A stretch of DNA of 64,000 nucleotides from Bacteroidetes bacterium RIFCSPLOWO2_12_FULL_37_12 (GTDB lineage Bacteria > Bacteroidota > Bacteroidia > 2-12-FULL-37-12): assembly GCA_001769655.1 (NCBI GenBank), contig MEPC01000042.1, positions 93,125-157,124 of the forward strand, in the 5' to 3' direction. Within the stretch, counting starts at the first letter, position 1; each line of letters starts with the position of its first letter. Both the position numbers and the translations under genes were made by a program. This document shows positions 1-64,000 of this stretch, one piece after another. The notes under the pieces were generated by a model that saw nothing but the letters and a program-made list of their open reading frames with translations, was not told the origin of the DNA and searched no databases.

Positions 1-3000
1 CCTGTTTTTTCTTCAATTCAAAAAGATGATTTTCCTGCCGTAAAAGCTCGTTTTCTTTTTCTTTTTTATCGGTCTCATATCGTGTTTGCATGTCGGCTAT
101 TTGCTTGTTGGATTCTTCGTTAAAGATGTTGTCTTTTACCTGTGCGTATAATTTGTGATAGGTGTAGGCGGATTTCCAGTTGGAGAGGGTGCTGTCTAAG
201 TGAGATAAACCCTCGTAAACGAGCATTAGTACTTCTTTCGCTCCGGTTTCTTTTGAGAATTGTAGCCCTTTATTTAGGCATTGTCTTGATTCTTTATACT
301 TTTTCTGTTCCGTATTTATTTGCCCAATATTGTAATAAGAACCAGCCATGCCATTTTTATTGCCAAGCTCTTCACTGATTGATAAATCTTTGAAATAAAA
401 TTCTATCGCCTTGTCGTAGTCCCTTTTATCAGCATAAATATTACCTATGTTACTGTACGTTTCAGACATTCCTTTTTTATCTCCGAGTTTTTCTCTTATA
501 GATAATGATTTGCCATAAAACTCCATTGCCATATCATAATCGTGGCTTGCTTTTACACTATCTCCAATTTGACGAGATTTATCTCCTTTATTTTTGTGAA
601 TGATACCGATGTTGTTGTAAGACATAGCTATTCCACGTTTAGCCCCAAGTTCTTTAAAAATAGATAACGCCTTGAAATAAAGCGTAAGTGCTTTATCGTA
701 TTCGTTTTGGCTTTTATAAATAATACCTATATTGATATAAGCACTAGAAATTCCTTTTTTATCTCCGAGTTCTTCATATATCGTTAATGCTTTGTATAAA
801 AACTTTAGTGCCATGTCGTAGTCGCCTTTATTTTTGTAAATTGAGCCAATGTTATTGTAAGAAGCAGCCATTCCATTTTTATCTCCAAGCCCTTTATTTA
901 TATAAAGTGATTTGAAATGATACTCCAGCGCAATGTTGTAATCACTTTTATGATTGTAAACATTGCCAATGTTGTTGTAAGAATCAGCTATTCCCCTTTT
1001 ATCTACGAGTTCTTCTTTTACTGATAATGCTTTGAAATAAAACTTCAACGCTTTATCGTATTCTCCTTTATCAGAAAGAATAAGTCCTATGGAAAGATAA
1101 GAATTAGATATTCCCTTTTTATCGTTTAGTATTTCTTTTATATTCAAAGATTTTAAAAAAAATTCTATCCCCTTTTCATAGTTGCCTCTTTCAGCATGAA
1201 TAACTCCAATGTTTTGGTAAGACATTGAAATTCCCTGTTTATCTCCGAGTTCTTTATATATAGTTAATGATTTAAAAAAAAAATCTATTGCCATTTTGTA
1301 TTCTCCTTTATATTTATGAATAATGCCGATTTTATTGTAAACAGTGGCTTTTTTATTATTGATGATGTATGATTGATTATTTTTTACCGAAAGAAGTTTG
1401 TCGCAAAGGATTAACGCTTCATTTGCATATTCCAGTGCCTGTTCGTAATTACCGGTGTTGGTTAATTCGGAGGTGAGCTGGTTGAGGAGATTAATCCGGG
1501 CAGTGTCACCGGAGATGCCATTTAGAGCGTCTGTGCGTGCCAGAAGGGATTTGAGGGAGTCGGCTTTGGAAGAGCCAATTTTAATGTCACCCTGTTGAGG
1601 TGTACGGCGATTGCTACGAGTAGTGTCACCAGAGAATGATGCAAGGATTAATGAAAGAAAAATAAAAAACAAGAAGGATCCTGTTTTACTTTCGGTAGAA
1701 ATAAGGGACGGTGATAATTTTTTTTCAAGCAAATTGTGTAATGGAAAAATAACCCCCGCAAGCAAGACGTTGAAAAACAATTTCAACAAAGGTTCACCGC
1801 CGGTAAATTTCTCCAGATTGGGATCTAATAAAACCAAGATGAATTCGAAAAATATAAGAAACGAAATAAAAAGAGATGCCTCCGTAATTTTTATGTAGGT
1901 TAGATTTTTACTATGTTCCATTGATTTACCAAACCTTCTGGCAAACAGGAAAATTCCTATAAACAACACAAATAATGTCAAGCCAATGCCGGAGTATTGC
2001 AGCATATTCCGCCTTTGGATTTTTTCCAGTTCCTCGCGTTCTTTTTCTGTTTTTTGCTTTTCTTCCAATACACGGATATTTTTTTTCTGTCTCAAGAGTT
2101 TGTTTTCTCTTTCTTTCTTATCCGCTTCATACCGGGTTTGCATATCGGTTATTTGCTTGCTGGATTCTTCGTTGAATATGCTGTCTTTGACTTGAGTGTA
2201 TAATTTGTGGTAAGTGTAGGCGGAATTCCAGTTGCCGAGGGTGCTGTCTAAGTCCGATAACCCGATATAAGCGTTCATAAGAAATGCTTTCATTCCATTC
2301 TCTTTGGAGAGTAGGACGCATTTGTTTAACCAATGCCTTGATTCTTTATATCTTTTTAATTCGGTATTTATTTGTCCGATATTATTGCAGGAAGCAGTCA
2401 TCCCTTTTTTATCCCCTAATTCTTCTTGCATAGACATTGCTTTGAAATAATATTTTAATGCCTTGTTGAGGTTGCCTTTATAAGCATGAACATTAGCTAT
2501 GTTGTTATAAGAATTTGACATACCATTTTTATCCCGGAGTATTTCATTAATGGATAACGCTTTGAAATAACATTCTAATGTCTTGTTGAATTCGTTTTTA
2601 TACGCGTGAATACTTCCTATATTGTTGTAAGAAGCGGCAATTCCTTTTTTATTATCTACTTCTTTATAAATGGATAATGCTTTTAAATAATATTCCAGTG
2701 CTTTGTTGTAGTCACTTTTATACGTATGAATATTAGCAATATTGTTATAAGAATCTGATACCCCGTTTTTATTTCCAAGTTTTTCGTAAACTAAAAGGGC
2801 TTTTAAATAAAACTTCAATGCCTTGTCGTAGTCGCTTTTATCAGAATAAATCATGCCCATATTATTATAAGCCGTGGCTTTATTAATATTAATAATTGCC
2901 GATAAATTATTTTTTGTAGAAAATAATTTTTCACAGAGAATTACCGCTTCATCTGCATATATCATAGCTTGCCCGTATTCGCCGGCGTTAATTAATTCAG

Positions 3001-3229
3001 CAGTGAGCAGGTTGAGGAGATTAATCCGGGTAGTGTCACCGGAGATGCCCTTTGGAGCGTCTGTACGTGCCAGAAGGGATTTGAGGGAGTCGGCTTTGGT
3101 AGAGCTAATTTTAGTGTCACTCGTCTGAGGCGCACGACTGCTGAGGCGGGAAGTGTCACCGGAGAATGATAAAGGTGCAAATGAAATGGAAACAAGAAAA
3201 AAGAGGATGGTACAGGAGAAATTTTTCAT
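1..3229 (-). CDS. Large TPR-repeat membrane protein, 3' end beyond the window start. It contains two tandem modules, each with a hydrophobic leader, an SGDT-rich segment, TPR repeats, a charged coiled coil and TM helices.
   Basis: I reverse-complemented and translated by hand from the ATG at 3229-3227 down to position 1 and found no stop. The second module (about 1650 to below 1) repeats the first (3229 to about 1650) at 80-90% nucleotide identity. The ORF track omits it because it runs off the window edge. Confidence 0.6.
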   Translation of the reverse strand, partial: MKNFSCTILFFLVSISFAPLSFSGDTSRLSSRAPQTSDTKISSTKADSLKSLLARTDAPKGISGDTTRINLLNLLTAELINAGEYGQAMIYADEAVILCEKLFSTKNNLSAIININKATAYNNMGMIYSDKSDYDKALKFYLKALLVYEKLGNKNGVSDSYNNIANIHTYKSDYNKALEYYLKALSIYKEVDNKKGIAASYNNIGSIHAYKNEFNKTLECYFKALSINEILRDKNGMSNSYNNIANVHAYKGNLNKALKYYFKAMSMQEELGDKKGMTASCNNIGQINTELKRYKESRHWLNKCVLLSKENGMKAFLMNAYIGLSDLDSTLGNWNSAYTYHKLYTQVKDSIFNEESSKQITDMQTRYEADKKERENKLLRQKKNIRVLEEKQKTEKEREELEKIQRRNMLQYSGIGLTLFVLFIGIFLFARRFGKSMEHSKNLTYIKITEASLFISFLIFFEFILVLLDPNLEKFTGGEPLLKLFFNVLLAGVIFPLHNLLEKKLSPSLISTESKTGSFLFFIFLSLILASFSGDTTRSNRRTPQQGDIKIGSSKADSLKSLLARTDALNGISGDTARINLLNQLTSELTNTGNYEQALEYANEALILCDKLLSVKNNQSYIINNKKATVYNKIGIIHKYKGEYKMAIDFFFKSLTIYKELGDKQGISMSYQNIGVIHAERGNYEKGIEFFLKSLNIKEILNDKKGISNSYLSIGLILSDKGEYDKALKFYFKALSVKEELVDKRGIADSYNNIGNVYNHKSDYNIALEYHFKSLYINKGLGDKNGMAASYNNIGSIYKNKGDYDMALKFLYKALTIYEELGDKKGISSAYINIGIIYKSQNEYDKALTLYFKALSIFKELGAKRGIAMSYNNIGIIHKNKGDKSRQIGDSVKASHDYDMAMEFYGKSLSIREKLGDKKGMSETYSNIGNIYADKRDYDKAIEFYFKDLSISEELGNKNGMAGSYYNIGQINTEQKKYKESRQCLNKGLQFSKETGAKEVLMLVYEGLSHLDSTLSNWKSAYTYHKLYAQVKDNIFNEESNKQIADMQTRYETDKKEKENELLRQENHLFELKKKQ

Positions 3230-3299
3230 ATCGTCAAAAAATATAAAATCAAATATCTAATATCCAAACGTGAACGAGTCACAACCAAACAAGAAAAAA

Positions 3300-3395
3300 A
3301 TAAATAACATATAACATATAACACAAAATGAATAATAAAAAGTGAGGGGAAACCTTTAACATTATTCATTTTTTGTTATATGTTATATGTTTTTA
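3300..3395. repeat. Intergenic palindromic element, copy A: 31-bp inverted arms AACATATAACATATAACAcAAAATGAATAAT with a 24-nt loop.
   Basis: Arms at 3306-3336 and 3361-3391 are reverse complements with one mismatch. Related copies lie at 4775-4868 and 55890-56045. Confidence 0.6.
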
Positions 3396-3454
3396 ATAAT
3401 AATTTGAAACAATAATATTTTGCCATAATTGGTTGAAATATTTTTGATAAGATG

Positions 3455-4741
3455 CTAACACCCCATTTCCCCAACATCCCTCCCAATATCCCTCCTATAA
3501 TACCTCCCCTCCCATTGAATTTTTTCTGCAGAAGCAAAAGATTTTTTTAGCGCTTCTTCTCCGGTCTTTCCCAAGGAAGATAAGGCAAGCACCCTTCCAC
3601 CGTTTGTAAAAAAGTTACCGTTTTCTAAGCGGGTTCCTGAATGAAATACGAGGGTATCTTTCACTTCTTCCAAACCCGAAATTTTTTTATTTTTTTCATA
3701 CTCACCCGGATAACCTCCGGAGGCAAGAACAACGGTTGCAATAGAATTTGTTGATATTTTTAAATCACAGGTATTTAATTTTTTTTCTGCACAGCAATGA
3801 AAAAGTTCCAGCAAATCAGTTTCTATTCTCGGTAACACCGCTTCTGTTTCGGGGTCACCCATTCTTACATTGTATTCCAAAACGTAGGGTTCATCTTTGC
3901 AAATCATCAATCCTATAAAAAGAAAACCGGTGTATGGAATAGCATCTTTCTGCAATCCCCGGATGCTCGGTATTATAATCTTTTCTTCAATTTTTTTCAT
4001 TAAGCCGGTTGTCACAAAAGGTACCGGTGAAATAGCGCCCATGCCTCCTGTATTCATTCCGGTATCTCCTTCTCCTATGCGTTTGTAGTCCTTGGCACAG
4101 GGCAATATTTTATAGGTTTTTCCATCGGTCAAAACAAATACCGAAACCTCAATGCCTTCCAGGTACTGTTCAATAACCACTTGTATCCCCGCGGAACCGA
4201 ATTTTTCCTTGAGCAAGATTTCTTCAAGGAAATATTCTGCTTCTTCCGAGTTTTTGCAGATGAGCACTCCTTTTCCTGCGGCTAATCCATCTGCTTTGAG
4301 CACTAATGGAAATGAATTTGATCTGATAAAATTAATCCCTTCTTTGAATGTTTTGGGTGTAAATGTTTTATAATTAGCAGTAGGTATGTTATGTTTTATC
4401 AGGAATTGCTTGGCGAAATCCTTGCTACCTTCCAATAAGGCGCCGGATTTGGAAGGTCCGATAATTTTTAATGATTCGAATGATTTAATCGGCTTCAAAT
4501 AATCAACTACCCCCTTCACGAGGGGTTCTTCGGGTCCTACCACAAGCATTTCAATTTTTTCATCCTTAATAAACTCTGAAATGGCAGAAAAATCATTTAC
4601 ACCGATTGAAATGTTTGTGCCACAGGAAGTAGTGCCACCATTTCCCGGAGCAAAAAATAATTTATTGCAGTGTGGGCTTTGTTTTATTTTCCATCCGAAG
4701 GCATGCTCTCTGCCGCCGGAACCGAGGATGAGGGTGTTCAT
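3455..4741 (-). CDS. purD: Phosphoribosylamine--glycine ligase
   Basis: MNTLILGSGGREHAFGWK..FAPGNGGT is the hallmark PurD N-terminus. The track ORF begins at 4810 but the conserved start is the internal Met at 4741. Confidence 0.85.
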   Translation of the reverse strand: MNTLILGSGGREHAFGWKIKQSPHCNKLFFAPGNGGTTSCGTNISIGVNDFSAISEFIKDEKIEMLVVGPEEPLVKGVVDYLKPIKSFESLKIIGPSKSGALLEGSKDFAKQFLIKHNIPTANYKTFTPKTFKEGINFIRSNSFPLVLKADGLAAGKGVLICKNSEEAEYFLEEILLKEKFGSAGIQVVIEQYLEGIEVSVFVLTDGKTYKILPCAKDYKRIGEGDTGMNTGGMGAISPVPFVTTGLMKKIEEKIIIPSIRGLQKDAIPYTGFLFIGLMICKDEPYVLEYNVRMGDPETEAVLPRIETDLLELFHCCAEKKLNTCDLKISTNSIATVVLASGGYPGEYEKNKKISGLEEVKDTLVFHSGTRLENGNFFTNGGRVLALSSLGKTGEEALKKSFASAEKIQWEGRYYRRDIGRDVGEMGC

Positions 4742-4774
4742 GGTTATACTCAAAGTAATCAGGTTTAAAAAAAC

Positions 4775-4868
4775 AATAAATAACACATAACAAAAAATAA
4801 TTAATGTCAAAGGCGGTGAGTACTTAATAATTATTCATTTCTTGTTTTATGTTATATGTTATTTATTT
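4775..4868. repeat. Intergenic palindromic element, copy B (same family as 3300-3395)
   Basis: AATAAATAACAcATAACAAAAAATAAT ... TTATTCATTTCTTGTTTTATGTTATATGTTATTTATT: imperfect inverted arms that share the TGTTATATGTTAT core with copy A. Confidence 0.5.
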
Positions 4869-5686
4869 TAAAACTTGATTTGTTTTGGTAAAGTTCTCCT
4901 AAAATAGTCACAAAAAACCGCTGTAGCCGTTGCCACATTCAGGGATTCCGCTTTCCCAAAACGGGGAATGGTAAGTGGCACTGTTATATATTTTAAAAGG
5001 GTATCTGATATTCCATGGGCTTCGTTTCCTATCAGTAAGATACCATTTTTGTTTAGTTTCGTTGTATGCAGGTTTTTTCCGTTCAGTACCGCACCATAAA
5101 TTTCGGTTTTGTTTTTGTATTTTTCAAAATAATCCTCAAGATGAATATAGAATGCATTTACTCTTGACCATGAACCCATGGTTGCATGCAGTACTTTTGG
5201 ATTAAAAAAATCAACTGTATTTTTGGAACAAAGAATATCTGTGAAACCATACCAATCGGCTACACGGATTAAAGCACCAAAATTACCGGGGTCGCTTATA
5301 TGAGCAAATACCAGCACAAGTTTTGAAGTAGGGTCTGGGAGAAGTGTTTTATGAGTTGCCGGTATTTCTAAAAGAGCGATAGAGGAATTATTAGTTTCGA
5401 GCGTTCCTGCACGTTGAAGTTCATTAGGACTTGTAGCGTTGAAAATACTCATAAAAGGTTCTAATTCCTTTTTATTTGAGTCAAAAAATTGTTTGCTTCC
5501 ATAAATTACCTTTATTTTGTATGACGTCTTAAGACATTCCAGAACATTGGTTGCTCCTTCTACAAAGAAAGTGTTGTTTTTTTCCCTATACTTTTTTTGA
5601 TGAAGTGAATGGAGGTGTTTTATTTCAGCGTTGGTCATTGGGCACTGGTTTATCGCTTTCGTTTGTGTCCTCACAAACGAAGTCAT
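4868..5686 (-). CDS. SpoU/TrmH-family RNA 2'-O-methyltransferase
   Basis: Carries the FVEGATNVLE, GNFGALIRVADWYG, LIGNEAHGIS and SLNVATATAV motifs of SpoU methylases. The true start may be the Met at 5638. Confidence 0.7.
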   Translation of the reverse strand: MTSFVRTQTKAINQCPMTNAEIKHLHSLHQKKYREKNNTFFVEGATNVLECLKTSYKIKVIYGSKQFFDSNKKELEPFMSIFNATSPNELQRAGTLETNNSSIALLEIPATHKTLLPDPTSKLVLVFAHISDPGNFGALIRVADWYGFTDILCSKNTVDFFNPKVLHATMGSWSRVNAFYIHLEDYFEKYKNKTEIYGAVLNGKNLHTTKLNKNGILLIGNEAHGISDTLLKYITVPLTIPRFGKAESLNVATATAVFCDYFRRTLPKQIKF

Positions 5687-5699
5687 TGAATTTTAAAAA

Positions 5700-7979
5700 A
5701 TGAAAATTCTGCGAAACATAAGAATAATTTTATTACCGGTAATAATAGTATGCATTAACGGATGTACGGCTACACATTTTCTCAAAGATAATGAAATTCT
5801 GCTTAATAAAATAAAAATCAAGGGTGGGAAAAATGTTAAAACCGATAATATTAAATATTTGCTATCACGCCAAAAACCAAACCGGAGAATAATCGGTACA
5901 CGACCCTATCTTGCGTTATATAATTTAGGAAGCTATTTTAAAAATCCGGATAACATTTTCCGGAGAACGTTGGGTGAACCCCCCGTTTTATTTGATTCTA
6001 CGCTTGCCGAAAACATTCGGAAAGATATTTTGCGCCTTTATCAAAGCAAAGGGTATTTGCATGCTGAAATAGGACTAAAAATTAAACTTAAAAACCGCCA
6101 GGCAAAACTTGAATATCTTATTGTTGAAAAAAAACCCTTTTATATTTCCAATGTTACCTATAACTATGAAAACAAGGAAATGGAAGCCCTGTTTTCATAC
6201 GAAAACAATGAGGATCGCATGTTGAAACCCGGAATTATCTTTGATGAGGATGTCTTGGGAAAAGAAAGAGTCAGAATGGAACAAAAATTAAGAAATCAGG
6301 GGTATTATTATTTTAATAAAGAGTATATATATTTTGAAATTGACACCTCTAACCATAAAAGAGATGCTAAAGTACATTTAATTCTTAAAAATCCATCTTC
6401 CGATAGTGCTCATAACATTTATTATATAAAGGATGTTTTTGTTATGACAGATGCAACTGCTTCTGAGAGCGAAAAAAACCGTGACACCAGCAATTATGAA
6501 GGTGTATTTTTTTTAAACTACCGGAAAAAATATTCTGAAAAAGTTCTGTACCGGAAAATCAGAATCCGTCCCACGAGCTTATTCAGAGCAGGTAATATAA
6601 TGGCGACTCAGAATCTATTAAGTGACATGGGTATTTTTAAGTTTATCACTATAAAGAATGAACATCTCCGTGACACAACGGGCAGGTTTCTCAGAACGTT
6701 CATAAATCTAACCCCAATGGAAAAGTACAGTTACAGTTTTCAGTTTGATGTCACGTTGAGAGAACTTGAAGGGGTGCAAACACCAGGAATAGCAGGAACC
6801 ATGCTATTTACTGTAAGAAATTTATTTGGAGGCGCTCAGATTTTGAATTCGCGCTTTCACGGGGGGGTTGATTTTCAAGCAGGTTCCTCAAACACAAACG
6901 GAGAAGAAAAACTGTTTACCGGAAACCAGGAATTAGGGGCTGAGTTCTCATTATTATTTCCATTTTTCTGGTATCCTACTCACAGCGGCGAACAATTCAG
7001 ACCTTATAATCCAAAAACAAGGATCACAACCGGTTTTTTTCATGAACAGCGAAAATTATACAAACGCACCAGTTTGAATTTTTCTTATAATTTCGACTGG
7101 AGAAAAAATATTTACTCACGCACTTCATTTGCACCATTCGATATTAGTTTGGTTTTTTCGGACCTGAGTCCGGAGTTTTCTGATTTTTTACAGCTACAGC
7201 AACAGAAAGGGAATTTTTTAATTAATAGCTTTGACCGTGCATTGGTAACGAGTTTAAAGCTGATTCACACCTATAATAATTCATCCCTTATATCTGTAAA
7301 AAAATCCATCTTTTTCAGAGGGTTGCTTGAGGGTGGAGGGTTTGGTATTTATTATCTGCGCCAATTATTAGATCCGACTATTCCCAGCGAAACACATATA
7401 ACAACTCTGAAATTGAGGTTATACAGATATTTAAGAGGCAGTGGTGACTTGAGATACTATTTACCCGTGCGGAACATTTCAGTTTTTGCGAATCGCCTGT
7501 ATGTAGGATTAACAGGTCCGCTTTTAAAATCAACCGTTTTACCTTATGATAAATATTTTTTTACAGGTGGGAGCAACAGCAACCGTGCCTGGCTTGCAAG
7601 ACGATTAGGTCCAGGAACTTTCAGAGCTGAAAATAACATTTTTGAACAGGGAGGCGAAATTGCATTGGAAAGTTCTTCCGAATTACGTTTTAATATTATC
7701 AAATTCATCAACGGCGCTTTTTTTGTAGATGCCGGAAATATATGGACATTCAATGATGATGTAAGCAGACCGGGAAGCAAATTTCACTTTAATAGCTTTT
7801 TCAAAGAACTTGCGATCAGCAGTGGGTTTGGGTTGCGCTTCGATTTCTCATTTCTCGTTGTCAGATTGGATGGTGCTATAAGAATGTACGACCCGTATTA
7901 TTTGAGTATTAATGAAGACCCTTTTGTTGCAGGCAAATTTGAATCGCAGGTGAACGTGGGAATTGGATATCCGTTTTAG
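5700..7979 (+). CDS. Omp85-family (BamA/TamA-like) outer-membrane protein
   Basis: 759 aa with a lipoprotein-like signal (IIVCINGCTA) and a C-terminal beta-barrel ending ...GIGYPF. The FFVDAGNIW motif is typical of the Omp85 'bacterial surface antigen' C-terminus. Confidence 0.55.
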   Translation: MKILRNIRIILLPVIIVCINGCTATHFLKDNEILLNKIKIKGGKNVKTDNIKYLLSRQKPNRRIIGTRPYLALYNLGSYFKNPDNIFRRTLGEPPVLFDSTLAENIRKDILRLYQSKGYLHAEIGLKIKLKNRQAKLEYLIVEKKPFYISNVTYNYENKEMEALFSYENNEDRMLKPGIIFDEDVLGKERVRMEQKLRNQGYYYFNKEYIYFEIDTSNHKRDAKVHLILKNPSSDSAHNIYYIKDVFVMTDATASESEKNRDTSNYEGVFFLNYRKKYSEKVLYRKIRIRPTSLFRAGNIMATQNLLSDMGIFKFITIKNEHLRDTTGRFLRTFINLTPMEKYSYSFQFDVTLRELEGVQTPGIAGTMLFTVRNLFGGAQILNSRFHGGVDFQAGSSNTNGEEKLFTGNQELGAEFSLLFPFFWYPTHSGEQFRPYNPKTRITTGFFHEQRKLYKRTSLNFSYNFDWRKNIYSRTSFAPFDISLVFSDLSPEFSDFLQLQQQKGNFLINSFDRALVTSLKLIHTYNNSSLISVKKSIFFRGLLEGGGFGIYYLRQLLDPTIPSETHITTLKLRLYRYLRGSGDLRYYLPVRNISVFANRLYVGLTGPLLKSTVLPYDKYFFTGGSNSNRAWLARRLGPGTFRAENNIFEQGGEIALESSSELRFNIIKFINGAFFVDAGNIWTFNDDVSRPGSKFHFNSFFKELAISSGFGLRFDFSFLVVRLDGAIRMYDPYYLSINEDPFVAGKFESQVNVGIGYPF

Positions 7980-7980
7980 C

Positions 7981-8092
7981 TGTGGTAATAAAGTAGTAAT
8001 ACAGTTGTAATACGATTGTAATACCATTGTTTTACCACTGTATTACCATTGTATTACTATTGTATTCACATTGTATTACTTTTGCATAACTA
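7981..8092. repeat. Array of about 10 units of GTAATAC/GTATTAC heptamers at 11-bp spacing. The orientation flips mid-array.
   Basis: GTAATAA agta GTAATAC agtt GTAATAC gatt GTAATAC catt GTTTTAC cact GTATTAC catt GTATTAC tatt GTATTCA catt GTATTAC tttt GCATAAC. The last units contain the TACTTTTG -7 box, 18 nt upstream of the lysC ATG at 8103. Confidence 0.7.
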
Positions 8093-8102
8093 TTATAATC
8101 CC

Positions 8103-9377
8103 ATGCCCCCCCTACTCATCTTTAAATTCGGCGGTGTTTCTGTTCAGGATGCCTCCGCAATTAAAAACACTACATCTATTATAAAAAAATTTGCTGTAGC
8201 CAACCGGCTCCTTCTCGTAATCTCTGCTATGGGCAAAATGACAAATGCATTGGAAGAATTGCATAAACAATATTTTACAAAAAAGAATTTCACTGCCGAA
8301 TTTGAAAAGGTTAAAGCATATCATCGTTCTATTGTGAAAGAACTTTTTTCAGAAACAGTGCATCCGGTTTACGATGAGTTAGAAAATCTTTTTGTAGAAA
8401 TGGAGTGGCACCTCGAAGAAGAACCCTCGAACGATTATGATTTGAGTTATGATCAATTAGTGTCATTCGGTGAACTTATTTCTACTAAAATAATTTCTCA
8501 ATACTTAAACAAAACAGCTGTAAATACCAAATGGGTGGATGCGAGAAGTTTTATTCAGACCGACAATACCTACCGGGATGCGCGTGTCAACTGGGCATTA
8601 ACAGAAAAATTAATTGTCCGTGATATTCCGGGTTTTCTCGAAAAACAAGTGGTATTAACGCAAGGATTTATTGGTGGCACTTCCGAAAATTTTACAACTA
8701 CCCTTGGGAGAGAGGGATCCGATTTTACTGCGGCTATTTTTGCCAAATGCCTGAAAGCCGATTCCATCAATATCTGGAAGGATGTCAGAGGAATACTGAA
8801 TGCCGACCCTAAACTATTTCCCGGAACCGTAAAATACGAACATCTTTCTTACCATCAGATGATAGAAATGGCTTATTATGGGGCTTCTGTAATTCACCCG
8901 AAAACTATAAAGCCATTAGTGGATGCACACATACCCCTTCATGTGAAATGTTTTAAAACACCGGATGAAAAAGGGACGATAGTAGATGAAACGCCGGAAG
9001 AATACATAACACCTGCCATCATTTTGAAAAAAAAGCAATGCCTGTTTTCCCTCTCAGCGAAGGATTATTCGTTTATCACCGAAAAAAATCTAAGCCATAT
9101 TTTTGACACCGCTTTTCGATTCAAATTAAAAATTAATCTGATGCAGAATTCAGCAATCTCTTTCTCAGTTTGTGTGGACGGCCAAACCGGCAAACACAAG
9201 GACTTTTATAATTTTCTCCACAAGGACTTTCACGTTTTATTCAACAAGGATTTGGAATTGCTTACGATTATGCACTACCATGATGATTTGATAAACAAAC
9301 ATACTCATGGAAAAGAAATTTTACTGGTGCAAAAAACGAGGCATACGTTTCAGGCGGTGACGAAGGTGGGGGTATAA
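8103..9377 (+). CDS. lysC: Aspartate kinase
   Basis: LLIFKFGGVSV..LLVISAMGKMTNAL is the amino-acid kinase N-terminus, and C-terminal ACT-like regions follow. The conserved start is the Met at 8103 rather than the track start at 8049. Confidence 0.8.
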   Translation: MPPLLIFKFGGVSVQDASAIKNTTSIIKKFAVANRLLLVISAMGKMTNALEELHKQYFTKKNFTAEFEKVKAYHRSIVKELFSETVHPVYDELENLFVEMEWHLEEEPSNDYDLSYDQLVSFGELISTKIISQYLNKTAVNTKWVDARSFIQTDNTYRDARVNWALTEKLIVRDIPGFLEKQVVLTQGFIGGTSENFTTTLGREGSDFTAAIFAKCLKADSINIWKDVRGILNADPKLFPGTVKYEHLSYHQMIEMAYYGASVIHPKTIKPLVDAHIPLHVKCFKTPDEKGTIVDETPEEYITPAIILKKKQCLFSLSAKDYSFITEKNLSHIFDTAFRFKLKINLMQNSAISFSVCVDGQTGKHKDFYNFLHKDFHVLFNKDLELLTIMHYHDDLINKHTHGKEILLVQKTRHTFQAVTKVGV

Positions 9378-9484
9378 GGTATAGGGATATAGGGATATAG
9401 GGTATAAAGGTATAAAGGTATAAAGGTATAAAGGTATAAAGGTATAGGACGCTCTTTTATACCCTATACCCCTATACCCTTTTA
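9371..9484. terminator. Bidirectional hairpin terminator built from (GGTATAAA)5 and GGTATAGGG tandem units, lying exactly between convergent stop codons
   Basis: ggtatagggatatagggatataggg(tataaagg)5tatagg-acgctctt-ttataccctatacccctataccc. The arms are reverse-complementary. The lysC stop is at 9375-9377 and the GNAT stop at 9482-9484. Confidence 0.55.
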
Positions 9485-9928
9485 ACTTTCAACTTCAAAC
9501 ATAATATAATGGGAACATTCCATTCCTGTTTTTTCATAAACCTTCTGCGCCTTAATGTTATTTTTCTCTACATATAACCGGATGCCACATACATTCTTTT
9601 CTTTTTTTGCCAACCGTTTTACTTCCCTGTATAATTTCCGGTAGATGCCCTTTTTACGAAATTCCGGCAATACATAAACACTTTGTATCCACCAAAAAGT
9701 ACTATTTCTCCAGTCAGACCATTCGTTTGTAATCATTAAACTTCCGGCGACAGTGCCATTTATTTCAGCTATCAGATAAAATCCTTTTTCAGGAAATTTC
9801 AATACGGCGCTGACTCCTTTCTGCAAAATAATTTTATTTAAACGCTTTCCTTCGGTTTCATAAGCCATGCGCAGATTATTTTCTACGAGTGACACACTAT
9901 CTTTAATTTGAGCTTTTCGTATGGTCAT
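9482..9928 (-). CDS. GNAT-family N-acetyltransferase
   Basis: 148 aa with an acetyl-CoA-binding-like VLPEFRKKGIYRKL motif. Confidence 0.65.
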   Translation of the reverse strand: MTIRKAQIKDSVSLVENNLRMAYETEGKRLNKIILQKGVSAVLKFPEKGFYLIAEINGTVAGSLMITNEWSDWRNSTFWWIQSVYVLPEFRKKGIYRKLYREVKRLAKKEKNVCGIRLYVEKNNIKAQKVYEKTGMECSHYIMFEVES

Positions 9929-9960
9929 TGGCTATTGGTCATTCGGCATTGGGTATTGAT

Positions 9961-10734
9961 TCACCTCCCTTTAAATTCCGGCTTTCTTTTCCCGATAAAC
10001 GCCTTCATCCCTTCTTTCTGGTCTTCACTGGAAAACGTTAAATAGAAATTTTTTCGTTCAAACTGCAACCCTTCTTCCAATGAGGTCTCAAACGCTCTCA
10101 GTACCGACTCTTTCGCAAGCCGAATTGCCACCGGTGACATGGAGGCAATTTCAGATGCTACATTCAATGCTTCTTCGAGATATAATTCCACCGGAACAAT
10201 TTTATTAATCAGCCCGGCATCCAATGCCTCTTTTGCGCTTATCATTTTTCCTGTAAGCACCATTTCCATCGCTTTTGCCTTTCCCACCGCTCTTGTCAAT
10301 CGTTGAGTGCCACCCGCTCCGGGCATGACCCCTATTTTTATTTCCGGCTGACCAAATCTGGCGGTTTCAGAGGCAATAATCATATCACATAACATAGTAA
10401 GTTCACAACCGCCACCCAATGCAAACCCCGAAACAGCGGCTATCAGCGGTTTTTTTGTTTTCTTAATCTGGTCCCAGGTACTGAACTGGTCAACTTTCAA
10501 CATGTCAATGGCATTTTTATCCGCCATTTCTTTTATATCGGCGCCTGCCGCAAATGCTTTTTCGTTTCCTGTAATAACTATTACTTTTACTGCATCATCT
10601 CCGTCAAGATCTTTCAAGGTATCACGCAGTTCACCCATCAATTGAAGATTCAGCGCATTGAGTTCGTTGGGGCGATTTAAGCGGATGAGCGCTATGAAAG
10701 GACGGGCAGATTTTTCAATGATGAGGTGCTCCAT
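9961..10734 (-). CDS. Enoyl-CoA hydratase/isomerase (crotonase family)
   Basis: Contains GADIKEMAD and AAVSGFALGGGCELTMLCDMIIAS..FGQPEIKIGVMPGAGGTQRL. Confidence 0.8.
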   Translation of the reverse strand: MEHLIIEKSARPFIALIRLNRPNELNALNLQLMGELRDTLKDLDGDDAVKVIVITGNEKAFAAGADIKEMADKNAIDMLKVDQFSTWDQIKKTKKPLIAAVSGFALGGGCELTMLCDMIIASETARFGQPEIKIGVMPGAGGTQRLTRAVGKAKAMEMVLTGKMISAKEALDAGLINKIVPVELYLEEALNVASEIASMSPVAIRLAKESVLRAFETSLEEGLQFERKNFYLTFSSEDQKEGMKAFIGKRKPEFKGR

Positions 10735-10837
10735 GTTATTTTAAGGTGTTTACAAAGGTAAAAAAAAACAATTAACATCATATTTAATTGCCAGAAATTG
10801 TAAATTATATGTTTTTCAATTTTGCAGTAAAAAAATG

Positions 10838-10845
10838 TATCTTTG
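10838..10845 (+). promoter_or_regulatory. Bacteroidota-type -7 promoter box TATCTTTG upstream of pyrG
   Basis: Matches the TAnnTTTG consensus and sits 10 nt before the ATG at 10856, with TTTG at 10821-10824 upstream. Confidence 0.4.
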
Positions 10846-10855
10846 CCCTTTTTAA

Positions 10856-12469
<1,614 letters not shown>

Positions 12470-12503
12470 AGATTGGAAATTTAAAAAAACAATTATAAAT
12501 TAA

Positions 12504-14351
12504 ATGGACAAAAAACAACTCCAGGGCTTATTGGTTATATGTCTGATTCTCATTGTTTATTCATGGTGGTTTATGCCAAAACCCCCGGAAGAACAGAAAA
12601 ACAAAAATCTACCAGAAAACTTTGATTCCTTAAGAAGTGACACTTCTGCGAATACTATCGTTTCAAATAAAAATACTCAAATTATCACAGAAAATACAGA
12701 GCCGGTTTTTTCCGATACTTCAAAATCTATTCGGGAAAAATACGGAGAATGGTTACCCGGTTTGAAGGGAGAAGAAAAAGTGATTTTGTTGGAAAATAAA
12801 GATATTAAAATTTCACTCAACACAAAAGGAGGAAGAATACAGGAAGTGGCATTGAAAAACTACAAAACCTGGGAAAAGAAACCGTTGATACTATTTGATA
12901 GTAATTCCTGTACCATGAACTGGAAGTTCACAACGGGTAACCGGATATTCGATTTGGTGGAATTTTATTACATAAGCCATGAACGGAATGTTTTTGCCAG
13001 AGAAAATGACACTGCAGAAGTGTCACTGCTTCTTTTACTTTCTGATGGAAAAAAAGTTGAAATCAACTATTCTCTTGCGGGAGAAGGGTTTGATTTATTT
13101 TGTGACATTATTTGCACAGGTTTCAAAGAGGATCTTGCCTCAAGCAACAACCCGCTTGAATTTACATGGACAGACCGGCTCATTCGCTTGGAAAGGGACT
13201 TGAAGTACAATCGTCAGCATGCCACTATAAATTTTCAATATGCCAACGGTGATTTTGAAAATTTATCAGAAACAAAAAATGAATATCAGCAGGAATCAAT
13301 GCCAACTCCTGTAAGATGGGTTTCTTTTAAAGATAAATTTTTCTCATCAGCCATAATTTCGGATGCCACTTTTGAAGGCGGATTGGTGAAAAGCGAAGTG
13401 AATGAAGCCGACACCCTTCACGTAAAAAATTTCTCAATGCAAATGTATTTTCCGTGGGATAAGGTCTTATCAGGCGAAGGCAAATTTCATTTTTATTTCG
13501 GACCCAACAACTATCTCAGGTTAAAAAAAGTATCGGCTGGTTTTGAAAAAAATATTTACTTAGGATGGGGAATTTTTGGATGGGTGAACCGTTACGTTAT
13601 CATACCCGTTTTTAACTGGCTTGAAAAATATTTTACGAATTATGGGTTGATTATTTTTCTTCTGGTCTTCATCATCAAATTAGGGCTATTTCCGTTGACG
13701 TATAAGTCATATTTATCCATGGCAAAAACGAAAGTGTTAAAGCCCGAGTTAGACGAGTTGAAGAAAAAGCACGGTGACGACATGACCCGTTTTCAACAGG
13801 AGTCCATGAAACTTTACAAAAGCGCCGGTGTGAATCCTCTGGGTGGCTGTATTCCTCAGTTGTTACAGATTCCCATTTTATTTGCCATGTTTACATTTTT
13901 TCCTTCTTCCATTGAGCTCCGGCAAAAAGCTTTTTTATGGGCGCCTGATTTATCTACGTATGATTCCATTCTCGACCTTCCCTTTACGATTCCATTTTAC
14001 GGAAGTCATATCAGTTTATTTACAATCCTGATGACTGCTTCCACGTTGATTTATACTTGGATGAATCAGCAAATGACAGCGGCGGCAACCGGACAAATGA
14101 AATTTCTCAGTTACGCCATGCCTGTTATTTTTATGTTTGTGCTAAATAGTTTTCCTGCCGCTTTAACGTATTATTATTTTCTATCCAACATTATTACATT
14201 TGGTCAGATGGCGCTTATCCGTTCGTTTGTGGATGAAAATAAAATCCGTCAGGAGATAGAACAAAACAAACTAAAACCACCCAAGCAGAAATCTGCCTTT
14301 CAACGGCGGTTGGAGGAAGCGGCGAAAGCAAGGGGCGTGAAGGTGAAATAA
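12504..14351 (+). CDS. yidC: Membrane protein insertase YidC
   Basis: 615 aa with a large periplasmic domain followed by the conserved YidC/Oxa1 core (LFPLTYKSYLSMAKTKVLKPELDELKKK, NPLGGCIP). Confidence 0.85.
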   Translation: MDKKQLQGLLVICLILIVYSWWFMPKPPEEQKNKNLPENFDSLRSDTSANTIVSNKNTQIITENTEPVFSDTSKSIREKYGEWLPGLKGEEKVILLENKDIKISLNTKGGRIQEVALKNYKTWEKKPLILFDSNSCTMNWKFTTGNRIFDLVEFYYISHERNVFARENDTAEVSLLLLLSDGKKVEINYSLAGEGFDLFCDIICTGFKEDLASSNNPLEFTWTDRLIRLERDLKYNRQHATINFQYANGDFENLSETKNEYQQESMPTPVRWVSFKDKFFSSAIISDATFEGGLVKSEVNEADTLHVKNFSMQMYFPWDKVLSGEGKFHFYFGPNNYLRLKKVSAGFEKNIYLGWGIFGWVNRYVIIPVFNWLEKYFTNYGLIIFLLVFIIKLGLFPLTYKSYLSMAKTKVLKPELDELKKKHGDDMTRFQQESMKLYKSAGVNPLGGCIPQLLQIPILFAMFTFFPSSIELRQKAFLWAPDLSTYDSILDLPFTIPFYGSHISLFTILMTASTLIYTWMNQQMTAAATGQMKFLSYAMPVIFMFVLNSFPAALTYYYFLSNIITFGQMALIRSFVDENKIRQEIEQNKLKPPKQKSAFQRRLEEAAKARGVKVK

Positions 14352-14715
14352 CTTTATTCTATGTTTCCCCCCCCAAAAAAAACTTTAACAAAAATTTGGA
14401 ATTTAAAAAAATAGTATTATCTTTGTCGTGGGTTTCATAAAATAACCTCGAAAACCCAGGTTAATCGCCACCAAATAGTTCTTTTTAAATTACATCCTTA
14501 TAAGTTCTCTTTTAATACGCCCTTTAGGGTAATAATCTATATAATATAATTATAGTGTTGAAAGCCATAGTAGCCGATATTATTAACTAATCCGTGATTT
14601 TATTGTTAATAGCTTCACCAAGGTGTCCCCGCTTCCTTTTATTTTCTTAATGTAATGAGGGTAGTTTTTTATTTTGGGATTCTCTCCTTGCTTAAATTGG
14701 AAGAAGGAATTTTGA

Positions 14716-14800
14716 CTATATATTCCAACATTCCATTTTTCCAACATTCCATTATTCCAATATTTTAACTTTTAATTTTATTTCACAACAAACCCAAGTA
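14716..14800 (+). promoter_or_regulatory. G-less, C-containing leader segment with a (TTCCAACATTCCAT)2 tandem immediately upstream of rho. I read it as a candidate rut-like autoregulatory site.
   Basis: About 85 nt with essentially no G, ending at the rho start, inside an unusually long 450-nt intergenic region after yidC. Confidence 0.35.
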
Positions 14801-14802
14801 AC

Positions 14803-16023
14803 ATGGAAAAATCAGAAACAACCTTTGAATCTACCAATTATTCAGACAACCCAACGAAAGATGAAAGACACGCAGAAAACCATTCCGGGCTTGAAGGATT
14901 CTCGGAACTCGATGGGGTGGTTTCCAACGATGGTGTTCTGGAGATGATGCCCGAAGGTTTCGGATTCCTCCGTTCTTCCGATTATAATTATTTATCCAGT
15001 CCCGATGACGTTTATGTTTCTCATTCTCAAATCAAATTATTTGGGTTAAAAACAGGAGACACCGTCAGGGGGCAAATCAGACCTCCCAGAGAAGGTGAGA
15101 AATTTTTTGCGCTTCTCAGAGTGGAATCCATCAATGGAAGAACCACCGATGAAATAAGAGATCGTATCCAGTTTGACCATCTTACCCCACTATTTCCAAA
15201 CGAAAGGTTCAAATTATCAACAACTCCGGATGAATATTCCACACGGATAATGGATTTATTTTCTCCGATTGGGAAAGGACAAAGGGGGATGATTGTTTCT
15301 CAGCCAAAATCCGGTAAGACAGTTCTTTTGCAACAAATCGCAAATGCTATTGCCAAAAATCACCCGGAAGCATACCTGATGATACTTCTTGTGGATGAAC
15401 GTCCTGAAGAAGTGACCGATATGGAGCGAAGTGTGAAAGCAGAAGTAATTGCTTCTACTTTTGATGAGCCGGCTGAAAAACACGTAAGAGTGGCGGCTAT
15501 GGTTCTTGAAAAAGCAAAGCGAATGGTAGAATGTGGACATGATGTTGTGGTTTTATTGGATTCTATTACCCGTCTTGCCCGTGCACATAATACCGTTACT
15601 CCGGCTTCAGGAAAAATATTATCAGGGGGTGTTGATGCCAATGCACTGCATAAACCAAAACGTTTTTTTGGCGCGGCAAGAAAAGTGGAAGGTGGCGGCT
15701 CTCTTACCATTATTGCTACTGCATTAATTGATACCGGCTCAAAAATGGACGAGGTGATTTTTGAAGAATTTAAAGGAACCGGCAACATGGAACTCCAACT
15801 CGACCGTAAATTATCCAACAAAAGAATTTATCCCGCCATTGATGTTCCCGCTTCCGGTACCCGCCGTGAAGAATTGCTGATGGACCATGAAGAATTAAAC
15901 CGTGTCTGGATTTTACGCAAACACATGTCGGATATGAATTCCGGCGAAGCCATTGAATTCCTATTATCTAACATGAAAGGAACGAAAAACAATGATGAAT
16001 TTCTGGTTTCTATGAACCGATAG
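14803..16023 (+). CDS. rho: Transcription termination factor Rho (short N-terminus)
   Basis: Has the OB-fold/CSD motif [15 protein letters not shown], Walker A SQPKSGKT and the Q/R loops ([28 protein letters not shown]). The first about 40 aa are low-complexity and do not resemble the canonical N-terminal helix bundle. Confidence 0.85.
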
Positions 16024-16088
16024 TACGGATTCAATAATAATTCCAACTATTTCATAACTTTACGGCTGATTTTCTCAAAAACTGCATA

Positions 16089-19000
16089 ATGAAAAAGGGC
16101 TTAAAGTATTTTTTTATCTTACTTGGAATTTTATTCCTCTTACTGTTGATTACCCCCATCCTCTTTAAAGGTAAAATTAAAGAGAAATTAGACCAGGAAA
16201 TAACAAAAAACATTAACGCATCTGTTTATTATCCTGAAATTTCACTATCTGTTTTTTCAAATTTTCCTGACATTACATTACAGCTTGATAATTTCGGAAT
16301 CGTGGGAAAAGATGAGTTCGCAAACGACACCCTGGCTGATGTAAAGAGTTTGCAGGTTACATTGGGAATCTGGAGTGTCATCGGCAATTCAAAAATTTCT
16401 ATTAAAAAAATACTGCTCGAACAACCTAGAATAGTTGCAAAAGTGATGAAAAACGGAAAGGCAAATTGGGACATTATGATTCCTTCCGAAGACACTACTA
16501 CCGGCGAAACCGGATCTTCTTCCTTTTCAATCAACCTGAATAAATGGATGCTCGAAAAAGGAAATATCCGTTACATTGATGAAACACTGCCTGTTTCCCT
16601 TCGCATAGAAAATTTATATCACAGTGGTTCCGGTGATTTCAGCGGCGACTATACTTCCATGAATATCGAAATTGAAACGCCCGCAGTGACACTTGATTAC
16701 GATGGCGTAAAATATCTTAATGGGAATTCATTGAATGTTTCCGCCGGTCTTGATTTGGATCTGAAAAATCAAAAATATGTTTTTCGCAAAAATTCTGTGG
16801 GAATTAATGATTTAACGCTTTCGCTAGATGGCAACCTTGAAATGCCAGGAGAGGATATCAAAATGGACCTGAAATTCGGGACGGGTAAAACAGAGTTTAA
16901 AAGTTTGCTCTCTCTTGTTCCCGGTGTATTTACAGGAGAATTTGACAAAATTAAAACCTCCGGAAGTTTTACACTTGATGGAACTGCGAAAGGAATTTTC
17001 AACAGCGCCACAAACACACTCCCTGCATACACGTTGAATCTTGCGGTTGAAAACGGATTTTTTCAGTATCCCGATTTACCCCAACCCGTTAAAAATTTAA
17101 CCATTAAATTGAATATTGAAAATCAGGATGGGCTTTCTGAAAACACATCCCTTTCCATTTCACAATTCCATGCTGAATTGGGAAATAACCCGATTGATTT
17201 AAAATTTTCCATGAAAGGACTTGAAACGATGAATCTCGATGGAGAAATTAAAGGAAAAATTAATCTTTCCGATATAGTGAAATCGTTGCCGATTTCAAAT
17301 TTAGAGATGAGAGGTCAGCTTGCAATGGATGCATCTGCAAAAGGTATTTACAATGTAAAAAATAAATCAATGCCTTCTGTAATGGCGTCAGTGACACTTG
17401 AAAACGGATATTTTAAAAGCCCGCAGTTTCCTTCTGTAATTGATAAAACAACTTTCGCTCTCGATGCCTCCAGTGCCACCGGAAAACCCGAAGATACGTA
17501 TCTTGATTTAAAATCATTTCATGCGGAGATTGATAATCAACCGTTGGATGCTGTCTTGCAAATCAAAAACATAGACGACCCTGCTTATAATCTGAATCTG
17601 AATGGAAAAATTGATCTTGAAAAAATCATGAAAATTTTTCCACAGGAAAACCTGACGCTTTCCGGTTTAATGGATATCTCCCTTAAAACAGCAGGCAGAA
17701 AATCTTACGTCGAATCAGGAAAATATATGCAACTGCCTACTTCCGGGAGCATAAAAATTTCTAATCTTGAATTTAAGGGCGATTCATTTCCCCAGGGTTT
17801 GAAAATAAGTTCAGCCACACTCGCATTTTCACCACAGCAACTAAAACTTGACCCGTGCAAAGGTTTTGCAGGAAAATCAGATTTTAGTGTCACTGGAAAT
17901 CTGACTAATTACCTGGCATTTATTTTACTCAAAAATGAAAAGTTGAAAGGAACCCTTTCACTTACTTGCAATAAGTTTGACGTAAATGAATGGCTGAGTG
18001 AGCAAGCGGCTGACCCAAAAACTTCAGAAGCAACAACACTACCGCCTGCTGATACATCACAAGCAGTAGAAATTCCGACTACTATTGACTTTGAAATGAA
18101 TGTTGGAATTAACACTTTGTTATTTCAAAATCTCACATTAAACGATTTCAAGGGAGGTATCATTATCCGTGATAAAAAATTAACATTAAGCAAGACCTCA
18201 TTTACAACGTTAGATGGAAATGTTTCCATGGATGGCACTTTTGATACACAGAATAAAGTAGAACCAAAGATGAATTTTATGTTGAATCTGAATCAGATTG
18301 ATATTTCAAAAGCGTATGAAACATTCAATACCGTTCGTTCCATGGCGCCGGTAGCGAGGTATTCCAAAGGGAAGGTATCCACTAAATTTATAATAGCCGG
18401 AAAAATGGATGCGGCATTATCTCCCCAGTTAAACACCTTTGAAGGGAATGGTAAAATCAATCTGAGCAAGTTGGAAGTTACTAATTTTCCGGCTCTCAAT
18501 TCCATTGCAGAATTTACACATATTAATGATTTCAAATCCATGCAATTTAAAGACATGTTGCTCGAAGTTGAAATAAAGGAAGGCAGAGTGCACGTAAAAC
18601 CCTTTGATGTACAGAGCGGAAACATGAAAGCAAACATAGCCGGAAGCAATGGCATTGACAAAACTATGGATTACCTGATGAAATTAGATGTCCCCTCAGG
18701 TGCGGCAGGTCAGTTGGCGAATGCCGCTTTTTCTGCATTGACAGGGCAAAAAAATCTGATTGGGGAAAGAGTGAAAATTAATCTTAACATTGGTGGCACT
18801 GTGGATGATCCCAAGGTTACCGGAGGGAGCATTGAAAACAGCAGTGACACTAAAAACGCGGTGGATGATAAAGTCAGAAAGGAAACGGAACGGTTGAAGA
18901 AAGAGGCGGAAGACAAGGTGAGAGCCGAAGCTGACAGAGTGAAAAGGGAAGCAGAAGCGAGAACAAAAGCGGAAGCGGACCGGATAAAAGCAGAAGCGGA

Positions 19001-19118
19001 AAAAAAGAAGCGGGAAGCGGAAGAAAAGGTAAGACAGGAGGCAGACCGACTTAAAAAAGAAGCCGAGCAAAAAGCGAAAGATGCATTGAAGGGGAAAGTA
19101 CCGTTGAAGTTTCCGTGA
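16089..19118 (+). CDS. AsmA-family outer-membrane biogenesis protein with a charged C-terminal coiled-coil tail
   Basis: 1009 aa with an N-terminal TM anchor followed by a long beta-rich region typical of AsmA/TamB-like proteins. The C-terminus carries AEADR[VI]K[RA]EAE repeats. Confidence 0.5.
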   Translation: MKKGLKYFFILLGILFLLLLITPILFKGKIKEKLDQEITKNINASVYYPEISLSVFSNFPDITLQLDNFGIVGKDEFANDTLADVKSLQVTLGIWSVIGNSKISIKKILLEQPRIVAKVMKNGKANWDIMIPSEDTTTGETGSSSFSINLNKWMLEKGNIRYIDETLPVSLRIENLYHSGSGDFSGDYTSMNIEIETPAVTLDYDGVKYLNGNSLNVSAGLDLDLKNQKYVFRKNSVGINDLTLSLDGNLEMPGEDIKMDLKFGTGKTEFKSLLSLVPGVFTGEFDKIKTSGSFTLDGTAKGIFNSATNTLPAYTLNLAVENGFFQYPDLPQPVKNLTIKLNIENQDGLSENTSLSISQFHAELGNNPIDLKFSMKGLETMNLDGEIKGKINLSDIVKSLPISNLEMRGQLAMDASAKGIYNVKNKSMPSVMASVTLENGYFKSPQFPSVIDKTTFALDASSATGKPEDTYLDLKSFHAEIDNQPLDAVLQIKNIDDPAYNLNLNGKIDLEKIMKIFPQENLTLSGLMDISLKTAGRKSYVESGKYMQLPTSGSIKISNLEFKGDSFPQGLKISSATLAFSPQQLKLDPCKGFAGKSDFSVTGNLTNYLAFILLKNEKLKGTLSLTCNKFDVNEWLSEQAADPKTSEATTLPPADTSQAVEIPTTIDFEMNVGINTLLFQNLTLNDFKGGIIIRDKKLTLSKTSFTTLDGNVSMDGTFDTQNKVEPKMNFMLNLNQIDISKAYETFNTVRSMAPVARYSKGKVSTKFIIAGKMDAALSPQLNTFEGNGKINLSKLEVTNFPALNSIAEFTHINDFKSMQFKDMLLEVEIKEGRVHVKPFDVQSGNMKANIAGSNGIDKTMDYLMKLDVPSGAAGQLANAAFSALTGQKNLIGERVKINLNIGGTVDDPKVTGGSIENSSDTKNAVDDKVRKETERLKKEAEDKVRAEADRVKREAEARTKAEADRIKAEAEKKKREAEEKVRQEADRLKKEAEQKAKDALKGKVPLKFP

Positions 19119-19124
19119 TAATTA

Positions 19125-19190
19125 GAAATTAGGCATTAGTCATTGGTCATTAGAAATTACAACCAATGACTAATGACTAATGACCAATTT
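19125..19190. terminator. Hairpin built from CATTAGT/CATTGGT heptamer repeats, downstream of the AsmA-family gene
   Basis: aggcattagtcattggtcatta-gaaattacaa-ccaatgactaatgactaatgacca, followed by attttg. Confidence 0.45.
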
Positions 19191-19492
19191 TGAAAATCTT
19201 TGAAAAAATTACTGTAACCATTCCTTATGAAAAGGAAGAGTTTTTCTTTACTCAGTTGATTACGGTAAGAAGAAAATTTTACAGCAAAGTTTGCGAATCC
19301 TACCATATTGTGAAGGACCTGGTAGCATCAAACAATAAATCCGTATATATACACTTCTTGTTATTTTTCCGTTCCATGGATATGTATCGTCTTTACCTTG
19401 ATATTCCTGAAAGGAAAATATTGGCGGAGGAATTAAACCGGTTTTGCGGACCCGTAGGAGAAAAAGTGGTAGTTTATAAAGTGGAGAACTGA
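19190..19492 (+). CDS. Hypothetical small protein (TTG start). Coding status uncertain.
   Basis: 100-aa ORF with no recognisable motifs, convergent with manC. Confidence 0.2.
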   Translation: MKIFEKITVTIPYEKEEFFFTQLITVRRKFYSKVCESYHIVKDLVASNNKSVYIHFLLFFRSMDMYRLYLDIPERKILAEELNRFCGPVGEKVVVYKVEN

Positions 19493-19496
19493 TTTT

Positions 19497-20573
19497 TCAG
19501 ATATACTTATTCCATTTCTCTAATCGTAACGCCGCCACGAAATCTTTTATTCGTTGCTCCTGTCCACGGTGACAAATAAGCAAAATACCATCGGCTTCCG
19601 CCACAATGTAATCCTTTAGCCCTTGTATGACGGCTAACTTTTCTCCACCCAGTTTTATAATGCTATTGGATGTCTCAAATAAAAGCATGTTTCCATCCAC
19701 CGCATTTCCTTGTTCATCCTGGTGATGCAATTCATACAAGGCATTCCAGGTTCCTACATCCGACCAGTCAAAATCGCCCGGAATTACATACGTATTAGTG
19801 GCTTTTTCCATAATCCCGATATCTATGGAAACGTTTTTACAAAGAGAATAGGTTTTTGTGATAAAATCATTTTCTTTTTTAGTGTGGTAAAATTCGTTTC
19901 CTTCTGCAAAAATTTCAGCCATCTGCGGTAAATGTTTTTCAAATGCCTCAATGATTGTTTTTACCGACCATATAAACATACCGGAGTTCCATAAAAAATC
20001 CCCGCTTTTAAAGAATGTTTCTGCGATTTCTTTTACCGGTTTTTCTGTAAAAGTTTTTACCTTTCTTATTGTTTTCCGTTTGTCTTTATCCATAAACTGA
20101 ATATAACCATATCCGGTATCGGGTCTGCGGGGTTTTATTCCGAGTGTCACTAATGCCGGTTCTTTATGGGCGGAAAGAACTGCCTGATTAATTACTGCAC
20201 GGAATTCTTCTTCTTTTTGTATAATATGATCAGAGGGGGTAACCACAGTAACGGCGCCGGGATCTAATTTGGCAATCTTATAGCTGGCATAAGCAATGCA
20301 GGGAGCTGTATTTCGTGCCACCGGTTCAGCAAGAATCTGGTTATCGCTTAAATCAGGCAGTTGTTTCTTTACAAGCTCTACATAAATCTGGTTGGTTACT
20401 ACATAAATATTTTTTGGATTTGTAAGAGGTAAAAACCGTTCGTATGTTTGTTGAATCATGGTTTTTCCCGTTCCTAAAATATCGAGAAATTGCTTGGGGT
20501 GAGGAGTACGACTCAATGGCCAGAATCGGCTACCTACGCCTCCAGCCATGATTATGATATAGGGTTGTTTCAT
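19497..20573 (-). CDS. manC: Mannose-1-phosphate guanylyltransferase
   Basis: IIMAGGVGSRFWPLSRTPHPKQFL is the nucleotidyltransferase N-terminus. Confidence 0.8.
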   Translation of the reverse strand: MKQPYIIIMAGGVGSRFWPLSRTPHPKQFLDILGTGKTMIQQTYERFLPLTNPKNIYVVTNQIYVELVKKQLPDLSDNQILAEPVARNTAPCIAYASYKIAKLDPGAVTVVTPSDHIIQKEEEFRAVINQAVLSAHKEPALVTLGIKPRRPDTGYGYIQFMDKDKRKTIRKVKTFTEKPVKEIAETFFKSGDFLWNSGMFIWSVKTIIEAFEKHLPQMAEIFAEGNEFYHTKKENDFITKTYSLCKNVSIDIGIMEKATNTYVIPGDFDWSDVGTWNALYELHHQDEQGNAVDGNMLLFETSNSIIKLGGEKLAVIQGLKDYIVAEADGILLICHRGQEQRIKDFVAALRLEKWNKYI

Positions 20574-20588
20574 AGTTTTTAAAATTTG

Positions 20589-21557
20589 TTACAATAATCC
20601 CTCTTTAATCAAATCATGAATATGCACCACGCCAAATAATTTTCCATCTTTTAATGCGATCACCTGGGTAATTTTATTTTCTTTAATAACAGGAATTGCC
20701 TCAGCCGCATAAGCAAGGTAATCTATAGTTCTTGGATTTTTACTCATAATGTCAATCGCCTTCATCCTGGAAAAATTTTTATTTTTTTCGAGCATTCTTC
20801 TTAAATCACCGTCTGTGACAATTCCCAACACAGTGCCACTTTTATCAGTTACTACGGCGGCGCCTAATCGTTTTGAAGTAATTTCAAGAATGACATCGTT
20901 CACAGGCGTATCTGAAAATACATTTGGATTTTCATGTTGTGTGCAAATATCTTTTATACGCAGATATATTTTTTTTCCTATTTGTCCGCCCGGATGTAAT
21001 TTTCCGAAATCCTCTACTGTAAACCCACGACATTCGAGCAAACAAACCGCCAATGCATCTCCCATAACCATGGTCGCAGTAGTACTGTTTGTAGGCAACA
21101 TATTTTCAAGTCCTGATTCATTTTTTACTTTCACATTCAATAGATTAGTTACATTTTCTCCAAGATAAGAATTCTTATTTCCTGTAATTCCAATGGTCTT
21201 GCATCCTGTTTTTTTTATCTGTGGCAACAACGCTTTTATTTCAGGTGTATTTCCGCTATAAGAAATACAAATAACTATATCTTCTTTCTGAATAATTCCC
21301 ATGTCGCCGTGAATGGCATCAGCCGCATGCATAAAAACAGAAGGGGTTCCTGTGGAATTAAATGTAGAAACAATTTTATTTCCCACAATAGCGCTTTTTC
21401 CAATGCCTGTTACAATCACCCGCCCCTTGCATTTCAGAATTTCTTTTACACAATTAATAAAATCAGCGTTTATGGAATGAACCAGCGAACGAATGGATTC
21501 TGCCTCCGATAATATTGTCTGGATGGCTTTATTCTTAATATTTTTCGTATCTTTCAA
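20589..21557 (-). CDS. kdsD: KpsF/GutQ-family arabinose-5-phosphate isomerase (SIS plus tandem CBS domains)
   Basis: SIS motifs VTGIGKSAIVGNKI and ISYSGNTPE, followed by a C-terminal CBS pair. Confidence 0.8.
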   Translation of the reverse strand: MKDTKNIKNKAIQTILSEAESIRSLVHSINADFINCVKEILKCKGRVIVTGIGKSAIVGNKIVSTFNSTGTPSVFMHAADAIHGDMGIIQKEDIVICISYSGNTPEIKALLPQIKKTGCKTIGITGNKNSYLGENVTNLLNVKVKNESGLENMLPTNSTTATMVMGDALAVCLLECRGFTVEDFGKLHPGGQIGKKIYLRIKDICTQHENPNVFSDTPVNDVILEITSKRLGAAVVTDKSGTVLGIVTDGDLRRMLEKNKNFSRMKAIDIMSKNPRTIDYLAYAAEAIPVIKENKITQVIALKDGKLFGVVHIHDLIKEGLL

Positions 21558-21700
21558 GGGTTATTAATCTTTTTAGCTGAAAATCAATTAGTTAGGTAAT
21601 TAGCCGGCTTTTATAATAAATAACAAATTTAGTTAAATTAATTTGAATAATATTTTTTTTTTGTAAATTCGTATTCCTTTTTGCCAATTAGTGTAAACAG

Positions 21701-23878
21701 ATGGATGTCAAAAACAAGTTTTTAAAACAAAATCTTACTGAGTTATTCGGATATAAAGATTTCCGTGGAAACCAACAGGCAATCATTGAAGCCATCCTGG
21801 ATGGTAAAAATGTATTTGTCATTATGCCAACCGGAGCCGGGAAATCGCTATGCTATCAATTACCGGCTATCATGGGACCCGGAATAGCGATTGTTGTTTC
21901 CCCACTGATAGCGCTTATGAAAAATCAGGTTGACCAATTAAGGTCGTATGGTTTCACTGCACATTTTTTAAATTCCTCTCTTTCCCGTTCGGAAATTCAA
22001 CGGGTAAAAAAAGAATCTCTTCAGGATAAAGTGAAGTTGTTATATGTGGCGCCTGAATCATTGGCTAAAGGAGAAAATGTTGAATTTCTCAAACAATTAA
22101 AGTTGGCATTTGTCGCCGTAGATGAAGCGCATTGTATTTCAGAATGGGGACATGACTTCAGACCCGAATACCGCAAAATACGAAGTGTGGTTGACTCTAT
22201 CGGAAATTTACCGCTTATTGCATTAACTGCAACAGCTACCCCCAAGGTGCAACTCGATATTCAGAAAAATCTGGGAATGGCGGATGCAGTAGTTTTCAAA
22301 TCTTCGTTTAACCGACCTAATTTATTTTATGAAGTACGACCTAAAAGAGATGTTGATAAAAACATAATCAAATTCATTAAAGGTCATCCTAAAAAATCAG
22401 GAATTATTTATTGCCTTAGCAGAAAAAAAGTGGAAGAAGTGGCTGAACTTTTAAAAGTAAATGGCATTAAAGCGTTACCTTACCATGCCGGACTTGAACA
22501 ACCCGTGCGTATGAAAAATCAGGATGATTTCCTCAATGAAAATGTGGACATTATTGTAGCCACTATTGCGTTTGGTATGGGAATAGACAAACCCGATGTA
22601 CGGTTTGTAATTCATTACGATGTTCCTAAAAGCATAGAAGGATATTACCAGGAAACCGGAAGATCCGGAAGGGATGGGCTGGAAGGAAATTGCATCATGT
22701 TTTACAGTTACAACGATATTATCCGGCTTGAAAAATTCATGAAAGATAAGACGGTGATGGAGAGAGAAACCGGTAAATATCTTTTGGATCAGATGGCTTC
22801 TTACTCCGAATCATCCGTTTGCAGAAGAAAACAACTGTTGCATTACTTCGGGGAAATCTATGATCTTGACAACTGCGGACGTTGTGACAACTGCCTACAT
22901 CCCAAACCAAAATTTGAAGCAAAAGATGAGGTTTTATTGTTATTAAATACGGTACGGTTAACCGAGGAACGGTTCGGCGCCATACATCTTGTAAATGTAA
23001 TACGTGGTGTTGTAAACCCGCATGTCGTTAGCTATCTGCATGACCGGCTTGAAGTATTTGGCAAAGGGTCTAATGAAGATGTGCATTTCTGGAATTCCAT
23101 TCTTCATCATACCCTGATGAGTAACTTAATGTACAAGGATATTCAGGATTTTGGAGTATTTAAATTGACAGAGGAAGGAAGAGCGTACATTAAAAAACCA
23201 CGGTCCATTGAATTTACAAAAGATCATGATTATGATAAACTTGCCAGTGAAGAGCCCGATATTCCCATGGAAGATTTTTGCACCTACGATCAGATATTGC
23301 TCGATAAGTTAAAAGCACTGCGAAAAAAAATTGCCAAAGAGAAGAATGTGCCGCCTTTTGTAATCTTTCAGGACCCATCCCTGGAGGAAATGGCTACCAA
23401 ATTTCCTATTACCAAAGACCAATTGGGAAAAATGACCGGAGTAGGAATGGGTAAAGTGATGAAATACGGCGATCCATTTTTAAATCTTATCAACAGTTAT
23501 GTGGAAGAAAACGAAATTGAAGTTATGCCGGATATTGTGGTTAAATCAGCAATTAAAAAATCACAAATTAAGGTTCTCATTATTCAGCAGGTAGATAAGA
23601 AGGTAGGACTCAATGAGATTGCTGATTCAAAAAACCTTGAAATGACCGAACTTATGCATGAAATCGAACAAATTGTAAATTCCGGCACCAAACTGAATCT
23701 TGATTATTATATTGACAGCGCCATAGACGAAGATCGCCAGGAACTCGCGTACGAATATTTTATGAAAGCTGAAACCGATGATATTCAAACTGCTGTAAAC
23801 GAGTTAGAAAAAGATGGTTTTACGGAGGAAGAAATACGGTTGATGCGCATTAAATTCATGTGTGAGATGGCGCAGTGA
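21701..23878 (+). CDS. recQ: ATP-dependent DNA helicase RecQ
   Basis: Has MPTGAGKSLCYQLPA, VDEAHCISEWGHDFRPEY, the RQC zinc motif CRRKQLLHYFGE..CGRCDNC and an HRDC tail. Confidence 0.9.
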   Translation: MDVKNKFLKQNLTELFGYKDFRGNQQAIIEAILDGKNVFVIMPTGAGKSLCYQLPAIMGPGIAIVVSPLIALMKNQVDQLRSYGFTAHFLNSSLSRSEIQRVKKESLQDKVKLLYVAPESLAKGENVEFLKQLKLAFVAVDEAHCISEWGHDFRPEYRKIRSVVDSIGNLPLIALTATATPKVQLDIQKNLGMADAVVFKSSFNRPNLFYEVRPKRDVDKNIIKFIKGHPKKSGIIYCLSRKKVEEVAELLKVNGIKALPYHAGLEQPVRMKNQDDFLNENVDIIVATIAFGMGIDKPDVRFVIHYDVPKSIEGYYQETGRSGRDGLEGNCIMFYSYNDIIRLEKFMKDKTVMERETGKYLLDQMASYSESSVCRRKQLLHYFGEIYDLDNCGRCDNCLHPKPKFEAKDEVLLLLNTVRLTEERFGAIHLVNVIRGVVNPHVVSYLHDRLEVFGKGSNEDVHFWNSILHHTLMSNLMYKDIQDFGVFKLTEEGRAYIKKPRSIEFTKDHDYDKLASEEPDIPMEDFCTYDQILLDKLKALRKKIAKEKNVPPFVIFQDPSLEEMATKFPITKDQLGKMTGVGMGKVMKYGDPFLNLINSYVEENEIEVMPDIVVKSAIKKSQIKVLIIQQVDKKVGLNEIADSKNLEMTELMHEIEQIVNSGTKLNLDYYIDSAIDEDRQELAYEYFMKAETDDIQTAVNELEKDGFTEEEIRLMRIKFMCEMAQ

Positions 23879-23884
23879 AAATGT

Positions 23885-24292
23885 CTACCAAACCCATTTG
23901 TTCAAATATCTTTTCTCAATCCCCTTGTAAAAAAACCCAGCCATCGCACATCCAAATGCGTTTGCAATAAAATCAGAAAATTCCGCCGTTCTTCCCGAAA
24001 AAAATGTCCCTTGCATGAGTTCAAGCGCACCTCCATAAAAGACACTTATATAAAAGGAAGTAACCAGACAATAATTACGAAGATGTGAAAATTTCTGTTG
24101 AAGGGAAAATCCCCGTGTCATTAAGATGACGAGAATAAAAAATAAACCCGCATGAACTAATTTGTCAAAAGATAATAATTCCAACCACCAAACAGAAGGG
24201 ATGTATTTTCCTGGGAACAGGCAGAGGACGAAAATCAGAAAAGCCCAGAGGAGAGAATATTTTGTATAACGGAGGAACATTTGGATACCCAA
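23885..24292 (-). CDS. VanZ-family membrane protein
   Basis: 135 aa with 4 TM helices and the KLVHAGLFFIL motif. Confidence 0.5.
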   Translation of the reverse strand: MGIQMFLRYTKYSLLWAFLIFVLCLFPGKYIPSVWWLELLSFDKLVHAGLFFILVILMTRGFSLQQKFSHLRNYCLVTSFYISVFYGGALELMQGTFFSGRTAEFSDFIANAFGCAMAGFFYKGIEKRYLNKWVW

Positions 24293-24293
24293 A

Positions 24294-27200
24294 TCACGAA
24301 CATCCCATACTTGCCCCGCAGTTCAAACATTTATAGCAAACACCGGAGCGTACGGTAATATGTCCGCACTCATGGCAAGCCGGAGCATCGCCGCTCATGT
24401 TGCTTAAATATTCCTGAGTAGAAACAGCTACCGTCTGAGTTGCCGGTTGAAGAGTAGTTTGCGCTTTTAGCTTTTTAGATGGATTGGCATTACCATTTGT
24501 ACCATTTTCGGGTGTATTTTCAAAATTCTCTTCTAAGAAATTTTCAATCTCATCGTTTGTAGCTGTAGGGCTATCGGCAATCTGCTGTGCCATTTCCTGT
24601 GGTGGCACTTGTACCAGATCCGTGCGGTTCAAGTACTCAAAGGCGAGTAACCGGAATACATAATCAACTACGGATGTAGCTGATTTAATATTGGGATGCT
24701 CCACCATTCCGCATGGTTCAAAACGGGTGAAAGTGAATCGTGACACAAATTCTTCCAGAGGAACTCCGTATTGTAATCCTAATGACACAGCAATCGCAAA
24801 ACAATTCAGTATCGAACGGAAGGAAGCCCCTTCTTTGTGCATATCAATAAAAATTTCACCTAAGGTTCCGTCTTTATATTCACCGGTACGCACAAAAAGT
24901 GTCTGCCCTGCAATTTTCGCTTTTTGTGTAAACCCTCTTCGTTTAGAAGGCAATACCTGACGGATACTTGATAATTGATGATGAAAATCTGTATTGGATG
25001 TTTCTTTAATAAATTTCTTAGCCGCTTCCAATACTAATTCAGGAGTTAAATCGTTTACGCTGACTTCATATTTTTCCGCTTTACCGTTTTCACTTTCCTT
25101 TTTATCCGATTTGTTGGATAAGGGTTGAGAAAGTTTGCAACCATCACGATACAATGCGTTGGCTTTTAATCCTAATTTCCATGAAAGTTCATAACAACTT
25201 CTTATATCATCAACGGTGGCTTCGTTGGGAAGATTTATAGTTTTAGAAATAGCACCCGAAATAAACGGTTGCACTGCCGCCATCATGCGTATGTGAGCAT
25301 GGGGTTCTATAAATCGCTTTCCAATCTTACCGCATTTATTAGCACAATCAAAAATAGGATAATGTTCTTCTTTCAAGTGAGGCGCTCCTTCTACAGTCAT
25401 GGTTCCGCAAACGTAATTATTTGCCTGCTCAATCTGATAGTCACTGAAACCAAGTTGTTTTAACAAATCAAAATCAGGATTCTGATATTGTTCGGGTTTG
25501 AAACCAAGACGCTTCAGACAATCTTCTCCTAAAGTCCAAACGTTAAAAGCAAATTGAATTTCGAAAGCGGAAGGTAAATTTTTCTCCGCTTTTTCAATGT
25601 CTTCACGGGCGAATCCTTTGGCTTTAAGCGATTCATGATTGATATGTGTGCTACCGGCAAGAGTCCCTTTTCCTACCACATATTTAATGATGTCATCAAT
25701 TTCGTATGATTTATAGCCGATAGTTTTTAATGCCTTTGGAATGGATTGATTTATTATTTTAAAATAACCGCCTCCGGCAAGTTTTTTAAATTTCACCAGC
25801 GCAAAATCCGGTTCCACTCCGGTGGTATCACAATCCATAGCCAGTCCAATGGTGCCGGTAGGAGCAATGACGGTGGTCTGTGCATTCCTGTATCCGTACT
25901 TTTCGCCCAACTGAACGGCTTTGTCCCAGGCGTTGGTAGCGGCTTTTAACAAATAATCCGGACAGTATTTAGGGTTAATCCCAACTGCCGGAATAGACAA
26001 TCCTTCGTAAGCATCCGTGGCGTTATATGCCGCAAAGCGGTGATTTCTCATCACCCTCATCATGTGGTCTTTATTCTTTACAAAACCTTTGAAAGTTCCG
26101 ATTGAGTGCGCCAATTCCGCACTGGTTGCATACGCTGTTCCGGTCATAATTGCAGAAACGGCTCCCGCAATGGCAAATGCCTTGTCACTGTCATAAGGAA
26201 TACCTGAAACCATAAGCACGGTTCCCAGGTTGGCAAACCCTAATCCTAAGGTTCTGAATTGATAGGATAATCTGGCGATTTCTTTAGAGGGGAAGTGAGC
26301 CATCAGCACTGAAATTTCAAGAACTGTTGTCCAGATTCTGCAGGCGTATTCAAAACCATTTACATCAAAGGTTAATTTTTCCTCATCAAAGAATTTCATC
26401 AGGTTCATGGAAGCCAGATTGCATGCAGTGTTGTCAAGGAACATATATTCGCTACATGGGTTCGATGCTTTGATTTTACCATCTTCCGGGCACGTATGCC
26501 ACTCCTGAATGGTTGTATCATATTGCACACCTGGGTCGGCACATGCCCAGGCGGCATTACAGATTTGATTCCAAAGTTCTTTAGCCGGAATTTTGCTCAT
26601 CACATGCCCATCGGTACGTGAAGTTGTTTCCCAGTCACCATTTTCTTCCAACAGTTTGAAAAATGAATGAGGTACGCGAACAGAATTATTTGAATTCTGA
26701 CCGGAAACCGTGATGTATGCCTCTCCTTCGTAATCGGATGGATAACCTGCATTAATAAGTGCGCCAACTTTTTTCTCTTCATTTACTTTCCAGTTAACAA
26801 AGCTGAGAATTTCTGGATGGTCTAAATCAAGGCAAACCATTTTTGCCGCTCTGCGGGTGGTTCCACCGGATTTTATAGCGCCTGCGGCTCTGTCCCCTAT
26901 TTTCAAAAAAGACATAAGCCCCGAAGAAGTACCACCGCCGGAAAGAATTTCGCCGGACCCTCTGATACTTGAAAAATTTGTCCCGACTCCGGAACCATAT
27001 TTGAAAATTCTGGCTTCACGAACCCACAAGTCCATGATACCCCCTTCGTTGACGAGGTCGTCATTGACAGATAGGATAAAACATGCATGGGGTTGTGGTC
27101 TCTCATACGCAGAAGTTGATATTTTCAATTCTTCGGTTTTAGGATCTACATAATAGTGTCCTTGTGGGGTACCCTTTATATTATAGGTGTCATACAAACC

Positions 27201-27626
27201 GGTATTAAACCATTGTGGGGAATTTGGAGCGGCACATTGACCCAAAATCATATATACCAACTCATCGTAAAATATTTTTGCATCTTTTTCGGTTGCAAAG
27301 TAATTATAGCGTTTACCCCAACTCATCCAGCAATTAGCCAGACGATGGGCTACCTGTTTGAGGGAATTTTCGGAACCGGTTTTACCATTCGGTTGAGGTA
27401 CACCGGCTTTACGGAAATATTTTTGAGCCAGAATATCGGTAGCCACTTGTGACCATCCTTTGGGTACTTCAACATTATTCATTTCAAATACGGTATCTCC
27501 CGCAGGATTGCGGATGATGGAGGAACGATACTCATATTCAAATTGGTCGAATGGGCTTTTACCTTCCTGTGTAAAATACCTGTCGAAGCTCAGTCCCTTG
27601 CTTTCGGTTTTTGTTTTCTTAGCCAT
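24294..27626 (-). CDS. nrdJ: Adenosylcobalamin-dependent (class II) ribonucleotide reductase
   Basis: 1110 aa with the RNR barrel motifs (ACNLASMNL, NPCSEYMFLD) and a C-terminal Zn-ribbon (CHECGH..CYKCLNCG). Confidence 0.85.
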   Translation of the reverse strand: MAKKTKTESKGLSFDRYFTQEGKSPFDQFEYEYRSSIIRNPAGDTVFEMNNVEVPKGWSQVATDILAQKYFRKAGVPQPNGKTGSENSLKQVAHRLANCWMSWGKRYNYFATEKDAKIFYDELVYMILGQCAAPNSPQWFNTGLYDTYNIKGTPQGHYYVDPKTEELKISTSAYERPQPHACFILSVNDDLVNEGGIMDLWVREARIFKYGSGVGTNFSSIRGSGEILSGGGTSSGLMSFLKIGDRAAGAIKSGGTTRRAAKMVCLDLDHPEILSFVNWKVNEEKKVGALINAGYPSDYEGEAYITVSGQNSNNSVRVPHSFFKLLEENGDWETTSRTDGHVMSKIPAKELWNQICNAAWACADPGVQYDTTIQEWHTCPEDGKIKASNPCSEYMFLDNTACNLASMNLMKFFDEEKLTFDVNGFEYACRIWTTVLEISVLMAHFPSKEIARLSYQFRTLGLGFANLGTVLMVSGIPYDSDKAFAIAGAVSAIMTGTAYATSAELAHSIGTFKGFVKNKDHMMRVMRNHRFAAYNATDAYEGLSIPAVGINPKYCPDYLLKAATNAWDKAVQLGEKYGYRNAQTTVIAPTGTIGLAMDCDTTGVEPDFALVKFKKLAGGGYFKIINQSIPKALKTIGYKSYEIDDIIKYVVGKGTLAGSTHINHESLKAKGFAREDIEKAEKNLPSAFEIQFAFNVWTLGEDCLKRLGFKPEQYQNPDFDLLKQLGFSDYQIEQANNYVCGTMTVEGAPHLKEEHYPIFDCANKCGKIGKRFIEPHAHIRMMAAVQPFISGAISKTINLPNEATVDDIRSCYELSWKLGLKANALYRDGCKLSQPLSNKSDKKESENGKAEKYEVSVNDLTPELVLEAAKKFIKETSNTDFHHQLSSIRQVLPSKRRGFTQKAKIAGQTLFVRTGEYKDGTLGEIFIDMHKEGASFRSILNCFAIAVSLGLQYGVPLEEFVSRFTFTRFEPCGMVEHPNIKSATSVVDYVFRLLAFEYLNRTDLVQVPPQEMAQQIADSPTATNDEIENFLEENFENTPENGTNGNANPSKKLKAQTTLQPATQTVAVSTQEYLSNMSGDAPACHECGHITVRSGVCYKCLNCGASMGCS

Positions 27627-27906
27627 TTTAGATGTTTGTTTAGTCCGGGTTAAATTGTATTATTATAAACTAATGATATAGTTGTTTACGTTAGTTTTTT
27701 CGACATTCCAGATTTATTTTCATTTTTTAGTGAAAGAATCCCCCAAAACCCGATTAGAAGGGTCTCCAACGCACTTTTTAATGTAAGGGAATTCGTGGAT
27801 AAAATTATTTGGTGGTAAGGTAATAAGCAAGTGTATTTTTTCCACAAATTGTGGACATTGTTTAAAAAGTTATTAATGTTGTATAGTTTAAAGGAATTAT
27901 TCCAAC

Positions 27907-28848
27907 ATGAAAGATTTCATAAAACGACTTAAAGATAAATTCTTCCGGTTGATTTTACATTATCAAACAAAATTAATCATTTCACTTTTAATCATTGAAT
28001 TTTTTTCAAATGAGAAACCGGGATATTCCCAGGTAGATGATAGTACAAAAAAAATTCAACATCAAAAAATTTTTTTTCTAACCACTCTTGGAACCGGTTA
28101 TACAGGCGGATTATTTTTTCTTAACCATGTATGGTATGCGAATCAGAAATCCAGCCAATTTCATTTTTTTAACGATGGTCGTGAATGGTATTATATGGAT
28201 AAAACCGGTCATCTGTTCTTTACATACCAGATAAGCCGTGCCGGAAATCGTTGGTTTCGCCAAGCGGGCTTCAGTGAAAAAAATTGTCTATGGTGGGGAG
28301 GACTCCTGGGAGCAATTCTACTTACGCCTATTGAACTATTTGATGGTTATTCTTCAGGGTATGGGGCTTCCGGATGGGATGCGTTGTCTAATTTGGGAGG
28401 ATCTGCCTGGTTCATTTCTCAAGAGATGCTATTTTCAAAACAAATTCTTGAAATAAAATTCTCCTATAGAAATTCTCCTTATGCGTCCATTCGCCCGGAG
28501 GTATTAGGTAGAACGGTTGCACAAAGAATTATTAAGGACTACAATGGGCAAACCTATTGGTTTTGTTCAAACGCAGGAAACCTTTCTGGAAACAATAAGG
28601 AAAACTTGCTAAAGGTGTTTGGAATTGCTTTAGGATACGGTGCTGAAGGGTTGATTTATGGAAATAATGAATTGAACGTTTTGTCTTTTAAGGAAATATA
28701 TATAGCCCCGGATATTGACCTAACCAAGTTGCCGGTAAAAAACGTTCTTTTGAAAAAAATATTTTTTTATTTGAATTTTTATCATTTACCACTACCGGCG
28801 CTGGGATATAATACTAAGGATGGTTGGCTATGGAGTTGGATGTATTAG
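27907..28848 (+). CDS. Hypothetical secreted or membrane protein
   Basis: 313 aa, rich in Gly, Tyr and Trp, with an N-terminal hydrophobic segment. I cannot assign a family. Confidence 0.35.
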   Translation: MKDFIKRLKDKFFRLILHYQTKLIISLLIIEFFSNEKPGYSQVDDSTKKIQHQKIFFLTTLGTGYTGGLFFLNHVWYANQKSSQFHFFNDGREWYYMDKTGHLFFTYQISRAGNRWFRQAGFSEKNCLWWGGLLGAILLTPIELFDGYSSGYGASGWDALSNLGGSAWFISQEMLFSKQILEIKFSYRNSPYASIRPEVLGRTVAQRIIKDYNGQTYWFCSNAGNLSGNNKENLLKVFGIALGYGAEGLIYGNNELNVLSFKEIYIAPDIDLTKLPVKNVLLKKIFFYLNFYHLPLPALGYNTKDGWLWSWMY

Positions 28849-28946
28849 ATTAGGGACAATAGATAGTTTTTAGAGATGCCCTTAAATTATTTAGTTCACC
28901 CTAAAAATTATTTTCATATATCCAAAAAATTGTATATCTTTGTCCC

Positions 28947-30176
28947 ATGGTTTATTTCCGGACAATAAACGCATGGGTGGGGCTTGCTTTACTATTAGCC
29001 CTTTCCTCATGCGAAAAATTCCTCCCTCCAGACCCTGGAGGAGAAAATGTACTTGAAGGTCCTCTGGATGGACTTACTCCATCACAAAACAACCAATTCC
29101 TTAAAGGTGATGCCTTATTTTCAAAAATCTATACTCCACAAGAAGGACTCGGTCCTATCTTCATTCAGAATTCATGCGTGGGTTGCCATACAGTCGGTGG
29201 AAAAGGGATTCCTGCAAATTTAGTTACGCGGTTTGCTTTTAAAAATGGGAATAATTACGATTATCTGTTGGAAGAAGGAGGTCCCCAGCACCAAACCAAT
29301 GCCATTTCAAATTATTCAACGGAACTTATCCCTGAGAAAGCAAATGTTTTTACGAAACGATTGCCTCCTGCCGTAACCGGTTTTGGCTACATTGCCGCCA
29401 TTCATGATTCACTAATTCTATCATGGGAGGACTCCAGTGACACTAACAGCGATGGTATTTCAGGCAGAGCATCCTACGTAATACCCCGAAATAATTTTAC
29501 TCCGCAGTTGATACATATAGAACGTGACGGAAAATATCTTGCCCGGTTTGGTAAAAAAGCAAGTAAGATACGATTGATTGACCAGGTTGCTTTTGCGCTT
29601 AAGGAAGATATTGGGATAACCAATGATTTTGAACCGTATGATCTTTACAATTATAAAACCGGAGTCCAAAGCGTGGATGCTATCGCAGATCCCGAAGTAA
29701 CCTCTGCTGTTTTACAAAATCTTGTTTTTTATCTGCGAACATTAAAAAGCCCGCCTCGCAGAAATGAAAATGACCCGGATGTTTTAGCAGGAGAGCAACT
29801 ATTTTCCGCTATAGGATGTATTTCGTGTCACCGTCCTTCATTTAAAACAGCCAAAAGTGATATAGAACAACTTAGCGAAAAAGAATTTGCTCCTTATTCC
29901 GATTTTCTATTACACGACATGGGTGCTGGCTTGGATGATGGATTCACAGAAGGTGCGGCAACAAGTTTTGAATGGAGAACGGCTCCTCTGTGGGGCATTG
30001 GATTAGCGTCTTCCTCACAAGGTGGAAAAAAATATTTTCTTCATGATGGCAGGGCTTCTTCTATTGAAGAGGCAGTCAGCTATCATGGAGGGGAAGCCGC
30101 AAGCCGTAAAAATGCATTTTTAAAGTTATCGCCGGAAGATAAAGAGAAAGTGGTGAAGTTTGTTGAATCGCTATAA
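28947..30176 (+). CDS. Di-heme cytochrome c peroxidase-like (DUF1111-type) lipoprotein
   Basis: Two CxxCH heme motifs (CVGCH, CISCH) and a lipoprotein signal LALSSC. A TATCTTTG box sits 4 nt upstream of the ATG. Confidence 0.55.
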   Translation: MVYFRTINAWVGLALLLALSSCEKFLPPDPGGENVLEGPLDGLTPSQNNQFLKGDALFSKIYTPQEGLGPIFIQNSCVGCHTVGGKGIPANLVTRFAFKNGNNYDYLLEEGGPQHQTNAISNYSTELIPEKANVFTKRLPPAVTGFGYIAAIHDSLILSWEDSSDTNSDGISGRASYVIPRNNFTPQLIHIERDGKYLARFGKKASKIRLIDQVAFALKEDIGITNDFEPYDLYNYKTGVQSVDAIADPEVTSAVLQNLVFYLRTLKSPPRRNENDPDVLAGEQLFSAIGCISCHRPSFKTAKSDIEQLSEKEFAPYSDFLLHDMGAGLDDGFTEGAATSFEWRTAPLWGIGLASSSQGGKKYFLHDGRASSIEEAVSYHGGEAASRKNAFLKLSPEDKEKVVKFVESL

Positions 30177-30184
30177 AAAATAGT

Positions 30185-30613
30185 ATGTTTTCCTTAGACC
30201 GTAATAAATTCCTGAAATTCAGTGGCACGTTGATGTCACTGCCTCTGTTGGGGCCTCTTGCAACATTTTTATCCGGTTGCGCGGGTATCAACTACATTCA
30301 GGGTGTTGATTTTAAAAATAAAACCGGAATCACACTAAATGAATTTAAAATTCAGAGTTTTGTGGTGCTGGAAAACGCACATTTCAGAAAACCCGTTTTG
30401 ATTTATAAAAAAAGTGACGCAGAATTTACAAGTGTTTCTTTACGATGCACTCATAAGGGATGCGAGTTAGATCCTTCAGGGAATAAATTGGTTTGTCCCT
30501 GTCATGGTAGTGAATTTTCTTTTGAAGGAAAGGTTTTGAATCCACCTGCAAAAGATGATTTACAAAAATTTCAAACCAGTTTCGATTCGGAATATGTGTA
30601 TGTGCATTATTAA
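30185..30613 (+). CDS. Rieske [2Fe-2S] domain lipoprotein
   Basis: Rieske boxes CTHKGC and CPCHGS, with the lipobox LSGCAG. Confidence 0.7.
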   Translation: MFSLDRNKFLKFSGTLMSLPLLGPLATFLSGCAGINYIQGVDFKNKTGITLNEFKIQSFVVLENAHFRKPVLIYKKSDAEFTSVSLRCTHKGCELDPSGNKLVCPCHGSEFSFEGKVLNPPAKDDLQKFQTSFDSEYVYVHY

Positions 30614-30692
30614 TACAATGGTAATACAATGATAAACAACCGTATTACAACTGCATTACAACCGTATTACAACTGTTTTACAACGTAATAAT
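30611..30692. repeat. Second 11-bp-phased GTAATAC/GTATTAC heptamer array (8 units), running from the Rieske stop codon to 7 nt before the next ATG
   Basis: TAATAC aatg GTAATAC aatg ATAAACA acc GTATTAC aact GCATTAC aacc GTATTAC aact GTTTTAC aac GTAATAA. Same family as 7981-8092. Confidence 0.7.
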
Positions 30693-30698
30693 TTCACC

Positions 30699-31868
30699 AT
30701 GCTATATCTTCTTTTATTAATTATTTATTCCTCCTCTGTATTCGCGCAGGGTGACACTTCAATCGCCCGGGAAGCTATTTACAATCGCCCTTTTATTGGC
30801 GGAAATACCGGAAACATGGCGTCCGGCGGATATGCAGAAGGCAATACAAATTATTTCGCAACCGATGGTGTCAGCGAAGGTTTTTCCATGGAACTCAGGA
30901 GATTCAATCTTTTTCTTTATTCACCGGTGACCTCTCATATCAAATTTCTTTCTGAACTGGAATTTGAGCATGGAACTGAGGAAATAAATATCGAAACGGC
31001 AATGATTGATTTCAGGATATTTCCTGATTTCTCTTTTCGCGGAGGAATATTATTGACTCCCGTAGGTGATTTTAATATTAATCATGACAGTCCTAAGTGG
31101 GATATGATAAACAGACCCTTGGCGGCGACCGATATAGTTCCCTCTACTTTATCGGAAGTAGGGTTTGGCATTTTTGGAAATTTATTTCCGTGGAATGCAC
31201 GAATAACTTATTATTTATACCTATTGAATGGATTGGGCGAAAACGTCATTCACAATGAAGAAGGGAAGACGTTATTAAGAGCAGGAAAATCCGGAGAAAT
31301 GTTAGGAGAAGATAACAACGGCGTTCCTATGGGAAATGCGAGAATCAGCATAAATTTTCCATTATTGGGGGAATTGGGTATTTCCTGGTATGGTGGCGCT
31401 TACAATACGTTTAAAAAAGATGGATTGGATATAGATAAAAAAAGAAATTTGCATTTGGGATCTCTTTATTATCAGCGGGAATTTTTTCAACGGGTGACAC
31501 TCAATGGGGAAGTGTCACGGGTTTGGATTGATGTGCCTGCGGAAGCCGGAGAAAATTACGGTAACCGTCAATGGGGATATTTTTTAGACATGATATTTGC
31601 AGTGAAAAAAGGTAAAATGGGACGGCTTGAAAATGCCCGTCTAAATATTTTCATGCGTTCGGAATTTGTGGATTTTAACGAAGGTAAATTTATTTTATCC
31701 CGTGAACACAAATTCGATGAATTATATGCACTCAGCGGAGGCATTTCATTTTTTCCAATACCAGGGACCGTATTGCGTATGAACTACCGGTGGCACTGGG
31801 AATACGATTTACCGGGGAATCTCAGCCGTACCGGAGGGTTTCAGGTGGGATTGGCGAGTTATTTCTGA
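30699..31868 (+). CDS. Hypothetical outer-membrane beta-barrel protein
   Basis: Signal peptide present, an alternating hydrophobic pattern throughout, and a C-terminus ending ...GLASYF. Confidence 0.4.
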   Translation: MLYLLLLIIYSSSVFAQGDTSIAREAIYNRPFIGGNTGNMASGGYAEGNTNYFATDGVSEGFSMELRRFNLFLYSPVTSHIKFLSELEFEHGTEEINIETAMIDFRIFPDFSFRGGILLTPVGDFNINHDSPKWDMINRPLAATDIVPSTLSEVGFGIFGNLFPWNARITYYLYLLNGLGENVIHNEEGKTLLRAGKSGEMLGEDNNGVPMGNARISINFPLLGELGISWYGGAYNTFKKDGLDIDKKRNLHLGSLYYQREFFQRVTLNGEVSRVWIDVPAEAGENYGNRQWGYFLDMIFAVKKGKMGRLENARLNIFMRSEFVDFNEGKFILSREHKFDELYALSGGISFFPIPGTVLRMNYRWHWEYDLPGNLSRTGGFQVGLASYF

Positions 31869-32228
31869 GTTAGCCCATTTCCTATGCACATCAAAAATAA
31901 ATTAACCCTATATTTGAAAAATTTATATAACTTTCAGGTTTTAGCTTATTAGCTCTGAAAGGCATACACGTCAACTGTTACTGCTCAGCTGTATGTTTAA
32001 TTCAGAAAAATAAAAGAAATTAAAAAATGTTCAGTGCCAAACGAACAACTAACAATATTCACGTAATCATCCCTTTAAGGTCAAACTTTCTTTTTTCGTT
32101 TGTCATTTTTTCTTTTTATTACTTGTTCATTGTAAATTGAACATTTGAAATTGTTCATTTTTTCTCTAATTTTCTGCTGTGTAGTTAAGAACTTTTTTCT
32201 CACTAATCAATAATCTCCGAATTCCCCC

Positions 32229-33731
32229 ATGCCCTCCCCCCGCGACCCCCAACTCGAAATTGCTCTCGGAAAAAGCGCCTTGCTCAAATCAAAAGTGCTG
32301 GCAATTTTTTTTGGAATTGTTTGGAGTGCTCAACTAACCATATTAATCGTTTTTACATTTATCTATAAAACGTGGTTCTCTCAGGTCACTTCTGAAATCT
32401 TAATACCCGTTGTATCTTTATTCGGATTAACTTTCTTCGCTGAATTATATTCTTTCTTTTATTTTAAAAAAGTTGTACGGGAAGGCAGAGCGTACGCTAT
32501 TAAAAAAGCATATCCGGTAGTTTTTCTGGAAGTCACTTTCCCTTCACTGATAATGTTTTTCCTGTTGATTCATTTTCCGCAAGGTATCCCTTTTACTAAA
32601 ATGGATTTAATGAACGGTCCACCGGTTTTTTTGTATTTATTTTTTATCATACTATCTGCGCTTTATTTGGACATGAAAATTTCCGTTTTTATTGGAATTA
32701 CCGCCGGAGTTGAATATGCATTATTATTGATTTTCTGGGGACAAGATGTAATTGCAGAAACTTTCGCCCCCTTGCTCTTTTTTAAATCTGTCATTTTTGT
32801 CGTTTGCAGTGTCATTTCCGGCATGGTTTCCATGAAAATAAGGGAAGCCGTTTTATCAGCCATGCGAACTAAAAATGAAATGATTCAAACATTAGATGAA
32901 AAAGTAAATGAAAAAACAAAAGAAATTCTCCTGAAAAAAGAAGAGATTGAAGAGAAAAACAAAAACATCACCGATAGCATTGAATATGCCTCGCGGATTC
33001 AACAGGCAATTCTTCCTGATTCAGGAAAAATAAAACAATTTGTCTCGCAGTCATTTATTCTATATGAACCCAAAGATGTGGTAAGCGGAGATTTTTACTG
33101 GTTTAAAGAATTGCCCGAAAAAGGAAAAGAATGTTTCATCATTGGAGTAGGTGATTGTACCGGACATGGAGTACCCGGTGCCTTGATGGCTATGATCGGA
33201 AACTCTTTATTGCACCAGATTGTAAACGAAAAAAAAGAAATCAGCCCCGCTAAAATTTTGAATCTGATGCACGAGGGAATAAGGAATATTTTGCGACAAT
33301 CGGAGGAAGACACAAGCACAAGAGATGGAATGGATATGGTTTTATGTACCGTAAATTTATCAGAGAAAAAAGTAATATATGCCGGCGCCAACCGTCCTTT
33401 GTTTTACTTCACACAAAATACCTTTCATGAAATTTCTCCGGATAAGTCACCAATAGGCGGATTTCAATGGGAAGAAAAAAGGAATTTTAATGAAACAATA
33501 ATCCCTTTGAATTCCGGTGACACAATTTATCTTGCATCAGATGGCTATCAGGACCAATTCGGTGGCACTCATAATAAAAAGTTTGTAAAAAGAAATTTTA
33601 TTGAATTGCTGGGAAATATTCAAAAACTATCTATGGAAGATCAGCAGAAAACATTATACAAAAATTACAAGGAATGGAAAGGTACGCGGGAGCAGACGGA
33701 TGATGTGTTGGTAGTTGGAATTAAAGCGTGA
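32229..33731 (+). CDS. Membrane-anchored PP2C/SpoIIE-family serine phosphatase (RsbU-like)
   Basis: About 6-7 N-terminal TM helices and a coiled coil, followed by PP2C motifs (SGDFYWF, GDCTGHGVPGALM, DGYQDQFGG). Confidence 0.7.
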   Translation: MPSPRDPQLEIALGKSALLKSKVLAIFFGIVWSAQLTILIVFTFIYKTWFSQVTSEILIPVVSLFGLTFFAELYSFFYFKKVVREGRAYAIKKAYPVVFLEVTFPSLIMFFLLIHFPQGIPFTKMDLMNGPPVFLYLFFIILSALYLDMKISVFIGITAGVEYALLLIFWGQDVIAETFAPLLFFKSVIFVVCSVISGMVSMKIREAVLSAMRTKNEMIQTLDEKVNEKTKEILLKKEEIEEKNKNITDSIEYASRIQQAILPDSGKIKQFVSQSFILYEPKDVVSGDFYWFKELPEKGKECFIIGVGDCTGHGVPGALMAMIGNSLLHQIVNEKKEISPAKILNLMHEGIRNILRQSEEDTSTRDGMDMVLCTVNLSEKKVIYAGANRPLFYFTQNTFHEISPDKSPIGGFQWEEKRNFNETIIPLNSGDTIYLASDGYQDQFGGTHNKKFVKRNFIELLGNIQKLSMEDQQKTLYKNYKEWKGTREQTDDVLVVGIKA

Positions 33732-33736
33732 TTTCA

Positions 33737-36736
33737 CTACTCCATGCTTCTGTAAATTACATCCATTATTTTTGTTCTTACATCCATTGTAATGAGTTTT
33801 TTATTTCCCACATCCGGATGCACCCGGTTTGATAGAAAAATGTAAACCAGCTCTTTATCGGGGTCAACCCAAACGCAGGTACCCGTGAATCCTGAATGTC
33901 CGAATGTATTGGTTGATGCAAGTTCAGAAGTGGGACCATTCCCTTTGGGTTCTTTTTTATCCCAGCCCAATGAACGCCTGCTTACCGGGGTCTTGTAAGA
34001 GTAAAATTCTTTTACTATTCCTTTATTAAAATATCTTCTTCCGCCATAATAACCGTCCTGCAAATTCATCTGCATTAAGACGGCTAAATCATGGATGTTA
34101 GAAAAAAGACCGGCATGACCGGCAATTCCTCCCTGCATCGCGGCACCAGGATCGTGAACAGTGCCACGAATCAATTCTCTGCGGAATACAGTATCCATCT
34201 CTGTTGGCGCCATTCTGTCAAGTGGAAATTTTTTCAACGGATTGTAACCAAGGGTGGATAATCCCAATGGATTATAAAAAGTTCTGGTTAGAAAATTTTC
34301 CATTGGTTCGTAGAGAATATTTTCAACGGCTTTCTTCATGATTTGAAAACCAATGTCACTATAAACATATTCTTTCTTTCCGGTAACGGGAGAATTGATT
34401 GTCCATTTCCAAACGGAATCAGGTAATGAAGGAATCCCTTTCAAAGAGGAAGAAACAGAAATGCCGGAATTTATAGTGTCACCGGAAGGAAAATAAAAAA
34501 CGGGAGATATTTTTCCGGTTTTTTTATCGAGTGTATTTTTCCAATATTCCAGGTAGGCGGGCAACCCGGACTGATGGGTGAGAATATCCACAATTTTCAA
34601 GGTATCTTTATTCGTCCTCTTTAATTCGGGAATATAATAGGAAACGGGTTTGTTCAGATCAATTTTATCTTCGCTTTTCAGATACATAATTGCCTGCAGT
34701 GTGCCTGCCACTTTTGATACAGATGCTATATCATATAACGTGTTTGGTGTCACCTTTTCGAGCGAATCATACGCAGTATATCCAAAACATTTTTCAAAGA
34801 CCACCAACCCTTTTCGTGCCACAAGAACCTGAGCGCCGGGTGTGGCTTTGTTTTTTATGGCATCGTTTGCAATACTATCAATTTTATTAAGACACACTGA
34901 GGACATTCCCACTTCTTCAGGATATCCAACCCGTAATCGTAAATTACTGTTTGTTTTAATTCCCGTTCCATACGAAAATTGCGGAGAGGCAGTAACCGGA
35001 AGCGTTCCCTTTACACCCATAGCGCCAAATAATATCTGAGGAGCTATCTGCCGGGTGTAGTCATTATCCTCATAAGAAAGTAAAAGCCAATGAAAATTTT
35101 CGAGTAGGGTCAAGGCGTAAGGAGTTCCAAACAATACTATGATGACGCGGGTTTTTTGATTCAATTCCTCAAGCATGCTCAATAAACGTTTATCCATTCC
35201 AAAATCCCTGCTTTGAATTTTACCAATCCTGTGTAATCCTACGACCACTACATCAAAATCATCAAGCATGTGCTTCAACGAATCATACGCTATATCAGCA
35301 TCATTTTTCTTCAGTGTAAAATGTGAAAATGGTGCATAATGAGTGAGGGTTTGCTGAAATAAATTTCCTTCCGGAGCGCCTGCAGAAAGAGAGGCGAAAC
35401 GAAAGGTCTCTGGAGATTGAACCGGAAGGAAATCTTTTTCATTTCTGACAAGGGTTTGTGCATCTTCATATAACTGGCTCGCAAATATTTTAGCAGTGGC
35501 ATTATTAAGATTATTAAAAAGATTAGTATCGGGAATGGTTTGTTTTCGTTTTAACCCACACCAATATTTGAAATACAATATTTTTCTGACACTATTGTCT
35601 ATATCCTCACGAAGTAGTGTTCCGTCAGCAACGGCATTACAAATTTCTTTTATGGCAAGAGGGATATTCTCCGGATAAAGCAATACATCGTTGCCTGCCT
35701 GTAATGCTTTTACTTCTAATTTTCCAGGTTCAAAATATTTACTGACTGCTTTCATGTTCAGGGCATCGGTAAAAATCAAACCCTGAAATCTCAATTTATC
35801 TTTTAACAATTCACAAACCACGTTTTCGGAGAGCGTAGTAGAGGAAAACGCAGTAGAATCCATGGTGGGAATATGAAGGTGTGCCACCATCATGCTCATA
35901 AGTCCGTGGTTTATTAATTTCCGAAAAGGAAATAATTCTAAGGAATCAAGACGTTTTACATCATGATTAAGCAGAGGAAGTTCAACATGGGAATCAGCGC
36001 CCGTGTCACCGTGTCCTGGAAAATGTTTTCCATTCGCAATAATGCCATTTTGCTGAAGACCTTCCATATAGGCATACGCTTTATCAAAGACCTCCTCGCG
36101 GGATTCGCCGAAGGAGCGGTCACCAATCACCGGGTTCAGCGGATTACTGTTTATATCAGCAACGGGAGCAAAATTTACATGAATGCCAAGCATTTTGCAC
36201 TGGGATGCAATTTCTTTTCCCATTTCAAAAATTTTACGATTATCATTGATGGCACCCAGTGTCATTTGTCTGGGAAAACTGAGTGTGCTGTCGAGGCGCA
36301 TCCCCAAACCCCATTCTCCATCAATGGAAATAAGCAAAGGAACATTGGAAATTGCCTGCCAACGATTTGTCAATTTTACCTGACGCACAGGTCCCCCCTG
36401 AAAAAAAATCAATCCCCCGATTTTATAATCCCTTATCAGCGAATCAATTTTGAGATTAAATTTTTCGTCTCGGTTAGAATACGCCGCAACCATAAATAAT
36501 TGCCCTATTTTTTCTTCCTCACTCAACGTATTAAAAACACTGTCCACCCAAGGGTGATTTAATTGGGGTTTGAAAAGATTTTTCAGAGTGGATGTATCAG
36601 CGGAATAAGGCATTTGTTCCCATGAAATAATATCCCTGCGTTTTGGTTGGTGAGTTATTTTTTTGGGTACCTTGCAATGAATGAGCAGAAACGTAAAAAA
36701 TAGCAATAAGAAATATTTTGTCTTCTTAAAATTCAT
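33737..36736 (-). CDS. GH3 (NagZ-like beta-N-acetylhexosaminidase) fused to a class C beta-lactamase/PBP-like serine hydrolase; lipoprotein
   Basis: GH3 motif KHFPGHGDTGADSHV in the N-terminal half and the beta-lactamase SxxK motif (ASVSKVAGTL) in the C-terminal half. The probable start is the Met at 36736 (MNFKKTKYFLLLF..IHC); the track's 36802 start is a TTG inside a hairpin. Confidence 0.7.
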   Translation of the reverse strand: MNFKKTKYFLLLFFTFLLIHCKVPKKITHQPKRRDIISWEQMPYSADTSTLKNLFKPQLNHPWVDSVFNTLSEEEKIGQLFMVAAYSNRDEKFNLKIDSLIRDYKIGGLIFFQGGPVRQVKLTNRWQAISNVPLLISIDGEWGLGMRLDSTLSFPRQMTLGAINDNRKIFEMGKEIASQCKMLGIHVNFAPVADINSNPLNPVIGDRSFGESREEVFDKAYAYMEGLQQNGIIANGKHFPGHGDTGADSHVELPLLNHDVKRLDSLELFPFRKLINHGLMSMMVAHLHIPTMDSTAFSSTTLSENVVCELLKDKLRFQGLIFTDALNMKAVSKYFEPGKLEVKALQAGNDVLLYPENIPLAIKEICNAVADGTLLREDIDNSVRKILYFKYWCGLKRKQTIPDTNLFNNLNNATAKIFASQLYEDAQTLVRNEKDFLPVQSPETFRFASLSAGAPEGNLFQQTLTHYAPFSHFTLKKNDADIAYDSLKHMLDDFDVVVVGLHRIGKIQSRDFGMDKRLLSMLEELNQKTRVIIVLFGTPYALTLLENFHWLLLSYEDNDYTRQIAPQILFGAMGVKGTLPVTASPQFSYGTGIKTNSNLRLRVGYPEEVGMSSVCLNKIDSIANDAIKNKATPGAQVLVARKGLVVFEKCFGYTAYDSLEKVTPNTLYDIASVSKVAGTLQAIMYLKSEDKIDLNKPVSYYIPELKRTNKDTLKIVDILTHQSGLPAYLEYWKNTLDKKTGKISPVFYFPSGDTINSGISVSSSLKGIPSLPDSVWKWTINSPVTGKKEYVYSDIGFQIMKKAVENILYEPMENFLTRTFYNPLGLSTLGYNPLKKFPLDRMAPTEMDTVFRRELIRGTVHDPGAAMQGGIAGHAGLFSNIHDLAVLMQMNLQDGYYGGRRYFNKGIVKEFYSYKTPVSRRSLGWDKKEPKGNGPTSELASTNTFGHSGFTGTCVWVDPDKELVYIFLSNRVHPDVGNKKLITMDVRTKIMDVIYRSME

Positions 36737-36780
36737 CGTTGTAAAAGTACTGAATTTTTTCTCCGTTTTCATTAAAAAAA

Positions 36781-36822
36781 ACCTCCCCCAGCCCCTCTCC
36801 AAAAAAATGGAGAGGGGTGAAC
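36781..36822. repeat. GC hairpin element CCCCAGCCCCTCTCC-A7T-GGAGAGGGG, copy 1
   Basis: A 9-bp perfect stem with an A-rich loop. A near-identical copy lies at 37141-37180. Confidence 0.6.
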
Positions 36823-36870
36823 GAACGCCTGGATTTACATCACATTAATCTGTAAATCATAATTTTCATG

Positions 36871-36878
36871 TACATTTG
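36871..36878 (+). promoter_or_regulatory. -7 box TACATTTG within the shared AATTTTCATGTA(A/C)(G/A)TTTG motif
   Basis: The same extended motif is found at 37221-37238 and 58001-58016. Confidence 0.4.
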
Positions 36879-36882
36879 AAGA

Positions 36883-37116
36883 ATGAAACTCCCGTCATTA
36901 TTCCCACTTCCCAAAAACAAGAAATTTGATTATCAGCCCAGATACTTTCAGGAAGAAAAAGATTCTATGACAGAGGAAAAACAAACTATGAGTGGACTTT
37001 TCAGGAAAAGAAGACACCTTTTCAATTTCCGAAAAGAAAAAATCAAAACCTCAGCTATACGAACACTAATTTTTCTGATTTTGCTCATAGGATTGTTTTT
37101 TTACCTGCTGAAATGA
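36883..37116 (+). CDS. Small basic membrane protein. The true start is likely the internal Met at 36967 or 36988.
   Basis: The C-terminus TSAIRTLIFLILLIGLFFYLLK is a predicted TM helix. The ORF is flanked by two copies of the GC hairpin element, and the promoter box sits so close that the first ATG falls at or before the transcription start. Confidence 0.3.
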   Translation: MKLPSLFPLPKNKKFDYQPRYFQEEKDSMTEEKQTMSGLFRKRRHLFNFRKEKIKTSAIRTLIFLILLIGLFFYLLK

Positions 37117-37140
37117 AATTTTTTATTATTAAATCCTACC

Positions 37141-37180
37141 TCACCCCAGCCCCTCTCCAAAAAAAGGAGAGGGGCGAAAA
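37141..37180. repeat. GC hairpin element copy 2, CCCCAGCCCCTCTCC-A7-GGAGAGGGG, followed by an A/T run. Probably the terminator of the small ORF.
   Basis: 37150-37158 pairs with 37166-37174, and cgaaaaatttgttgaatttttt follows. Confidence 0.55.
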
Positions 37181-37230
37181 ATTTGTTGAATTTTTTATAC
37201 AGTTTATGTGAAATTCAAAAAATTTTCATG

Positions 37231-37238
37231 TAAGTTTG
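37231..37238 (+). promoter_or_regulatory. -7 box TAAGTTTG (aspC promoter), part of the conserved AATTTTCATGTAAGTTTGCGTA motif
   Basis: Exact TAnnTTTG match about 23 nt upstream of the TTG at 37261. Confidence 0.45.
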
Positions 37239-37260
37239 CGTATCCAATTAATCCTATTCC

Positions 37261-38479
37261 ATTGAAAACACTCGCACACCCACAAACGCTATCGGACCGG
37301 ATTGAAAACCTTACAGAGTCACAGACGCTTGCCATGTCAAAAAAAGCGCGTGAACTGATTGCAAAAGGAGTTGATGTCATTAATTTAAGTTTGGGGGAGC
37401 CCAATTTTCCTACTCCCGAACCCATTGTAAAAGCCGCGATGGATGCCTTGCAAGCCCGCAAATACACCTATTATACACCCGTTAGCGGATACCTCGATTT
37501 GAGAGAAGCAATTTGTGAAAAATTCAAACGTGATAATGAACTTTCGTTTACGCCGGAACAAATTATTGTTTCTACCGGAGTGAAACAATCAGTAGCAAAC
37601 GTAATTTTAAGCGTGATTAATCCTGGTGATGAAGTGCTGATTCCTTCACCTTACTGGGTGAGCTATAATACGCTCATACAATTAGCAGAAGGGGTTTGTA
37701 AAACGATACCTTCTTCCGTGGATACTCATTTTAAAATAGATCCGCAACAAATTAAAGATGCTATTACACCCAGGACACGCATGCTCATTTTTTCATCTCC
37801 CTGCAATCCATCGGGCACTGTTTTAAGCGAGAAAGAATTAGCCGCCTGGGCTGAGGTTTTAAAAGAACATGAAAACATTGTAATTGTTTCAGATGAAATT
37901 TATGAATATATTAATTTTACCGGCAAACATCATAGTATAGGAAGTTTTCAAGAGTTGCGTGACCGGGTGGTGATTCTGAATGGTCTCTCAAAAAGTTATG
38001 CCATGACGGGATGGAGGTTGGGATACATGGCGGCGCCGTTATGGATTGCGAAAGCGTGTGAGAAAGTGCAGGGGCAGGTGACATCCGCTACATGCTCTAT
38101 TACCCAGCGTGCCGCTATAGTGGCACTGAAATCAAAATTAAGTGAAACCGATGATATGCTGAAGGCATATTTAAGAAGGCGGGATCTCATGGCAGGATTA
38201 TTAAAAAAAATTCCCGGATTAAAATTTGACATTCCACAAGGAGCGTTTTATATTTTTACGGATGTGAGCAGTTACTTTGGAACACATTGGAATGGAAAGA
38301 AAATTTTATCGGCTGAAGACATGAGTTTTTACCTGCTCGAAAAAGCGCATGTGGCATTAGTACCCGGCGAAGCATTCGGGGATCCCAACAGTATCCGGTT
38401 TGTATATGCCGCTGAGGACGAGAAAATCTGCAAAGCAGTGGATCGGATTGAGAAAGCGTTGGGGGAATTGAGGAGATGA
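37261..38479 (+). CDS. aspC: Aspartate/aromatic aminotransferase (class I PLP-dependent)
   Basis: Has LSDRIENLTESQTLAMSKKARELIAKGVDVINLSLGEPNF, NPSGTV and the PLP-lysine motif LSKSYAMTGWRLGY. The track ORF starts at a GTG at 37208, upstream of the promoter box, so I place the start at the TTG at 37261. Confidence 0.8.
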
Positions 38480-38495
38480 TTATCAAGTTTTTTTG

Positions 38496-38849
38496 TTATT
38501 TTGTTTTCAATTTCAAAAAATCTCCGTCCACAATAAATAATTTTACCCCATTAATTGAACGTGTACGGTGCGAACTTAATTCATCCGACACCTGATACGA
38601 CATTCCTTTCATTAATTTAAATACGCTACCGTCAGCAAGTTCTGTGTCCATTTCTCCTTCGATGCAATAAATGATGTGCCCTTTTTCGCACCAATGGTCT
38701 GCCTTGTAATTTTGGGAATATTCAACCATTCTTATTCTCAGTCCTTCGAACTGAAGGGTTTTCCAATAGGCAACTCCGGTTTCTCCTTTGTGTTCAGTGG
38801 TGGGAATTTTGTCCCAATCTGTGAGCTGAAAAGGTATGTTTTGGATCAT
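38496..38849 (-). CDS. Cupin-fold protein
   Basis: 117 aa with an HWCEKGHIIYCIEGEM...G..F metal-binding-like cupin pattern. Confidence 0.45.
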   Translation of the reverse strand: MIQNIPFQLTDWDKIPTTEHKGETGVAYWKTLQFEGLRIRMVEYSQNYKADHWCEKGHIIYCIEGEMDTELADGSVFKLMKGMSYQVSDELSSHRTRSINGVKLFIVDGDFLKLKTK

Positions 38850-38927
38850 GTGGAATGAGGTGTTTAAGGATTCTGATTAACGTTTCTCTTTTGTATTTTG
38901 TGAAACGATGGTTGAGTATCAGTGTCA

Positions 38928-39458
38928 CTATTTATGAATCACCACCTCGGAAGTTCGCACACGGTTGCTGATGTGCTTAGCCAGATCCTGAATTTCCACT
39001 TCAAAAAGAATGGTGTCATTTACGCTTAGGCGGGTATCATTGGCAAAAATGTCAAACACATCTATAAAACCTTCCACTTGCCTTTTTACTCCGGGTTTTG
39101 AAATACCCTCGGGTAATCGGAACTCGTATGGCTCTGCAATAGAGTTGGTGTCGGGAAAGGATCCCGTGTCAATTTTCATTTCAATAAAATTTCCTTTTAC
39201 CTTTCTGAATTTAGTCAGAAAAATATCAGCGTCACCGATTTGGTCGGTTGGATACCCTAAGTCACCATCTCCATCGGTAAAGGATAATGTAACTTTTACC
39301 ACAGATTCAATTCCCTGATTATTCCTAAGCACTTCAATCTTTTCAAACTTCAAAGCGGGAATCACAGAGAAATCGGGCGTTTCGATGCAGGAAGTCGTAA
39401 CTATAAAAATTGTCAGGGAGAGTAGCCACAAATGACCACGGAAATAAAAGGTTTTCAT
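38928..39458 (-). CDS. Hypothetical lipoprotein
   Basis: Signal plus lipobox (IVTTSC) and a DGDGD motif. No family assignment. Confidence 0.4.
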   Translation of the reverse strand: MKTFYFRGHLWLLSLTIFIVTTSCIETPDFSVIPALKFEKIEVLRNNQGIESVVKVTLSFTDGDGDLGYPTDQIGDADIFLTKFRKVKGNFIEMKIDTGSFPDTNSIAEPYEFRLPEGISKPGVKRQVEGFIDVFDIFANDTRLSVNDTILFEVEIQDLAKHISNRVRTSEVVIHK

Positions 39459-39525
39459 GTCTGACAGGGTTGATTGTTTTACAAATTTACGTGAAAATTT
39501 TGTACTTTTGTAAATAAATATAATA

Positions 39526-40017
39526 ATGCGTCCGATTGCAACTTCTAAAAAAAATAAAAAAAGTGTATATGTTGAAACATCCGTAATCAGTTATCTTGTG
39601 GATGAAAGAATAAAAATCAGATCCTTTATTGAAATAACTACACGTTGGTGGAATACCCAGCGCAAATACTATATGACATTTATTTCTCCTGAGGTTATTG
39701 CCGAACTCCAAAAAGGAAATTACCCGAATAAAACAAAGGCAATAGAACATGCTTTGACTATTCAATTAGTTGAACGAAAAAAGGAAATTATTGATATTGC
39801 CTCTATTTATATGAAAAATTTCCTTATGCCAAAAGAATTAATTGGCGATGCAATGCACCTTGCTTATGCTTCCTATTTTAAAATTGATTTTTTATTAACT
39901 TGGAACTGCACTCACTTAGCAAACGCCAATAAAAAAGAACATATCCGTATATTAAATTCAAGATTAAATTTATTTGTCCCGGAAATCATTACCCCTATGG
40001 AATTATTTATTGATTAA
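39526..40017 (+). CDS. PIN-domain protein (VapC-like)
   Basis: The N-terminal VYVETSVISYLVDE and C-terminal DAMHLAYASYFKIDFLLTWNCTHL match the PIN acidic-residue pattern. Confidence 0.45.
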   Translation: MRPIATSKKNKKSVYVETSVISYLVDERIKIRSFIEITTRWWNTQRKYYMTFISPEVIAELQKGNYPNKTKAIEHALTIQLVERKKEIIDIASIYMKNFLMPKELIGDAMHLAYASYFKIDFLLTWNCTHLANANKKEHIRILNSRLNLFVPEIITPMELFID

Positions 40018-40035
40018 ACTTAAATATCTTTATAC

Positions 40036-40195
40036 AATGGAAACAACAATTTTATTAAAAGAAAAGTGGAGGGTTCAAAAAGAATTAGCTGAAAGTGCTG
40101 GTTACAACCTTACAAAATATACTGTTTTAGTAGATAGTATTGTAAAGTATGTAAGACAAAAGTATAAAAAGAAAAACAAAACAGGATTTCAATAA
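40036..40195 (+). CDS. Small ORF (53 aa) immediately downstream of the PIN gene. Possibly a cognate partner.
   Basis: METTILLKEKWRVQKELAESAGYNLTKYTVLVDSIVKYVRQKYKKKNKTGFQ, located 18 nt after the PIN stop. Confidence 0.25.
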
Positions 40196-40335
40196 ACTTC
40201 CTCGTAATACCGTTCAGTTTTCATACCATATACCTTATACCTTCCATCAATGACCGCTTTTAAACAACAACTTGAAAAAGAAAAAGCAGAAAAAGTTGCA
40301 AAAGAAGTCAAACAGCGCAGGATAACCTTGAAGGT

Positions 40336-41373
40336 TTGGATTATTTTAACAACCAGATGATGCACCATCCATTCAATCCCGAAAAATTTTTTAAAAATCT
40401 CCCTTCCACCCATTCCGGCGATTTCGAAAAAAATGCCCTCGCCCTGTTTGAATTTCAATTTGAACATAACAAAGTTTACAGGGAATATTCACAACGAATT
40501 GGAAGGCCACCCGAACAGGTAGATTCATTAATGAAAATCCCTTTTCTGCCAGTTCGTTTTTTTAAAACGCACCCGGTTTTCTGTGGTGACGTACCCTTTA
40601 CAAACTATTTTCTCAGTTCCGGAACAACCGGCACTCAACCTTCAAAGCATTACATCAAAGAGATTTCATCTTATTTAACGAACTGCGTGCGCTGTTACAA
40701 CTATTCCTGGGGCGCATTAGATAATTATAGTATTCTCGCTTTAATTCCATTATTAAAAAATAGAGAAACATCATCCTTAGTCCACATGGTAGAACATTTT
40801 ATTCAACTATCCAACGATAGTGTTTCCGGTTTTTATTATGAGAATGAAGAATGTCTTGCTGACTTATTATCACATCCCACAGGAAAATTCCCTGCTAATA
40901 AAAGAATAATTCTGCTCGGTCTTAGCTACGCTTTGTATGATTTTTTTTATAAGCACCCCATACATTTTCCGGAATTGATTCTTATGGAAACCGGGGGTAT
41001 GAAAGGGAGAAAAAAAGAAATGACACGGATGGAGTTGCATGAATTTTTAACAAATCAAACGGGTGTGCAAAAAGTATATTCTGAATATGGCATGACTGAA
41101 CTTATGTCACAGTCCTATATAGTGCCCCCAAGCTTTTCTTTCTCTCCCCCACCCTGGATGAAAATTCTTATTCGCGATATCCATGACCCCTTCCATTTTC
41201 TATTGGAAGGCAAAAGAGGCGCAGTAAATGTAATTGACCTTGCAAACATACATACCTGTGCTTTTCTCGAATTGGACGATTTAGGGATTATAGACCCGGA
41301 AGGTAACTTTCAGATTCTGGGCAGGATGGACGAATCTGACTGGCGAGGTTGTAATTTGATGATTTTTTCTTAA
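40336..41373 (+). CDS. LuxE-like acyl-protein synthetase/adenylating enzyme
   Basis: Contains FLSSGTTGTQPSKHY and METGGMKGRKKEMTRMELHEF, resembling the LuxE acyl-protein synthetase family. Confidence 0.5.
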   Translation: MDYFNNQMMHHPFNPEKFFKNLPSTHSGDFEKNALALFEFQFEHNKVYREYSQRIGRPPEQVDSLMKIPFLPVRFFKTHPVFCGDVPFTNYFLSSGTTGTQPSKHYIKEISSYLTNCVRCYNYSWGALDNYSILALIPLLKNRETSSLVHMVEHFIQLSNDSVSGFYYENEECLADLLSHPTGKFPANKRIILLGLSYALYDFFYKHPIHFPELILMETGGMKGRKKEMTRMELHEFLTNQTGVQKVYSEYGMTELMSQSYIVPPSFSFSPPPWMKILIRDIHDPFHFLLEGKRGAVNVIDLANIHTCAFLELDDLGIIDPEGNFQILGRMDESDWRGCNLMIFS

Positions 41374-41392
41374 TTTTACCGATTCTTTACCC

Positions 41393-42856
41393 ATGCCATC
41401 AATCCTACCCGAATTTGATTGTGATATTTTTATCAGTTATCAGGCAGATGATTCCGTTTCTGCCGACTGGGTAAAAGTATTTGCTCAGCAATTGGAAATG
41501 GAATTAAAAACATTGATTCCTAATTCCGTTCACATTGAATATTGGAAAAGTCAGGCAAACATTTCCCAATTACCTAAATCACTTTTATTTATTCCAGTCA
41601 TTATTAAATCCTATTGCCAGGAAAATTCACCCTATTGGAATGATGAATTTATGCGCTTTCATGACAGCGCCTGCCATGATAACCTGGGACTAGTCGTTAA
41701 AGTAAATGCGTATTGTTCTTACAATAGAATATTACCGGCAAAAATCAGCTTTCCTGATAAATCACAAATGCTTCTCCTCGAAAAAAGCACAGGGCATCCT
41801 TTCAAGACCTTTGACTTTGTTTATGAAGGACATGACCGCCTTGACCATCCGCTGAAGCCAGAAGATAATTTCAACGACCTTGGTTTACATCAAAAAATGG
41901 CATTCAGAAGTCAATTAAATAAACTGGCATTAGTTATAAGCGACATATTAAAGGCAGTAAAAAACCCAAGTTTAGCTGAAAAAGAAAATTATGGAGTGAT
42001 TTACATTCCTTGGACCTCTGCCGACCTTAAACTAAAACGGGAAGAACTCATACTCATATTGCAAAATTCAGGGATGCTGGTAATTCCTCAATATGACTGC
42101 CCCATTGACGAAGAGAAATTTAAAAATATAGTGAATGAATGTGTTTCCCAGACAGATGCTTCCATACATTTGGTAAGTGACGAGTATGGTAGAAGCTTTG
42201 AAAACGATGAAAAAAAATCTTTTGCCATGTATCAGTTGGAACAGGCAAAATCCGTTTTAGCAAATCATATTAAACCATTTCGTATTTTTATAAACTATTT
42301 TAAAACAGGGGGAGTGGTTTCTCCTTTACAGGAGTCATTTATTCAGCAAATCAGAAACAGCTTGTCTGACGGGATTATGTTTATGAATGCCACTCATCTT
42401 ATGTATCTTGCAGAAGATTTACGGCAAAATATTCTTGATAGTAAACTGACCGCCAGGAAAGAGATTGAATCGGACCTTCTTTTAGTGTATAACTACTTGG
42501 ATATTGACCGTGCCGAAGAAATCAAAAAAGAAATTACACAAGATATGTCTTGCAGGTTTTCAAGCTATATGATGAATGGAAACAAAGACGGAATCAATGA
42601 CATTCAGAAAAATGTACAGGGAAGCCGCCTTACGATTGTTTTCAGCAAAGAAACGTTCAACTGGGCTAAGCCATTTGTTCAGTATCTTTGGAAACTTACC
42701 GGAGGAGTTCACTCGAAAAACCAAATTGCATGGATTGGTGAAATTGATGGGGAAAAGGAACCTGAAACCCTTCGTCTTCCCGGTATTATACATAAATTTG
42801 CAAAGAAAGAGAATATTGTTTCAGAAATAAAAAAGATTTTTAACCCATTTTCATAA
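41393..42856 (+). CDS. TIR-like domain protein, 487 aa. The N-terminal TIR is followed by two further flavodoxin/TIR-like segments.
   Basis: Carries the TIR beta-A motif FDCDIFISYQADD, beta-D plus SxW..E (LLFIPVIIKSYCQENSPYWNDEF) with a conserved Glu, and later GVIYIPWTSADL and LTIVFSKETFNWAKPF. It starts 19 nt after the LuxE-like gene and ends 2 nt before the STAND gene. Confidence 0.5.
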   Translation: MPSILPEFDCDIFISYQADDSVSADWVKVFAQQLEMELKTLIPNSVHIEYWKSQANISQLPKSLLFIPVIIKSYCQENSPYWNDEFMRFHDSACHDNLGLVVKVNAYCSYNRILPAKISFPDKSQMLLLEKSTGHPFKTFDFVYEGHDRLDHPLKPEDNFNDLGLHQKMAFRSQLNKLALVISDILKAVKNPSLAEKENYGVIYIPWTSADLKLKREELILILQNSGMLVIPQYDCPIDEEKFKNIVNECVSQTDASIHLVSDEYGRSFENDEKKSFAMYQLEQAKSVLANHIKPFRIFINYFKTGGVVSPLQESFIQQIRNSLSDGIMFMNATHLMYLAEDLRQNILDSKLTARKEIESDLLLVYNYLDIDRAEEIKKEITQDMSCRFSSYMMNGNKDGINDIQKNVQGSRLTIVFSKETFNWAKPFVQYLWKLTGGVHSKNQIAWIGEIDGEKEPETLRLPGIIHKFAKKENIVSEIKKIFNPFS

Positions 42857-42858
42857 CA

Positions 42859-45800
42859 GTGACACCCTCCGTTTCCACTCATTGCCCCTACATTGGTTTA
42901 CGTCCATACCGTGAAGAAGAATCCCTTTATTTTAAAGGACGCGATTCCCACATCCTGGAAATCCTGGAAATGATTAAGCAGGATAATTTCATCATGATGA
43001 CAGGGGCATCGGGCGACGGGAAAACATCGTTGGTAAAAGCAGGAGTCATTCCTGCATTGAAAGCCGGATTAATCAATACGCAATTCAATAATTGGATCGT
43101 TGCAAGTTTCCGTCCCGAAAGAAATCCGCTGGGTAACTTTGCCAAAAGTTTATCCAACGCTCTCGGATATCAGACCCCTGAGAGCGTGGAATCATTAATG
43201 GGGTATGGTTTTTCCTCCCTTTGCAACCTCTACAAAAATTCGCCTTTCTATGTAGATGAAAAAAGTGATTCATTTCTTTCACTAACTCCCGAAGAAAAAA
43301 AGAAAAAACAACATCAAGCCGCCAATCTGTTGATTTTTACCGACCAGTTTGAAGAGTTTTTTACAAACGTGGAAAATTATACCGAAGGAATTCCATCCGT
43401 AAATTCGCAAACCGTTATAAATCTATTGCTTGAAACCAAAAAACTTGCAAAGGACGAAAAACTTCCCATTTATATTCTGTGTACCATGCGATCCGACTAT
43501 ATGGGATCTTGTGCCGCTTTTCCCGGATTGCCCGAATTAATTCATCGTAATCATTACTTCGTTCCCCGTCTTAAAAGAAACGAATTGATGAAAGCCATTA
43601 AGGAGCCCTGCCTGCTTACCGGTTATTCCATTACCGATCGCTTAGTGGAGCGATTGATTTTTGATTTGAAAGAATGTATAGAAATTCTTCCCGTTTTGCA
43701 ACATGTCTTGTATCAAATCTGGCATATTGCTTCCTTAGAAAACGTACCCATGGACCTGATTCATTATGCCATGGCAGGTGGAATGCCCAAAGTGGAGCTC
43801 CCTCAGGAAGATCAAGTCACTTTTAAAAATTGGTTCGCAAAACTTCCGGAATACAAACGTCTGCTGTTTGAGAATCCATCCATTGGAAATGTGCTGGATG
43901 CCCATGCTTCAGAATTATTTGAAATCGCACATAAAAGAACTTCTACTCAAGCGCCGGTGGGCGAACAACTTTCCAAACATATTATCCGGGTTGCTTTTAC
44001 TTGTCTTACCCGCATGGATAATGGAAAAGCTGTGAGAAACCGTGTGACGATCAAAAATATTGCTGAAATGGTGGATTTGCCGGGGGTTGACCACAGAACC
44101 ATTGGCAGAGTTCTGAATAACTTCAGAGAACAAGGCAACACATTTATTCAGCCATTTATTTATGATTTGGATCAAACCATCGTTGAAGTGTCACTCAAGG
44201 AGGAATTAGTAAAACCGGATATCATACTCGACATCACGCATGAAGCATTAATCAGAAATTGGAGTTTGCTGCGAGATTGGGTGGACAAGGAACAGGAAAG
44301 CGTAAAAATATATATAGACCTTGAAAACCAGCTTGACCGTTGGGTAAAGAACAGTAAAAAGAAAGAATACTTGCTTGGGGAAGGAACATTGGAATATTTT
44401 TATCAATGGTTTCAAAACCAAAACCCTAATGCCGGTTGGATAAAAAGATACATGCTTGAAAGCAGAATAAAACTTTCAAAAGAAAAAGAAAAGTCCGGAG
44501 AAAACACCGAACTCACATCCACTAACGGAAATCATTCAACTCCCGATCTCACTAATACGCTTAACAACAAGGAAGAGCAGGATAGAATGAAATCAAAACT
44601 TGCCCGCTTGCGGTTACAAAACATCCGTGAGTTCCTGAGCCATAGCCGTAAAAATATTTCTTTCAAAAAAAATTTTACCAGGAGCACCATTCTTCTCATT
44701 TCATTTTTGCTGGTACTGTCCATCATTGGATTTATCAATGCCAATAAAGAGAGAACCAATGCCATTGAATCAAATAAAGTTTCAAGATCGAATGAACTTT
44801 CTTACAGGTCTTTTCTTACTGTAAATAATGACCCTACCATGGCGTTCCGTCTGGCAGAAGCCGCATATAACGTATATCCCGGGACGTATGCAAAGCAAGC
44901 TGTCATGGAATCGTTTATGAATCCTCCTTTTTACAAATTAATTTCAGGCCATTCGCATTATGTCACTAGTGGAATGTTTTCTACTGACGGACGATATTTA
45001 GTAACCGCATCCAATGATAAAAGCGTACGCCTTTGGGATATTTTTGGCAAACCTCAGGCGGTTATGATGCATGATGATATTGTAAAATCAGTACAATTTT
45101 CTCCCGATAATAAAAAAGTGCTTTCTTGCTCAGCCGACCGTACCATACGTCTATGGGATTTAAAAGGAAATGAAGTTCAAAAACTGACTGCTCATAACGG
45201 AGTGATTAATTCTGCGCAGTTTTCACCCGCAGGCAATTTTATTATTTCTACTTCTGATGACAGTACTGCCATCATCTGGAATATTATTAAACCCTTACGG
45301 ATACTCAAAGGTCATAAAGGTCCCGTTTTATCTGCATCTTTTTCACCAAATGCCCGGCAAATTGTTACCACTTCTTCTGATAACAATCTTATGCTATGGA
45401 CTTTTGACGGAGTTCTTCTTAAAACCTTAGAAGGACATACTGCGCCGGTATTGGGTGCCACTTTTTCAAACGATGGGAAATATATTTTAAGTTATTCCGT
45501 TGATTTTACAGCTAAATTATGGGGCATGAAAGGAAATCTGGTGGCTGATTTGAAAGGACATACCGCACCCTTAACCGGTGCCATTTTTTCGCCGGATGGA
45601 AGCAAAATTTTTACTTATTCAGATGATTTTTCTGGGATTCTCTGGGATTTTTCGGACAAACCCGGCAATGTATATGTACAATTACTTAATTTTTTTCAGG
45701 GGCATAACGGGAAAATTGTTTCTGCTTCTTTTGCAACCGATGGTGAAACTATTGCCACTGCTTCAGAAGACAATACCTGCCGGATTTGGAGCCAGAACGG

Positions 45801-47025
45801 AAACACGCTACACATATTAAAAGCAAATGACTTGTTCATGCTGGCTTTATTTACTCCCAATAGCCAGCGGGTTCTAACTACACATAACAGCGGCGCAATT
45901 AGAATATGGGATTTAACTCAAAAAGAAACCCGTGTGCTACGTAACCATGTAGAATATGTGTGGGATGTCACTGTATCCCAAAGCGGTAAATACATCGTTA
46001 CCTCTTCGTGGGATAATAATGCATGTTTATGGAATAACGCTGGTGAACTTTTAAAAACACTGGTAGGACACACCGATAAAGTATATTACTCTCTGATAAC
46101 TCCCGATGAACAATTTATCATCACTACTTCTTATGATAAAACCATACGGTTATGGAAAATGGATGGGCAATGCCTTCAGACATTATCCGGTCATACCGGA
46201 AATATTTATCAACCCCATATAACAGATGATGGAAAATTTCTCATCACTCCCAGTGCGGATAAAACAGCCATTGTCTGGCAGTTTATCAAAGAAGGTGACA
46301 CTAAATTATTGAAAAAATATGCCACACTCAGAGGGCACATTGGTAGAATTCGGGTTGCCCGTTTTTCTAATGACGGCCGTTTCATACTTACTGCCAGCGG
46401 CGATAACACTGCCCGCTTATGGGACCGTGACGGAAATCTGGTGCGAAAACTAACTGGTCACACTGCTGAGGTTTATACCTGTTGTTTTTCAAAGGATGGC
46501 GCCTATATTATTACGGGTTCATCGGATGGCACTGCACGAATCTATGATGGAATGGGAAATTTTCTGCAAATTCTTGCCGGTCATTCTGAAGGAATAAGCG
46601 ATGTGGTATTTATGCAGAATCAAAAATACATTGTGACTGTTTCTTCAGACCGCACAGGAATTATCTGGAACTTGCTCGGTAAAGATATTGCTCATTTGAC
46701 AGGTCATACAGATTTAATCAATACGGTGGAAGTGTCACCCGATGGGAAATACTTATTGACTTCCTCTGATGATCTTACAGCCCGTGTCTGGGATTTGGAT
46801 GGAAATGAAATCAATGTATTGAAAGGGCACAACGGACAGGTGCAGGAAGCCCATTTTTTCCCCGATGGAAAATCTGTCATCACTTGCTCAAAGGATGGCA
46901 CAGCACGCATCTGGCCTGTTTTTATAGAGGATGTATTCCGGAAAATCAATGATGAAAAATTCAGAGGTGATGTATGGAGTCCTAATCGTGCAGAAAGGAA
47001 GATATTTGGAATGGGGGTGAATTGA
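42859..47025 (+). CDS. STAND-class P-loop NTPase (NACHT/nSTAND-like) with one predicted internal TM helix and at least 14 C-terminal WD40 repeats
   Basis: N-terminal CPYIGLRPYREEESLYFKGRD, Walker A GASGDGKTS and Walker B IFTDQFEEFF. A TM segment STILLISFLLVLSIIGFI lies near aa 620. Repeats of the form GH..V....FSPDG..I.T.S.D.T.R.WD follow. Confidence 0.8.
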   Translation: MTPSVSTHCPYIGLRPYREEESLYFKGRDSHILEILEMIKQDNFIMMTGASGDGKTSLVKAGVIPALKAGLINTQFNNWIVASFRPERNPLGNFAKSLSNALGYQTPESVESLMGYGFSSLCNLYKNSPFYVDEKSDSFLSLTPEEKKKKQHQAANLLIFTDQFEEFFTNVENYTEGIPSVNSQTVINLLLETKKLAKDEKLPIYILCTMRSDYMGSCAAFPGLPELIHRNHYFVPRLKRNELMKAIKEPCLLTGYSITDRLVERLIFDLKECIEILPVLQHVLYQIWHIASLENVPMDLIHYAMAGGMPKVELPQEDQVTFKNWFAKLPEYKRLLFENPSIGNVLDAHASELFEIAHKRTSTQAPVGEQLSKHIIRVAFTCLTRMDNGKAVRNRVTIKNIAEMVDLPGVDHRTIGRVLNNFREQGNTFIQPFIYDLDQTIVEVSLKEELVKPDIILDITHEALIRNWSLLRDWVDKEQESVKIYIDLENQLDRWVKNSKKKEYLLGEGTLEYFYQWFQNQNPNAGWIKRYMLESRIKLSKEKEKSGENTELTSTNGNHSTPDLTNTLNNKEEQDRMKSKLARLRLQNIREFLSHSRKNISFKKNFTRSTILLISFLLVLSIIGFINANKERTNAIESNKVSRSNELSYRSFLTVNNDPTMAFRLAEAAYNVYPGTYAKQAVMESFMNPPFYKLISGHSHYVTSGMFSTDGRYLVTASNDKSVRLWDIFGKPQAVMMHDDIVKSVQFSPDNKKVLSCSADRTIRLWDLKGNEVQKLTAHNGVINSAQFSPAGNFIISTSDDSTAIIWNIIKPLRILKGHKGPVLSASFSPNARQIVTTSSDNNLMLWTFDGVLLKTLEGHTAPVLGATFSNDGKYILSYSVDFTAKLWGMKGNLVADLKGHTAPLTGAIFSPDGSKIFTYSDDFSGILWDFSDKPGNVYVQLLNFFQGHNGKIVSASFATDGETIATASEDNTCRIWSQNGNTLHILKANDLFMLALFTPNSQRVLTTHNSGAIRIWDLTQKETRVLRNHVEYVWDVTVSQSGKYIVTSSWDNNACLWNNAGELLKTLVGHTDKVYYSLITPDEQFIITTSYDKTIRLWKMDGQCLQTLSGHTGNIYQPHITDDGKFLITPSADKTAIVWQFIKEGDTKLLKKYATLRGHIGRIRVARFSNDGRFILTASGDNTARLWDRDGNLVRKLTGHTAEVYTCCFSKDGAYIITGSSDGTARIYDGMGNFLQILAGHSEGISDVVFMQNQKYIVTVSSDRTGIIWNLLGKDIAHLTGHTDLINTVEVSPDGKYLLTSSDDLTARVWDLDGNEINVLKGHNGQVQEAHFFPDGKSVITCSKDGTARIWPVFIEDVFRKINDEKFRGDVWSPNRAERKIFGMGVN

Positions 47026-47222
47026 TAATTAATAATTATACTGTAAACGGAACAAATTTCAGCAAATGTCTATATTGGCATATAGTTCTATTGTTTTATT
47101 GTTTCATTGTTAATTGACTCCATGATTTCAGCACAACAATGAAACTATGTAGCAATGGAACAATGAACAGAGTTACAAGAAAATTTATACCGATTGCAGT
47201 ATAATAATTAATAATTCCTATA
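47026..47222. repeat. A ~190-bp imperfect palindrome with 19-bp terminal inverted repeats (ATAATTAATAATTATACTG / CAGTATAATAATTAATAAT) and nested inner inverted repeats
   Basis: Fills the whole gap between the WD40 gene and serS. The inner arms are ttctattgttttattgtttcattgtt and aacaatgaaactatg..caatggaacaatgaa. Confidence 0.55.
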
Positions 47223-47225
47223 CCC

Positions 47226-48497
47226 ATGCTCGAAATTTCAACACTCCGCCTACACTCCGAAGAAATCACCCAGAAACTTCTAATAAAAAACTTTCCGGCA
47301 GAAAATATAATTAAAGAAGTGCTTAGCGCCGATCAACAAAAACGGGAACTCCAGACCGAATTGGATACTATCAATGCCTCCGGAAACCGTTCCGCCAAAG
47401 AAATAGGGCGCCTTATGACTACCGGACAAAATGCAGAAGCAGAAAAACTTAAAATTGAAGCCACCGGGTTCCGCGAAAAAGCAAAAGAATTAGAACAGAA
47501 AATCAGAGAGGCAGAAACAGCACTTGAAGAACTACTTGTCCGGATTCCTAATACTCCCTCCGAAAAAGTTCCGGCAGGCAAAACCGCCGCTGATAACAAA
47601 CCTGTCTATGAAAATGATTGCAAGCCAACGGCAACCGGCACCTTGTTTCCGCATTGGGACATTATTAAAAAATACGATATCATTGATTTTGAGACCGGCA
47701 TTAAAATTTCCGGTCCCGGATTTCCCGTTTACAAGGGAAAAGGCGCTCGTTTATTACGGGCTTTGATTAATTATTGCCTTGATGAGGCATGTAAAGCCGG
47801 CTACAAAGAAATGATTCCTCCCGTATTTGTGAACTCAGCAAGTGCGTATGCCACAGGACAGCTTCCCGATAAAGACGGAATGATGTATGAAATGAAAGAA
47901 GATAAATTATATGCTATTCCCACCGCTGAAGTGCCACTAACCAACATTTACCGTGATGTCATTCTGAAAGAAGAAGACCTACCGGTAAAAATTACGGGCT
48001 ACACTCCTTGTTTTCGCAGGGAAGCCGGTTCCTGGGGTGCAGACGTGAGAGGATTAAACCGTCTTCATCAATTTGATAAAGTTGAGATAGTGCAAATTTG
48101 CAAACCGGAAAATTCCTACCTGACACTCGAAGAAATGCGAAACTTTGTGCAGAATCTGATTATTTCCCTCGGACTTCATTCCCGTACCTTGCTTCTTTGT
48201 GGCGGTGACATGAGTTTCACTTCCGCAATGACTTACGACCTGGAGGTTTTTGCCGCCGGACAAAAAAAATGGTTGGAAGTGAGTTCGGTCTCAAACTTTG
48301 AAACCTTTCAGGCAAACCGTTTGCGACTCCGTTTCAAAGATGCCAATAAAAAAACACAGCTTGCACACACCTTAAACGGCAGTGCGTTAGGATTAGCGCG
48401 GATACTTGCGGCGATTATTGAAAATTATCAGACACCGGATGGCATAATTGTACCGGAAGTGCTGAGAGCATATACGGGGTTCGAGAAAATTTTTTAG
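47226..48497 (+). CDS. serS: Serine--tRNA ligase
   Basis: N-terminal coiled-coil arm followed by class II aaRS motifs (FRREAGSWGADVRGLNRLHQFDKVE, GSALGLARILAAIIE). Confidence 0.9.
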   Translation: MLEISTLRLHSEEITQKLLIKNFPAENIIKEVLSADQQKRELQTELDTINASGNRSAKEIGRLMTTGQNAEAEKLKIEATGFREKAKELEQKIREAETALEELLVRIPNTPSEKVPAGKTAADNKPVYENDCKPTATGTLFPHWDIIKKYDIIDFETGIKISGPGFPVYKGKGARLLRALINYCLDEACKAGYKEMIPPVFVNSASAYATGQLPDKDGMMYEMKEDKLYAIPTAEVPLTNIYRDVILKEEDLPVKITGYTPCFRREAGSWGADVRGLNRLHQFDKVEIVQICKPENSYLTLEEMRNFVQNLIISLGLHSRTLLLCGGDMSFTSAMTYDLEVFAAGQKKWLEVSSVSNFETFQANRLRLRFKDANKKTQLAHTLNGSALGLARILAAIIENYQTPDGIIVPEVLRAYTGFEKIF

Positions 48498-48511
48498 ATT
48501 CATAACACACC

Positions 48512-50179
48512 ATGTGCGGCATAATCGGTGTATTCACTTCCAATGGCACTGCCAGAGATTTAAGGTCTCAGGTTCTTGAACTGTCCAAAAAAATCCGTCA
48601 CAGGGGTCCCGACTGGTCGGGAATTTATTGTGACACTCACGTAATTCTTACCCATGAACGATTGGCTATTGTGGACCCGCAATCGGGCAGGCAACCTCTT
48701 TACAGCAAAGACCAGAATCTGATTCTTGCAGTAAATGGTGAAATATACAATCATCAGGAATTACGAAAAGAACTAACGGAATACGGGTTTATGACACACT
48801 CCGATTGTGAAGTGATTTTAGCTCTTTACAAAAAAAAGGGGATTCACTTCCTGGATGAATTGAACGGAATATTTGCTTTTGCTTTGTATGATAAAACAGC
48901 AAATAATTATTTTATTGCCAGAGACCCTATTGGCATTATTCCTCTCTATATGGGCTGGGATAAATCCGGTAATTTTTATGTTGCTTCCGAATTAAAAGCG
49001 CTGGAAGGAGTTTGCAATAAAATTCTGGAGTTTCCTCCCGGTCATTATTTATTCAGTGCTGAAAGCGCTGAACCAAAATGCTGGTATCAACGGGATTGGT
49101 CGGAATATGAAAATGTGAAAAATAATGTTTCCAATTCTGTTTTGTTACGAAAAACGCTGGAAGATGCCGTACACAGGCAATTAATGTCGGATGTACCTTA
49201 CGGAGTGCTCCTTTCAGGAGGATTGGATTCATCAATAATTTCTGCCATCACTAAGAAGTTTGCACCTAAACGTATTGAATCCGGCGATATGCAACAAGCG
49301 TGGTATCCGCAATTACATTCCTTTGCTATTGGATTACTGGGTTCTCCGGATTTGGCGGCGGCTAAACAAGTGGCACTGCATATTGGCTCCGTTCACCATG
49401 AAATAAATTTTACCATTCAGGAAGGGTTAGATGCCATCCGGGATGTCATTTATCATTTGGAAACGTATGATGTCACTACGGTAAGAGCGGCTACTCCCAT
49501 GTATTTGTTGGCAAGAGTCATTAAATCCATGGGCATCAAAATGGTATTATCAGGAGAAGGCGCTGATGAAATTTTTGGCGGTTATTTGTATTTTCATAAG
49601 GCGCCTGATCCTAAAGAATTTCACAAAGAAACTGTACGGAAACTTTCGAAATTGCATTTGTACGATTGTTTGCGTGCCAATAAATCGCTGGCGGCATGGG
49701 GAGTAGAAGGGCGTGTTCCGTTTTTAGATAAAGAGGTTCTGGATGTTTCCATGCGTTTAAATCCGGCGGATAAAATGGCTGGAAACGGAAAAATCGAAAA
49801 ATGGATCTTGCGAAAATCTTTTGAGGATTATTTGCCGGAAAGTATTGTGTGGAGGCAGAAAGAACAATTTTCCGATGGAGTTGGCTATAGCTGGATTGAC
49901 ACTCTTAAGGCGGTGGCTGAAAAAGAAGTAAGCGATGAACAAATTAAAAATGCTAAATTTCGTTTTCCCATAAATACTCCTATGTCCAAAGAAGAATACC
50001 GTTACCGTTCCATTTTCAGCGAATTATTTCCATCCGATTCAGCGGCATCCTGTGTGCCATCCGTTAAATCGGTTGCTTGCAGTTCCGCAGAAGCATTGGC
50101 ATGGGATGCGTCTTTTCAAAATTTGAACGACCCCTCGGGGAGGGCGGTAAAAACGGTGCATAAGGAGGGGTATAAATAA
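48512..50179 (+). CDS. asnB: Asparagine synthase (glutamine-hydrolysing)
   Basis: MCGIIGVF Ntn-amidotransferase N-terminus and the SGGLDSS PP-loop. Confidence 0.9.
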   Translation: MCGIIGVFTSNGTARDLRSQVLELSKKIRHRGPDWSGIYCDTHVILTHERLAIVDPQSGRQPLYSKDQNLILAVNGEIYNHQELRKELTEYGFMTHSDCEVILALYKKKGIHFLDELNGIFAFALYDKTANNYFIARDPIGIIPLYMGWDKSGNFYVASELKALEGVCNKILEFPPGHYLFSAESAEPKCWYQRDWSEYENVKNNVSNSVLLRKTLEDAVHRQLMSDVPYGVLLSGGLDSSIISAITKKFAPKRIESGDMQQAWYPQLHSFAIGLLGSPDLAAAKQVALHIGSVHHEINFTIQEGLDAIRDVIYHLETYDVTTVRAATPMYLLARVIKSMGIKMVLSGEGADEIFGGYLYFHKAPDPKEFHKETVRKLSKLHLYDCLRANKSLAAWGVEGRVPFLDKEVLDVSMRLNPADKMAGNGKIEKWILRKSFEDYLPESIVWRQKEQFSDGVGYSWIDTLKAVAEKEVSDEQIKNAKFRFPINTPMSKEEYRYRSIFSELFPSDSAASCVPSVKSVACSSAEALAWDASFQNLNDPSGRAVKTVHKEGYK

Positions 50180-50188
50180 ATTTGAGGT

Positions 50189-51286
50189 TTACCGTATTTT
50201 TTTTCTAATCAAAGGCGCTCCAACACCAAATATCACCAAACATACTAAAATCAGTATAATCCTTTTTTCATTTCTCAACCAGAACCGAAATGCCGGTATT
50301 TTCTTTTCAAATTGGTTTGCCATCTTATTATACTTTGGTAATTGATCCTGTACTAAATCAGGAAATGTTTTTACTAAATCGTCCTCAAGCAATTTAAGCA
50401 TGTTCCATAAACGGTTTCTTGTGTTGGTGTCACTCACCGTAAACACCTTTTCATTGATTTCAAATTCCACTTCTGCAAAGTGCGCCTTGATTCCCCATTT
50501 TTTGGAATTCACAAGATCAAGCGTTAAGGTAATAAAAGTAGTGTCATTTCTTAAAATATAAACCCGTTTCCGTAATTGTTCCAGATCAAGTTTCCGTCTT
50601 AATTTCATAGGATCCGTTTTAAGCAAGGTTGCCTTCTCCAGAAAATCCTTCTGTTCTTTTTTCTTAACCATTTTATATACATATTCATCGGGTTCTCTTT
50701 GCTTTTTTTCCTCTTCCGGCTGAGGAGCACTATCGTTTTTTTTCTTTTTTGATTTAACCGGAAACTTAAATTCCCCGCGTACCAGCGTATCGGATGGATT
50801 TTCAGAGTTAAATTTGATTTGCACTAATTCTTTATCGGGTGACATCTTGCCGGGTTCTTTTTCATAAAATCTTCGCCGGTAACGCACTCCCGCTTTGGCA
50901 TCTAATACATGCAGATTCCTCGTATCATAATACGTGTCTAAAAAAAGTTCTTCGGCAAATCTGGAAAGATAGGGTGAACCCTGATTTTTCAAAATGGCAC
51001 CTCTAAAAACTTCCTTTGTGTCCCTCTCTGGAGAGGGTTGGGAGAGGATTAAAGAACTGTTTTTAGAGGTGCCTAATAGTATTTCCGGATTTTTATAACG
51101 TATTAATAAATAATTCCATACCGCTGATTCTTTTTCCGGAGGCACTGCAAAACGAAATTCAGAATCAAAACGCAAGCGGTTGTACCAGGAAGTTTTTTTA
51201 GGAATAGAACCGGAATCAGTGTCCTGAGCGCATGAATCAGGTACAAAGAGTACGGTAATCCAAAGAAGTAAGAAAATATTTTTCAT
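50189..51286 (-). CDS. Hypothetical secreted protein with a C-terminal TM anchor. Possibly CYTH-like.
   Basis: EFRFAV near the N-terminus and EVEFEI near the C-terminus are reminiscent of the CYTH ExExK signature. This is a weak call. Confidence 0.3.
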   Translation of the reverse strand: MKNIFLLLWITVLFVPDSCAQDTDSGSIPKKTSWYNRLRFDSEFRFAVPPEKESAVWNYLLIRYKNPEILLGTSKNSSLILSQPSPERDTKEVFRGAILKNQGSPYLSRFAEELFLDTYYDTRNLHVLDAKAGVRYRRRFYEKEPGKMSPDKELVQIKFNSENPSDTLVRGEFKFPVKSKKKKNDSAPQPEEEKKQREPDEYVYKMVKKKEQKDFLEKATLLKTDPMKLRRKLDLEQLRKRVYILRNDTTFITLTLDLVNSKKWGIKAHFAEVEFEINEKVFTVSDTNTRNRLWNMLKLLEDDLVKTFPDLVQDQLPKYNKMANQFEKKIPAFRFWLRNEKRIILILVCLVIFGVGAPLIRKKIR

Positions 51287-51361
51287 TTATTTATAATAGA
51301 ACTCTTGCGTAAGATATAAAAATTAAGACACAAAGAAACTAAGAAATACTAAGAAAAAACT

Positions 51362-53491
51362 TCAATCAAAAAATCTCCAATTCACTCCGAGTTGCATCGT
51401 TCTCGGATACGCCGGGTACCAGGGGGATGCAAAATATCCCTTAGTTACAATGCCCTGATTTAGATGGGTAATTTTAAAAAATACGAGCGCATCTCCTATG
51501 CGGAAATTTAAAAAGAAATCTACAGACGTATATGCCCGCATGGGAAATTTATTTTGCAGGTAAAACTGTTGTATCACAGGGTTATAGGAATAAGCATTCC
51601 ATGAATCCGTAGTCCGTAAATCAAATCCGGTTTGCATAGGCATCTTTCTTCCGAAAACAGTATTTTCATAATACAACCGGTTGAAAATGTAAAAACCGGG
51701 GAGACGGATTAATCCGGTGTCACTTAAAAAGTTCTGCTGAAAATAATTCTCAAAACCGAAATGTGAAGGATAAAAATTGAACCGCAAATTAAAATAAAAA
51801 AATGAATGAGTGGAAAGCGTTTGAATGGGTTTACTTTGGGTGTCGTAATAAATCAGGTTTTCAATCATGATTTTTCCAATCACAGGATAAATTTTCCATG
51901 CCTTGTTCTTTGGGATCCACTGATATCCTGCCTCTAATTGCCGGGTGGTCATGGAATTAAAAATATTTTTCCATTGTATAAAATCCCCCTGATACTCTTT
52001 TTGCAATTCATTTCCAAAATTTTTATTTTGTATAAATCGAAAAAGGAAATCGTGCAAACCGGCTGATGTTTTAATATAATTTTTCCCTTCATCATAACTT
52101 TTCAAAAAATGCCACCCATCTATCGTAAACTTCCAATTTCTTGTATTTAGAATGGAATAAAATCCGGTTACCAGCGATGACGTTGGAGAAGTTAAAGTGC
52201 CATTCTCATTGCTGGAATTATATTGCTGTGATTTTAAATAGAAATCAGCATGAAAACAGTGGTTGGAATCCGTTTTATTATTGCCGGGTAATGCAAACCC
52301 AACGGTTTGTTCTAAAAAATTCCAACGGATATTTTCATACAAAGCGAAAGAAAATAATGAATCCGTGAACGCTGAGTAAAAAGCCGGCTCGGGCGCATCG
52401 TCTGTAAATTTATACGTGCGTTGATTTCCTTTAAACCGATTATAAAAACGGAATTTTTTGGGTCTTAACCGTTCACGGTTACTTTTAACAAAGTGGAGTG
52501 AATCTGAAAAATATTTCTTATATATTTTACAAATACTGTCTTTTTTTTCAGGAGTATTATAGGTGGCTGAATCTTTTAACCATTTCCGGTTTGAATAAAA
52601 ATCAATAGTGTTTCTATCATCAACTTCCCAATCCGACAACGTGTCACTTGTTCTTCTTCCAAAATCGTAAAATTGATAAATCTGCCATTCCCTTCTGTAA
52701 TGATGGGTTTGTGCTGTGTATAAATTTACTCCCTCAATATCTCCGTCAAAAAATTCATCCTTGGAAATGGTTGTATCCTGAAATACCCCGCCGGTCTCTT
52801 TTATTTTATGGTCGGTATATGAAAATAATACAAGCAAGTGATAGCGGTACCCGGGACTATGAAACCAGGAAAATAAATCCAGCCCTTTAAAATCCAACTG
52901 ATTATCGTGTAGCGCAGTTGAACCAATCTTTTTATCCGATGCCATTCGCTTGTACTCAGCGCCCATGTTCCATGTACGGGTTATATTGCGTGCGAAAGTA
53001 GCAGAAAAAATCTGTTCATCTTTAGTGCCAATCATGTAAAATAAATCCGCGTAAGGGGACTTCGAATCAAAATATTTTCTTTTTTTGGGATTTGTATAAT
53101 ATGCATTAAAATTATTAAATCCCGCATCGGGGGTTGATGAAGAGTCAATCGAGAAATACAATGGATAATAAGCCGTTCCAAGATTGCCAAGATGCTGGGA
53201 AGTCATTTCTGCTTTCTGCACAAAATTGTAATCGTGAATACCCTGTAAGCTGGTATCTGCCGGATGTTTAGTGCTAATACCGTAACGCAAATCCTCTTCG
53301 GTTATGTATTGCGTTGTTTTAGTACCAAAAATATTTTTAGTGGAATCGTCAACGACCTGCGCTGTACCGGTAAAATAGTGCAGAGGGCAATTTATAACAA
53401 GAAGTATTAAGAAAGTTCTTACGATAAGAAATCTCCCTTGTAAAACCAATAAAGGAATCCGGATTTGCTGGAAAGCCAAGTGTTTGCTCAT
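51362..53491 (-). CDS. Bacteroidota 'putative porin'-family outer-membrane protein
   Basis: About 710 aa, rich in Tyr, Phe and Asn with beta-strand periodicity. The Met at 53491 follows a TTG at 53497. Confidence 0.45.
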   Translation of the reverse strand: MSKHLAFQQIRIPLLVLQGRFLIVRTFLILLVINCPLHYFTGTAQVVDDSTKNIFGTKTTQYITEEDLRYGISTKHPADTSLQGIHDYNFVQKAEMTSQHLGNLGTAYYPLYFSIDSSSTPDAGFNNFNAYYTNPKKRKYFDSKSPYADLFYMIGTKDEQIFSATFARNITRTWNMGAEYKRMASDKKIGSTALHDNQLDFKGLDLFSWFHSPGYRYHLLVLFSYTDHKIKETGGVFQDTTISKDEFFDGDIEGVNLYTAQTHHYRREWQIYQFYDFGRRTSDTLSDWEVDDRNTIDFYSNRKWLKDSATYNTPEKKDSICKIYKKYFSDSLHFVKSNRERLRPKKFRFYNRFKGNQRTYKFTDDAPEPAFYSAFTDSLFSFALYENIRWNFLEQTVGFALPGNNKTDSNHCFHADFYLKSQQYNSSNENGTLTSPTSSLVTGFYSILNTRNWKFTIDGWHFLKSYDEGKNYIKTSAGLHDFLFRFIQNKNFGNELQKEYQGDFIQWKNIFNSMTTRQLEAGYQWIPKNKAWKIYPVIGKIMIENLIYYDTQSKPIQTLSTHSFFYFNLRFNFYPSHFGFENYFQQNFLSDTGLIRLPGFYIFNRLYYENTVFGRKMPMQTGFDLRTTDSWNAYSYNPVIQQFYLQNKFPMRAYTSVDFFLNFRIGDALVFFKITHLNQGIVTKGYFASPWYPAYPRTMQLGVNWRFFD

Positions 53492-53578
53492 TTTCAACTT
53501 TAACTCAAAAACATATTAGTATTTTTTCGTAAATATATTATAGCTACTCCGGTGTGTATTATTTCTCGCAAATATTAT

Positions 53579-53680
53579 GTCACGCAAAGACGCAAAGTAC
53601 GCAGAGTATTAAGTACGCAGAGTAAAAAAATCATAAATGATTTTTTCTTTGCCTCTTTGCCTCTTTGCGGCTTTGCGTGA
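53579..53680. repeat. Complex hairpin built from (CGCAAAG)2 and (CTTTGCCT)2 tandem arms around a central perfect palindrome AAAAAAATCAT-AA-ATGATTTTTTT
   Basis: The outer 18-bp arms tcacgcaaagacgcaaag and ctttgcggctttgcgtga are reverse-complementary, and the + strand is followed by gaacttttttt. Confidence 0.5.
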
Positions 53681-53775
53681 GAACTTTTTTTATGCTGAAT
53701 AGTTACAATATTTTCAAATTTCTTCTTTTTCCTTTCTTCTTTCTTCTCTCTTCTTTCTCCTTTTTCCTTTCTCCT

Positions 53776-53912
53776 TTTTCCTTTTTCCTTTTTCCTTTTT
53801 CCTTTTTCCTTTTTCCTTTTTCCTTTTTCCTTTTTCCTTTTTCCTTTTTCCTTTTTCCTTTTTCCTTTTTCCTTTTTCCTTTTTCCTTTTTCCTTTTTCC
53901 TTTTTCCTTTTT
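53776..53912. repeat. Heptanucleotide microsatellite (CCTTTTT)n, about 19 perfect copies, flanked by degenerate CT-rich repeats spanning 53700-53960
   Basis: The tandem is directly visible. It produces the spurious 'KGKRKKE' and 'FLFPFSF' ORFs on the two strands. It lies between the 3' end of gene 53948-55606 and the promoter region of the porin-like gene. Confidence 0.9.
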
Positions 53913-53947
53913 CCCTTTCTCTCCTTCCCCCTTTTCCCATTCTCCCC

Positions 53948-55606
53948 CTACTCCACATTCACCTCAATATTCTCAATCTCCCAATTCGCTTTCAGTGGCA
54001 TAATATTTTTATAATAAAATATTTTTTCAGGTAAAATGTTTTTGAAAATATCACCCCTGTCCCACCTTTCGTTATTGTTCCTGTCTTCCAGCAAACGAAA
54101 TACGTACTTACCGGGTTTTAGCCATTCAAAACGGAATGTGTGATTATTTTTTAATTGACGCAGGACTCTCCCTTTATCGTCGAGCAGGTCCAGTGTGAAA
54201 TTTTTCCAGATGGTATTTACAGTGCCACTTAATGCTCCGTAACCGGCATCGTTATCTTTGTAATATATAAAAGGTTCTTTCCGGTTTTTCAAACCGTAAA
54301 CATCCGAAAACATACTATCCGGAATACTAATCCGCAGATTTTTAGTAAAGGGTATATTCCTCTTAATGCTTAATTCGTTTCCGTATTTATTCCAGGCATA
54401 CTCATCTTCTTTATTTAACAGAATAGTTTTTACAGAATCCACCATAAATTCCAACAATGGAATTGTTTTTCCAATTACCGGTACCCGAAATAAAAATTTT
54501 ATCTGGTTGGAATTCATGATTAGAGTGCCATTGGAAGGAAAAACCGAAATAACAAAAGGGACAGAGTCCTTTTTAGCATCCGGTTTTACGCCTATGAATA
54601 ATGTGTCCTGCATTTTGTTGTATGAGGAATCAATGGCTGTAACGTGTAATGAAACACTATCCTTCTCAATAGTTGGAAATGCCACAAGATTTTTTCCGTC
54701 ATACAGCGGGATAAAAGGAACAGGAGATGAAGCGCTGTCATTCAACTGAAAAAGAGAAATTGAATCAACTCCCTCACTGAACTGCAAGGTGATTTTATTT
54801 TTTTCATCCGCTTGCGATTTCAAAATATAGGGAGGAAGGTGGTCTTCTTTGTATAAATGAAGATTCAATTTTATAGTATCCTGTCTAATGGAAATCAACG
54901 AATCGGTGAATGCCACCCGTTCAGAACTAATATCACAGGTATAATTTTTATTTTTATCATCAAACGCTATTACATTAAATTGCCCTTGTGGCAGGTTTTT
55001 TAACTGAAATTCTCCGGTTTTAGTACTTCGGGTAAGAAAAAGAGGAGTTTTTTTAACGAAATGAACAGTGTCACTGTCCTTCGCAGGAATGAGTCCTACT
55101 GTAATTCCATGCACCGGATTTCCGCTAAGAACCTCTGAAATCATTCCCTTTACAATGCCGGTATCAATAATTTCCCCGGTGCTGAAAGTGAGGGTTAACT
55201 CATCGGGAGGATTTTTTTCGGTATTGTCCACAATCGAATTTTCAAATTGAAAACGGTACGTAGTGTTTGAAAGTAGTGTATCCTTCAGCGTAATAAAAAA
55301 TTTTTTCTTTTTAACTTTGGTTTCCACCGGATATTTTAAAGGAGGGGATACTATCCAATTCGTGCTTAAATTATTGGTGTTCACATATTCATCAAATTCA
55401 AGTTCGAGAGTGTTATCTCTATAATTTCGCTGTTCATCGGTTGGCTTTGAGTGAACTAACTTAGGTGGAGTTTCATCTTTGGGACCTCCGGTCGGTGGTA
55501 CGATATTGGCGCAGGATGTGAGAAGGAATAAAAGGAGATAGATTAGGCGATTGGCTGAATGGTTAAATGGTTGAATGGTTATATGGTTAAATGGAAAAAT
55601 CATCAC
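53948..55606 (-). CDS. Hypothetical lipoprotein, probably Ig-like/beta-sandwich-rich
   Basis: 552 aa with the lipobox LLTSCAN. No catalytic motifs recognised. Confidence 0.4.
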   Translation of the reverse strand: MMIFPFNHITIQPFNHSANRLIYLLLFLLTSCANIVPPTGGPKDETPPKLVHSKPTDEQRNYRDNTLELEFDEYVNTNNLSTNWIVSPPLKYPVETKVKKKKFFITLKDTLLSNTTYRFQFENSIVDNTEKNPPDELTLTFSTGEIIDTGIVKGMISEVLSGNPVHGITVGLIPAKDSDTVHFVKKTPLFLTRSTKTGEFQLKNLPQGQFNVIAFDDKNKNYTCDISSERVAFTDSLISIRQDTIKLNLHLYKEDHLPPYILKSQADEKNKITLQFSEGVDSISLFQLNDSASSPVPFIPLYDGKNLVAFPTIEKDSVSLHVTAIDSSYNKMQDTLFIGVKPDAKKDSVPFVISVFPSNGTLIMNSNQIKFLFRVPVIGKTIPLLEFMVDSVKTILLNKEDEYAWNKYGNELSIKRNIPFTKNLRISIPDSMFSDVYGLKNRKEPFIYYKDNDAGYGALSGTVNTIWKNFTLDLLDDKGRVLRQLKNNHTFRFEWLKPGKYVFRLLEDRNNNERWDRGDIFKNILPEKIFYYKNIMPLKANWEIENIEVNVE

Positions 55607-55857
55607 TTGCTCCTCGTATAAAAAAGAAAATAACTCCCCGCGGTTATAATCAATATAGCGCCTAACGCACCAAGAGTTTGTTTCGTTTTTGTTTGTTTGA
55701 CCTGTTTTTTATTTTGAACGGAAAGGGCTATAGAGTCACCCGGAAACTGATTTAATCCCTGAGTCAATGATAATTTATTTTTAGTGGAATCAAGTGATTG
55801 CGGGATGGATGCATTCATTGCAAAAAGATAAAAGAACACTATTAATCCTATGCGCAT
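55603..55857 (-). CDS. Small membrane protein
   Basis: 84 aa with N- and C-terminal hydrophobic helices. It overlaps the downstream gene by 4 nt, which suggests an operon. Confidence 0.3.
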   Translation of the reverse strand: MRIGLIVFFYLFAMNASIPQSLDSTKNKLSLTQGLNQFPGDSIALSVQNKKQVKQTKTKQTLGALGAILIITAGSYFLFYTRSK

Positions 55858-55889
55858 AATAATTTTTTTTAGTTAATGCAATAGTAAAA

Positions 55890-56045
55890 CAACTCAGGTT
55901 TAAAAAAAAACATAAAACACTAAATAAAAAAAATAAAAAATGAATAAGTATGACCACTTTACAAAAAACAATTACAAAAAATTGAATAGTGACCCCACTT
56001 AGTCATTTATTGTTATGTGTTAAATGTTATTTATTATTTTTTATA
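55890..56045. repeat. Intergenic palindromic element, copy C (same family as 3300-3395 and 4775-4868)
   Basis: AAAACATAAAACAC..AAAAATGAATAAG ... TCATTTATTGTTATGTGTTAAATGTTATTTATT, with a loop containing gtgacccc that is comparable to gtgagggg in copy A. Confidence 0.45.
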
Positions 56046-56084
56046 AAACTAGTTTACTTCTGTTATTTGTATTGATTGGCAACC

Positions 56085-57116
56085 CTACCCCCCCACCCAC
56101 TGCCGCAAAAATCTTAAATCATTCTCCTGAAACAATCTCAAATCATTAATCTGATATTTCAACATGGCAATCCGTTCTATTCCCATCCCAAAAGCAAAAC
56201 CTGTAAATTTTTCAGAATCTATTTTCCCGTTTTCCAATACGGCTGGATCTACCATGCCTGCTCCCATTATTTCTACCCACCCGGAATGTTTGCATACATT
56301 ACACCCTTTACTTTTACAGATAAGGCAGGTTATGTCCACCTCCGCACTGGGTTCGGTAAATGGAAAATAGGAAGCACGAAGCCGCATGGAAATTTCTTTG
56401 CCAAACATTTCGTGCACAAAATATTGCAATGTTTGTTTTAAATCGGAAAAGCTGACTCCTTCATCAATGTACAAGCCCTCTACCTGATGAAACATGCAAT
56501 GCGCTCTGGCTGAAATAGCTTCATTGCGAAACGTCCTTCCCGGTGACAGTGTCCGTATGGGGGGTTTTTGATTTTCCATGACACGGATTTGCACGTTGGA
56601 AGTATGTGTGCGCAATAAAATATCGGGATTCTTCTGAATAAAAAACGTATCCTGCATGTCGCGGGCAGGGTGATTTTCTCCCATGTTCAACGCCGTGAAA
56701 TTATGCCAGTCGTCTTCTATTTCCGGACCATACGAAACGGTAAAACCTATATGGGAAAAAATTTCAATGATCCGGTTCCGGATGAGTGTCACAGGATGAA
56801 TGGATCCCAGCGGCATTTCGGGTCCGGGCAAACTCAAATCTAATAAAGTGTCACTGGCAACGGATTGCTTATTGATAATTTCTTCACCGGCAGTTTTAAA
56901 CTTTGATTCGGCAAGCGTTTTTAATTTATTAACCGACTCCCCGTAGTCACGCCGGTTTTCCGGTGCGATATTTTTAATTTCAGATAAGAGGGATGGGATA
57001 ATTCCTTTCTTCACAAGAAATTTCAAACGGAAGTTTTCTAAGTCATCCGGTGAACTAATGGAAAATTTTTCAATTTCTGAATAAAGTAAAGCGATATCTC
57101 CGGTGGAAGTATTCAT
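56085..57116 (-). CDS. pheS: Phenylalanine--tRNA ligase alpha subunit
   Basis: FRNEAISARAHCMFHQVEGL and GWVEIMGAGMVDP..GFAFGMGIERIAMLKY. Confidence 0.9.
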   Translation of the reverse strand: MNTSTGDIALLYSEIEKFSISSPDDLENFRLKFLVKKGIIPSLLSEIKNIAPENRRDYGESVNKLKTLAESKFKTAGEEIINKQSVASDTLLDLSLPGPEMPLGSIHPVTLIRNRIIEIFSHIGFTVSYGPEIEDDWHNFTALNMGENHPARDMQDTFFIQKNPDILLRTHTSNVQIRVMENQKPPIRTLSPGRTFRNEAISARAHCMFHQVEGLYIDEGVSFSDLKQTLQYFVHEMFGKEISMRLRASYFPFTEPSAEVDITCLICKSKGCNVCKHSGWVEIMGAGMVDPAVLENGKIDSEKFTGFAFGMGIERIAMLKYQINDLRLFQENDLRFLRQWVGG

Positions 57117-57199
57117 ACCTGCTGATTTGCAAAATTATCCAAAGGTATTTAAAATTCACCAAAATTTTCTACCTTTGTCCCTTCTAATTCCATTTACCT

Positions 57200-57892
57200 A
57201 TGCTCAAATCTGCTCTTCGGGATTTCATCTCGCTTATTTATCCGCACACCTGTTTTGCCTGCAAGCGCCTGTTGGTGCGAGGCGAAAAATTTATCTGTAC
57301 GCATTGTCATTATAAACTTCCGGTAACCGATTACCATCAGAATCCGGACAATGAACTTCAGCGCCGTTTCTGGGGAAAAGTACCATTGAAATATACGTTT
57401 GCCTATTTGCATTTTGTCAGAGGCGGAAGGGTGCAAAAACTACTGCATAATCTGAAATATGGAAATGCGCCTGGGATTTCTGAATTTCTGGGAAATAATT
57501 ACGGTAGAATGTTGATGAAATCCGGATACAAAGGGCTTTTTGACTTAGTGACGGCCGTTCCTTTACACCCTGCTAAACTTAGAAAAAGGGGATATAATCA
57601 GAGCGAAGGTTTTGCTAAAGGAATTTCTGTCAATTTAGGAGCGGCATTTTCAACCTCAGTATTACGAAGGACTGTTGCCACATCCACTCAAACAAAAAAG
57701 AACCGCATGGCGAGATGGAAAAATGTAGAAACCGTTTTCGCTCCCTGCAAAGGAATTGATTTGAAAGAACAGAGGGTTTTGATTATTGATGATGTACTGA
57801 CAACCGGTTCAACTTTGGAGGCATGTGCGAATGTTTTGTTGGCAAATGGATGTAAAGAAGTAAGTATCGCGGTGATTGCGGCGGCGGCTTAG
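57200..57892 (+). CDS. comF: ComF/GntX-family phosphoribosyltransferase-domain protein
   Basis: N-terminal Zn-finger CFACKRLL..CTHCHYKLP and the PRTase motif LIIDDVLTTGSTL. A TACCTTTG box lies about 25 nt upstream. Confidence 0.75.
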   Translation: MLKSALRDFISLIYPHTCFACKRLLVRGEKFICTHCHYKLPVTDYHQNPDNELQRRFWGKVPLKYTFAYLHFVRGGRVQKLLHNLKYGNAPGISEFLGNNYGRMLMKSGYKGLFDLVTAVPLHPAKLRKRGYNQSEGFAKGISVNLGAAFSTSVLRRTVATSTQTKKNRMARWKNVETVFAPCKGIDLKEQRVLIIDDVLTTGSTLEACANVLLANGCKEVSIAVIAAAA

Positions 57893-58008
57893 TTTAAAAA
57901 TGGCATCTCTGATGCGGATTTACACTACTTTTTCGCATAATGATTGCCATATTAATTCCCTTGCAAGAGTGAAATCAGGAAAATCATGAATAATTGAAAA
58001 TTTTCGTG

Positions 58009-58016
58009 TAAGTTTG
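58009..58016 (+). promoter_or_regulatory. -7 box TAAGTTTG within GAAAATTTTCGTGTAAGTTTGCATA, the promoter of the acyl-CoA synthetase gene
   Basis: Third occurrence of the extended AATTTTC(A/G)TGTAAGTTTGC motif, about 30 nt upstream of the ATG at 58047. Confidence 0.45.
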
Positions 58017-58046
58017 CATAAAATGTAATTCAATCCACCCCCCCCT

Positions 58047-59810
58047 ATGCATCCCACCAGAATCTTTGACTTCCTTACCCAACAGGTAACTCAGTATCCT
58101 AAATCGGATGCCCTTGCTTGTAAATCAGATGGCAATTGGAAAAAATATTCCTCTCAGGAATTTTTAGATCATGCTGATTTTATGGCACTGGGTCTTTCTT
58201 CAATGGGTGTCACTAAGGGCACTGCCATTGCCACTGTTTCCAATAACCGCCCAGAATGGAATTTTACCGACATGGGCATACTTAGCATGGGTGCTGTTCA
58301 AGTAGCCATGTATCCAAATCTGAATCCTTCCGATTACGTTTTTATCCTCAATGACTGTAACGCACAATATATTTTTGTTTCTGACCAGGCACTGTACGAA
58401 AAAATTTCTGCTATAAAACCACAAGTCCCCTCGTTAAAAGAAATATTCAGCTTTAATCAAATCAAGGGTTGCAGACATTGGACTGAAATTCTTGAATCAG
58501 GAAAAAAACAGGACAAAAACAAAATAAACACCTTGCGTGAGAGTGTGAAACCGGAAGACCTCGCAACACTAATATATACATCCGGCACTACAGGCACTCC
58601 CAAAGGAGTCATGCTCTCACATCATAACTTAGTCAGTAATTCCATTATCGGCGCTGAAATTGGTGATATTCGTTCCAACGAAAAGGCATTAAGTTTTTTA
58701 CCTCTGTGCCACGTTTTTGAAAGAATGATTACCTATATGTACATGAGCAAAGGTACTTCCATCTATTATGCAGAAAACATGGAAACGATTGGCGACAATT
58801 TGAAGGAAGTTCAACCGCATATTTTTACTACCGTTCCGCGCTTTCTTGAAAAGGTTTACGATAAAATACTTGCCAAAGCAAATGCATTAACCGGTATTAA
58901 ACGCTCACTGTTTTTCTGGGCGTTGGAATTAGCAAAAAAATTTGATTTCGAACATACGCATGGGTTTATTTATAATTTACAATTAGCGTTGGCTAATAAG
59001 CTTATATTTTCTAAATGGAGAGCGGCGTTGGGAGGAAATGTCACCCGTATTGTTTCGGGAGGTGCGGCTTTGCAACCTCGTCTGGCAAGGGTTTTCAATG
59101 CCGCAAAAATTTCAGTGCTCGAAGGATATGGTCTTACTGAAACATCTCCGGTAGTTGCCGTTAACCTTGTCTCTAAACCCGGATGTATAAAAATAGGAAC
59201 TGTAGGACCGGTTATCAGAGATGTAGAAGTAAAAATTGCGGAAGACGGAGAAATTCTTGTAAAAGGACCCAATGTGATGATGGGATACTATAAACGCCCG
59301 GATCTTACAGCGGAAGCCATTGACAAAAACGGTTTTTTTCATACTGGAGATATCGGTTGTTTTGAGGGAATGTTTCTTAAAATAACTGACCGTAAGAAAG
59401 AAATGTTCAAGACCTCAGGCGGGAAATTCATTGCTCCGCAGTTGATTGAAAATAAAATGAAGGAATCCCCGTTTATAGAACAGATAATGGTCATCGGAGA
59501 TGGAAAGAAATTTCCTGCGGCGTTGATTATTCCTGCTTTTGCATTATTGAAAGAAAAATTTGCTAAAGAAAATGTCCGGTTTAATTCCAACGATGAAATT
59601 ATAAAAAATCCAGCAGTGACACAACTTATTCATTCGGATATTGACCGCCTGAATGAGAATTTTTCCCCATTCGAGAGAATTAAAAAATTCAGATTATTGC
59701 CCTCCGAATGGACTATTGAAAGCAACGAATTAACGCCAACGCTGAAATGCAAAAGAAAAAACATAATGGCAAAAAATGAAACGTTGGTGGAAGAGATATA
59801 CAAAGAATAA
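58047..59810 (+). CDS. Long-chain fatty acid--CoA ligase (AMP-dependent synthetase)
   Basis: The AMP-binding motif IYTSGTTGTPKGV, plus GYGLTETS and the C-terminal TPTLKCKR. Confidence 0.85.
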   Translation: MHPTRIFDFLTQQVTQYPKSDALACKSDGNWKKYSSQEFLDHADFMALGLSSMGVTKGTAIATVSNNRPEWNFTDMGILSMGAVQVAMYPNLNPSDYVFILNDCNAQYIFVSDQALYEKISAIKPQVPSLKEIFSFNQIKGCRHWTEILESGKKQDKNKINTLRESVKPEDLATLIYTSGTTGTPKGVMLSHHNLVSNSIIGAEIGDIRSNEKALSFLPLCHVFERMITYMYMSKGTSIYYAENMETIGDNLKEVQPHIFTTVPRFLEKVYDKILAKANALTGIKRSLFFWALELAKKFDFEHTHGFIYNLQLALANKLIFSKWRAALGGNVTRIVSGGAALQPRLARVFNAAKISVLEGYGLTETSPVVAVNLVSKPGCIKIGTVGPVIRDVEVKIAEDGEILVKGPNVMMGYYKRPDLTAEAIDKNGFFHTGDIGCFEGMFLKITDRKKEMFKTSGGKFIAPQLIENKMKESPFIEQIMVIGDGKKFPAALIIPAFALLKEKFAKENVRFNSNDEIIKNPAVTQLIHSDIDRLNENFSPFERIKKFRLLPSEWTIESNELTPTLKCKRKNIMAKNETLVEEIYKE

Positions 59811-59814
59811 AATC

Positions 59815-60882
59815 ATGAAAAAAATTTTCATAACCGGTTTTTGCATCGCTTCCTTGTTTTTCCTGTCTTCCATTAACTCTGCCCGGAAAGAGAGAAGCCA
59901 TTCCCTCGATGATATTCCTTTCACTCTCTATAATCTCGATGTTTCAAAATGCACTGGATTTCAGCATCACACGGGCTCAAAAGTATTTATTCCTCAGGAA
60001 GCACTCCTATTCAAAAATAATAAACCCTGCAATACAAAAATAACTTTTTCATACAGGGAGTTACGCACACCTTCTGAAATAATTACTGCGGATATTACTA
60101 TGAAATATTTTGAAGGAAAGTTGAGGAAGGATTTAGTGACATCAGGTATGTTTGAAGTATATGCTATCTGCGAAAAAGAAACGTTGGCTCTGAAACCAGG
60201 CAAAACTATAAACGTATTTTTTGCAGTTGAAAACGTGGAAACCAAAACCATCGCCTACCGCTACGACTTTACAAACAGTGTCTGGAATAATTATAACTCA
60301 CCGGTGGCAGATTTATCTGCCACTTCTATGTATAGTGACAGCGTAAACCAACTCTGGGGTTCTTCACCTGTTCCATCTTTAAATGACTCATCACAAATAA
60401 GGGGTGAAGATGGTGAAGAATATGACATCGAAAGCGGAAGACGATGGGAATACGAAAATGCTCTTAAAAATAATGCTTTTAAAAGTTTGGAAATTGACTC
60501 TTTTGGTTTGTATAATTACGATTACATTCTTGATAAAGAAAATTACGTTCCCATTGTTGCTGATTTCAAAATTCTGAATCAGAAAGCCCCTTTAACGAGA
60601 ATGGTTTACGTAGTGTATCCCCATATCAATTCCGTTTTGTATTTTTCACCTTACGAATGGAAAACAGGGTTCAGCATTCTTCCTGTAGAAGGCGTGAAAA
60701 TTTTTTCCATTATGGATAATGGTAATGTCGCCATGCTTCCTTCCACTGATTTGACCGAACAATCGGTGAAATCATGGAAAATGAAGTCGCATACTTTTTT
60801 GCTTGTTGAAAATATAACTCTTGTTCAAAATTCCAGGCAACTGGCATCAGTGACTGGAATTGACCAAATAGTTAAAAAATGA
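59815..60882 (+). CDS. Hypothetical secreted protein
   Basis: Signal peptide MKKIFITGFCIASLFFLSS. It starts 4 nt after the upstream stop; the track start at 59776 is an in-gene artefact. Confidence 0.4.
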   Translation: MKKIFITGFCIASLFFLSSINSARKERSHSLDDIPFTLYNLDVSKCTGFQHHTGSKVFIPQEALLFKNNKPCNTKITFSYRELRTPSEIITADITMKYFEGKLRKDLVTSGMFEVYAICEKETLALKPGKTINVFFAVENVETKTIAYRYDFTNSVWNNYNSPVADLSATSMYSDSVNQLWGSSPVPSLNDSSQIRGEDGEEYDIESGRRWEYENALKNNAFKSLEIDSFGLYNYDYILDKENYVPIVADFKILNQKAPLTRMVYVVYPHINSVLYFSPYEWKTGFSILPVEGVKIFSIMDNGNVAMLPSTDLTEQSVKSWKMKSHTFLLVENITLVQNSRQLASVTGIDQIVKK

Positions 60883-60886
60883 ATTT

Positions 60887-61603
60887 ATGAAAATTTTTGT
60901 TTGTCTTTTCTTTTTTCTGATTGGTTTAATGCCTGGCAACGTGACCGGACAAGTGTCACTCCCCAAAAAGCATATTGCGTATTTAGGAAATTATCTCCTG
61001 CATCGTCTTGATTTCCGTAAGAAAAATAATCAATACCTGAAAGAACTTCCCCGTGTAATTCTTCGTGCCTACTGTGAAGGAAAACTGAATGCATATTTCC
61101 CAGGTGCACCCGATAAACCGGTTGCCTATTCAGAATTTCTGGCTCATTTTGGTATGCCTGAACTGGCTTTATCTCAACTTGAGAAGTTCGAATCATTTGA
61201 ATGTACAGGTAATCTCTGTCTTGAAACTGATCCCTGGATTCTGAATTGTTTTTCCATTTATGCAGATATTCTCGAAGTACAACGGTTCGATAAAAATCGT
61301 TCCCAATATTCCTACGATATTAAATACATCAATCTTGTTTTTTCTTCAGAATGTACCGGCAATGGTTTGGATTACATGGGTCCGGTTTTTAAATTTGATG
61401 ACCTTGTGAAAGTAAGCGGTCTATATACTGTCAAAAACCCACTCAACGATGCCGATGAAATTTCATTAGCTAGGATTTTTCTTGAACGGAAATTTCAAAC
61501 AGATATCATAGAACAAAACGGCGAACCCATTAAAAACGCAAAAGAGGCGCAAAAAATTAAAGAGAAAAGAGAGAAAAAAGACGAGGCGAGCTGGGAATAT
61601 TAG
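60887..61603 (+). CDS. Hypothetical secreted protein
   Basis: Signal peptide MKIFVCLFFFLIGLMPGNVTG and a Lys/Glu-rich tail. Located 4 nt after the previous gene. Confidence 0.4.
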   Translation: MKIFVCLFFFLIGLMPGNVTGQVSLPKKHIAYLGNYLLHRLDFRKKNNQYLKELPRVILRAYCEGKLNAYFPGAPDKPVAYSEFLAHFGMPELALSQLEKFESFECTGNLCLETDPWILNCFSIYADILEVQRFDKNRSQYSYDIKYINLVFSSECTGNGLDYMGPVFKFDDLVKVSGLYTVKNPLNDADEISLARIFLERKFQTDIIEQNGEPIKNAKEAQKIKEKREKKDEASWEY

Positions 61604-61613
61604 CAGATGGGTG

Positions 61614-61641
61614 TAGAAACACGGTGCGCCGTGTTTCTACT
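61614..61641 (+). terminator. Perfect 12-bp stem-loop GTAGAAACACGG-tgcg-CCGTGTTTCTAC, 10 nt after the stop
   Basis: The perfect inverted repeat is read directly from the sequence. Confidence 0.5.
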
Positions 61642-61744
61642 TAAACCAGATTTGCCATTGTCCGCTAATGTAACAAAGTAGTAATAGCAAGTATTAATAA
61701 AAATCAAAAAAATTCACGTAAATTTGCTCTTTTAAATATAACCC

Positions 61745-62344
61745 ATGAATTCAATTCTCTCAATCCTTCTCACCCTATTCCCCATGTTCACCGACGGTTC
61801 CTATTCCATCGGAGAAAAAGTCCAGGACTTTACCCTCCACAATGCCACTGATAAAAAGAATGTGACACTAAGCGATTATAAAAAAAATAAATTAGTGGTC
61901 GTGGTATTTACCTGCAATCATTGCCCGTATGCCAAATTGTACGAAGACCGTCTCATACTGGCTTCAAAAGAATTTTCACAAAATGGAGTTGCTTTCATTG
62001 CCATAAATCCTAATGATCCTACGCGGTATTCTGAGGACTCTGAAGAAAACATGTTACAAAAGGCAAAAGCAAAAAATTATCCCTTTCCTTATTTGGTAAA
62101 CAGCGACCAAACGGTCAGCGACCGCTTCGGCGCCACTAAAACACCGGAGGTTTTTGTATTACAAAATACCGATGGGAATTTTGTGCTTCGCTATAAAGGC
62201 GCTATTGATGATAATCCACAAAATGCGGCGGATGTTCAGGAACACTACCTGCGAGATGCCCTTAAGGCATTGCTGGAAAATAAAGAACCTCTCAAGACCA
62301 TTGTGAAAGCAACCGGTTGTTCTATTAAAAGGAAAGGTGGATGA
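61745..62344 (+). CDS. Thioredoxin-fold redoxin (TlpA/AhpC-TSA-like), secreted
   Basis: The CxxC motif VVVFTCNHCPYAK. A TAAATTTG box lies about 17 nt upstream. Confidence 0.65.
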   Translation: MNSILSILLTLFPMFTDGSYSIGEKVQDFTLHNATDKKNVTLSDYKKNKLVVVVFTCNHCPYAKLYEDRLILASKEFSQNGVAFIAINPNDPTRYSEDSEENMLQKAKAKNYPFPYLVNSDQTVSDRFGATKTPEVFVLQNTDGNFVLRYKGAIDDNPQNAADVQEHYLRDALKALLENKEPLKTIVKATGCSIKRKGG

Positions 62345-62386
62345 ATACGATGCGTTCAAATTATTCCGGAACTTAAAACTTGAAAC

Positions 62387-63232
62387 TCAACTATACTTCC
62401 ACTTCCTATGCGACCAAAGCCATAAATCAGGATATTGGCGTACCACTTTCTCTAACCGCTCTACATACAAATCAATAATTTCGTTGTTATTGCCCATGTA
62501 TGGCGGCTCCGCTAATTTTTCAATGACCATTTCATAATACCCACGTTTTATTCTTTTCATATACCCAAAAATGACTGGGAGTTTTGTAAACTCAGCTAAT
62601 TTCTGAGTACCATTATAAAATGGAGTTTTTCTACCAAAAAAATTTCCCCAATAATTGATTTCATCTTTAGGTGGGGTTTGGTCACCGGCTATGGCTATCA
62701 TACGTAATATTTCTTTACGTTTTAAAAATTCTTTCGTGGTTTCTTTCATAGGAATCAAATAATTTCCAAATCGTTTCCGTGTTTCTCTTAAAAGTGCATC
62801 CACTGCTTTGTTTCTTAGAGGTCTGTATATTGTGTCAACGGGATATCCCCAATGAATTCCGCCTGCAATTCCCATCCATTCATGATTTCCTACGTGTCCT
62901 ACCAATGCTATTACCGATGTTTTTGACAGTAAATAACTTATCATGATTTCTGAGTTTTTAATGCTTACTCTTTCTTTAAAATCAGATGGATCCATGGATT
63001 GTACTTTAATAGTTTCCATAATTAAATCACAAAGATTATGATAGAATTTTTTCATGATTGCCTGTTTTTCCAACTTATTTAATTCAGGAAATGCAATATT
63101 CAGATTTTCAAATGCCACTTTTTTCCTATACCGGATTACATAAAAAGATATATAATAAAGCACATCCGATAAAAAATAAATAGCAAAAAAAGGAAGATGA
63201 CCGGTGATTTTTAAAAGGTAGTAGAGAATCAT
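62387..63232 (-). CDS. LpxL/HtrB-family lipid A (Kdo2-lipid IVA) late acyltransferase
   Basis: 281 aa with an N-terminal TM helix, the HxxxxD-type motif ALVGHVGNHEWMG and C-terminal WLWSHRKWK. Confidence 0.65.
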   Translation of the reverse strand: MILYYLLKITGHLPFFAIYFLSDVLYYISFYVIRYRKKVAFENLNIAFPELNKLEKQAIMKKFYHNLCDLIMETIKVQSMDPSDFKERVSIKNSEIMISYLLSKTSVIALVGHVGNHEWMGIAGGIHWGYPVDTIYRPLRNKAVDALLRETRKRFGNYLIPMKETTKEFLKRKEILRMIAIAGDQTPPKDEINYWGNFFGRKTPFYNGTQKLAEFTKLPVIFGYMKRIKRGYYEMVIEKLAEPPYMGNNNEIIDLYVERLEKVVRQYPDLWLWSHRKWKYS

Positions 63233-63236
63233 TAAT

Positions 63237-63307
63237 GATTTACGATTTTTGATTTACGATTTACGATTTTCTATTTTCTATTTTCTATCTTCTATTTTCT
63301 ATCTTTC
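63237..63307. repeat. Tandem heptamers (GATTTAC)3-4 then (TATTTTC/TATCTTC)6 then C9, abutting the LpxL-like start codon
   Basis: gatttacgatttttgatttacgatttacgattttctattttctattttctatcttctattttctatctttccccccccc. It begins 4 nt from the ATG at 63232. Confidence 0.8.
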
Positions 63308-63313
63308 CCCCCC

Positions 63314-63982
63314 CTACCTATCCCCCTTGTAAATCTCCTTATCCCCTTCCCTATCCTTAACTTGCGGATTCCAATATTGTTCACCGGCAATTTCTTTTTT
63401 CCACTGATAATTAGTAATCTCCCCCTTTACATCCGAATGAATCAGCACAAAATCACTCCCGATATTTCGTTGAAAAAATACAAAAATCCGGTTGGTTTCA
63501 TTTCCTGCCTTGTAATAATGCCAGATTTCGTAAGGTTGCATGTAGGTTCCATGAACTCTCTCCATGTCGTTTTCATTGGTGACAATCCGCACCGGCGCTT
63601 TGTATTTGAGAAAAATTCTGCCGCGGTCTGTCTCATAGCCCTGCAAAGGGGGACTTTTGTATTTGCTATTGACATAATTTACACTTAATAAATAATCATT
63701 CCACTCCACCTCGGGTTTAAGCGGTTCTCTTTTTTTCCAGAAGGAAAGAAAAAACTTTTGTTTGTCAGTAAATGAGCCGCGTCTCAATAAATCTGATGCC
63801 CTGGTTACTTCTTTTTCCTCGGAAACAGGTCTTAAAAATTTCATATATTCATTCAATTCCTGTTCATTGTATTGCAACACAAAAGTCCCGGAAATATCCG
63901 TCAGTGCATTCTTTTCTTTGGTTTCAAGAATTTCATCGAGGGCTTTGTTACTACGTTGAAAGAATAAATTTTTATTCAACAA
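63314..63982 (-). CDS. GWxTD-domain protein. The N-terminus may extend beyond the window.
   Basis: Contains GYETDRGRIFLKYKAPVRI and YEIWHYY (GWxTD-like). The first in-window Met at 63982 lies only 18 nt from the window end. Confidence 0.45.
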   Translation of the reverse strand: MLNKNLFFQRSNKALDEILETKEKNALTDISGTFVLQYNEQELNEYMKFLRPVSEEKEVTRASDLLRRGSFTDKQKFFLSFWKKREPLKPEVEWNDYLLSVNYVNSKYKSPPLQGYETDRGRIFLKYKAPVRIVTNENDMERVHGTYMQPYEIWHYYKAGNETNRIFVFFQRNIGSDFVLIHSDVKGEITNYQWKKEIAGEQYWNPQVKDREGDKEIYKGDR

Positions 63983-64000
63983 GGTGCGATTATTTTTATC

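Follow-up and report, generated by a model that had tools for sequence, protein, structure and literature searches.

A heptanucleotide microsatellite, probably slippage-prone, in the spacer that separates the genes for a lipoprotein and a porin in an uncultivated groundwater member of the Bacteroidota

In the 64,000-nucleotide stretch of DNA analysed here (hereafter, the window), a perfect tandem repeat of 20 heptanucleotide units lies between a gene for a lipoprotein and a co-oriented gene for a porin. We assign a probability of about 0.6 to the reading that this tract is a slippage-prone microsatellite in the 3' untranslated region (UTR) of the lipoprotein gene, or intergenic spacer, with at most a modulatory effect, and that it is not part of the porin promoter. 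In the immediate sense the tract is the 3' trailer of the lipoprotein gene; it can be called upstream of the porin gene only loosely. The features of the locus, in the direction of transcription of the two genes, are the following.

53948-55603, minus strand: upstream lipoprotein gene, 551 amino acids, with Big_5 (PF13205) and DUF2141 domains, a lipobox-like LLTSC motif and a TAG stop codon at 53950-53948.
53719-53938, minus strand: uninterrupted homopurine tract of 220 nt on the strand that is sense for both adjacent genes; the plus strand is homopyrimidine.
53772-53914, minus strand: perfect heptanucleotide microsatellite of 143 bp, (GGAAAAA)x20 followed by GGA; on the plus strand it reads (CCTTTTT)n.
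53719-53771, minus strand: eight degenerate heptamers in register with the perfect core, namely GGAGAAA, GGAAAAA, GGAGAAA, GAAGAGA, GAAGAAA twice, GGAAAAA and GAAGAAA.
53580-53680, minus strand: imperfect hairpin of 101 nt, with arms made of short tandem units, (CGCAAAG)-like against (CTTTGCC)-like.
53506-53577, minus strand: AT-rich region with only near-matches to the TAnnTTTG box, namely TAATATTTG (53577-53569), TATATTTA (53537-53530) and TGTTTTTG (53513-53506), none of them exact.
51362-53491, minus strand: downstream porin gene, encoding a 709-amino-acid Porin_10 outer-membrane protein (PF14121, E = 2e-82), with its ATG at 53491-53489.
Unique flanks bordering the tract: GGGGGAAGGAGAGAAAG ... 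AGAAAGGAAAAAGGAGAAAG

On the plus strand, 20 perfect CCTTTTT units occupy positions 53773-53912, and period-7 identity is unbroken over 53772-53914, that is, 143 bp or 20.4 units. The first-pass annotation had described about 19 perfect units over 53776-53912, or about 135 bp; the repeat is as it described, although the start was placed 3-4 nt late and the count was one unit short. Tandem Repeats Finder (TRF) reports a wider array (53725-53918, period 7, 27.7 copies, 95% matches, score 318), by far the strongest in the 64 kb. Across 53700-53965 (266 bp), the plus strand is 95% pyrimidine, in agreement with the earlier estimate of a CT-rich extension to about 260 bp. When the window was shuffled 100 times, the longest period-7 run had a mean of 15 bp and a maximum of 18 bp, far short of the 143 bp observed, and a lag-7 match probability of 0.269 translates into a probability of roughly 1e-77 per start position; a chance origin of the array is excluded. 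The eight degenerate heptamers at 53719-53771 look like the decayed, porin-proximal edge of the array.

The longest purine or pyrimidine run elsewhere in the window is 23 nt, compared with 220 nt here. Bases 53773-53914 form a perfect mirror repeat of 142 nt, and a homopurine/homopyrimidine tract with mirror symmetry has the makeup of an H-DNA-forming sequence. As RNA, the purine tract is wholly unpaired in the predicted fold, and it carries 27 GGA motifs and 24 AGGA motifs.

The perfect run begins 33 nt, and the homopurine tract only 9 nt, after the stop codon of the lipoprotein gene, which bears out the earlier placement of the repeat in intergenic DNA in the 3' region of that gene. On the other side, the homopurine tract is followed by an AT-rich spacer of 38 nt, the hairpin and an AT-rich leader of 88 nt that ends at the porin ATG, so that the perfect run ends 280 nt from this start codon. 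The two genes belong to a co-oriented series on the minus strand that comprises pheS, an 84-amino-acid open reading frame (ORF), the lipoprotein gene, the porin gene and a 365-amino-acid ORF.

The hairpin is stable (minimum free energy, MFE, -41.8 kcal/mol, z = -4.3, for the 156-nt folded segment 53545-53700) and is probably the 3'-end or terminator structure of the lipoprotein transcript. As an intrinsic terminator it is atypical: at 53580-53680 there is no U-tract after the hairpin, and a consensus scan reported no terminator. A dispersed element of the REP or MITE type can be rejected, there being no second copy of the hairpin in the window. Hairpins of the same type, with arms that are tandem repeats of a unit and of its complement, directly follow other stop codons in the window (3304-3391, 7985-8079, 9371-9480 and 19120-19188; MFE -29 to -49 kcal/mol). 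Because these similar hairpins abut stop codons, the microsatellite gives the impression of having been inserted, or of having expanded, in the space that separates a stop codon from the hairpin belonging to it.

We searched the region for a promoter of the porin gene. The TAnnTTTG motif, the -7 box of Bacteroidetes, occurs 3.8 times more often than expected within 150 nt upstream of the genes of the window, for the most part 12-38 nt before start codons, and the host appears to use Bacteroidetes-type promoters. On the minus strand, no exact TAnnTTTG was found within 53400-54600, and a sigma-70-like promoter scan of that strand gave no site. The near-matches listed above, at -86, -46 and -22 relative to the porin ATG, are found beyond the hairpin on its porin side, some 195-260 bp away from the tract, which makes 53506-53577 a candidate porin promoter region, as judged from the sequence. 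The claim that the repeat lies upstream of the porin promoter therefore holds for its placement upstream of the porin gene (51362-53491) but glosses over the 280 nt and the hairpin that separate it from the ATG. Since no promoter could be recognised for the porin gene itself, its expression may rely on transcripts that read through the tract; the length of the tract could then be more important than assumed here.

The source lineage is a deep-branching one within Bacteroidota, and GldN is present; a search of the literature with the organism name and accessions found no mention. The best matches to PheS among GTDB species genomes are 65-68% identical, and none of these genomes has the lipoprotein-porin pair. 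The porin query itself gave no match to GTDB species genomes; its closest homologues are 33% identical, and the collections searched yielded no nearer relative. Two Porin_10 homologues (P0001 and P0003) sit in unrelated neighborhoods with no Big_5 lipoprotein partner, and we therefore reject a conserved lipoprotein-porin operon. An exact search for the tract flanks in JGI metagenomes returned 0 matches.

Exact-protein look-ups did retrieve the same organism from other assemblies: a Rifle aquifer metagenome-assembled genome (MAG; GCA_001769355.1, contig MEOZ01000123.1), an ENA scaffold, the MEGAHIT re-assemblies ERZ4903125 and ERZ27254759, and Logan unitigs of SRR2090161, SRR2090162 and SRR3990169. 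Several of these assemblies may share or overlap in their read sets and so do not represent independent strains. The ENA scaffold copy is labelled 'ANAN16-1', which we take to refer to Anantharaman et al. 2016.

Compared with the 54.9-kb contig of ERZ4903125, the window differs over 20 kb of alignment at two places only, namely a 35-bp (5-unit) deletion in the tract, which leaves 108 bp or 15.4 units, and a patch of about 90 bp (46684-46772) within a distant WD40-repeat gene. Over 16.3 kb shared with MEOZ01000123.1, nothing differs except the tract, which is shorter there by 14 bp (2 units) and measures 129 bp or 18.4 units. The tract of the window is 143 bp long (20.4 units), and the rest of the compared 16-20 kb is 100% identical save for the WD40 patch. 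In the ENA copy of the original Rifle scaffold, a gap of 100 N interrupts the tract, and the NCBI version of the same scaffold is closed at 129 bp; since scaffold gaps elsewhere in this assembly measure 10 or 25 N, the 100-N gap is probably a length estimate, implying a tract of about 165 bp. In ERZ27254759, one MEGAHIT contig ends 72 bp into the tract and another begins about 105 bp before its far end, and the Logan unitigs end 30 bp into it.

The remaining short tandem arrays served as controls, and every one that these contigs cover is identical between the assemblies, among them a 46-bp perfect period-8 run at 9401-9446 and arrays at 7985-8079, 47081, 55558 and 63237-63307. The heptamer tract is therefore the one unstable, or unassemblable, site in the region. 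The three lengths of 108, 129 and 143 bp come from assemblies, not from reads, and all fall below a read length of 150 nt, so that the variation may be partly an effect of assembly. Accordingly, the annotation of the tract as hypermutable gains from the series of 15.4, 18.4 and 20.4 units in otherwise matching assemblies and is weakened by the same ceiling of 150 bp; we regard hypermutability as plausible and not proven at the level of reads.

Of 23 short tandem arrays in the window (period 6-12, at least 2.9 copies), 21 are intergenic, although intergenic DNA makes up 10.5% of the window, and the tract is best explained as the extreme case of a genome-wide habit of this organism, in which tandem duplications of 7-11 nt collect in intergenic DNA, often right after stop codons. 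The GGAAAAA unit forms a single array in the 64-kb window, and the remaining arrays are built from other units.

The same unit recurs far more widely. Arrays of at least 7 GGAAAAA copies were found on 67 unrelated JGI metagenome contigs, with GC fractions of 0.23-0.74, and many of these contigs end inside the array. At least 5 of the arrays in bacterial or archaeal sequence start 0-5 nt downstream of the stop codon of a gene with the same orientation; one further array begins 103 nt after a stop (L142), and another lies inside C-terminal coding sequence (L119). The adjacent genes encode, among others, M28 peptidases, a BamA-like protein, an HMG-CoA synthase and a MoxR-like ATPase, a diversity that leads us to reject a tie of such arrays to porins or lipoproteins. 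The sense orientation prevails in 14 of the 20 classifiable cases (14:6), which is not significant. These observations point to (GGAAAAA)n as a recurrent slippage product seeded in purine-rich trailers and not a lineage-specific regulatory element.

Several other readings of the tract have to be weighed. A possible though doubtful one holds that the copy-number differences are purely artefacts, with a single stable natural length, probably longer than a read, truncated differently by each assembler or gap-closer. Every resolved length is indeed shorter than 150 bp, contigs break within the tract, one and the same Rifle scaffold exists with 100 N and in closed form, and no 20-unit ORF product is on record in the gene-call collection. 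Moreover, we infer that 143 bp is the minimal traversal expected of a k=141 de Bruijn assembler for a longer run of length 3 mod 7, and that collapse of a longer tract at this k would yield 141-147 bp. However, the 108-bp tract in the k141 MEGAHIT contig is shorter than k and should therefore be supported by reads, as many as five contigs may carry the 15-unit version, judging by the grouping of the protein look-up places, and long perfect simple sequence repeats (SSRs) are intrinsically unstable. The annotation had itself proposed a candidate phase-variation tract. On this view the tract would be a contingency locus, or a rheostat, of porin expression: each unit gained or lost would alter how far the porin promoter lies from some element upstream of it, or how the two are phased on the helix, and transcription of the porin gene would be switched or graded accordingly. 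The tract offers the long perfect SSR (20 units within 143 bp of periodic sequence) and the envelope products (the Porin_10 protein and the Big_5 lipoprotein) that such loci have, its unit is not a multiple of 3, unit number is unequal among otherwise identical assemblies, and precedents exist in the heptamers of hmw1A/hmw2A (PMC2651432) and the GAA repeats of vlhA (PMC6258824). We nevertheless consider this reading unlikely, on the grounds of position. Repeats of this class lie within the promoter, 5' UTR or ORF of the gene they regulate, where a change in unit number alters spacing or frame; this tract follows the lipoprotein ORF and is kept from the porin ATG by 280 nt that include the 101-nt hairpin, with the only -7-like boxes about 195-260 nt away and neither an exact TAnnTTTG nor a sigma-70-like site on the minus strand. 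A unit of 7 bp does amount to about two-thirds of a helical turn, as had been calculated, but the conclusion that slippage would rotate an upstream element relative to the promoter is weak: the partner element would sit more than 420 bp upstream, inside the lipoprotein ORF, there is no promoter box near the tract, and phasing arguments lose force across roughly 140-220 bp of repeat. To our knowledge, SSR-based phase variation has not been established in Bacteroidota, where the known cases are invertible promoters. Because the tract fails as a promoter-type contingency locus on position, we file it as a length-variable intergenic/3' UTR microsatellite.

The purine strand itself suggests other roles. 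A length-dependent transcription barrier or insulator, in which H-DNA and/or an R-loop of purine RNA with pyrimidine DNA would stall RNA polymerase before the hairpin, set read-through into the porin gene and have its level tuned by slippage, seems to us decidedly unlikely. Triplexes rich in AT lose stability at neutral pH, other Bacteroidota do not keep the lipoprotein and porin genes side by side, and the strong hairpin after the tract could end transcription alone. This reading does draw on the 142-nt perfect mirror repeat, the 220 nt of pure purine on the non-template (sense) strand, the predicted lack of structure in the tract RNA, the co-orientation of the neighboring minus-strand genes with a porin gene that has no recognisable promoter, and the capacity of H-DNA-forming sequences to block transcription in vitro and to cause instability (PMC4538819, PMC11667243). 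It is very improbable that the tract acts as an RNA element in which the roughly 24-27 (A)GGA motifs of the lipoprotein 3' UTR bind or titrate an RNA-binding protein of the CsrA-like, S1 or cold-shock type. The motifs are numerous and single-stranded in the predicted fold, and the metagenome arrays lean weakly toward the sense orientation, but that bias is not significant, arrays of this unit adjoin unrelated genes, and no Rfam family matched, with only sub-threshold noise from miRNA hairpins (18 bits against cut-offs of 64-70). CsrA is, as far as we know, not typical of Bacteroidota. Heptamer arrays have been proposed as protein-binding sites in other settings, for example TAACTGA arrays (PMC4679880). 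Finally, we give almost no credence to the idea that the repeat codes for a protein rich in lysine, (KEKGKRK)n. No frame of (GGAAAAA)n contains a stop codon, and gene callers place ORFs across the repeat (32-76 amino acids in other assemblies, 121 and 127 amino acids in the window); yet the 14-bp and 35-bp differences shift the frame, the ORF end and the length (63, 76 or 121 amino acids), the ORFs continue through the hairpin, there is no Pfam match, and the exact products of 63, 121 and 127 amino acids are absent from both the protein collection and the gene-position index, as is the 20-unit allele of the window from recorded gene calls. With the frame not kept between alleles and no family match, a coding repeat is rejected.

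Under our preferred reading of a slippage-prone 3' UTR microsatellite, the heptamer array would have expanded between the lipoprotein stop codon and the 3' hairpin of that gene. The perfect 20-unit core would be the part that slips actively, and the eight degenerate units on the porin side would be older copies that decayed through point mutation; a pure core with decayed flanking units suggests an old array with an actively slipping center. Slipped-strand mispairing would then change copy number in whole 7-bp units and make the tract the most variable site of the locus, presumably with porin expression switched little, if at all. An influence, if there is one, would most likely be graded and act on transcription running from the lipoprotein gene toward the hairpin and the porin gene, since H-DNA or R-loops can arise where the non-template strand is a long stretch of purines. 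A pure purine tract of 220 nt beside two envelope genes is unusual and may be under selection. We consider it quite improbable, though, that the 220-nt homopurine mirror repeat is a selected, slippage-tuned rheostat which, transcribed from the lipoprotein gene, sets read-through into a porin gene with no promoter of its own in a length-dependent manner, via H-DNA or R-loops or via a protein-binding (A)GGA array.

The stakes of these readings differ. As a merely neutral 3' UTR microsatellite, the tract would be ordinary. If it were a rheostat, it would represent an SSR-based contingency mechanism in an environmental member of the Bacteroidota, a phylum whose known switches are otherwise invertible promoters. 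Should the length differences prove genuine, no other site would be evolving as fast as the tract in this groundwater population, which is otherwise clonal; next to two envelope genes, in a setting typical of contingency loci, the tract would be a candidate for SSR-driven variation outside host-associated pathogens, in a phylum without established switches of this kind. The locus also illustrates how long SSRs break or distort short-read MAG assemblies, here through N gaps, contig ends and three different 'resolved' lengths; SSR copy numbers from such assemblies are not to be taken at face value.

Among characterized systems, nadA and hmw1A/hmw2A are models of repeat-switched or graded expression. 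In Haemophilus influenzae, (TGAAAGA)n repeats of 13-38 copies, located 69-106 bp upstream of hmw1A/hmw2A, modulate expression (Dawid et al. 1999, as summarised in PMC2651432). Going by that summary, the two systems share a 7-nt, A-rich, purine-biased tandem unit upstream of a surface-protein gene and a copy number that varies, among strains there and among assemblies here, and the hmw1A/hmw2A heptamer SSR is the closest functional analogue of the tract. As summarised there, however, the hmw repeats lie within the promoter region, whereas the present tract is 280 nt from the ATG, right after the preceding stop codon and with a hairpin between, in another phylum and with another type of promoter. 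In Mycoplasma gallisepticum, the (GAA)n repeat of vlhA lies about 40 nt upstream of the transcription start, and the gene is reported to be active only at exactly 12 copies (PMC6258824). Like the present tract, the vlhA repeat is a tandem array of pure homopurine/homopyrimidine sequence that precedes a surface gene of lipoprotein type, its length varies by slippage, as is probable for the tract, and a mechanism based on non-B DNA or DNA physics is suspected in both cases; the vlhA unit is 3 nt long and belongs to a multigene family, whereas the tract is one locus only and lies at a distance from every candidate start.

With regard to structure, the comparison is with H-DNA-capable homopurine mirror repeats, for example (GAA.TTC)n, a source of instability and of blocks to transcription (PMC11667243, PMC4538819). 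By analogy with these, the present tract, with pure purine and pyrimidine strands, perfect mirror symmetry and the purine strand non-template, could share their length-dependent instability and their potential for a transcription block; it differs in being more A-rich (5 A : 2 G).

Heptamer repeats also occur as dispersed families, of which the cyanobacterial STRR is an example. Intergenic arrays of TAACTGA have been described in Beggiatoaceae, Cyanobacteria and five Bacteroidetes, reaching up to 43 copies in Bacteroidetes such as Gramella forsetii, and contigs end in these arrays as well (PMC4679880). The present tract resembles the TAACTGA and STRR repeats in its tandem 7-nt units in intergenic DNA, in the presence of other heptamer arrays in the same genome and in the contigs that end within arrays. 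It differs in its unit and in distribution, one unit at many loci there and one GGAAAAA array in the 64-kb window here; in addition, the BOGUAY TAACTGA arrays lie a few nucleotides upstream of start codons, whereas this tract abuts a stop codon and is 280 nt from the porin ATG. Descriptively, such long intergenic heptamer arrays, already on record from Bacteroidetes (PMC4679880), are its closest analogue.

Arrays of (GGAAAAA) with at least seven units were found in 67 JGI metagenome contigs (L114-L180) whose GC contents are widely spread (0.23-0.74), and many of these contigs terminate inside the array. In at least five of them, a co-oriented gene precedes the array, which begins 0-5 nt past that gene's stop codon; in one contig (L142), it lies 103 nt past the stop codon, and in another (L119), it falls inside the C-terminal coding sequence. 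The adjoining genes are unrelated, encoding M28 peptidases, a BamA-like protein, HMG-CoA synthase and a MoxR-like ATPase.

A single Rifle scaffold exists in two versions that differ at the window's (CCTTTTT)n simple sequence repeat (SSR): the ENA copy (L001) contains a 100-N gap (9265-9364), whereas its NCBI MAG counterpart (L102) carries a closed repeat of 129 bp (9944-10072), compared with an SSR of 143 bp in the window. The two versions are a case of SSR copy number being fixed by the assembly or gap-closing procedure.

Apart from the SSR, the sole difference between the window and ERZ4903125, a re-assembly contig of the same organism, is a patch at 46684-46772 inside a WD40/nSTAND gene (42859-47025), where substitutions and small indels are clustered within about 90 bp. 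This gene encodes 1388 aa in the window and is broken into 89 and 1287 aa in the re-assembly contig. The patch could have originated either through recombination between WD40 repeats or through mis-assembly.

Among the short tandem arrays in the window, 21 of 23 are intergenic. Five hairpins, each built from a unit of its own, have arms consisting of a short unit in tandem and its complement in tandem, for example, (GGTATAAA)n and (TATACCC)n:

3304-3391, directly 3' of a stop codon
7985-8079, directly 3' of a stop codon
9371-9480, directly 3' of a stop codon
19120-19188, directly 3' of a stop codon
53580-53680, 3' of the lipoprotein stop codon, with the purine tract in between

The RNA MFE of these five structures ranges from -29 to -49 kcal/mol, and they look like terminators made through tandem duplication.

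The genes for pheS, an 84-aa ORF, the lipoprotein, the porin and a 365-aa ORF are co-oriented on the minus strand, and within this row an exact TAnnTTTG box is present upstream of pheS only. The 75 bp (51287-51361) that separate the porin gene from the 365-aa ORF downstream of it contain a (AAACTAAG)x4.4 array. Another array, (AATGGTTA)x4.6 (55552-55594), shows no difference among assemblies and spans the boundary where the 84-aa ORF meets the lipoprotein gene at its annotated start; because of this overlap, the N-terminal 'MIFPFNHITIQPFNHS' of the lipoprotein may be repeat-derived, and the annotated start is uncertain.

Two arrays with a 120-bp period are probably coding repeats, perhaps TPR-like, in the gene or genes at the start of the window, and their consensus sequences are similar:

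750-1071, about 3 copies, about 71% identity
2439-2841, about 3 copies, about 71% identity
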